DNA of 62,879 nt, counting the filler, from Octopus bimaculoides (lineage: Eukaryota): the NCBI RefSeq assembly GCF_001194135.2. It is 9 parts of 9 records of this genome, joined end to end, with 100 filler letters (N's around TTAATTAATTAA, not from the genome) between each part and the next. Parts side by side here need not be neighbours in the genome. Positions count along the whole stretch, not along the records: positions 29,351 to 32,851 come from NW_026357037.1; 8 more parts are not named here. One strand, given 5' to 3'. The position numbers were made by a program, and so were the translations under genes. The notes under the pieces are model-generated. The model was given only the letters and a program-made list of their open reading frames with translations. It was not told where the DNA came from and ran no database searches. Positions 1 to 62,879 of the stretch are shown one piece after another. Within the stretch, counting starts at the first letter, position 1. Every line of letters begins with the position of its first letter.

Positions 1-13453: not shown

Positions 13454-14148
13454 AAGTTAAAACAGTGAAAGACGCATATTGTAACCATTTTTGAACGAAG
13501 TCTTTTAGGTAGCAGTAAACAAATTGATAGCATTATTCGTAATTATAATATACAGCTCTCACTGCATTAAAAAAAAAATTGTTATTAAAAGATTATAGGT
13601 AACATCAAAATTTGATTTAAAAATATACAATTAGAACACAAATATTACTAAAGGCTTAGTAATAAATAAATTTGTAAATTCTCAGGAAATAAGAATTATC
13701 AGCAACAAAATGCAATAAGTAATATGTATGTACACAGTATGTCGAATTCGACAATATATTAATTTAAAACGTAGTTATAAGTAACTGGTTATTAAAGTAG
13801 CAATTACGCTGCTGGATAACAGACCGCAAACACTTTTTACTTGCTTGGTCTGTAGAAAGTGCCAGTACTGATGTTCTTTATAGCCTCTTTCAGACCGGCG
13901 AGAGAGATGCCATTTATGTTCCTTTGTAAGGTTTAGCTGCAGCGAGAAAGATATATAAGCATACAGGGCATTTCAGAGAGTTGGAGTTCAGGGAAAGAAG
14001 AACTGGACGCAGAAATAAGTGTAGGACTTAAGGAACTGGGTACAATAAAGACCATGAGAAGGAGAGATGAGTGGGACGAGAATGTCTGAATGGAGGTAAC
14101 ATTAGCGTCGTACAAATAAATAAACTGGCTTAAAAATTTTGATATAAA

Positions 14149-14238
14149 GTAAAGAATACGCACAGCTCGTGTTTAGGTTTAGGGTTGGGGCTTAGGGTTT
14201 TTGATACACTGAAAACGGGTGGTGTACGTATTCTTTAC
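14149..14238. mobile_element. Small element with 16-bp inverted ends and a degenerate TTAGGG-like core
   Basis: GTAAAGAATACGCACA (14149-14164) and TGTACGTATTCTTTAC (14223-14238) match at 15/16 as an inverted pair; the core is tttaggttttagggttggggcttagggtt. Confidence 0.5.
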
Positions 14239-17200
14239 CCCCGCCAAACAACGAATATACCAACGCAATAAAAAGATATACAAAACGTAAAATAAAAATT
14301 TTTCAGCAAGGAAACTAACAACCCAACACAATTGTGACATATTGAATGGCTTTCAGACAGAGAAATGAAATTTATTCATTTAGGACATAATTTTTTAATT
14401 AATAAATGCATTATAATATGTTGTGTCTGGGGAGAGTCATTCTCTTTTAGTGCCTTATAATTTAACACACTCACCGGTAAAATTTCCACTTATTTCTTTT
14501 TTTTATTTTTCTAAAATTTTCGTTGCGTCTTGCAACCTTTTCAATAGTTTTGGATTATAATAATAGTAATAATAAAATAAAAATTAGACAAAAAGGGTAT
14601 ACTGACTCCGTTGACAGAAATTACTGCTAAATAGTACCGGCAAATGAACAGCGGACTACAAAAAAAATTCTAAACTTCTGATATATATATTTATTTATAT
14701 GGTATGTGTATTCGTGCAAGTAGGTCTAGGTTTAGTAAATCAAGTGGAACTACTGCAGAACATCACTCGATTGTCAGGTGTCAGTACATCAGGGGAGGTG
14801 ACTCTAATTCAACATCCGTTATACAAAGGATACACACTACTTATAAAATTATAAATCTTAGCGATGTTATTTCATTTTTCTCCAAGTTTTTGCTGTATTT
14901 AGGAAGCTAAAAATATGTATTTATATGTAGGCAAACGTATATTTTTTTCTCATCTTCTTTGCTTACATGTTTATTTTAAACTATTGATATATGTGAAGGC
15001 TTGTAGGACCATATGTAGTTATTAACAACGTAGCTAGTTGTAAACACGTATCGTTATTGCTTTCGTTCAGTTGAATTTACAACAGTTTATATCGTTGAAA
15101 TTACAAGATAATCTAGAATATGTGTTTCTTTTAATTTTAAATGCAACGTATAGCCAACGGTGTATGACAAGAAGCGCTCAGAGAGAAGAGACTCCAAAAC
15201 TAAGTCTATTTCTTATTTTAACCGTTTCATTTCATTTAGTATCGTTAATTCCATATAAAAAAAAGTCACGAGCATCATATAATTCGTTATATATATATAT
15301 ATATGTGTGTGTGTATGCATTTTGATAACTGAAATCGATTTTAAATACTGTATTTTAACCGGTTTTAACCTCGTCCTTGAAATGTTATAAAATGTCGTTT
15401 GAAATGTTCCTAAAATAAGAACGTTGTGTAAATGCTTGTTAAAACATCTTTGAAATTTATTTTCCCTGAATTATTTTTATATTCCTCAAATATTCAGAGA
15501 TGTCAAAAGATAAATTCAGTCGGCTTTCTTAGAAGTTCATTAATGAAACGGATAACCAATTTCATTAGTATCAATTCATTTAGAAAGAATTCAGTTAGAT
15601 TTTTAATTCAAACAGAGATTTGTCTTCTCGACAAAAGGATATATTTTTCAGCTGTTTCAAAATGTCAAACAATAATCAACAAAGTTTGCAAATATCAGTT
15701 TGTATGTCGTGTGGGAGACGTGAATTCTAACATTTCGGTCACAGCCCTTATTTGGCGGAAAAAAAAAAAAAGTCTCCACAATACGAGCCAACGCCGTCGC
15801 TCAACCTGCTAGAAATGACAGCCAAAATTCCACACACCTTTAAAAATTACGCCCTACTATCTAAAACCACATTAAATAACGTTGTCCCATTTACCCCTAC
15901 AAAAAAAAAAAAATGAAATGATCACGGCTGGACAGGTTTTGATCATAGGTCGCTTGACAGTTAACCTGTTTCTTAACAACATACCTCACCCAAGCTATTG
16001 AGAGTCTCCATACAGTCGCTCAACTTGCTAAAAATAGCTGTCAAACCAACCTCAAACCACACTGCACATTAGATAGAAAAAAAATTAGGACGATGTAGTC
16101 CCTGATATACAAGATGGGACGGTCAACGCTGGAACACATTTGGTCAAAAGACTACTCTATGAGGGTTGACGTAGACCTAATTCCACCAACAACAACGTAC
16201 GCACCAGTGGAGAATGGTTGGGTAAGGCAGGAATGCCATAGATCATATGTCTTCTCCATTAGGATTGACTTATAGCTAAACAACAGCTGTAGAAATACCT
16301 TTCAGCTCGATCAGGACTAACGTGCAGCTAAATAACAATTTGCTCATATTTGCTGGTTTTATTTACATTTTTTGTTTTGTTTTCTTTTTACTTATTTATT
16401 TTTTTGCCGATGTAGAACCAGCAGTTTGAATTTTATTTAATATTTATCAAATAATAATGTCAGTCGGTATGAAGACTCGCCTCAACACAAATATTACATT
16501 CCTATAGCAATGGGCTGTAACCTTTAAAATGAATGTCTCATTGAAGATTAAAACGTCGTATTCATTATACGGCGTATTCTTACACACCGCCGCAACCCAC
16601 ACATAAATATTACAATCAGCAATGTACCTCGTTAAATACATCGACATTCATTTGAATAATTCAAGTACGTAAACATTAATAAAAACACAGTACCCTGTGT
16701 GTGTGTGGTGGTGGTAGTAGTAGTAGTAACAACATTATATAGAGGGTGAAAAGAGAATCAAGTATTGAAAATAATGAAAGGAGGAGAGCAATAAATAAAT
16801 TAGCTAGCTGACTACATTCACTGCATAGCCGTGTGCGTGTGTGCTTTCTGTGTCTTGACTAACCAGCTGAAAAGTTTACCAGCTGTTCTCTGTTTGGTAT
16901 TAACGATAAATCTTAACATCATCTGATGGACGTTTTTAACTTTACGCACACACTATCTTCCGTTGTTTTACCAAAAACATGTACACACGCATCGCGTATG
17001 TGGTTGTATGATGTATTTGTGTGTGTGCGTAGTGTATATATATATATATATATATATACAACTATTTGTGTGTGTATATATATATATTTATATACTTATT
17101 TATATTTATATATATATATATATATATACATTTAAATATATTTATATATATTATATATATAAATATATATTTATATATATATATTTAAATATATATTTAT

Positions 17201-17292
17201 ACCAACATATTTATATGTATATATATATTTACTACATATATTTAATATGTATATACATATTTGATATATACATATATATTTAATATATCTCT

Positions 17293-17470
17293 TTTAATTG
17301 TTTCAGTCATTTGACTGTGGCCATGCTGGAGCACCGCCTTTAGTCGAGCAAATCGACCCCAGGACTTATTCTCTGTAAGCCTAGTACTTATTCTATCGGT
17401 TCTTGTGCCGAACTGTTAAGTTGCAGGGACGTAAACACACCAGCATCTGTTGTCACACAAACACACACAC
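17293..17470 (-). mobile_element. 3' part of SINE family B
   Basis: Reverse complement of the 23290-23480 tail (GACTAAAGGCGGTGCTCCAGCATGGCC.CAGTCAAATGACTGAAACAA). Confidence 0.85.
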
Positions 17471-17486
17471 ATACATATATGTATAT

Positions 17487-17714
17487 CATCATCATCATCA
17501 TCATCGTTTAACGTCCGCTTTCCATGCTAGCATGGGTTGGACGATTTGACTGAGGACTGGTGAAACCGGATGGCAACACCAGGCTCCAGTCTGATTTGGC
17601 AGAGTTTCTACAGCTGGATGCCCTTCCTAACGCCAACCACTCAGAGAGTGTAGTGGGTGCTTTTACGTGTCACCCGCACGAAAACGGCCACGCTCGAAAT
17701 GGTGTCTTTTATGT
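17487..17714 (-). mobile_element. SINE family C 3' part with (GAT)n tail
   Basis: Contains TGGTTGGCGTTAGGAAGGGCATCCAGCTGTAGAAAC on the minus strand; nearly identical to 29351-29566; runs into a gap. Confidence 0.8.
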
Positions 17715-17814
17715 NNNNNNNNNNNNNNNNNNNNNNNNNNNNNNNNNNNNNNNNNNNNTTAATTAATTAANNNNNNNNNNNNNNNNNNNNNNNNNNNNNN
17801 NNNNNNNNNNNNNN

Positions 17815-17856
<42 letters not shown>

Positions 17857-18591
17857 CACACACACAAATATTTATGCATTGATTGTTTAGATGGGATGGA
17901 ACAGAGTAGTTGGATAAGAGAGCATTGGTGATGTGATGTTATAGCGAATATGTGCGCTGAATTCTATGTAATTGGTCGGCTAGTAAGTTTGTTGACCAAA
18001 TTGTTGATTGGTTAGTGTTTTTACATCAGTCAAATGGAATATATTATGATATGTGTTTCAGTACAAAAACTATAAATGTGCAACTGTGGCGTCGCTAATC
18101 CTGTGAAAATCTGGTCACGTGTATTTCTCGGTTGATGATGATCAGGTTTCAGGTACTTTTACCGCTATATTTATTTCGTTTCAGTGTACCCATCGTTCCC
18201 CATCCAAACGTGTTGTGAGTATGCATTCACAGATGTAAGCATATATTTATGAAAGCATGGTTGCTAGTACACTTACACATATATATTTATACATATACCT
18301 GTATATACGTTGAATACAACACATTCCAACCCATCTGATCTATGGTTTATCACCACAGAGTGTTCAATAAGAAGTTGATAAGTCAACACACACATGCGCG
18401 CACACGTACGCATACATCAAAACAGGTAAGAATGTGTGTGTGTGTATGTGTGTGTGAGCGGAGAGGGAGAGGGAGAGAGAAAGTGTGTGTGTGTGTATTT
18501 GTATATATGCATTAACGTGCATTTATTATATACATATAAGCTATAGATGTATATATGTAAATATATTAATGTATTTTTATGCACACAAAGA

Positions 18592-18674
<83 letters not shown>

Positions 18675-19609
18675 NNNNNNNNNNNNNNNNNNNNNNNNNN
18701 NNNNNNNNNNNNNNNNNNNNNNNNNNNNNNNNNNNNNNNNNNNNNNNNNNNNNNNNNNNNNNNNNNNNNNNNNNNNNNNNNNNNNNNNNNNNNNNNNNNN
18801 NNNNNNNNNNNNNNNNNNNNNNNNNNNNNNNNNNNNNNNNNNNNNNNNNNNNNNNNNNNNNNNNNNNNNNNNNNNNNNNNNNNNNNNNNNNNNNNNNNNN
18901 NNNNNNNNNNNNNNNNNNNNNNNNNNNNNNNNNNNNNNNNNNNNNNNNNNNNNNNNNNNNNNNNNNNNNNNNNNNNNNNNNNNNNNNNNNNNNNNNNNNN
19001 NNNNNNNNNNNNNNNNNNNNNNNNNNNNNNNNNNNNNNNNNNNNNNNNNNNNNNNNNNNNNNNNNNNNNNNNNNNNNNNNNNNNNNNNNNNNNNNNNNNN
19101 NNNNNNNNNNNNNNNNNNNNNNNNNNNNNNNNNNNNNNNNNNNNNNNNNNNNNNNNNNNNNNNNNNNNNNNNNNNNNNNNNNNNNNNNNNNNNNNNNNNN
19201 NNNNNNNNNNNNNNNNNNNNNNNNNNNNNNNNNNNNNNNNNNNNNNNNNNNNNNNNNNNNNNNNNNNNNNNNNNNNNNNNNNNNNNNNNNNNNNNNNNNN
19301 NNNNNNNNNNNNNNNNNNNNNNNNNNNNNNNNNNNNNNNNNNNNNNNNNNNNNNNNNNNNNNNNNNNNNNNNNNNNNNNNNNNNNNNNNNNNNNNNNNNN
19401 NNNNNNNNNNNNNNNNNNNNNNNNNNNNNNNNNNNNNNNNNNNNNNNNNNNNNNNNNNNNNNNNNNNNNNNNNNNNNNNNNNNNNNNNNNNNNNNNNNNN
19501 NNNNNNNNNNNNNNNNNNNNNNNNNNNNNNNNNGGACATTAATCAAAAGAGGAGCGGTTGGTAAGAAAAAGCCAATATATATTCTATTCGGTTTTCGTAC
19601 CTATTCACA

Positions 19610-20010
19610 CCTGTGGCCATTAATATTCAGTAATGAACGAAAGAGTGCGATCGTGAATACTAGCGGCCGAAATGGGGTTCCTCCGAAAGATGCGTAGTTC
19701 AGAGATCGATGAATCCCTTCAAGTTGAGCAGCTTCCTGTGTATTTCTATTTACGCCGGACATCTAAACAGAAAGTCACATGAACGAACCCAAAAATTCTT
19801 CAAGTCAAGCTAAACGGCTGGAGGTCTAAAGATAGGCCAAGAACGAAATGGCCGGATATTATCCATAGTCTCAGTTGGTCGCCCTTGGGAATACAACCGG
19901 AAAATCTAATGACGGTTATTTTTGATAGGGCCACATGGAGGAAGCACCCGAAGACTCTACTCCACGACCTGCTCAGGAAAAGTGGGAGGAGAAGGTGGAT
20001 GAATGGATGG
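19610..20010 (+). mobile_element. Degenerate RTE-clade LINE 3' end
   Basis: Patchy translation AAEMGFLRK...SSEIDESLQVEQL...(G.R)PRTKWPDIIHSLSWS, typical of RTE ORF C-termini, followed by a (GGAT)n-like tail. Confidence 0.6.
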
Positions 20011-20035
20011 ACATTAAACTGATGAATTAATGCAT

Positions 20036-20108
20036 TATTGAGAGTAACTTTGAAGTTTTGCCAGCGAAGCCGACATCGCTAGCCGAAACTTCGAAGTCAC
20101 TGTCAATA
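20036..20108 (+). ncRNA. Candidate pre-miRNA-like hairpin (unverified)
   Basis: 73-nt fold-back with 28 Watson-Crick pairs, 2 G:U, 4 mismatches, a 1-nt bulge and a short loop. Both wobbles favour the + strand. CNNC motifs at 20111-20117. Confidence 0.4.
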
Positions 20109-20207
20109 CTCTTCTTCTTAAAGAATAATACACTTGCATTATGCGAAAAGTATTGAGTAATCCTTCAGTTCAATATAAATTGTTTCTATTATAATATAAA
20201 AACAGTC

Positions 20208-20285
<78 letters not shown>

Positions 20286-21329
20286 CACACATATATGAAT
20301 GACACGCAAANNNNNNNNNNNNNNNNNNNNNNNNNNNNNNNNNNNNNNNNNNNNNNNNNNNNNNNNNNNNNNNNNNNNNNNNNNNNNNNNNNNNNNNNNN
20401 NNNNNNNNNNNNNNNNNNNNNNNNNNNNNNNNNNNNNNNNNNNNNNNNNNNNNNNNNNNNNNNNNNNNNNNNNNNNNNNNNNNNNNNNNNNNNNNNNNNN
20501 NNNNNNNNNNNNNNNNNNNNNNNNNNNNNNNNNNNNNNNNNNNNNNNNNNNNNNNNNNNNNNNNNNNNNNNNNNNNNNNNNNNNNNNNNNNNNNNNNNNN
20601 NNNNNNNNNNNNNNNNNNNNNNNNNNNNNNNNNNNNNNNNNNNNNNNNNNNNNNNNNNNNNNNNNNNNNNNNNNNNNNNNNNNNNNNNNNNNNNNNNNNN
20701 NNNNNNNNNNNNNNNNNNNNNNNNNNNNNNNNNNNNNNNNNNNNNNNNNNNNNNNNNNNNNNNNNNNNNNNNNNNNNNNNNNNNNNNNNNNNNNNNNNNN
20801 NNNNNNNNNNNNNNNNNNNNNNNNNNNNNNNNNNNNNNNNNNNNNNNNNNNNNNNNNNNNNNNNNNNNNNNNNNNNNNNNNNNNNNNNNNNNNNNNNNNN
20901 NNNNNNNNNNNNNNNNNNNNNNNNNNNNNNNNNNNNNNNNNNNNNNNNNNNNNNNNNNNNNNNNNNNNNNNNNNNNNNNNNNNNNNNNNNNNNNNNNNNN
21001 NNNNNNNNNNNNNNNNNNNNNNNNNNNNNNNNNNNNNNNNNNNNNNNNNNNNNNNNNNNNCAGCAAAATTAGAAATCTAATATTTCTAAATCTCTCAGAG
21101 AGATTTAAGCAGTAGTGGAGCGATAAAGCTGTAGTATATTGTCAACTTAATGTGACAATACCAATAAGGGAATACACTACTGCCGTTTAGCCCTAGGAAG
21201 CTGGACCGCTTCCTGTCGGCCTTGACACAATTACTGCGTCCTTAAGTTTGCGAGGGGGAGACAAGCTCCTCCATATATTTATACATATACATATATATAT
21301 ATATATACACACACGCGCTCATACATACA

Positions 21330-21360
<31 letters not shown>

Positions 21361-21662
21361 GTATACTTTTGTGTACGATTGGAGCCATTAATTTTCTTGA
21401 ACATTTTGCGAGTCAACAGCTGTGGAAAAAGTATGAATAGGAAGAGCATCTAGAAAACTGAGTATTTGGGTGTTGTGGTTAGTGCTAGAAGGATCTTAGG
21501 ATCAGGAAGAGGAGAAGCAAGCGAGACAGGACTGCCTGAGCTGATGTGGTATGAATCCACCCTTGTTAAAACGGTAGAAACATCGAACGGCCATATTGAT
21601 GTGGCGATTAACATTACTTATCAGTATAATTACTACTTTCATCTTTTATTGAAATTTTCTAA

Positions 21663-21739
<77 letters not shown>

Positions 21740-22133
21740 NNNNNNNNNNNNNNNNNNNNNNNNNNNNNNNNNNNNNNNNNNNNNNNNNNNNNNNNNNNNN
21801 NNNNNNNNNNNNNNNNNNNNNNNNNNNNNNNNNNNNNNNNNNNNNNNNNNNNNNNNNNNNNNNNNNNNNNNNNNNNNNNNNNNNNNNNNNNNNNNNNNNN
21901 NNNNNNNNNNNNNNNNNNNNNNNNNNNNNNNNNNNNNNNNNNNNNNNNNNNNNNNNNNNNNNNNNNNNNNNNNNNNNNNNNNNNNNNNNNNNNNNNNNNN
22001 NNNNNNNNNNNNNNNNNNNNNNNNNNNNNNNNNNNNNNNNNNNNNNNNNNNNNNNNNNNNNNNNNNNNNNNNNNNNNNNNNNNNNNNNNNNNNNNNNNNN
22101 NNNNNNNNNNNNNNNNNNNNNNNNNNNNNNNNN

Positions 22134-22186
<53 letters not shown>

Positions 22187-22619
22187 TATACATATATATG
22201 TTGTATGCATTACTTATATATGTGCATGAATATAAATGAAACTCAAATATGTATTTATCATTATTTTACACACATATACACATACACACTTGACGACCTG
22301 TTATTATTTTATCAACTTCAAAGAAAAATAAACAGAAAACATCTTCAGAGACTATGATAAGAAGTAGGAATGAGAATTTTATTTTGATATAAAGGACAAT
22401 GATAGTACTGTATCCACTTCTAGATGAGGAAAAATTCTTTCCGCCTTTCTTACAATATACATAAAATAGAGAGATAGAGAGAGACTTTGTGGTGGCAGAG
22501 AGAACGAAAGCTAGCTAGATGTACAGTTTGCTTCAATATGAGTTTGCTTTATCTATTTAGACAGAAATATTTATGATCAATATTCACTTGTGTTTATAAT
22601 TATGCATAGATGGAAGTAA

Positions 22620-23169
22620 GCATGTTTATCTTTTTTATTATATGTTTTATTGGTTTCAGCCAGAGACTGAGTCCATGCTGGGGCACCAACTTTGTTTCTT
22701 TTCTGTACTGTTTCTGGTGAAGTAGCAAGTCGTACGGAGCTGCTCTTCTTTGTGTGTCCTGCCGCAAAGTGAGTTCATCGGCCACCTCAAATAAAAATTT
22801 GTCCAGACGTTCTTTGAAGACCTCCATTTCTACACTTTGCAAATCCCTGAAGTTGGGAACCCTTGAGATCCAAGCTGTTATAGTACTGGCTCCTTATTCT
22901 AGATGGAGAAAGCGGGAACTTTGGTACTATTCAGTGCCGCCAGTTTGGTGGTTGGTATAGCTTTCAATTCCAAAGTTGGGAGCTAGATCTCCCAGAACCT
23001 TCCATTGGCACAGGAGTGCCTGTTTGATAAGAAACTTGCTTCCCAACCACATGGTTCCGGGTTCAGTTCCACTGCGTGGAACCCTGGACAAATGTCTTTT
23101 GCTATAGCCTCGGTCCGTTCAAAGCCTTGTGAGTGGATTTGGTAGAGGGAAACTGAATGAAGCCCGTCG

Positions 23170-23217
<48 letters not shown>

Positions 23218-25440
23218 CACACACACATATATATACATATATATATATATATATTTATTTTATATATATATGTATATGTTTGTGTATCTGTGTTTGGCCC
23301 ACCCACCATCGCTTGACAACCGATGTTGGCGTGTTTACGTCTCCGTAACTTAACAATTCGACAAAAAGAGACCGATAGAATAAGTACTAGCCTTACAAAG
23401 AATAAGTCCTGGGGTCGATTTGTTCGACTAAAGGCGGTGCTCCAGCATGGCTGCAGTCAAATGACTGAAACAAGTAAAAGAATAAAAGAATTTATATTAC
23501 AACATATCTTTCACATCTTCTCTTTAAGGAGTAGAGCTTCAGTACCTTTAGCCTCTCCCAGTAGCTCCTCTTTTGTACTACCTCAGCCTTCTTAGTGTAG
23601 TGGTGCTAGATTGCCTCGATTTCCGCCACCAGTTTGACACTTTGTGGTGACTACAGCTGTAAGCAGTAATCCAGATGATAGAGAACAAATGTTCTCCATA
23701 GGAGTAGCATGGTATCCTTTTCCCAGTTCTGAATGATCTAAGAATCCATTCAGCTACTCACCTTCACAGTGTTGCCGTCTGGAAATATGCACATGGATTG
23801 TTGTTTCATTATTCATGTGGATTCTCAGGTAACGCAGTGACTCTGACTCTAGGATTACACTATCCACTGGTCCTGTGATTTCCGATTATAATTTGTTTGT
23901 GGGCCGATACTGGAGTGCTTGAAACTTCTCAGCATTAACCTTCATGTCATTTTTATCAGCCCACATACATATTGCATTGAGGTATTTCTGCAGTTTTAAA
24001 ACATCATCAGGGTCCTTGACACTTTTGTATCATCAGCATAGCTGGTGAGAGTGACTGAGGGCATTTTTGAGAGAGTACAAGCATTAGTGGTCCTAGATAC
24101 AGTTGTTTGAAGGGACTCCGCTAAGAAGTGACGACCCCCAGAGGAATCACCAATGGATGCAACTGTCTGGCTTCTGTCTTTTAAATAGTCATGTAGCCAC
24201 TCTCCTAATATTCCAGCGATACCAAAGTCACGTACTGTGTGACATATCCCATGATGAACTTTGTGAAAGACTTTTGCAAAGTCGAGACTTGTCACGACCA
24301 CATTTGAGTAGTTGAACTGTTGTTTCAGTACCTAGTCATAATGCTGCAGTAGTTACGTGAGACAGCTCCTCCCATGACGGAGGTAATTTTTTGTGTTTAT
24401 GAACAAATTCGTCTATGTCTGACAATGCGTTCCATGATCTTGCTAACAAGTGAGGTCATAGAGATAGACCTGTAAGTTTTAGTATCTGCTCTGCTTCCTC
24501 GTTTATGGAGAGGGCATATCATATCTACTTTTAACATTTCGGGAAGCTTACCACATGCAAGAAAACTCTGAAAAACATCTGCGGTAGCTTTGCGAAAACT
24601 TTCTAGCATGTTTTTAAAAGAACATCCGGAAATCTATTTGGGTCAGTTGCTGAGTTCGAGTTTATCTCATCAATGGCCGATATTACATCTTCCTCCTTTA
24701 TGTCGATGTAATCGATTGTTGCCTCTTTCCTATATAGATCTGCAGTAAAAACTCATCGAGCTTGCTTATTTGCATACTACTCAGTGGAGGGGTGAAGACA
24801 CTTTAGAATTGTCTATTTAGCACTTCACTTAACTTCCTGGGGTTTGCAGTGAGTGATACGCCTTCAATTTTGTGGTTCGCCGAGGCAGATTTTTCACAAA
24901 CTTGTAAAAGGCTTTAGGATTTATGTTTATATTTTCCACCACCCTGATTTTTCTTTCTTCCTCGTTCTCTTCATGGGCGACTCTGAGTTTATTTTGGGTC
25001 TCTCAGAGCTCCTTTTTGAAGAGGGATTTCTCGCTGTCATTAAGTTGTTTATTTAAGCGATTAGAGATCTTTATTCTACATCTCATAAGGACTCTCCTGT
25101 CTCTGTTTGTACATATTGGCTCTCTTCTCTTTAACACATATGGCTCGCATCATTGACATGCATTCTTTATGTTTCATATCAATGTCTTGCAAAGAGATAC
25201 TTTGAAGCCAATTTTGCTGGAGTATGTGCTTTTCAAGTGACTTCCAATCAGCCTTGTAGATGTTCAGACTGGATAATTTTCCCCATGAACATCATTATCG
25301 CGAGATCAAGCAGATATTCTGCTTGCCAGTGTTGTTTGCGTGTCATTTCTGAGATTATGTCGCCTTTTGGTCATCTGATGTCGGGAATGTGGTTTGCGCT
25401 TTTTTCCCCTAATATTTGGATTCTTCCTGTAAATAAGTGT
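22620..25440 (-). mobile_element. Decayed CR1/L2-group LINE ORF2 (endonuclease remnant, RT, 3' end), interrupted by a SINE at 23007-23483
   Basis: Fragments ICPLHKRGSRADTKTYRSISMTSLVSKIMERIVR, LDFAKVFHKVHH, WLHDYLKDRSQTV, SYADDTKV and VFKERLDKFLFEVADE; many stops and frameshifts. Confidence 0.85.
23007..23483 (+). mobile_element. Full-length tRNA-derived SINE family B with an internal (CA)/(TA) microsatellite
   Basis: tRNA-like head with B-box GGTTCAGTTCC, a CORE-like middle (ccctggacaaatgtc ~ ccttgggcaa) and a tail ending CAAGTAAAAGAATAAAAGA. A matching full copy lies at 56280-56670. Confidence 0.85.
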
Positions 25441-25984
25441 CTGGCTCTAACTACTAAAACAAAAGCCTATAATTTGAAATTTAGAAAGCAACAACAGTTA
25501 AGATGTTGAATTCCATAAAAATGTTGCATATATACATTGTTCAAACGAATCTATTTGTTTCACTGAAACTCCAAAAATTTCAAGTAATTTACTCATTAGA
25601 AAATAAAATAAAATAAAATAAAATAAAATAAAACTTAAAACTGTCAATAGCTAGAGGTACTTTCAACCTTCTCTAAATTAAATATAAATTTACAAATATT
25701 AATTCATAAACTGGGTAGAGATAAGGTATAAGTTTCGAAGTAGTTGTCCATAAATATTCTGAGTTCACATTTGTTGGGTAGCTGAAACCTCCACAACAGT
25801 ATACAATGTTGTTTTCTCCTTCAAGTAACCAAGTGTTCGTTTTCAGCGGAAGCTTTGATTGAAATGGTCCAATAATATAACCTATGTTGAATCGTGTGAA
25901 TGTACTCAACATGAGAGATTCCTTTAATATTTATCCCTAGGCAGTCTATCATATAGAGGGCATTGTATATTGTATATTGTTTGG

Positions 25985-25995
25985 GCAATACATAC

Positions 25996-26026
<31 letters not shown>

Positions 26027-26330
26027 TCTATGCATGCGTATGTACATATGTGTGCATGCATATATGTACGTGCGCGCCTGTTTATGCATGCGTATATACA
26101 TGTCTGCGTGTGTATGAATGTATGTATGCGTGTGTATGTATATGTATGTACATGCTTGCGTATGTATGAATGTATGCATGCGTATGTGTATGCATGCATA
26201 TGTACATGTGTGTATATCTATATATGTATGTATATGTGTGTGTATACATGCATATATACATGCGTCTGTGTATGTATGCATGTATGTCTGTGTGCATTCA
26301 TGCAAATGACCATTCGCGTATATATGTGTA
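25985..26330. repeat. Cryptic alternating purine-pyrimidine minisatellite (TATG/CATG/CGTG mix)
   Basis: ~340 nt of nearly uninterrupted RY alternation. Confidence 0.85.
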
Positions 26331-26719
26331 AACTTATAAGGTTGTTGGGCAGCTGACCCTCCACAACAGTATATAATATTGTTTTCTCCTGGGATTGTAA
26401 ACTTATAAGGTTTTTATTGATGTAGTCTTATGCGAATGTATTTTCTCCGTGGTTTAGATTCAGAGAAAATTATATTCATGATTATTTAATAAAGCGGAAT
26501 AAAAGACAAAAACATTGTGGCGTTTAGTCAAATCCCCTTACAGTCTTTGCTTAAATCCTTCCAAGATTAATTTTATCTTTCACATCTCCAACGTTGATGA
26601 AACAAATACCAATATCATAATATTCAACAGACTAACGTTAATAAATTATTAACGGACTACACACGTTCCATGAAATTTGCTATGTGATGCAAAATTTAGA
26701 AATTATTATTTACTAAGAT

Positions 26720-27230
26720 ACAACATGGATGGATGTCGTAACCAGTAGAGCATCGGGTGAAAATATACTGCAGAATTTATTTACTGTTTTTCACGTTCTA
26801 AGTTCAAAACCCTCTGAAATTAACTTTGTGTGTCATCTTTTCGGGCCCGGGAATAATGTTAAGTACTGGAATCAATATAATCACCCGCTGTAATCCCTGA
26901 AATTTGTAACGCTGGATTTTCAGTATCATTAGAGCGTCATAAAAAAATATCTTAAGGTTTTTCTTCCGTCTCTTTACATTCTAAGTTCAAATCCTACTGA
27001 GGCTAACTTTGTCTTTCATGCTTTTGGAGTCAATGAAATAAAGCATCAGCTAAATACTGGCGTCGATGATGTCGATGAATTCCCTCCCCTGAATCAGAAA
27101 TGATTTTGAAAGGTGATGAGTTGTCATTATCGTTAGGACATCGAACAAAAATGCATTGCAGTATTTGTTAAGGTTCTTTACATTCCGGGTTGAACTTCGC
27201 CTTCATCTTTTCGAAGCTGATAACATAAAG
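26720..27230 (+). mobile_element. Cluster of old, diverged SINE family A copies
   Basis: Repeated ttctaagttcaaa..c..ctga..t.aactttg...tcat.ttttcgg motif at about 26800, 26980 and 27180. Confidence 0.6.
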
Positions 27231-29213
27231 TAGTCTCAACTACAGAAGCAAGCGTATCAAGTTATTTCTACCCACTCAAGACTATGAGTGATGGATGGCC
27301 AAATGATAAAACACTGGGCACTCAATGAGGCCTTCTTTCCATTCTGAGTTCAAAACTGTAGGACGCTCTTATCATTCGTTTTTCCAGGTATCAATTTATT
27401 TCTCACTCATGTCGACTGTACCCTCTGTTTAAACCAAAGACCTTGTGCCTACATCAGAGATTACTAAATATCTGAAATGAGTTATTGCGGGTAAAATGTT
27501 TTTGGTCTATTAACCTAATCGTTAGAAATGAACCAGGTTTTAGTATATTAATCTATACTACTGTATCTTTACATTCATTCGACTGCTTGTCTGAAAATAT
27601 TCAAAATGTTCTGAATTAACACCAATATTTTCAGATTGTTCACTTAATTTGAACTTCACTGGAATTGCATCAGTAATTTCTTGCTCATTCTTTAATTGGA
27701 ATTTAAAGAGAAACATCTAAGTCTGGAATCACTGAACATATTGGGTGTGAAAAGGAAATCATTTTCTGATAAGGGATGACATTTCAATCACTGATAGAAA
27801 ACCAGTGGAAACCTAGGAAAAGAAAGAAACAATACATATAGATTTTGTTAAAATCCTATTCAGTAAACATAGTTCTGAAACCAACTTAAGTCTGCCTTCA
27901 GTCTCCTAAAGACGTAGACACATATTCTCACCACGGGCTTCGGGAAAGTTTTCGTGTACCAAATTCTGTTGCCTAAGATAGCATGCACTCGTACTGAACC
28001 AGGTACTCTATAGCTGCAAAGTGAACTTCTTATAATTACACAGCTACGACTGTACTTGTGATATGGTTTCTAGTTTCGTTTAAACCTATTTCACTTCACT
28101 TTACTTCTGCGGTCTGAATGCTAGAACATCGAATGTCTAGAGCAGTAATGTTGAAATTCTTAACGAATTGTAATTTAATGTGCTCAAGATTTACAAGAAT
28201 CAAATTTGCTTTATATTCTTTGGGTGTCGATAAAAGAAGTGTGAGTAAAGGAAAACGGGTCAAAAAAAAATTCTTGATACGGTAAAACAAAAATCAATAT
28301 CGATGTTGCATAGCTACGAAGACCTAATCTTAATGCTCCTATGAAAATAAAAATCTAAAAGTATGTTCTTTACCCCTATCCATCTTACTTCACTGAAACT
28401 AGCCTATCCTGTCGGAATCTGCATATGCGCACACGTACATGTGTATGTGCCTATGTGCGCCTGTGTATATGTATCTGCAAACAAACACACAAATATGCAC
28501 ATGCAGACCTTGAGAGGATGAGATATGTTGAGTGTAATTAATAAAATGGTTTAATTGCTTTAGCTGAATCACCGATAAGACATGGTAGGATGAGACACAG
28601 GAGGGGAGGTAATTGTGGGATAGTAGCAAAAGACGAAATTTTAAGAGAAAGAAAGAATTTAGGAAGAAAAAAGAATAGGCAAGCTACTTCAAAATGCGAA
28701 TCGTTGTTTGTGTGATAGCTACTGACAGGCATTTGGCCATAAGTGAATCGGAATAAGCAGGAGGGTGAGTAAAGTATGCAATATGATTTCTGGTTCGTAA
28801 TTCTGAAGATCATTTACAAGTTTGCTACGGTAAGAGTAGAACAGGCAAAAATATATAAATATAAATATAAAATATTAAAAAAGAAGTGAGTGAATAAATA
28901 TAAAAGAGAAAGGTTGAATTAAATATAAATGTCGAAGTTCAAGGCTGAATTTAAGGAATTAGAAGTCATCAAGAAAGAATGGTTAGCAAATGATGTGGAA
29001 ATATTTGTTTGCACATGCTCAATGAATTCAGAAACTGACGTAACAACAAGCAGTATTCAGAAAGAGCATATTTCAGTAATTAAAATGTTAAACAAGTTTC
29101 TTGTTACTTTTGCTTTATTGGCTTTCTCTGTTGCTAAGACTGTTTATTTGCCGAAAACCATTTGCTCACACATGCATACACGCATACTCCGCAAGTATAT
29201 GTGCGCGAGAATG

Positions 29214-29250
<37 letters not shown>

Positions 29251-29350
29251 NNNNNNNNNNNNNNNNNNNNNNNNNNNNNNNNNNNNNNNNNNNNTTAATT
29301 AATTAANNNNNNNNNNNNNNNNNNNNNNNNNNNNNNNNNNNNNNNNNNNN

Positions 29351-29600
29351 CATCATCGTTTAACGTCCGCTTTCCATGCTAGAATGGGTTGGACGATTTG
29401 ACTGAGGACTGGTGAAACCGGATGGCAACACCAGGCTCCAGTCTGATTTGGCAGAGTTTCTACAGCTGGATGCCCTTCCTAACGCCAACCACTCAGAGAG
29501 TGTAGTGGGTGCTTTTACGTGTCACCCGCACGAAAACGGCCACGCTCGAAATGGTGTCTTTTATGTGCCACCCGCACAAGAGCCAGTTCAGGGGCACTGG
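29351..29600 (-). mobile_element. SINE family C 3' part
   Basis: 215/216 identity with 17499-17714 by manual comparison. Confidence 0.8.
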
Positions 29601-29695
29601 TAACGATCGGCACTGGCAATGTATATGTTTAAGTGAATAGATGTTTTGAGATATATGACTGCTAGGAAAATATATCAGATATTGTTATGTTCCCA

Positions 29696-29746
<51 letters not shown>

Positions 29747-29898
29747 AGGCATATACGTATGAATGCACATAAATACAGATGCATCTATATGTATAAATTT
29801 ACACATGTGGGAATTTATGTACGTATACATATATACATACATGTGCATGTGAATATGTACATAAATATGTGCTTATGTATACATGTGTGTGTGTATGC

Positions 29899-29948
<50 letters not shown>

Positions 29949-30219
29949 GTATTTATACACACACACACACACAGACTTGCCCCACTCCACTCAGCTGGCA
30001 AAAATGAGTAGTGCCTGTAATTCAAAAGGACCAGTTTTGTCACATTCTGTGTCACATTGAATCTCCTGCGTCTGTGGAATACTCAAGCCCCTTACACATT
30101 AATCTTACAAGCAGGCTGTTCCATTGACCAGGTCAACTGGACCCTTCATTGTCATAACCAACAGAGTGCCAGTGACTTACAGTGAGCGACACATGTACAC
30201 ATAAATACAAATTAATTTT

Positions 30220-30418
30220 ATTTACATTATTTACATTTGACGGATATTTGTCCTCGACTTGTTTGTTGTTCAAAATTTCCCCAAGACACCTGATGAAGGC
30301 TGGAGGGTACATCAGCCGAAACGTTGTGTTAACAACAAACAAGATGAGGACAAATATCCATCAAATGTAAATAATGTAAATAATGTACATAATTCCTCAT
30401 CTCTTAAATATAGAACAA
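30220..30418 (+). mobile_element. Hammerhead-bearing repeat (family E): 5'-truncated copy preceded by an inverted copy of its own tail
   Basis: 30220-30270 is the reverse complement of 30331-30381 (48/51). The body 30271-30418 matches 42820-42967. Confidence 0.8.
30285..30330 (+). ncRNA. Minimal type-I hammerhead ribozyme motif
   Basis: Stem I GACAC (30285-89) pairs with GUGUU (30326-30); core CUGAUGA (30290-96) plus an extra A; stem II GGCUG (30298-302) with CAGCC (30313-17); GAAA (30318-21); palindromic stem III ACGU (30321-24); predicted cleavage after GUU at 30325. Confidence 0.72.
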
Positions 30419-30664
30419 ATTAATCTCTATAACCCATGTATAGTTGCATATTTACATTATATACAAAATTAACTTGTATGTTAGAAATTACAGTCTTGTT
30501 AGAATTTTTAAAATTCCAAAGAGTAAATTTCCTTACTCTGGTATCTTTCTGACTCCGTCTTCTATATTTCATTTTCATTTCTTCATTTTCCATTAGTTCG
30601 TTGTCTTTCGTGCATTTCATCCAACCATGTTGATTAACAGTCATCATTTTGCTAACTCAATCAT

Positions 30665-31434
30665 CTAATTGAGAATGACAGGTGGATAACCATATTTCGG
30701 CTGCAATGGAACGAACGGGTAGGGTTTCGGTAGGAAGGGAGTGGAACTGCTTCCTTTAATGCTGTTCAATATTCCACCAAAACCAAAAGATCCAGGATTA
30801 ACGATGCGGCTTCCGAACATACCATTACCGTTGCCTACAGAATTGTAAACGTTGGTAGCGTAACCTCCGAATTTGCCTTGATTTGGTTGGCCGTATGGGA
30901 ACCCTCTAAATGGTGGGAATGCCGGTGGCAGGAATGGCGGTAAGAAAGGACCACCCACAGCTCCCCCTGGCCCCATAGTCGGTGGGAACATAGGGTACTT
31001 TGGTTGATAATAGGCTTGTTGTTGCACTTGTCCTCTTTGATCTTTCTGTTGTTGGTTGAAAGGATAGCCAAAAGTAGGTGGAAAAGGGTATCTGTAGACC
31101 GGCTTCATTGGTGGGTATGGGAATGGCGGAATTTGGAATCGAGAAGGAAAGCCATAAGGTTGGGGTGGCCTAAAGCCGTAAGGGTACTGTGCGAAGTGTG
31201 GTGGTAGGACATGCTGGTCAGTCCTGCTGTGCGTAACAGTATGCATGTGGCCATGTGTGTGCTTCGGAACGTGTGTGTGCGGTGGCACCACTTTCGGCAT
31301 ATAAGGGTAATAGGGTTCAGGCTTCGGCTCAGACATTGGTTCTGCAATTGGTTTATTTTCGGCAGTGGGTTTCCATGGGTCAAACTTGTGGTTCTTCAAC
31401 CAATTGTACAAGTACGAAATATCGCCGTTCTTCT
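30665..31434 (-). CDS. Terminal coding exon of a Pro/Tyr/Phe/Gly/His/Gln-rich low-complexity protein (possible structural or extracellular protein); upstream exon(s) not identified
   Basis: About 256 codons open with non-microsatellite, GC-richer codon usage. Canonical acceptor atatccttttttcttctgcag| gives a phase-1 exon start at 31434; stop at 30665-30667. The 31435-31630 part of the listed ORF is intronic microsatellite. Confidence 0.75.
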
Positions 31435-33149
31435 CTGCAGAAGAAAAAAGGATATACATAAATATAAACATACACATAGATGCATATAAATATATATATA
31501 TATACACACACCACACACATATACATATATATATATATGTTTGTGTGAATATACACATATATAATACATATACACATATATAATACACACATATACATAT
31601 ATATATATATGTTTGTGTGAATATACACATATATAATACATATACACATATATNNNNNNNNNNNNNNNNNNNNNNNNNNNNNNNNNNNNNNNNNNNNNNN
31701 NNNNNNNNNNNNNNNNNNNNNNNNNNNNNNNNNNNNNNNNNNNNNNNNNNNNNNNNNNNNNNNNNNNNNNNNNNNNNNNNNNNNNNNNNNNNNNNNNNNN
31801 NNNNNNNNNNNNNNNNNNNNNNNNNNNNNNNNNNNNNNNNNNNNNNNNNNNNNNNNNNNNNNNNNNNNNNNNNNNNNNNNNNNNNNNNNNNNNNNNNNNN
31901 NNNNNNNNNNNNNNNNNNNNNNNNNNNNNNNNNNNNNNNNNNNNNNNNNNNNNNNNNNNNNNNNNNNNNNNNNNNNNNNNNNNNNNNNNNNNNNNNNNNN
32001 NNNNNNNNNNNNNNNNNNNNNNNNNNNNNNNNNNNNNNNNNNNNNNNNNNNNNNNNNNNNNNNNNNNNNNNNNNNNNNNNNNNNNNNNNNNNNNNNNNNN
32101 NNNNNNNNNNNNNNNNNNNNNNNNNNNNNNNNNNNNNNNNNNNNNNNNNNNNNNNNNNNNNNNNNNGGGTCGATCAATAGGGATCGTGTATCACAGTCAA
32201 TGTAAAAAAACGGGGAACAGATTAGGTTTATCCGTGGAGAGAAAAGCCTACGGAAAAGACCACGGTCACCTCAGGCTTTTTTTTTTTTTTAAAGGTACAT
32301 GAAAGTAAGTACCTTTTGTCTCTTTTTGTTACAAGTCTATGCTTAAAATCGTGTCGTCTTTCATTCTTACCATTCTTGCCACATTTACCCATTTTTTATT
32401 GAAACTTTCATTCGACAACAACATAGATAGGTTTCTTTATTAGCCACACAGGGCTCAACACAGAGGGGACAAAATACAAAGACAACAACATAGATAGATA
32501 GATAGATAGATAGATAGATGGATAGATATCTTACGGTATGACGGTTTGGCACCGGTATTTCCTGGATACACTGAAAAAAGAAAGAATACGTACATATAAA
32601 TATATATGCATACGTCTATATGAATGTGTATATAATTATGTGTGTGTGTGTGTGTATGTGTGCATCTGCAGACAGGTTTGTGTATATACATCAATGTAAA
32701 CATGCATGTAAAAAAACAACATAGATTTATAGACAGGCAGACAAACTGAGTGGTAGATAGATAAATGGATAGATACACTGAGAGATGGATAGTATACACA
32801 AAGATATATATATATATATATATATATATGAATATTATATATATATATATANNNNNNNNNNNNNNNNNNNNNNNNNNNNNNNNNNNNNNNNNNNNTTAAT
32901 TAATTAANNNNNNNNNNNNNNNNNNNNNNNNNNNNNNNNNNNNNNNNNNNNATATATACATAAACATGTACATATACTATATATAAATATATACACACAC
33001 AGAAAGACAGCATGTTGAATGTTACAACAGTAATTGTTAGTGTGTAGAATGCAATGTATGTGATACAGGTTCAATTTCTGAATGCACCCATTTACAATAA
33101 TAATAATAATAATAACAACAAGATTCAAATTTAATATTTCTGAAAATAT

Positions 33150-36100
33150 TTATTTGTCATAATGAAAGAAAGCAAAAGGTTGACATCCAAGAATAATTCC
33201 AAAAACCATCAAAGAATTTTCTGAAACATCAAAACCAAGAACTTCAGAGACTTCATTATCATAATTCTTGAGGAGTAAATATTCTGGATTATATTCCAAT
33301 GTCAGGATTTCAATATCTTCAGATGTTTCCTCTTCAATATATCCAAATATTTGATAAATATTGTTTTTTATATCTGTTATATAAACACATTCACCAATTG
33401 TAGTTAGATGAGGTCTTGCAGTATAAAATTCCATATCAAAATATATTCCTCCTATTCTTATCCTCCTCACCAATGACTTTTCCCTGAATCATTCCACAAG
33501 ATAGAAATCATTCCACTTTCCATACTCCTTCTTCTCATCCCTCCTCATCACCAAAAGATGTGACTCCCACATCATCCACCACCACATCTCCCGCCAACCT
33601 TCCCCATCTCCCCGTCTATCCACGACACACTTCATCTTTACATTCCCCATCTTTGATATCAACCACAACCACATAATAAGAGTCAAAGGTATTGTGGTTG
33701 ATGCAAATGTAGTAAACCTTGTTGAGCCATTCTCTTTTGTATTTCTTGTCTCTCTCTTCTTGAGTTATGTCTCTAATATAATAACCACCACACACAAGAT
33801 GATTGTCGTTCTATTTATAAATCCTGTTGTAGTATTTCTCAGTTCTGATGGTTTTTAAACAACAGAGATCCCTGTTGAAGACCCTCATTTCTCTACCAAA
33901 GGCGACAATGAAACGTTCATCTGTCCACCAACAAATGTCTAGTGGTGCTTCATCTTGTTGTTCATGTTGAAGTATGTCCACTGTTGTTGTTGTTGTTCTG
34001 ATTAATGTGAGACTTTCTCGAAACATCAACACACTCACATTCTCATCTAACTTAATTAGTTTACTGTTCCGGTCCCTAATGTCCATCAAATCATAATCAA
34101 CAGGTTCCTCGAATGCAGGAATGGAAAAAGGGACTATTGCTGTTCTATATGGAAGTCTCCTCACTGATATTTCATCAATTCCTGAATTATTAATCTCCGC
34201 TATGTAATTACCACATCTCACCTTTAATCTACCTATTAATTATTTCACCTGATTCACCTCTTCTTCCTCCATCTCCATCTCCTCCTCTGTATTCCAATTT
34301 ATTAATTAATTCATTACTGAATATTTCCTTGTTCGTCTCAGATGTAATGGAAGGGAAACAAAGACCAGAATCAAGATTTAATAACGACACAGATTCCAGA
34401 ACCTTCACTTGGTCCCCATCAATCTTTATGCAATGACATTCAATCAATTCAATATGTTGACACCAGTAAATACCCCCCACTTTTCTCCATATTACACCAT
34501 AAGACTTGTCCAAGCTTTAGATTTCTTCAAATCTTTTCCATTCAGTTGAAATATTTCTTTTCTTTTAGGAACCATGGCCATTATGTGTTTTCCTTGTGTA
34601 AAACACACACCACCAACTAAACTTGCCACATTTCTGTGACATAGCAACTCTCCGTCTTCATCAAATATTTTAACATTTCCATTATTGGCTTTTTCACACA
34701 CAACTGTCTTTCCTTCATCAGAAATATCAAAATCTTTTACTTGAACAGGAAATTCGTCTGTTTGTAAACGAGCAACCGGGAAGCTTTCTCGATTCACCAT
34801 AAACAACCCTTCAACATACAATTCATTCTGTCCCCACCAGGGGCTTCCAACAAACCTTGGTCCTTTACAGTTTATACTGGAGAAATATATTTCATCTTTA
34901 TAAATTCTTTTATTTAAAAATATTCTGTTGTATTCCCCATTTTGGGTCAAACACAAGATGTTTTTATATCCAGATGAACCTAATTATTCCTCCCACTGAC
35001 CCTGAATGTACAAAAAACTGTCATCAATTGTCATCTTGTCATCATTAAAATAATACCACATGTAGTGTCTGACTGAATGTAAATATTGACCATCACTGTT
35101 GAAGAAAATGATGAATCTTTCATTGAAGACAATGATGACATCATCAGCAGTAACTTTAATATTCTTGATGACATCATCATAATTCCCATCTTCGAATCTC
35201 ATTAATAATGTTTCAGGTATGCCTATTTGTTTTATTTCATTCACACTTGGATGGATTTCATCAATATCAACAAAATACAATATAATTATTAAGTTGATTA
35301 TTTGTAACGAGATCATTAACCAACAAATTATGATCGTTTATAGCAAACATACGGCTCTTGTCTGCCAGATAAACAAGCATTTTATCAATATATCCACCGC
35401 AGAGATTGTGGGGACGTTTCACTTGGTACATTAAAACACTGGGGACCATCTGACGACTGCCATGACCACCACTAATGTGCTTGATGAAAGCTTCCGTTTG
35501 GGACTCTGAAACCCTGGGCATCATCTCAATACTACTACTATCATCACTACTACTAATACTACCATCACTTGCCACTACTCTGACGATGTCCACCACTATG
35601 ACCACCACCATCTATTCTAGTATTGTGCTGCAAAGCTTTTCCCCTAGTAACAATTAATAGCTTTTGCGTTTCTTTTTCTATTAATGATTTCACAAAAAAA
35701 AAGGGATATTAATTCTATGAATTCTTTCAACTTGATTATAATATTTGATGGCTAAAATATCTAAATGTGATGGTTTATCACAATAACAAACAATTTCACC
35801 TTCACCCATCTTACACACCCGTACATAAGGCTGCCCTAATGATACACTTCTCACTGTCTTTGATAGGTTTCCGATGACCCTTAATTGTTTCTGTAGGGGT
35901 ANNNNNNNNNNNNNNNNNNNNNNNNNNNNNNNNNNNNNNNNNNNNNNNNNNNNNNNNNNNNNNNNNNNNNNNNNNNNNNNNNNNNNNNNNNNNNNNNNNN
36001 NNNNNNNNNNNNNNNNATGTATAACAAGCAATCATGGTTGATGTCGGACACCACCAACTGTCGATTTGCCAGATTACATATTTCGCCAATGACAAGTTTT

Positions 36101-36180
36101 TTGTCATTCTCCTTTTCTTTGAGTCGTAGATTTAGATTTCTGATATAAGGATTTTTCAGGTGTAAACAACAGCCAGACGA
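33150..36180 (-). pseudogene. Decayed continuation of the beta-propeller gene (several more NHL-like propeller repeats)
   Basis: The frame continues past the TAG at 36181 (SSGCCLHLKN...QLVVSDINHDCLLYI). Later segments stay propeller-like (VKDFDISDEGKTVVCEKANNGNVKIFDEDG; PLDICWWTDERFIVAFG). In-frame stops at 34984, 33811, 33616 and 33489 and about 6 frame switches. AATAAA overlaps the last stop at ~33150. Confidence 0.7.
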
Positions 36181-38232
36181 CTAGTCCTGATACTTGTAAA
36201 GAAGGACCCTGTTGAGTTGAGTGTCCGGTAGATAAACAGTCCCTTGGAAAACAGCAATGTGAGGGTGAACAGGGAAAGGCAGTTGCCACTGCCATTTCAT
36301 TTCTCCATATATATCATAACATATCAGAATAGAGTGTCTCTTGAAGAGGACATAAAAATAAACATTATCAGAGTAGATGTGATGGGGAGAGCCATAGGAT
36401 GGAAGGTATTTTTGAAAAAGTTCTTCACCACATGTGGAATAAAATACCATTTTATTTTCGCTTCTATCTACGACTACAAAATTAATTGGAGTTGCAGTAA
36501 TGGTGACATTATAATGTCCCAGAGAAATTCTTTCAATAATATCAACTTTATCTTCGTTGATCAGTAGGATATGGATCTCAGTTTTGTTTTCAGTGGTGGT
36601 CACAGCTAAACACTTATTTAATACAATATGACATATTTCCATGTAATCAGTTTGGACCTTTATTAAAGGACCTTTTCCAAGTTCAGGACAGGTGATATAC
36701 TGAAATCCTTTCATTTCACGATAAAATACCAGGAATCTGTTTGCATTTATTCTACAACAGAAAGAAGGAAGCTCAAGGAAAACTAAATTATTTTGGTTAA
36801 TTATTTCCCCAGTATCAGTGAATAATTTAGCTTTCTTGTTCTTGTAAATTATTAATATAGAAGATGTAGACATAGGTAGAATATTTGTAACGTTATAGCA
36901 ATCGTTAATATAAATATAGTCTTTCAAACTGGGGGTATGTAGCTGATGGTTGTATGACAGTTTGGGCCAAAAGTATTTATTTGTTTCAATGGCATGTGGT
37001 TTGCCAAAATAATCTGTTACCAAAATGGTATCTTTAACAACAGAAATAGAACGGCATTTCCTGCCAATGTCCCTCTTTGTCACACCACCTTTAGCCGAAA
37101 TCCTATAAATGATCTGTCCCTGGAGGACATAGAAATAGCTTTGGTAGAGAGAGATTTTACTTGGGAGGTGCAGAGAATGGGTCTCTACCTCCCATAACTG
37201 TTGGCCATCCACTTTATAACAGATTACTCTGTTAATACTGGAAAATGTAATTAAAAGTATATTCTGGACACCTACAGCAATATCTGTAGGTATTTCTTTG
37301 GTAATGAATTCATTTCGAATTCTGTTATTTTCCCACTCAATTTGGTAAATAGTCTTTCCAAACATTTCTACACCTATGAGTGTAGAATGTTCAAAGTAAG
37401 TCACCATATATAATCCCATCTGTATTCTTTTAATCTTGAAGCTTGTGGGACTAATTAATACAATCATTTTTTGGAAGGGGAGGGTTGCTAGAACCATGTC
37501 TTGACTGATTCTGGTGAAACTGGTAACTGAAGATGGACAATGAACATCATTTCTGTTACCGTCTCTTGTTACACAACATATTGTCATACAATGGCTGGAA
37601 TATGTCACTATTCCATCATGTATGATAATACTGGATATTATTGTGCTTTTCTCAAATTCTTCTCCAGATTCCTTAATCTTTGCTTCTCTGGTCACAACTG
37701 GCCAAAGAGGTCGAAATTTAGTGATTATTTTTGGTGGCTCAATGGTTTTGTGTTTGTCTTGTAGAATATTTCTCTGTAAATAGTGTCCCAGGAACAATTC
37801 TAGTTTTCCAAAAATAATAAATTCTTGATCGTAATCGATTTTTTTAATGTTTTTCATCAAAATTTCTATTTTCTGTGTAAAATCTTTTAGAAAAGTATTT
37901 TTATCCATTCCTATACATTTTAAAAAAATACATATTTCTTCTCGAGAATTTTTCAACAAATTAATTTTGTCTTCATATGCATTAAATCTTGTGTAAAATA
38001 TATGTTTGCCCAAAATATTTCGTTTTCCCACTATTTCCCTCTTTTCACGGTCTCCTTTATGTCTTTTTTGTTTTGTTGTTGACTGAGATGAAGCTCCTTT
38101 CTCTGACATTTCTCTCCTTGAACCCACATCTCTCTCATATTTACACCTTTTATTGTCAACTCCTTCATCCCTTTTCCTTTTTGAGTAACTGACAGCCCTT
38201 TTCTGAGGGGTAGGTTTTGCTTGGTCTTCCAT
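36181..38232 (-). CDS. 683-aa protein: Lys/Arg-rich N-terminus, helical/coiled-coil-like segment and about two NHL/TolB-like six-bladed beta-propellers (TRIM-NHL-like C-terminal architecture, no RING/B-box seen)
   Basis: Uninterrupted 2052-nt ORF in AT-rich DNA. Blade-like repeats (PTDIAVGVQNILLITFSSINRVICYKVDGQQLW; GSPHHIYSDNVYFYVL; HPHIAVFQGTVYLPDTQLNRVLLY). Splice acceptor 7 nt upstream of the ATG. Domain call is by motif recognition only. Confidence 0.78.
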   Translation of the reverse strand: MEDQAKPTPQKRAVSYSKRKRDEGVDNKRCKYERDVGSRREMSEKGASSQSTTKQKRHKGDREKREIVGKRNILGKHIFYTRFNAYEDKINLLKNSREEICIFLKCIGMDKNTFLKDFTQKIEILMKNIKKIDYDQEFIIFGKLELFLGHYLQRNILQDKHKTIEPPKIITKFRPLWPVVTREAKIKESGEEFEKSTIISSIIIHDGIVTYSSHCMTICCVTRDGNRNDVHCPSSVTSFTRISQDMVLATLPFQKMIVLISPTSFKIKRIQMGLYMVTYFEHSTLIGVEMFGKTIYQIEWENNRIRNEFITKEIPTDIAVGVQNILLITFSSINRVICYKVDGQQLWEVETHSLHLPSKISLYQSYFYVLQGQIIYRISAKGGVTKRDIGRKCRSISVVKDTILVTDYFGKPHAIETNKYFWPKLSYNHQLHTPSLKDYIYINDCYNVTNILPMSTSSILIIYKNKKAKLFTDTGEIINQNNLVFLELPSFCCRINANRFLVFYREMKGFQYITCPELGKGPLIKVQTDYMEICHIVLNKCLAVTTTENKTEIHILLINEDKVDIIERISLGHYNVTITATPINFVVVDRSENKMVFYSTCGEELFQKYLPSYGSPHHIYSDNVYFYVLFKRHSILICYDIYGEMKWQWQLPFPVHPHIAVFQGTVYLPDTQLNRVLLYKYQD

Positions 38233-38239
38233 AGTGAAT

Positions 38240-38270
38240 CTGTAATGAAATATAAGGAAAACATTTAGCT
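38240..38270 (-). promoter_or_regulatory. 3' splice acceptor (polypyrimidine tract + AG) opening the giant propeller exon at 38239
   Basis: Minus strand reads gctaaatgttttccttatatttcattacag|ATTCACTATGGAAGAC. Confidence 0.65.
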
Positions 38271-40351
38271 TTGTGAAAATATTAAGGTTTCAGGGAGATG
38301 ATGTTTACTTCATTATTTGAAACACACAAACAAAACATTTCTGTATTTCTGTCAGTGCATAAATGTTGTCTAATTAATATTTAAACAACATTTTGTTTGA
38401 ATAAAAATTATAAGAAATAAACAACTTATTACAATCTATTTTGAGATGTATTAATAAGTTTCATTAATTATACGAATTCAAATATTAGCAATAATTATAT
38501 TCACTGGAAATGATTTTGCTTTCAACATCACAAAGTAATAATCACGTGTGGTTTAGATTTATTTAACGATAATTAGTCAAAGAGATTCCCCTGCTCCAAA
38601 AGTATTCAATAATGAGACACTCCACTCTCTAGAGAAAATTAACTTTAATTGGTATACATGCTATATTATGTCCCAACATACAGCAATCATATTTAAACTT
38701 CGTTAACATGGAACGATTAGCAAAACATAGACTTCATGTTTCATAGACATTTGTCAGACACAAGACAGACTGAACATTTTGTTAGTTAGATGGAATGTAA
38801 GTATTACTAATGATTATATGTCCTGGAAATGATGGGACCGTCATGGTTGGCTTGGTTTCCATCATATTTACCTGGATTAAGAGATATCAATAAAGCTGGN
38901 NNNNNNNNNTTGGCTTGGTTTCCATCATATTTACCTGGATTAAGAGATATCAATAAAGCTGGAGATGAAACTGGTTCTTAACCTGACAAATGCTGTAAAT
39001 CTCTCAACATTTCAATATAACCCACACAATTATCATAGACAACATTGATTAAACTTGGAAAGCTTATCAAAAGATGGGCTTTCATATAATCACACTGATA
39101 CACAGCATGTTGAGAGGATCATTATTATTTGTTCCTGATTGAGATAATAAAGATTGGTTAATGAATAAGCTTAATTAACGAAAGGTAGGTTCATCTAAAT
39201 TATCTTTAATATAAGGGGCAATGTTTGAGTAGCAATGAGAAAGATGTGTTTGTATGAAAAAGGGGTTTGGCATGTGAAGTGTGTTAGGAGATATAACTTG
39301 GTGTAGTTTATTATGAAGTATTGGGGGTTTAATGAGGTGGATTAGGAAATATTGGTGGGGGTGATTAATGACATTCTGGTGACTCATCATCATCAGAATG
39401 ATCCTCCACCCCCTCCTTGGTCTATAAAATAATGACTGTTACTTTATTGACCCCAGGAGGAATGGAGAGTAAAAGTGACCTTCTTCAGGATGTCAGCTCT
39501 TTGAATATACATGGACTAAACAAGAACATATTTTTGAAAAAACCGGGTAGGGCTATGTTGTTGTTATTGGTGTTGTTGTTGACAACAAAGTTTATAAAGA
39601 GAAAACCAGATAATTGCAAATATTTCAACTGTAAAATTAAATTGGAATTAATGTTTATTTCACTAGTGCCATTCTATTTGTTTTATTTTGTGGGAAGAAA
39701 AACCTAGAAAAACTATCATAATAATTGTATTAGACTTTAATCTAATTGTATATGTATTCATATGCACATGCATACATATATATGAAAGAATGAATGTGTA
39801 TAATATATATACAAACAAACATGCACATATGTATATTTATACAACCATATGTATGTATGTATGATCATCATTTTACCCCCACTTTCCATGCTGGTATGGG
39901 TTGTATGGTTCGAAGAATATCATCATTGGAGATAATTGCCATGTCCTTGACAAAACTAAAGGTTCCCCTCAATCTCTGGGTTTAACATATACCCTGGGAT
40001 GGGTGAGAGATCTAGGGTAATAGATATATGAAAAGTAGTGGTTGAGTGTTGGGGAGAGACTCAGGTAGGTCCAGTGACATCCCTAGTTTCATTGGAAGAA
40101 TGGTGAAGAGAAGAGATTTACTGCCAATCTTTGTCAGAGCAATAAGAAGAGAGAGTGATTGAGAGATGAAAGATCGAGGTAGGGGTGATAGGGGCATGGC
40201 AGTAGGGACACAGGTCACAGTGACATGGGTGATATAAAGGATGTGTGATATTGGAAGTGAATAATAGGTTATGTATGCTAGAGGGGTGTGATAAATACGA
40301 GAGAGTAGCAAGAAAGTTGAAAGTGTAGACTTTATATACATATATATATAC

Positions 40352-40590
40352 TCTTTTACTCTTTTACTCTTTTACTCTTTTACTTGTTTCAGTCTTTTGA
40401 CTGTGGCCATGCTGGAGCACCGCCTTTAGTCGAGCAAATCGACCCCAGGACTTATTCTTTGGAAGCCTAGTACTTATTCTTTCGGTCTCTTTTGCCGAAC
40501 CGCTAAGTTACGGGGACGTAAACACACCAGCATCGGTTGTCAAGCGATGTTGGGGGGACAAACACAGACATACAAACACATACACACATA
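40352..40590 (-). mobile_element. 3' part of SINE family B with (GAGTAAAA)n tail
   Basis: Reverse complement of the family B tail; ctcttttact is repeated at 40351-40384. Confidence 0.85.
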
Positions 40591-42540
40591 CATATATATA
40601 TATACATATATACNNNNNNNNNNNNNNNNNNNNNNNNNNNNNNNNNNNNNNNNNNNNTTAATTAATTAANNNNNNNNNNNNNNNNNNNNNNNNNNNNNNN
40701 NNNNNNNNNNNNNATATATATATATATATATATACATACATACATATGGCTCAATAATATTGACACAGGAGTGTTGAGTAAATCAAACTATATGTGTATG
40801 TATATATATAAAGTTACCTCTGGAAACTTATTCTTTGACTTTGAGTTATATAATTGATAATAGAAAAATATAGATGGACGTGATTCCACCAATCTTGTTA
40901 CCTTACTCGTAGCAAAATAATCATTAACTAGTTGGGATCACCAGTGAATAGATAATAACGCGTTACATGCAACTCGAAGTAATTATAACTGTTCTCCTCA
41001 CCGAAATATTTCTTGCATCTAGCTCTTGTCCTAGAACTTGATAATAACACTAATTTCTAACACACCCAAATGCTTCAGATGAAAAACAATAATGTTTATT
41101 CCATTCTAGTTGCGCTGTATGTCACTTGTATTTCCATTCGTAACAATACATACCTCATTTTACAAAATTTCCTGAAACACGACACTGCAGTCTCAGTTTA
41201 TAATTTTAATCAACATGAATCTTCTCCTTCATAGATATTATCGTTTACAAAAATGTAAAGAAAGACATTGTTTTTAGGTTAACATATCAACCAGAGAATA
41301 TAAAAGATTCCAGATATAACAGATTTTTGAATGATTTCTTCAACGGCGATATGAATTTTCCCTTTATATTCTTCTACGTGTGATTCTGTATTTAACGAAC
41401 GATCTCCATCTGCATTCGATAAAACCTTTAACAATAATACAACACATATATATGCATAATTATTCCTTCCTAGTTTGACAGTATTTAATATTGCTGAACG
41501 TTTTTACGTGTGTGTGAAGTCCTCATATTTCTATTTTTCATGTATACTTCAGAGAATTGTGTAAGATTCGATTATTTTCACCTAATGCATTTCACAGAAT
41601 CATGAAAAAGATAGAGAGCAAAGGAAAATAACTGTGTTTTGTTGGTAATATTATTTTGTACCTTATGCAGGCTTTAAAGTGAATTTCGAGCAAACAAGTA
41701 TTAAAAAAATAAATAATACAATTTCCCATAATTTGCCAGTAAAGCGTTGTTGAGAGCGCTTTTTTATGTAAATGAAAAAAGGAATAAGCTGAAATGAAAA
41801 TAAATCTTTGGATATATTGCATAACATGTTATTGCACTATAAACAATTAGCTAAATTCAAGAAAAAAAGACAATGAACATGATGACGATTTTGATGTGCG
41901 GATTGGTTTTGGGTTGATCATTTATTTAAAAACATATTTAAATGGATATTAAGCAAAAGTGTAGGGAATAATGCTCAGAGGCGTAATGTGAATTCCTATA
42001 GGAAGATTACACTTGAATCAAATTTTCTGTGGAGTATAATATTTAATGATAAATCTTATACTGCATAATCACCAAATGCATGATACAAGTATTATTCTTT
42101 TTTAAATGAGTATATTTTTTAACTGGATATTCCAGTTTAAAACCGATAATGAATTACATTAATGATGAACATATTAATGAATATAACGGAAACGGAATTA
42201 GAGATCTATGTTGGAGAATTTCTCTACAAGCAGTAGTTAGCTTAATTAAGCAAAACAATACGAGCATTTACATGTTTGTCTAGGACATAGGAATGTGACA
42301 GCTTTATTATACAATAAAATTGGTAAGTATCACATGATGTAATTATTGAAAATGCATTCAAATGGAGAAAAAATTTCAGACGATTTCAAAATAATCGTAA
42401 ACATATTGTAGATGTGAGATAAACAATCTCCTTAAGTTGATATGATTTAATATTCCGAAGCATTAAATGTGGCAAATGTGACATGTAACATTTTCCTACT
42501 TCAAGGAGAGGAAATTATGCTACTAATATTTCAGTTACAT

Positions 42541-42665
42541 TATTTACATTATTTAAATTTGACAGATATTTCTCCTTATCATTTCAGCTGATATACTCTC
42601 CAGCATTCATCAGGTCTCTTGGGGAAATTTCAAACCTGGGTTTTCATTCTTAAGGTATTTTTTTA

Positions 42666-42732
<67 letters not shown>

Positions 42733-42800
42733 CAGGTCACTACCAGGAATTAAATTCGGAATCTTGGAGTTATTAGCCCGCGCTCTTAACCACTACGCCA
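42541..42800 (-). mobile_element. Family E copy with tRNA-like head, (TAA)n, degenerate hammerhead core and tail
   Basis: Minus strand: A-box TGGCGTAGTGG, degenerate B-box GAATTTAATTCC, (TAA)n, then AACCCAGGTTTGAAATTTCCCCAAGAGAC-CTGATGA-A-TGCTG...CAGCT-GAAA and tail GGAGAAATATCTGTCAAAT. Confidence 0.75.
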
Positions 42801-42807
42801 TATGGAA

Positions 42808-42967
42808 ATAGAACCCAGGTTCGAAATTTTCCCAAGGCACTTAATGAAGGCTTGAGGGTATACCAGCCGAAATGTTGAATTAACAACAAACAAGATGAGG
42901 ACAAATATCCGTCAAATGTAAATAGTGTAAATAATGTACATAATTCCTCATCTCTTTAATATAGAAC
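42808..42967 (+). mobile_element. Family E copy (headless, hammerhead core mutated), back-to-back with the minus-strand copy
   Basis: Aligns with 30271-30418, but the core reads TTAATGA...GAAATG instead of CTGATGA...GAAACG. Confidence 0.8.
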
Positions 42968-43019
42968 AGTAATATTTGAGATGTTTCAAATGCTCATATT
43001 TTGAACCTTCTTTAATGCA

Positions 43020-43300
43020 TCTAATGACACTGCATTTGTACCTGAGAGGTTGGCGGTGTGCTACTTTAATAAATGCCTATGCATCTACTTTGATCGGCTG
43101 TGGTGAAGATAACACTTTTTTCTATACTCATCTGAGAGCCACATATAGGAAAATCCCCAATTCTGATACAACCATTCTACTGGTGGATTTCAAAGCCAGG
43201 GTTGATATAGTTTGGTAGACATGGACGTTTTGGTATAGTGAATATGAATAGCAATGGTCTGATCCTTCTGGAGTTTGGCGAGGCAAAGAATGATGACGAC
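43020..43300 (+). mobile_element. RTE-clade LINE AP-endonuclease fragment
   Basis: CATLINAYASTL...FFYTHL...IPNSDTTILLVDFKARV (GDFNARVG motif) and MNSNGLILLEF. Confidence 0.7.
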
Positions 43301-43329
43301 ACTGGGATACCGTAGGCTTAGACTAAATT

Positions 43330-43990
43330 AAGTTGACTAGCTTGGTCCAAAGAACATTCGGGCCAGGGTCTTTAGATAATTTCCAGAGAGGTCTGGTCCG
43401 GCAATGTTTCCGAGCTTCACTACCGGTTCACGTTCAACTCGCAACCTTGTACCTAAGACGCGAGCAGGATAGGGAAACCGTCCTGCACGCGCTTGTGCAA
43501 TACCCGAAAATTTCAGAAATGTGGGTTTACGTAGAACATTTGTTGTCACACCAGGGAAGAGTACAGCTCTCTTCCAAGTCGATCATAAAAAATCGTTCAC
43601 CTTTCCTCTTTTGACATAGAGGATAAGGCATGTTTCCTCAATGTAGCAATGTAGCAGCTATTGCGAAAGAGGTTGTGTTGAAGACACGTGTGAAAGGTAA
43701 TTTGACATGCACTTCCATCTCCAGCCTTGGTCTGATGAGTTTTTTTCTCCTTCTACGTAAAAAAGAATATAAGTTTGAAGAAGGAGTGCCTGTCGCCGGA
43801 TGTATACAAGAAAAAAATGGAAAATAATAGCAACAATGGTAGGAGTGAACGTCTCCAATTAAGAGTGTCCTGAAAGAGGAGGACCGGAACTTGTGGGGTC
43901 GAAAGCAGAATCTTTCCCCAACTTCATTGTTTGTCTTTTTGTACTGTTTCTCATCCGAACATTTAACAAGATTTTTATTCCATTGTTCAT
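43330..43990 (+). mobile_element. Tx1/L1-like LINE 3' fragment (C-terminal zinc-knuckle region)
   Basis: LRREQDRETVLHALVQYPKISEMWVYVEHLLS..GRVQLS fits a decayed CX2CX7-8HX4C knuckle; AIAKEVV follows. Confidence 0.55.
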
Positions 43991-44089
43991 AGTAATGTTT
44001 TCTCAAACCGGTCACACTTTACTGTACTGTTCCCGTTATGTTTATCCCTCTGTGGGCAATGAAGAATTAATTAGCTCCCCGATCGCAGC

Positions 44090-44640
44090 ACGCAGGCCAA
44101 AACTGACACAAAATCCTCAAGAGCAAGCCATTGGACGTCTTCATACTGGTCAACGTTCATGGGGTATTGCTAAATACTTGAACTGCAGTATTTAGAGAAG
44201 TGAGCCGTTGAGGAAATGGTACAATTTCACAAAAAGTGGCCGACCAAGTGTTAAAACGGCACATCCAGATCGCCACTTGCACCGATAGCTCTTGCAGGGG
44301 AGATTCCGCAGGGCAACGGAATCAGCTAGGCAGACTATACGGACTCATGAGAGACCCCGTTTGTACAGAGGTCTTTCAATCTGTCTCGTCGACGTCAGGC
44401 TCGGCGCCCAATTCTCACAGATCGTCATCCTCGGGTACGTCTGCTCCGGGCTCAAAACACGTCAGAACTGGCGATATATAAGCAGAGCAGGACATCAGTC
44501 TTCTGTGACGAAAGTCGATGTTAGATTCCTGTGGCAGATAGCAGAGCTAAGGTTTGGAGAAGAAGGGAAAAAGTCATGCCGATGGCTGTATGGTGGATAT
44601 AGACGCATATGGAAGGATATAGTGCCATAGTATTTGGTGG
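44090..44640 (+). mobile_element. Tc1-family transposase remnant
   Basis: PKLTQNPQEQAIGRLHTGQRSWGIAKYLNCS (paired-like HTH), RFRRATESARQTIRTH, and NWR...ELRFGEEG remnants upstream of the DDE region. Confidence 0.7.
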
Positions 44641-44749
44641 GATAGCACTCAATCAGAAAAAAAAGTACTTGCTTAAAAAACAAGTACTTCATCGTGTGTG
44701 AGGTGAATATTTTTACTAGACACAATGCATGTTTTTGTGTACTACTAAT

Positions 44750-45330
44750 AGATTAATGTTGAGAAATACCTCAAACATATTCACAAGACACAAACAACAT
44801 ATCATAATGAAGTAAAACTTGAATGAGAGAAGAAACACAAAAAGATGAGAAGGACGTATATGAAAGACTTGGAAGATTACAAAAAACTGTAGACAGAAAA
44901 TAGAAAACAAAAACGTAAAATCTAAAATGTAATAAACTAAAAGAGTTCGAATTATAGGGTTTGAAGATATCAAAACATAATTCGATATAGGTAGAATTTT
45001 CAAGTTCTTAAAAGTGTACTTAGACATATTTACAAACGCTGCAGTTAAGTTGTTAGATACTGATCGTAAATATGTAAAGGATATGAGCTCTTTCAGCTAA
45101 ACATAGCCTATAATTATTTGATCCATTAACGTAAGGTGCGGATTTTTCAATTATTCGCCAATTAATCCCATATATTTATAAATGTACGCGAGGAAAATCT
45201 CTCTTAAATTCCCCATGAACCAATATGTTCACAAGTATGTAAACTGTGAATAACTTCCGAAGCTTTACGTCTATTTCTGATTTTGTCCATAATGATATTA
45301 AGAAACTTGCAATAACTGTGGTGTCGATGA
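44750..45330 (-). mobile_element. Penelope-like element 3' remnant (C-terminus of the GIY-YIG endonuclease region plus pyrimidine-rich tail)
   Basis: Minus-strand translation at ~45080-45170, INWRIIEKSAPYVNGSNNYRLCLAEK, matches the PLE pattern I.W.I...A.PY..G...C.LCL.EK. Confidence 0.55.
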
Positions 45331-45865
45331 CGTCGATGATTATGATCATCATCTTAACATTACATGAACATAACAAAGATGGTGATCAATAAAGCGAACG
45401 TAGATAATGGCAGACAAATAGTGTCGGAGCTGATGAAGTGCGAATATTCACCGATTCTAAAATTAGCGAAAATAAATCAATGAGCAAGGAAGAATTGACA
45501 GATATTTTAATCAATACGTTCAAATTCAATTGTTTGTAGAAGGCTATGTAATGATATGCATTATACAAAATGCAAACAGCGGAAACCTATGTATAAGAAG
45601 AATGTAAATAAATACCTCAAAAACATGTTTGAGCATCAATTGGGTGGAATTTCCACATAAGTTTTAATGAGTACTTCGTTCAACAAATGATAACATCTAA
45701 TTAGCAGAAATACTGAAGTAATATTTGAAAATGTGTATTAAATGTAGTATATAAACTTCCGTGGATATTATGCTATTGTATAGATGCAAGAAATAAATGA
45801 ATATTTTAATATCTGCCTTATTGAAAACAGTGGAACAACACTCAGAATTGATAAACAGCTTCTAG

Positions 45866-45909
<44 letters not shown>

Positions 45910-46700
45910 CGCTTCAAACTTGAGTATTTATATAATATACGAAGGTTGCTGGATTAAAAGTAAAAGAAATGAAAAAGTTTAGATAACTCGATATGATGCC
46001 TGCCATGATATTTACAGATGGTAAAGAATAGCTCGAAACAAAACATTGTTTGCGAAATGTTATGATGAGGGGAACAATTAATAATTGAAGATTTATAATA
46101 GGAATCAGATGTGAAGTTAAAATTTATAAATTACGAATAGTATACATACATTATACGTAACAGTCATCAGAGTGTTAGACACCTGTTGGAAATTTGCACA
46201 TATACAAATCTAGAAAGCTTAGAAGTCTGGAATCTACTTTGAACTTCAAAATAATGCTAATGCGCCTACGCACTCACACACACAACGCCCCCCCACACAC
46301 ACACACACGTGCACATCTATAATTACAATAATATACGTATCTTATAATCCTGCTTGTCATTACGTTACTCAGTTCATCGGTAACATTTTCACGTGAGAAA
46401 AAGAAGGAGATAGAAAAAGAGATAGAGAGCGTCCATGACGTGAGTTAGAGGGAACGTAAGTGTAACGTTTTGAAGTGATTAGTTGGCGGGAAAGAAAGAA
46501 GAAAACAAGGTGAGACAAAATGCGGATAAGCCGAAGGGTGCGAGAAAAAGCGGAAGAGAGAAAAAGAGTGTCCATGATGTGTAGTAGGGCGTATGTAATA
46601 TTCATGACTTTGAGTTAGTTGAAGGTAGTGATGTACAGGATAATTAGGAACATAATTTTAGTAGAGGGGTGATGTCCTGATGGTAAGGTTAAAGTAGGGT

Positions 46701-46742
<42 letters not shown>

Positions 46743-47868
46743 GAGAGAGAGTAAAGTGAGTGAGGAGGAGAGAGAGACGATGATGATCGTGGTGGTGGAG
46801 GTAGCGGTGGTACGTGGATTGTGAAAAGTATTTTTTTAAATTTAACTCATTTTATATCACATATCACTTAACACATGCGCATAGATGTCATTCGGGGAAA
46901 TATTCACGCTTCTTTACGTGGCAGATATATGTACTTTGACTAAAGTTTGTATTATATTTACGTGATATTTTTCTTTTCTTTTTGGGAAAATGGTAAAATA
47001 AGAGTGAAGATTTATTTAATGAATGCTGCGTATATAGTCTATAAAATTGTGCATAAGGTATTTAAAGCACATTAAGTAATCATCTTATTCTAATTTCTTT
47101 GACTTTTCGATAAGAAGCATGTGACTGACCGTCCTTCCATACAGACAAAACAAAGCTATGCTCTTAGGTTTTTAGGATACATGTTTCAAAAATAATCCAG
47201 TAGGTTCACCAATAATCCTGTGAAATATTCACAGGGCCCGCTAGTATACGTAATAATCTACAGATGCATACGCCCATGCATGTGCACCAGTATGTTCATG
47301 TAAATATATTCGATGAATGCAAGTGAAGTATCGTTATGAAATAGCGAAAACTGTACGATACTTCAGGTACAAAAAACATTGCAGTACATGATTGTGTCTT
47401 TTTTTTTTGTCGTCATCAGAGTATTATACTTGACACGTGATTATCATTGAAAGTTATGATGCAGCTTTTTTGACTGCGAGAGAAGTTCCTCATAGATATG
47501 TTGTGATAAAAACGCAATAAATATGGGAAGTAAGCAATTATATCCTCAGCAGTTACAACGTAGTAAGTCGGATATATTTAAAACTTTTTCAAGCATATCA
47601 TATTTTAATTTTTTTCATATTTCATATTTTATCATAAGGTAGAGAATTCCCTACACGTTCCTTCTTCACATTAGCATATGCAGTCTCCCACACGTACATG
47701 CTCACCTACAAATTACTATGGGTGCACATGAAAAATATGCTTGTACGCGCTCATATGCGCTTGTGTAATTTTAAATGATAAACTAGCAACCTACCTAGAA
47801 TTAATAGATTTACCATTATCTCCCACCTTACTTTCCTTCTCTCTCTCCCATCATCTCCCCCTCTCTCC

Positions 47869-47927
<59 letters not shown>

Positions 47928-48129
47928 AACACTTTGTAACTTACTACCACTCCAAAAATTTCTTGGTCTCCACTCTTTCTGAAATTATTCCTCCGCTATA
48001 TTTTTCTTTCAGTCTGCTTAGGTATATATACACGACGGCAAAATTTATCGTTACATTTATTTTACAGTAGACACAGTAGATGACGCCAGCCTACATTCAC
48101 AAAACTAGATTTCTCAGTTTGTTGATCTT

Positions 48130-48790
48130 ATTATCAACTCCATGACAAGCACCAATAAGTTGACTGGTATAGCTCATCCAGTTTCATTACCTATTTGTAG
48201 CCGTTGCCACTTGTGAACAGTTGTGAACTTTTCTGTTGTAAATCTCATCCTCAGTTTATGATAGTAACCCACCAGTAAGAGTTGAATATCTTCTGGATTC
48301 GAAAAGAAGTCCATAACTGCTGAATTAGTGCGAGTGGAACAGATCCATATGCATTGGCAAGATCTAGCCGTACAATTTAAAGATTTCTCTTCAGTTGCTT
48401 TGCACAGTTTATAACTTCTCAGAGGGCAAATGCATGATTTATGCATCCAGTGATTCCAGGGATCGCTGCCTTATAGATTGCTTCATTAACATAACCGTTA
48501 TGCTGTACGAATCCTATGATTCGCCTGGCAAGAATTCCATACATGATCTTCGCTTCGATATTTAGCTGTGAAACGGGTCTGAAATGCTATAGTTTTAGCT
48601 TCTTTTGGTAAATAGATACATTCAGCTACACCTCAAGGCTATGCTACGTCTTTCTTCTTCTTTTATATGTCTCTTATAATTGCAAATAATAGTGGACGCA
48701 ATTTCGAGCAATTCTTCTAAACCCGGTACCTAATTCTGTCGTTCCCTGGTGAACGATTGGTCTTGTTTTTCTACTGAACTCATCAATCAC
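48130..48790 (-). mobile_element. R2-superfamily (HERO/NeSL-like) non-LTR RT fragment
   Basis: AECIYLPKE, FRPVSQLNIEAKIMYGILARRI, AAIPGITGCINH, VRLDLANAYGSVP, KWQRLQIG..TG*AIPVNLLVLVMELI. Confidence 0.78.
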
Positions 48791-49014
48791 TTTCCCTCTG
48801 ATGTTATTCAAATCGAATTTACAGAATGTGTAGATAGACATTTCTTGATATATAACACTATGATCATTTGTATGAATTTAATGTACCTCTAAATTAGTAA
48901 TGTAGAACTTCTAGAGATAAATATCACATCTACAGAAATCTTCATCCTAAGGCTTAATGTATTCTATAACAGATGCACGCATCTAACACACAAATATATA
49001 TATGGACATACACA

Positions 49015-49067
<53 letters not shown>

Positions 49068-49349
49068 CTGTGTCTCAGTGTGTGGTGTGTATATGTAACT
49101 GCGTAGTGTTTGCATGTGTGTGTGTGTGAGTGCGTGTCTGTGTAGTGTTCAAATTTACAGAAAACAAAAGACGGAAACAGGTGAAATAACAACAAACAGT
49201 TGTATTAAACATTCGCGAAGAATGGAAATGTATTTTACATTTCGAGTCTTATACTCTTTCTCTGTTTGACGTCAAACTTAGTGAGTTTTATTGAGACTCT
49301 ATTATCCCTCATTTTCTTAAATACTAATTTTATTTTAGAAAGAGCAGAG

Positions 49350-49570
49350 GGTGACAAACTGGCAGAATTGTTAGTACGCTAGGCGAAATACATTAGTGGT
49401 CTTTCCTTTGTCGTTACATTCTGAGTTCAAATCCACCGAGGCCCACGTTACCTTTCACTCTTTCAGGGTCGATAGCGTAAGTACCAGTTCACCATTGTTG
49501 GCAATGTAATCAACTTACTTCCCTCCCGTCCACAACCTGCTGGTCTTGTGCCAAAATTTGAAACTACTAT
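49350..49570 (+). mobile_element. SINE family A copy
   Basis: Head gacaaactggcagaattgttagtacgc, B-box-like GAGTTCAAATCC, tail ccaaaatttgaaactactatta. Confidence 0.8.
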
Positions 49571-50859
49571 TAGAAAGAACTTATTCAAAGTATCAATTCA
49601 TAATTAATGCTTTACCAGTGCTGCTCATTATTTCAATACGCCTCTAAAAGTTTCTGGTTTAAAATGTAGAACAGTATTTTCACAGCGATACAAGTGTTCA
49701 AGAAGAGAAAATAAAGTTTAAAAAAATTATTATACCCTAATTTTTAACAGTCAGTCACAGACTCTACAGAATATGTTTATCCTTAACAATTGACAACTTA
49801 CAATAACGTAAGATACATTTTACACCTAGTATTAAGAAAGATAAAGCTAGGATACTTTCCCAGCACGAGCAAAAAGAAATCTGCTTTAAGCAGTTTCTGC
49901 AAGCCTATATTCTGCCCATTTTATAGCAGTTTTTCTCGTTAACTACATTTGATATAAAAGTCTAACAACAACAAAATGTTTAAAATAAGATTTGCACAAA
50001 ATAAGCATATAAAGCATATACTGCTATGCTATAAAAACGATATATAAGTTAACAATTCAAATGCATGAGGTATCTAAATGGCATTAATCAGGTCTCTGAT
50101 TAAATTGAATTCTCAATTTGATGCTAGGCGCCCTCTGTATTACAGATTCAAGAAAGTGGGATCTCAGTCTCTTACACCAGTAAGCATTGTACTACAGCCG
50201 TTGGAAATGGTGAACAACAGACATGAATTTGTGAATTCTTGAAGAACATTACATCTTTGAGCATTTTGAAGCTACCTGTCGGAAAAATTATATTATTTCC
50301 CATATAAAGATTTGTCATAGCCTAAAAGGAGATCATATAAATACAAAAGTATTGATTTCTGCATTATCACTAAAATGTCATTAACAATTGTCGCCTCTCT
50401 TCATTACGTGTGATACTGAAAACATGAAAAGAGTATGTATTTGCTTATGTGTAGATAGGGACATATTCTATTCTATGCACGAGAATTACCTGGAGATAGG
50501 ATGAGAGCACTGTAATGTTATTTTTAACTACGTATTAAATATTTGTGTATTTTATGTCCACTATATATCAAAACTTTGCGAACATATTTAGTTTTATATT
50601 ACTAATACATTTCATTATTTCGATAAGTTGAATATTCAGCAATGAGGACGTTTTAGAGAAGGAGGAACATATGTACAACGTAATCAAATTTTCATGCGGA
50701 AATCCACATATGGAGGTTTTATTGCACGACCAGCTATTGCGTTGCGTTCTTGAGCAGTCATCCCATGTTGCTCAAAACATTTCATCCAGTATGAGTAATC
50801 CCTCGATGGACCGACACCCCATCCTTAGGGAAAATTCATAAGCCACTGTATCCAGAAAA

Positions 50860-51720
50860 TATGTCTAATAAACGCGCGGCTTGGGAAGCACTATTCGTTA
50901 CTTTTATTAGCGATCCGCTTAAGTCAAATATTAAATTCACCCTCTGGTATGATACCCATGAGGTGGTTGGATGGCTCAAGCTTCTTGAAGTTACTAAAAC
51001 TAGTAAATTCTTGCAACTTAATATAGAGAGCTACTATGCCACTATTAACCCGATCATTGTTATCAAGCCCTGATTTTTAGCATGAAAACTCCGATTTGTC
51101 ATGACATGAAATAGATATTATTCTTGCTGCGCGAGACACTTTAGTACATTTTGATGGTACTATATGGAGTAGGTTACATAGGGAACATTCTTTTTATATA
51201 GCAATGGGCTCACACGATTCTGCTGAGACCAGTGACCTAGTTGGAATATATATCCTTCCATGGATTCAGTCTTCTTTTATTGAAGTAACTGGTGTTCTAT
51301 ACAGGGATGACGCCTTATTTTTCTGTACAGAATTAGAAAAGTGCAATTAGAAAGGCCTAGGAAAAAAATTCTTTAAACTTTTCTAAAATTTAGGACTAAA
51401 TATTACTTTAGGTAAAGATTATCGTCGAGTGAATTTTCTTGACGCTACATTCTGTCTTGATTCTGGATCTTTTGAACCATTTCATAAACCGAATGATCAT
51501 ATTAAGTACATTAACGTAGCATCCAACCATCCATCCCCGATTATACGGGGACTAGTTAAGAATATTTCTACTAGAATTTCTAGATTATCTGCTACCAGTA
51601 AAGTTTTCGAATCTCATGCATCTTATAATGCTCTAGCTAAGGCTGGGTACCGTGATAAAATTCAATATATACAAGATGCAGGCTTAAGCAACACTGGTAA
51701 TTCCTACAACTGCGATGCAC
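50860..51720 (+). mobile_element. Penelope-like element reverse transcriptase fragment (disrupted)
   Basis: FLQLNIESYYATI, AMGSHDSAETSDLVGIYIL, LYRDDAL, and VNFLDATF...KPNDHIKYINVASNHPSPIIRGLVKNISTRISRLS (PLE RT thumb/linker). Confidence 0.82.
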
Positions 51721-51759
51721 ATCGTATGCCACCATAATATTACCATTTGAAAAGTTTCC

Positions 51760-62879: not shown

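What the first reader, a model, noticed from the sequence alone, without database searches (positions are those of the whole stretch)
30285..30330. Intact minimal hammerhead ribozyme in an octopus-type repeat
Seen: every type-I hammerhead element is present in order: GACAC-CUGAUGA-A-GGCUG(loop)CAGCC-GAA-ACGU-U/GUGUU. Stem I has 5 bp, stem II 5 bp, and stem III is the self-complementary ACGU. Known: minimal hammerheads with a palindromic 4-nt stem III are characteristic of Penelope-like elements and retrozymes and are thought to cleave as dimers; an extra nucleotide after A9 is tolerated in natural hammerheads. The two other copies here (core at 42582-42613 on the minus strand; ~42841-42875) have core mutations, so this is the only one predicted to be competent. 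Inference: a self-cleaving RNA module dispersed through this genome.
Basis: partly seen in the sequence, partly recalled or inferred. Interest (0 to 1): 0.85.

Follow-up and report, generated by a model that had tools for sequence, protein, structure and literature searches.

The report
Penelope-type minimal hammerhead in octopus repeat
The motif is a sequence-intact minimal hammerhead ribozyme of the kind carried by Penelope-like retrotransposons, sitting in a roughly 200-bp retrotransposed fragment of a dispersed Octopus bimaculoides repeat; it is a new member of a known kind and probably an inert relic at this site.

Summary
At 30285-30330 (+) every hammerhead element is present in type-I order, with cleavage predicted between 30325 and 30326. 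A descriptor scan finds only this hit in the piece. It found one relaxed hit in 200 Mb of random sequence.

The piece is Octopus bimaculoides. The motif belongs to a dispersed repeat found in at least two octopods. A related family forms 128-nt tandem units in an unidentified animal. The window copy matches the family consensus at every core and stem position. Other copies carry G5A, G8A, G12A or CpG decay.

The ribozyme lies in the 60-nt centre of a 53-nt, 94% inverted repeat. The left arm is an inverted, truncated copy of the sequence 3' of the ribozyme. A 10-bp direct repeat flanks the whole unit. This fits a Penelope-type insertion, which primes from both DNA strands.

All four signature features of Penelope-element minimal hammerheads are met. 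Covariation is weak, Rfam models miss this class, cleavage is untested, and a lone copy lacks helix III.

Verdict: a new member of a known kind, of modest interest.

The parts
30207..30216 (+). Left copy of the 10-bp direct repeat ACAAATTAAT. It is a candidate target-site duplication, and its first 3-4 nt may be microhomology with the element's own 3' end.
   Evidence: this is the longest word shared between the 20-nt left flank and 30384-30470. 72 of 5000 shuffles do as well. It ends 1 nt before the inverted arm.
30218..30267 (-). Inverted, 5'-truncated partial copy of the element (reverse complement of about 30334-30383). It forms the left arm of the hairpin.
   Evidence: I3: arms 30218-30270 and 30331-30383, 53 nt, 94% complementary; other family copies have ..GGAATGAGAACCCAGATTC.. 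(peptide MRT..) here, not this sequence.
30268..30284 (+). Family sequence just 5' of helix I (GTTCAAAATTTCCCCAA). This is the start of the direct, 5'-truncated copy, and it is unpaired in the hairpin.
   Evidence: homology of L005, L006, L013, L015, L016 and L051 to the window begins at 30268-30273.
30285..30330 (+). Minimal type-I hammerhead. Helix I is 30285-89 with 30326-30. The core is 30290-96 and 30318-21, with an extra A at 30297. Helix II is 30298-303 with 30312-17. The palindrome ACGU is 30321-24. Cleavage is predicted at 30325/30326.
30331..30383 (+). Conserved sequence 3' of the ribozyme (AACAACAAACAAGATGAGGACAAATATCC...GTAAATAA). It forms the right arm of the hairpin.
   Evidence: I3. 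It is conserved in the octopod copies and at about 79% in the 128-nt tandem family.
30384..30417 (+). Distal 3' extension ('tail') present in only some family copies. It ends in TATAGAACA, about 92 nt after the cleavage site.
   Evidence: L013 (both copies) and the P0001 peptide continue to here. L005, L006+ and L015 lose similarity at 30388-30393.
30415..30424 (+). Right copy of the 10-bp direct repeat ACAAATTAAT.

Best explanation
Positions about 30217-30417 are one retrotransposed fragment of a dispersed, apparently non-coding octopod repeat. The repeat carries a Penelope-like-element (PLE) type minimal hammerhead.

Shown:
- The motif is complete and equals the family consensus.
- The family is dispersed in at least two octopods.
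- The left hairpin arm is an inverted partial copy of the sequence 3' of the ribozyme. It is not a family feature.
- A 10-bp direct repeat brackets the unit.

Inferred:
- The insertion was made by a PLE-type reverse transcriptase/endonuclease that primed cDNA on both strands of an AT-rich target.
- One cDNA (direct) started about 92 nt downstream of the ribozyme cleavage site and ran back to 30268.
- The other cDNA (inverted) started about 34 nt further in and ran only to the position of 30334.
- The two truncated 5' ends were joined in the middle.
- In the source element the ribozyme would act as a double hammerhead between two copies. There the ACGU palindromes pair to form helix III and helix I is exchanged, so multimeric transcripts can be processed.
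- At this locus the copy is solitary, about 335 nt downstream of the stop codon of a gene on the other strand, and absent from the aligned part of the orthologous region. It is therefore most likely an inert, fairly young relic whose intactness needs no selection.
For: Identity of the motif:
- All four extra hallmarks of metazoan PLE min-HHRs are present: a nucleotide between A9 and 10.1, G10.1-C11.1, palindromic 15.2-16.2 and short helix I (PMC4209133; sequence).
- The chance rate is negligible.

Family:
- Translating the spurious ORF across the motif finds O. bimaculoides A0A0L8FV75 at 80% identity.
- It also finds 119 representative clusters.
- 1832 proteins match the profile.
- DNA was obtained for 8 octopod copies and 7 tandem-family copies.
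- The majority peptide of 37 independent clusters, KTPDEGWRVYQPKRC, is the window's except at one loop-2 codon.
- Decayed copies show G5A, G8A, G12A and CpG transitions.
- The octopod copy and the tandem family are 82.5% identical over 80 nt. They differ at N7, loop 2, distal helix I and one helix II pair, which is U-A in one and C-G or U-G in the other.

Insertion anatomy:
-.
- Head-to-head inverted pairs recur in L006 and L013.

PLE parallels from the literature:
- An inverted 5'-truncated copy adjacent to the element, and a 30-40 bp tail at one end (PMC8557442).
- The anole PLE cleaves and extends both strands. It nicks AT-rich DNA at ATT and starts reverse transcription 111-118 nt into an ORF whose hammerhead cut site is at +26, that is 85-92 nt downstream of the cut site (PMC11167929).

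Age:
- The arms differ at 3 of 53 positions.
- I calculate that a 46-nt motif would then be expected to carry about 1 change, so an intact copy is unremarkable.
Against: - No PLE reverse transcriptase or GIY-YIG ORF was seen next to any copy. That covers 12.8 kb of readable L001, 20 kb of L012 and the 1-2 kb Logan contigs.
- No long protein carries the peptide.
- Helix covariation does not exceed shuffles.
- The direct repeat is only moderately significant (p about 0.014). Its first 3-4 nt overlap the family's own 3' end, and P0001 and the tandem family have similar AT-rich sequence there.
- The two classes of 3' end rest on few copies. L016 and L051 are ambiguous.
- Nearest-neighbour energies do not favour the double hammerhead: -22.3 against -29.2 kcal/mol for two folded monomers.
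- The monomer minimum-energy fold pairs UGAU of the core with ACGU.
- No cleavage data exist.
Confidence: 0.75

Rival explanations
1. The element is a SINE-like repeat mobilised by a LINE rather than a PLE. The inverted arm would come from L1-style twin priming, and the hammerhead would be a passenger.
For: Upstream family sequence in L006 and L012 looks tRNA-like by eye. Twin priming also gives an inverted 5' segment plus a direct 3' segment with a target-site duplication. No PLE ORF was found nearby.
Against: There is no poly(A) or simple-repeat tail at the 3' end. The hammerhead is of the PLE minimal type. The distance from cut site to 3' end and the optional extension match PLE data. ARAGORN and Rfam do not support a tRNA head.
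Confidence: 0.12
2. The unit is a miniature inverted-repeat (foldback) DNA transposon. The 53-bp arms would be its terminal inverted repeats and the hammerhead-like string would be incidental.
For: The hairpin has 53-nt arms at 94% complementarity, folds at -82 kcal/mol with z = -13, and has a flanking direct repeat.
Against: The right arm ends 31-34 nt before the right end of the insertion. L005, L006+, L015, L016 and L051 have the ribozyme and 3' sequence but lack the left arm. The centre is the conserved part of the family.
Confidence: 0.05
3. The locus itself is functional. It could be an active ribozyme, or the hairpin could be a regulatory dsRNA, editing or small-RNA element in the 3' region of the neighbouring gene.
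For: The motif is intact. The hairpin would form in a transcript of either strand. It lies about 335 nt past the stop codon of P0002.
Against: The hammerhead is antisense to the gene. The orthologous 3' region of another octopod aligns only as far as about 30497 and shows no sign of the element in its remaining roughly 110 nt. The arms have already diverged. Intactness is explained by youth.
Confidence: 0.05
4. The match to the hammerhead consensus is a chance one.
For: There is no Rfam hit. The MFE fold is only modestly better than shuffles, with z = -2.1.
Against: The chance rate is about 0.005 relaxed hits per Mb and zero strict hits in 200 Mb. The same motif recurs as the consensus of a large family.
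Confidence: 0.02

Closest known systems
Minimal hammerheads (min-HHR) of metazoan Penelope-like elements (Cervera & de la Pena 2014, PMC4209133)
   Same: Both are type I with no loop 3. Both have palindromic 15.2-16.2, an unpaired nucleotide between A9 and G10.1, G10.1-C11.1 and a 4-5 bp helix I. Both are mostly dispersed single motifs in truncated copies, with some pairs on opposite strands, and form heterogeneous consensus families.
   Different: Helix II is 5-6 bp here, against 7-8 bp in the schistosome families. No linkage to a PLE ORF or pseudo-LTR was shown. The library searches found no paper that describes a hammerhead in octopus or in cephalopods beyond the Rfam count in the squid genome paper.
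Poseidon PLE of Anolis carolinensis (PAc; PMC11167929)
   Same: In both, a hammerhead lies about 90 nt upstream of the site where reverse transcription starts. There are two start sites a few tens of nt apart (the 'tail'), the target is AT-rich, and both DNA strands are extended, which explains head-to-head copies.
   Different: PAc is autonomous and its ORF starts in helix II. Here no coding partner was found and the host is a mollusc. PAc hammerhead activity was protein-assisted and was not needed for insertion in vitro.
Non-LTR retrozymes of animals (Cervera & de la Pena 2020, PMC7229834; bioRxiv 10.64898/2026.07.22.740005)
   Same: These are non-autonomous repeats with type-I hammerheads, thought to derive from PLE pseudo-LTRs. 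The related 128-nt family (L011, L012) is arranged in tandem.
   Different: The window copy is solitary. Retrozyme units are about 170-400 bp and carry canonical hammerheads with loop-loop contacts. No circular RNA evidence exists here.
Rfam Hammerhead_1 (RF00163) and other Rfam hammerhead models
   Same: The catalytic core and the type-I order are the same.
   Different: None of these models match, even at E<=10. I take this to be because the motif has no helix III hairpin. The intact tandem-family copies are also missed.

Membership tests
PLE-type minimal hammerhead (min-HHR) | Conserved core: C3 U4 G5 A6 N7 G8 A9, G12 A13 A14, A15.1/U16.1, and H17 not G | tested here: met
   Positions 30290-96, 30318-21 and 30324-25.
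PLE-type minimal hammerhead (min-HHR) | Type-I topology: helix I open, helix II closed by a loop | tested here: met
PLE-type minimal hammerhead (min-HHR) | No helix III hairpin; positions 15.2-16.2 palindromic, so that two copies can form helix III | tested here: met
   ACGU at 30321-24. ACGU is also the consensus in the octopod and tandem families.
PLE-type minimal hammerhead (min-HHR) | Unpaired nucleotide between A9 and G10.1 | tested here: met
   A at 30297. It is present in all 15 aligned copies.
PLE-type minimal hammerhead (min-HHR) | G10.1-C11.1 closing pair | tested here: met
   G30298 with C30317. The pair is G-C in 7 of 13 copies, and the rest are decayed.
PLE-type minimal hammerhead (min-HHR) | Occurs as consensus families of many copies within a genome | tested here: met
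   The copy number in O. bimaculoides was not measured.
PLE-type minimal hammerhead (min-HHR) | Compensatory changes in helices I and II across copies | tested here: inconclusive
   Two helix II pairs show changes on both sides, but the scores do not exceed shuffles. At class level, the free pairs in the JGI hits are complementary in 26 of 42 cases against 15.75 expected.
PLE-type minimal hammerhead (min-HHR) | Lies in the pseudo-LTR of an element encoding RT plus GIY-YIG endonuclease | tested here: inconclusive
   No such ORF was found near any copy. The insertion anatomy fits a PLE.
PLE-type minimal hammerhead (min-HHR) | Self-cleavage as a dimer | not testable with these tools
   Energy models do not favour the dimer, but they ignore tertiary contacts.
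Non-LTR retrozyme | Head-to-tail tandem units, each with a hammerhead | tested here: not met
   There is no second copy in the piece or in readable L001. The 230-nt periodicity idea was rejected.
Rfam Hammerhead_1/3/II/HH9/HH10 | Match to the covariance model | tested here: not met
   No hit at E<=10.
MITE / foldback transposon | Inverted repeats at both termini in all copies | tested here: not met
   The right arm is internal, and other copies lack the left arm.

The most novel reading that the evidence does not exclude
The hammerhead plus the roughly 90 nt that follow it may form a portable 'PLE recognition and initiation module'. It is carried by non-coding, possibly SINE-like elements in octopods, and as 128-nt tandem units in another, unidentified animal lineage. 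It is conserved at about 80% nucleotide identity between them. That would mean non-autonomous parasites of Penelope-like elements are widespread in invertebrates. The octopus insertion would then preserve the footprint of two-strand priming from two start sites that has so far been seen only in vitro for a lizard element.
Probability: 0.35. Interest if true: 0.55.

Novelty: new member of a known kind. Interest (0 to 1): 0.3.

Why it matters
It adds cephalopods to the animals with Penelope-type minimal hammerheads. It shows that Rfam models miss this class. It also offers a small, well-delimited insertion: an inverted fragment joined to a direct fragment, two different 3' ends and a flanking repeat. 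This could serve as a natural record of how these retroelements insert. It does not change what is known about hammerhead catalysis, and the copy itself is probably inert.

Tried and rejected
- Rfam scans of the piece, of an 86-nt slice and of relatives gave only microsatellite-driven miRNA noise and no hammerhead.
- The first word-index protein search found a single relative.
- Contigs for P0001 and for the O. vulgaris orthologue P0004 are not on record.
- No second copy exists in the 24.9-kb O. bimaculoides locus, half of which is N.
- A 230-nt tandem periodicity was suggested by the repeat 30219-35 / 30449-65. It was rejected because the alignment score is weak (9 of 500 shuffles) and 30498 onward is conserved orthologous sequence.
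- The tRNA-derived head seen by eye is not supported by ARAGORN or Rfam.
- The covariation test on 13 copies is not above shuffles.
- The JGI metagenome scan returned 34 loci of other hammerhead families, not this one. Pfam found no reverse transcriptase in their ORFs.
- Accession-number and sequence-string searches of the literature found nothing relevant.
- The hosts of L011 and L012 and the species behind the SRR118693xx runs remain unidentified.

Full report
**Observation**

The sequence at 30285-30330 on the + strand reads GACAC-CUGAUGA-A-GGCUGG-AGGGUACA-UCAGCC-GAA-ACGU-U-GUGUU. In standard hammerhead numbering:
- C3-A9 is 30290-96.
- An extra A sits at 30297.
- G10.1-C11.1 is 30298 with 30317.
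- G12-A14 is 30318-20.
- A15.1 C15.2 G16.2 U16.1 is 30321-24.
- U17 is 30325, and cleavage would fall between 30325 and 30326.

Helix I has 5 bp including one G-U. Helix II has 5 bp plus a possible G-U. A descriptor I wrote allows helix I and II of at least 4 bp, an optional inserted nucleotide and a palindrome of 0-6 nt in place of helix III. It finds this one site on both strands of the piece and nothing else in the readable part of the surrounding contig. In 200 Mb of order-1 Markov sequence of octopus composition it gave one relaxed hit and none with both helices of at least 5 bp. The motif is therefore real and is not a chance match.

Rfam 15 reports no hammerhead, even at E<=10 on an 86-nt slice. 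Rfam equally misses intact relatives found later. The silence therefore reflects what the models cover.

**Surroundings**

The motif lies in the 60-nt centre of an inverted repeat with 53-nt arms (30218-30270 and 30331-30383) that are 94% complementary. As RNA the whole folds at -82 kcal/mol with z = -13. Helix I stacks on the long stem on its 3' side, and a 14-nt bulge lies on its 5' side.

The piece is Octopus bimaculoides contig LGKD02062165.1. On the minus strand, 30665-31436 is the last coding exon of a Pro/Gly/Tyr/Phe-rich protein (P0002). The hairpin lies about 280-450 nt downstream of its stop codon, and the hammerhead is antisense to the gene.

**Relatives**

No eukaryotic genome could be searched by DNA. 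I therefore used the spurious ORF that runs through the motif (30259-30423) as bait.
- The word-index search found one O. bimaculoides protein, A0A0L8FV75, at 80% identity.
- A full HMMER scan of 1.8 billion representatives found 119 clusters.
- A profile search then found 1832 proteins.

Two groups appear. One is octopod-like, with consensus MRTQVRN..KTPDEGWRV.QPKRC.NNKQDEDKYPSNVNNVNN...SS.KYRT. The other consists of in-frame tandem repeats of about 43 residues (QTPEEGRRTYRPKRCGNNNKDEDNSPKTLNDKNHQASSQKFRQ).

In this frame, P-D-E spells C-CUGAUGA-A and P-K-R-C spells CC-GAA-ACGU-UG. The peptides therefore report on the ribozyme core. The common variants PKHC, PKCC and QLK correspond to CpG-to-CpA or CpG-to-TpG changes.

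I recovered DNA for eight octopod copies. These are the window plus Logan contigs from runs SRR118693xx, an octopod whose orthologous exon is about 80% identical to the window. I also recovered seven copies of the tandem family, from NCBI GCA_052426985.1 and ENA ERZ21867824, whose hosts are unknown.

**What the family shows**

The window's hammerhead is identical to the inferred octopod consensus at every core and helix position. The majority peptide of 37 independent clusters differs only at one loop-2 codon. Other copies are decayed:
- G5A in L005.
- G8A in L006.
- G12A in L016, L013+ and L051.
- ACGU changed to ACAU, AUGU or ACUU.

Between the octopod consensus and the tandem family, the ribozyme plus proximal 3' sequence is the best-conserved block, at 82.5% over 80 nt. 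The differences fall at N7, loop 2, distal helix I and one helix II pair. That pair is U-A in octopods and C-G in the other family, with U-G intermediates.

Formal pair counting on 13 copies gives 74% paired cells against 19-49% for slid partners. It does not exceed column shuffles, so covariation is suggestive only.

A pattern scan of JGI metagenomes left 10.3, 10.4, 11.3 and 11.4 free. It returned 34 loci with 21 distinct motifs from other families. The free positions were complementary in 26 of 42 cases, against 15.75 expected. This supports the class, not this particular family.

**Anatomy of the insertion**

In all other octopod copies the sequence 5' of the ribozyme is ..GGAATGAGAACCCAGATTC-AAAATTCC.. 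Homology to the window starts only at 30268-30273. The left arm is therefore not part of the repeat. It is an inverted copy of 30334-30383 joined at about 30267/8.

On the right, the window, both L013 copies and several peptides continue to TATAGAACA (30417). L005, L006+ and L015 lose similarity at 30388-30393. L016 and L051 are ambiguous.

A 10-bp direct repeat, ACAAATTAAT, sits at 30207-30216 and 30415-30424 and brackets everything. 72 of 5000 shuffles give a word as long. Its first 3-4 nt overlap the family's own 3' end.

Head-to-head inverted pairs of the repeat recur in L006 and L013.

**Comparison with the literature**

Cervera & de la Pena 2014 (PMC4209133) describe metazoan PLE hammerheads with these features:
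- type I with no helix III;
- a 4-5 bp helix I;
- a nucleotide between 9 and 10.1;
- a conserved G10.1-C11.1;
- palindromic 15.2-16.2.

They report that these occur mostly as single dispersed motifs in truncated copies, sometimes as nearby pairs on opposite strands. Single motifs gave no detectable cleavage, and dimeric constructs gave low cleavage. All of the sequence features are met here.

Craig et al. 2021 (PMC8557442) describe an inverted 5'-truncated copy adjacent to PLE insertions and a 30-40 bp tail at one end.

The anole Poseidon study (PMC11167929) reports three relevant things. The protein nicks AT-rich DNA at ATT and extends both strands. Reverse transcription starts at two internal sites. 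These sites lie 111-118 nt into an ORF whose hammerhead cut site is at +26, that is 85-92 nt downstream of the cut.

Here the direct copy ends about 92 nt after the cut site. The inverted copy begins about 34 nt further in.

The simplest reading is a PLE-type insertion primed on both strands, with the two truncated cDNAs joined in the middle. This step is inferred. No RT/GIY-YIG ORF was found near any copy, and Pfam found none in the JGI loci.

**Function at this locus**

A single copy cannot form helix III. In a double hammerhead both helix III and helix I are intermolecular. Nearest-neighbour energies give -22.3 kcal/mol for that complex, against -29.2 for two folded monomers. Here the 3' strand of helix I also continues into a 53-bp stem.

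The orthologous 3' region of the other octopod aligns well only to about 30497. It shows no sign of the element in its remaining roughly 110 nt.

The arms differ at 3 of 53 positions. By my calculation about one change would be expected in 46 nt, so intactness needs no selection. I conclude that the copy is a fairly young, probably inert relic of an element whose source copies carry a working-type ribozyme.

**Verdict**

The claim of competence is untested. The finding is a new member of a known kind and of modest interest. The most useful by-product is the insertion footprint.

Noticed in passing
L011:300-700; L012:10085-10335: A related family forms head-to-tail 128-nt units, each with an intact minimal hammerhead (CUGAAGA-A-GGCYGG..UCGGCC-GAA-ACGU-U). 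It is found in an NCBI assembly (GCA_052426985.1) and in long ENA metagenome contigs. More than 1800 called 'proteins' are translations of it. The host animal was not identified.
   Followed up: partly
window 30218-30383: A 53-bp near-perfect hairpin would form in a transcript of either strand. It lies about 280-450 nt past the stop codon of the neighbouring gene. It is a plausible substrate for dsRNA editing or small-RNA production in an animal known for heavy RNA editing.
   Followed up: no
window 29351-29600: The piece begins inside an abundant octopus repeat (catcatcgtttaacgtccgctttccatgc...). The first 160-190 nt recur six times in L001 at 88-98% identity. The repeat contains an internal 20-nt duplication at 29512 and 29558 (D6).
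   Followed up: partly
window 30665-31436 (-): This is the last coding exon of P0002, a Pro/Gly/Tyr/Phe-rich protein. NCBI names it 'trithorax group protein osa', and no Pfam domain is on record for it. A splice acceptor (ttcttctgcag) lies at about 31437-47. Orthologues at 70-71% identity exist in O. vulgaris and in another octopod.
   Followed up: partly
L006:140-290; L012:9880-9990: Sequence upstream of the ribozyme module looks tRNA-like by eye, with a box-B-like GGTTCAATCC. This hints at a SINE-type head. ARAGORN and Rfam do not support it. In L006 this part is itself an inverted repeat lying between two inverted copies of the ribozyme module.
   Followed up: partly
L017-L050 (JGI metagenome contigs): 34 loci carry other minimal hammerheads of the same design (CUGANGA-N-GG..GG/..CC-GAA-ACGU). 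They probably come from host animal DNA in the samples. Several identical copies occur in different samples.
   Followed up: partly
window 29700-29975, 31450-31653, 32590-32851: (TG)n, (TA)n and (CA)n microsatellites produce dozens of sub-threshold Rfam 'miRNA' matches (mir-297, mir-466, mir-3149). These are artefacts of low complexity. The stretch 31492-31635 is a 72-nt tandem duplication (D4).
   Followed up: yes
window 31654-32166: This is an assembly gap of 513 N inside the intron upstream of the exon.
   Followed up: yes
window 30449-30465: TATTTACATTATATACA resembles the start of the left arm (17 nt, 94%). The extended alignment is only weakly better than shuffles, so this is probably chance similarity in AT-rich sequence.
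   Followed up: yes

What the first reader, a model, noticed from the sequence alone, without database searches (positions are those of the whole stretch)
33150..38239. A 5-kb multi-propeller exon: 5' 2 kb pristine, 3' 3 kb decaying
Seen: one apparent exon could encode roughly 1,700 aa of tandem NHL-like propellers. The first 683 codons have no lesion, while the next ~3 kb carry at least 4 further in-frame stops and about 6 frameshifts yet remain propeller-like, and the frame runs straight through the first stop. The N-terminus has NLS-like basic clusters (KRKR, KRHK). Known: molluscs have expanded, fast-evolving TRIM/NHL-like propeller families often linked to immunity. Inference: a gene caught shortening, with the two-propeller product under selection and the old coding tail becoming 3' UTR; possibly a lineage-specific receptor or adaptor family that varies propeller number.
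Basis: partly seen in the sequence, partly recalled or inferred. Interest (0 to 1): 0.7.

Follow-up and report, generated by a model that had tools for sequence, protein, structure and literature searches.

The report
Truncated octopus six-propeller gene copy
This is the Octopus bimaculoides copy of a giant gene found only in octopods: it normally encodes six propeller domains, but here a stop codon cuts it after two and the last 3 kb has decayed, and whether the intact front part still makes a useful short protein is likely but unproven.

Summary
On the minus strand, 38232-36181 is an unbroken 683-codon ORF. Family homology then runs in frame through the TAG at 36183-36181 and on to the family's normal stop at 33152-33150. 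That tail carries 4 more in-frame stops, 6 frameshifting indels (one a 470-bp deletion) and the N gap.

The piece is Octopus bimaculoides chromosome CM046628.1. It shares flanks with an intact 1,811-codon ORF in O. sinensis and a nearly intact O. vulgaris copy. The family is known only from octopods (Octopus, Argonauta) and is unnamed. Members have a basic N-terminus, a novel helical domain and six ~265-aa units. A structure model shows the first two units as six-bladed propellers. Units 3-6 resemble NHL domains of RING/B-box/NHL proteins.

The stop lies in the linker after propeller 2. The head has no lesion where about 7 are expected from the tail's rate (P~8e-4). Its dN/dS on the O. bimaculoides branch is 0.23, against 1.1 for the tail. 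So "a gene caught shortening" is plausible (~50%).

Three caveats remain. The head has too many synonymous changes, and its closest relative changes along its length; both suggest gene conversion. There is no expression data. The tails of intact copies also evolve at dN/dS of about 1 or more.

The parts
38240..38337 (-). 98-nt block just upstream of the coding exon, conserved among paralogs. It ends in a pyrimidine tract and a putative splice acceptor AG (38241-38240), 7 nt before the ATG.
   Evidence: Homology between paralogs starts here (L002 and L003 position 9903). The sequence ...tttcattacag|attcactATG was read. The splice site is inferred, not shown.
36181..38232 (-). Intact 683-codon ORF, the 'head', including the premature stop TAG at 36183-36181.
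   Evidence: It is 81% identical to O. vulgaris P0002. No stop or frameshift against any comparator.
37993..38232 (-). Residues 1-80: basic, probably disordered N-terminus with KRKR and KRHK clusters that look like nuclear localisation signals.
   Evidence: Translation; pLDDT 23-28. No NLS predictor was run. No hydrophobic signal-peptide-like start, by inspection.
37765..37989 (-). Residues 82-156: family-specific domain of three helices, with no known relative.
   Evidence: Helices 82-107, 111-131 and 137-156. A profile of 15 members finds nothing credible in the PDB or Pfam.
36973..37644 (-). Residues about 197-420: propeller 1, six blades.
   Evidence: 23 beta strands between residues 200 and 416, pLDDT 74-88. 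Foldseek top hits are tandem beta-propeller proteins. Internal repeat offset is about 255-265 aa.
36184..36924 (-). Residues about 437-683: propeller 2, six blades. Its last strand (675-680) ends just before the stop.
   Evidence: 23 strands between residues 439 and 680.
36181..36183 (-). Premature stop TAG. The aligned codon is CGG in the O. sinensis and O. vulgaris orthologs and in paralog L002, and Gln in O. bimaculoides paralog P0013.
36019..36180 (-). 54 codons that continue the old frame with no lesion: the linker and the start of former propeller 3.
   Evidence: 89-93% amino-acid identity to family members.
35902..36016 (.). Assembly gap of 115 N. Homologs predict 92 nt missing. Continuity and frame cannot be decided.
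33150..35899 (-). Decayed tail: remnants of propellers 3-6, ending at the family's normal stop TAA 33152-33150.
   Evidence: tblastn frames run -2, -1, -2, -3, -2, -3, -1. Lesion list. dN/dS is 1.0-1.1 on the O. bimaculoides branch.
35694..35702 (-). T9 homopolymer carrying a +2 frameshift.
35530..35600 (-). Ser/Gly-rich region of variable length that contains a frameshift: -8 against L002, or +136 against L003.
35277..35281 (-). Junction of a 455-470 bp deletion (length mod 3 = 2) that removes about 155 aa of former propeller 4.
34984..34986 (-). In-frame stop TAA (Tyr in the reference).
34498..34510 (-). -7 frameshift (approximate position).
34230..34238 (-). -2 frameshift (approximate position).
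33811..33813 (-). In-frame stop TAG (Tyr in the reference).
33616..33618 (-). In-frame stop TAG (Glu in the reference).
33540..33550 (-). -14 frameshift (approximate position).
33489..33491 (-). In-frame stop TGA (Trp in the reference).
33149..33154 (-). AATAAA hexamer overlapping the ancestral stop codon, still intact and followed by an (ATT)n run. Probably the family's poly(A) signal.
   Evidence: Function is inferred.

Best explanation
What it is (shown, about 95% sure). This is the Octopus bimaculoides ortholog of a gene from an unnamed family known only from octopods. The coding part is one giant exon.

Intact members have about 1,650-1,925 aa; the syntenic O. sinensis ortholog has 1,811 codons. 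They are built from a basic N-terminus, a ~75-aa helical domain with no known relative, and six tandem ~265-aa units. The first two units are modelled as six-bladed beta-propellers, and units 3-6 are NHL-like.

In O. bimaculoides, the codon that is CGG in the comparators has become TAG. It lies in the linker right after propeller 2. The 3 kb downstream then picked up at least 10 more disabling lesions and evolves neutrally.

How it probably works now (inferred, about 50%). The head is still a gene. The whole coding sequence lies in the terminal exon, so by established knowledge a premature stop there should not trigger exon-junction-dependent mRNA decay. The mRNA can then yield a 683-aa protein made of the N-terminal module plus two propellers, with the dead tail serving as a long 3' UTR up to the old AATAAA. 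Selection keeps this head open.

Family role (speculative). The protein has no signal-peptide-like start and has NLS-like basic clusters, so it is probably an intracellular, possibly nuclear, multivalent binding protein. Its conserved head would be the common module and its fast-evolving C-terminal propellers the variable, target-recognising part. A head-only product would then be a recognition-less variant or a regulator.
For: Identity and orthology. The source is GCA_001194135.2, CM046628.1. About 2 kb of upstream flank and the flank beyond the stop are collinear with L003 (O. vulgaris) and L004 (O. sinensis), but not with paralog L002. L004 carries an open 1,811-codon frame.

Family. Only 43 representatives were found among 1.84 billion proteins. 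Every clear family member whose source was looked up is from Octopus or Argonauta. Many members are full-length, at 1,650-1,925 aa.

Architecture. Self-HHalign gives repeat offsets of about 255 and 530 aa, at 97-98.6% probability. The AlphaFold2 model has two 23-strand beta domains with pLDDT of about 75-88. Foldseek matches tandem-propeller proteins at E=1e-17. Units 3-6 match NHL domains of RING/B-box/NHL proteins at 90-97% probability.

Lesions. There are none in the 2,049-nt head, against 4 stops and 6 frameshifts in the 2,913 sequenced nt of tail. From the tail's rates, 7.0-7.2 lesions are expected in the head, so P(none) is about 8e-4.

Selection. Among changes unique to O. bimaculoides (four outgroups agree), the head has 17 synonymous and 15 non-synonymous changes (omega 0.23). 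The tail has 10 and 44 (omega 1.1) plus 2 stops. By codon position the head counts are 18/11/30 (chi-square p=0.009) and the tail counts 39/24/33.

Timing. The tail's 4 stops are about what neutrality over the whole branch predicts (my estimate of roughly 2.5-4, from the rates). So the head appears to have stayed constrained while the tail was already dead.

A second case. O. sinensis L005 keeps a 711-codon head in front of a tail with a 2.46-kb deletion, insertions and frameshifts.
Against: No transcript, protein or population data could be consulted.

Synonymous excess. The head's overall substitution rate on the O. bimaculoides branch equals the tail's (2.3% against 2.2%). Its synonymous rate is about 3 times the tail's neutral rate: 17 changes seen against about 6 expected. 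CpG sites do not explain this. Simple purifying selection does not predict it.

Signs of gene conversion. 27 of 65 'bimaculoides-specific' head changes are shared with paralogs L005 or L006. The nearest protein relative switches along the sequence and is often another O. bimaculoides paralog. Conversion from intact paralogs could keep the head clean without any selection on a short product.

Selection bias. This copy was picked out because of its asymmetry, in a family with dozens of copies. Homologs were found with the head as query, which favours copies with intact heads. The reverse pattern also exists: L002 has a broken head and an intact 1,105-codon tail.

Assembly. All frameshifts lie beyond an assembly gap, in a 7.7-kb contig group of a gap-rich assembly. 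I believe the assembly is short-read based, but that is my own knowledge and not a tool result.
Confidence: 0.5

Rival explanations
1. The head is kept clean by gene conversion. The whole locus is a pseudogene. Its head is the part most similar among paralogs, so it is repeatedly overwritten by non-allelic gene conversion from intact neighbours. That erases lesions and imports differences that are mostly synonymous. No short protein is under selection.
For: - The head's synonymous rate on the O. bimaculoides branch is about 3 times the tail's neutral rate, while total rates are equal.
- 42% of apparent lineage-specific head changes are shared with other paralogs.
- The nearest neighbour changes from segment to segment, and O. 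bimaculoides paralogs are often the closest.
- Changes unique to this copy look clustered, at codons 201-260 and 518-612.
- N-terminal domain types are swapped between orthologs.
Against: - The head and its 2-kb upstream flank stay collinear with the orthologous loci at ortholog-level identity.
- The tail also shows affinity to same-species paralogs in places, yet its lesions were not erased.
- Conversion would have to stop short of, or predate, the stop at 36183.
- Head synonymous divergence exceeds tail synonymous divergence in every pair compared, including O. sinensis against O. vulgaris. It may therefore be a regional property of the gene and not a sign of conversion here.
Confidence: 0.2
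2. An ordinary dying pseudogene. The whole copy is non-functional. Either the head is still open by luck, or it lost constraint only recently, well after the tail.
For: - The family shows birth-and-death turnover, with many truncated or frameshifted copies: L002, L003, L006 and gene models of 366-1,177 aa.
- The copy was selected after the fact for its asymmetry.
- With strict polarisation (five outgroups) the changes unique to this copy fall 11/6/12 by codon position, which does not differ from uniform.
Against: - P(no lesion in the head) is about 8e-4 at the tail's lesion rate.
- Omega is 0.23 in the head against 1.1 in the tail on the same branch. A Fisher test I worked out by hand on 17/15 against 10/44 gives p of about 0.001; it was not run with a tool.
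- The tail's stop count fits neutrality over the whole branch.
- L005 repeats the pattern with an even older tail.
Confidence: 0.2
3. An assembly artefact. The tail lesions, or the join between head and tail across the N gap, are errors from assembling a recently duplicated family. The real gene would then be full-length.
For: - The piece is a 7.7-kb contig group bounded by N gaps of 3.8 kb and 2.8 kb, with a 115-N gap exactly between the clean and damaged parts.
- One frameshift sits in a T9 run and another in a Ser/Gly repeat.
Against: - Ten lesions of different kinds are not typical assembly errors: four base-substitution stops, indels of -2, -7, -8 and -14 in ordinary sequence, and a 470-bp deletion.
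- Both sides of the gap carry flanks that match the same orthologous locus, at equal divergence.
- The stop at 36183 is on the head's own contig.
Confidence: 0.06
4. A longer product is rescued by splicing or readthrough. Introns or stop-codon readthrough would remove the lesions, so that more than two propellers are still made.
For: Automated gene models of relatives do skip damaged stretches with introns, for example P0018 and P0021.
Against: - Intact relatives encode the whole protein in one uninterrupted frame.
- At least 10 lesions spread over 3 kb would need many new introns.
- The longest open tail fragments are only 110-154 codons.
Confidence: 0.03

Closest known systems
Unnamed octopod family of giant multi-propeller proteins (for example O. 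bimaculoides XP_014776406.1 / LOC106873529; O. vulgaris CAI9743080.1; Argonauta hians GAB1597371.1). All are annotated only as 'uncharacterized' or 'hypothetical'.
   Same: The head is 43-89% identical to family members. The tail is homologous right to the family's C-terminal ...FFHYDK motif. It has the same single coding exon, upstream acceptor block and AATAAA at the stop.
   Different: It is truncated at codon 684 of about 1,800, and the tail is disabled. Intact members keep all six propellers.
TRIM-NHL / RING-B-box-NHL proteins (the class that includes Brat, LIN-41/TRIM71 and TRIM2/3; these names come from my own knowledge).
   Same: Units 3-6 of the family match the NHL beta-propeller of RING/B-box/NHL proteins (profile search E 6e-7 to 9e-4; HHalign 90-97% probability). 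The two units modelled, U1 and U2, each have six blades.
   Different: There is no RING, B-box or TRIM-type coiled coil, and the N-terminal domain is unrelated. There are six propellers in tandem instead of one. Pfam's NHL model does not reach significance on any member. The two propellers kept here are the least NHL-like, at 65-69% probability at most.
Tandem beta-propeller scaffolds (WD40 pairs of IFT-A subunits, UTP21 and similar SSU-processome proteins, and sperm doublet-microtubule proteins).
   Same: These are the best structural matches to the modelled 683-aa product: two adjacent propellers.
   Different: Sequence identity is only 7-11% and global TM-scores are 0.22-0.30. The likeness is in fold class, not in family.
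Fast-evolving multigene families with a conserved core and a variable recognition domain, under birth-and-death evolution. TRIM5-like restriction factors and NLR-type receptors are analogies from my own knowledge.
   Same: Lineage-restricted expansion concentrated on one chromosome, many pseudogenised or truncated copies, mosaic relationships between copies, a head at omega of about 0.3, and C-terminal domains at omega of about 1 or more even between intact orthologs.
   Different: No functional, expression or ligand data exist, so an immune or recognition role is only an analogy.

Membership tests
Octopod giant multi-propeller family (unnamed) | Significant sequence homology of the N-terminal module and propellers 1-2 | tested here: met
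   E=0, 43-89% identity to more than 50 Octopus proteins.
Octopod giant multi-propeller family (unnamed) | Homology continues through propellers 3-6 to the C-terminal FFHYDK motif and the stop/AATAAA | tested here: met
   at the DNA and conceptual-translation level.
Octopod giant multi-propeller family (unnamed) | One uninterrupted reading frame of about 1,650-1,925 codons | tested here: not met
   The frame is open for 683 codons only. After that there are 5 stops and 6 frameshifts. So this is a truncated or partly pseudogenised member.
NHL-repeat six-bladed beta-propeller (Pfam PF01436, NHL) | Match to the Pfam NHL repeat model | tested here: not met
   No NHL hit at E<=1 for the window ORF, the tail ORFs or four long relatives.
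NHL-repeat six-bladed beta-propeller (Pfam PF01436, NHL) | Profile-level similarity to bona fide NHL domains | tested here: inconclusive
   Units 3-6 reach 90-97% HHalign probability against NHL domains of RING/B-box/NHL proteins. Units 1-2, the ones kept here, reach only 65-69%. Units 1-2 are nevertheless homologous to the later units.
NHL-repeat six-bladed beta-propeller (Pfam PF01436, NHL) | Six four-stranded blades per domain | tested here: met
   The AlphaFold2 model has 23 strands in residues 200-416 and 23 in residues 439-680. This is a prediction, at pLDDT of about 75-88.
TRIM-NHL proteins | N-terminal RING, B-box and coiled-coil (the tripartite motif) | tested here: not met
   No zinc-finger or B-box hit in Pfam. 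The N-terminal profile shows no similarity to the TRIM-like hits or to anything in the PDB or Pfam.
Pseudogene (non-processed, unitary or duplicated) | Disabling lesions relative to functional relatives | tested here: met
   Met for 36183-33150. Not met for the 683-codon head.
Pseudogene (non-processed, unitary or duplicated) | Neutral substitution pattern (dN/dS of about 1) | tested here: inconclusive
   Tail omega is 1.0-1.1 and head omega 0.23-0.26 on the O. bimaculoides branch. However, tails of intact copies are also at about 1 or more, and the head shows an unexplained excess of synonymous changes.
Functional truncated gene | Transcription and translation of the short ORF | not testable with these tools
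   No RNA-seq, cDNA or proteome resource was available. The only contig on record that encodes the exact protein is the genome record itself.
Transposable element or retrocopy | Sharp unit ends with terminal repeats or a poly(A) tail, or a transposase/RT-like ORF | tested here: not met
   Homology between paralogs runs from -98 nt to about +60 nt. The 5' end is an intron-like acceptor block, there is no poly(A) tract at the 3' end, and the protein is all propellers with no enzyme domain. Terminal repeats were not searched for formally.

The most novel reading that the evidence does not exclude
Octopods carry a previously undescribed family of intracellular proteins with six NHL-like propellers. 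The C-terminal propellers would be under diversifying selection, as a recognition system, for example against viral or transposon RNA or for self/non-self discrimination. The family would repeatedly spin off selected 'head-only' two-propeller genes, of which this locus and O. sinensis L005 are two. These could act as regulators or decoys of the full-length proteins.
Probability: 0.2. Interest if true: 0.65.

Novelty: new variant of a known kind. Interest (0 to 1): 0.42.

Why it matters
If the head really is maintained, this locus shows a large modular gene being shortened at a domain boundary. Its intact ortholog (O. sinensis), a near-intact ortholog (O. vulgaris) and a second, older truncation (L005) are available for comparison. 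That makes it a clean natural experiment on how multi-domain proteins lose modules and how old coding sequence becomes 3' UTR.

More broadly, it points to a family that is unnamed in the databases and for which four literature searches found no description. The family is known only from octopods, has dozens of copies of a ~1,800-aa six-propeller protein concentrated on one small chromosome, and shows rapid change in its C-terminal propellers. That profile is usual for recognition or conflict genes, and cephalopods have few characterised examples.

If the head is only kept clean by gene conversion or by luck, the locus is an ordinary partial pseudogene in a family with rapid gain and loss of copies.

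Tried and rejected
- **Sequence searches on the ORF.** Pfam, and PDB sequence searches, on the ORF, the tail ORFs and long relatives gave no meaningful hits.
- **Single-sequence AlphaFold2.** Unusable, with pLDDT 34. It was repeated with a 47-sequence alignment.
- **N-terminal helical domain.** A profile search against the PDB and Pfam gave only noise: V-ATPase subunit G at E=0.011, plus scattered single hits.
- **Transposon or retrocopy idea.** I considered it because paralogs share a sharply bounded 5.6-kb unit and satellites flank some copies. I rejected it: the 5' boundary is an acceptor-like intron end, there is no poly(A) tail, there is no enzyme domain, and orthologous flanks are conserved.
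- **Chimeric-scaffold idea.** Made unlikely by orthologous flanks on both sides of the gap.
- **CpG hypermutability.** Rejected as the cause of the head's synonymous excess.
- **Window-unique amino acids, head against tail.** Uninformative, because intact copies show the same head/tail ratio.
- **Truncation hot-spot after propeller 2.** Four of about 20 truncated gene models end at reference positions 645-740, but these are automated models and ends are scattered along the gene. I make no claim from this.
- **Literature.** Four full-text searches found no paper on this family.
- **Locus of P0004.** Not on record.
- **First dN/dS pass.** It was distorted by the non-homologous N-terminal type in O. 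sinensis. I redid it for codons 171-638.

Full report
**Source and context**

The piece (window 32952-40613) is Octopus bimaculoides assembly GCA_001194135.2, chromosome record CM046628.1. It is a 7.66-kb group of contigs bounded by N gaps of 3.8 kb and 2.8 kb. It has internal gaps at 35902-36016 (115 N) and 38900-38909 (10 N). The feature lies on the minus strand.

An ATG-to-TAG ORF of 683 codons occupies 38232..36181. tblastn with relatives shows that homology continues in the same frame through TAG 36183-36181 to the gap edge at 36019. After the gap it continues in frames -2, -1, -2, -3, -2, -3 and -1, down to 33153. The last codons read ...FAFFHYDK followed by TAA (33152-33150), which is the normal family C-terminus.

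A three-way DNA alignment with two O. vulgaris copies gives the lesion list:
- stops at 36183, 34986, 33813, 33618 and 33491;
- frameshifts of +2 (T9 run, 35702-35694), -8 (about 35570, in a Ser/Gly repeat), -470/-455 (junction at 35281/35279, about 155 aa lost), -7 (about 34504), -2 (about 34235) and -14 (about 33546);
- a +2/+4 pair at 33999/33994 that restores the frame.

The KRKR and KRHK clusters are present.

**The gap, tested first**

With the nominal 115 N the frame differs on the two sides. Both O. vulgaris copies have 23 fewer bases at this point, so 92 hidden bases (32 codons between the flanking codons) would keep the frame continuous. Continuity cannot be decided from the sequence, and I do not count the gap as a lesion.

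Do the two sides belong to one locus? About 2 kb upstream of the ATG, and the sequence beyond the ancestral stop, are each collinear with the same O. vulgaris locus (L003) and O. sinensis locus (L004). A paralog (L002) shares only the unit from -98 nt to about +60 nt. Divergence from L004 is alike on both sides, at 88.8% and 87.7-87.8% identity. A chimeric join is therefore unlikely. It still matters that every frameshift lies beyond the gap.

**What the gene is**

The head matches only Octopus proteins, all annotated 'uncharacterized' or 'hypothetical'. An exhaustive profile search of 1.84 billion representative proteins found 43 hits. Every clear family member whose source was looked up is from Octopus or Argonauta hians. 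The weak hits are RING/B-box/NHL proteins.

Many members are full-length, at 1,650-1,925 aa. The syntenic O. sinensis locus has one open frame of 1,811 codons from its ATG. The O. vulgaris ortholog has 1,177 codons, one 5-nt insertion, about 620 more codons and a 1-nt deletion. The ancestral state was therefore a single-exon coding sequence of about 1,800 codons.

A pyrimidine tract and a CAG lie 7 nt before the ATG, inside a 98-nt block conserved among paralogs. Some O. vulgaris gene models add a small upstream exon. Both suggest a 5' non-coding exon followed by one giant coding exon.

**Architecture**

- Profile self-comparison of 20 full-length members gives repeats offset by about 255 and about 530 aa, at 97-98.6% probability. 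This implies roughly 190 N-terminal residues plus six units of about 265 aa.
- AlphaFold2 with a 47-sequence alignment models the 683-aa product as follows. Residues 1-80 are disordered. Helices span 82-156. Two beta domains of 23 strands each (200-416 and 439-680, pLDDT about 75-88) correspond to six four-stranded blades apiece.
- Foldseek's best PDB matches are tandem-propeller proteins, at E about 1e-17.
- Pfam's NHL model hits no member. Units 3-6 nevertheless match the NHL domains of RING/B-box/NHL proteins at 90-97% HHalign probability, and units 1-2 at 65-69% at most. 'NHL-like' is thus supported for the family, and only by transitivity for the two propellers kept here.
- The N-terminal helical domain has no detectable relative. 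It comes in two very divergent but alignable types.
- The stop falls just after the last strand of propeller 2. By analogy with the unit 1/unit 2 boundary, this is the inter-propeller linker.

**Is the head maintained?**

For:
- *Lesions.* There are none in 2,049 nt, against 10 in 2,913 sequenced nt of tail. Either from the raw lesion density, or from the tail's substitution rate times the 3.9% of substitutions that create stops plus the tail's frameshift rate, 7.0-7.2 lesions are expected in the head. P(none) is then about 8e-4.
- *Codon pattern on the O. bimaculoides branch.* With three outgroups the head is at omega 0.26 (changes by codon position 18/11/30, p=0.009) and the tail at 1.02. 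With four outgroups the head has Sd 17 and Nd 15 (omega 0.23), and the tail Sd 10 and Nd 44 (omega 1.11) plus two stops.
- *Timing.* The tail's four stops are about what neutral evolution over the whole branch predicts (my estimate, roughly 2.5-4).
- *A second case.* L005 in O. sinensis shares about 0.6 kb of upstream and 0.2 kb of downstream flank with this locus lineage and is about 14% diverged. It keeps a 711-codon head in front of a tail with a 2.46-kb deletion, three insertions and frameshifts.
- *Mechanism (established knowledge).* A premature stop in the terminal exon should escape exon-junction-dependent mRNA decay, so a truncated protein is a reasonable outcome.

Against:
- *Equal total rates.* The head's total rate on that branch equals the tail's (2.3% and 2.2%). 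The head's synonymous rate is therefore about 3 times the tail's neutral rate, and CpG sites do not explain it.
- *Mosaic relationships.* 27 of 65 'lineage-specific' head changes recur in paralogs L005 or L006. The nearest protein neighbour changes from segment to segment and is often an O. bimaculoides paralog. With five outgroups the changes unique to this copy fall 11/6/12 by codon position, which is not distinguishable from uniform. These are signs of gene conversion, which could keep the head clean without selection on a short product.
- *A family-wide contrast.* Head omega is about 0.3 and tail omega about 0.7-1.8 in all pairs. This includes O. sinensis (intact) against O. vulgaris, which differ at 60/60/34 sites by codon position in the tail. 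Only the lesions show that this particular tail is dead.
- *Ascertainment.* The locus was chosen for its asymmetry, in a family with dozens of copies. The reverse pattern exists in L002, which has a broken head and a 1,105-codon intact tail.
- *No expression data* could be consulted.

**Verdict**

It is near certain that this is a truncated, partly pseudogenised member of an uncharacterised octopod family of six-propeller, NHL-like proteins. I put about 20% each on gene conversion and on plain pseudogene decay, and under 10% on artefact or splicing rescue.

The family's function is unknown. It has no signal-peptide-like start and has NLS-like clusters. Its head is conserved and its C-terminal propellers change quickly. 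Its copies cluster on one small chromosome and are gained and lost often. Together these fit an intracellular recognition or conflict role, but that is inference by analogy.

No paper on the family was found.

Noticed in passing
L005 8001-12314 (O. sinensis VCDQ01005275.1): A second truncated copy. It has an intact 711-codon head whose stop lies 28 codons beyond the window's. Then come a 2.46-kb deletion, three insertions and frameshifts. It shares short flanks with the window's locus lineage.
   Followed up: partly
L002 10001-15428 (O. vulgaris OX597841.1): The reverse pattern in a paralog. The head carries a 19-nt insertion and a stop at about codon 703, while the following 1,105 codons up to FFHYDK are fully open.
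   Followed up: partly
Whole gene: window 38232-33150, and L002-L004: Synonymous divergence of the head is 1.5-3 times that of the tail in every pair. Tails of intact copies have dN/dS of about 1 or more: O. sinensis and O. vulgaris differ at 60/60/34 sites by codon position. The GC skew of the coding strand flips from about -0.1 in the head to between +0.15 and +0.48 in the tail. I have no explanation for this.
   Followed up: partly
window 40365-40613 (edge of the piece): A ~119-bp unit that forms arrays of about 25 copies next to paralogous loci in O. vulgaris (L002 15492-18440 and, inverted, 7706-8273) and also occurs near the O. sinensis loci. It is a satellite associated with this gene cluster.
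   Followed up: no
window 38968-39045: This stretch matches the 26-aa first exon of O. vulgaris gene models P0017 and P0043, at 85% identity, but has an in-frame stop here. It is probably a 5' non-coding exon about 0.75 kb upstream of the acceptor at 38241-38240.
   Followed up: no
window 37765-38232; L004 9512-9853: The N-terminal module exists in two very divergent but alignable types: 'MEDQ...KRHKG...YYTRFNAYEDKIN' and 'MEKINEENK...'. The O. sinensis ortholog carries the second type, while the O. bimaculoides and O. vulgaris orthologs carry the first. This implies module exchange between paralogs.
   Followed up: partly
window 33100-33154: AATAAA overlaps the ancestral stop codon and is followed by an (ATT)n microsatellite. 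Homology between paralogs ends about 60 nt after the stop, so intact family genes have a very short 3' UTR.
   Followed up: no
Family-wide: Most members sit on one small chromosome per species: O. vulgaris OX597841.1 (29 Mb), O. sinensis CM016888.1 (15 Mb) and O. bimaculoides CM046628.1 (18.6 Mb). C2H2 zinc-finger genes lie nearby (L002 20416-22206). A few conserved 1:1:1 members lie on other chromosomes, and Argonauta hians has members of 1,913-1,925 aa.
   Followed up: no
window 35520-35600; relatives P0007, P0008, P0013: A Ser/Gly/Asp-rich low-complexity linker between former propellers 3 and 4 varies by up to about 140 nt among copies. It is one of the frameshift sites.
   Followed up: no
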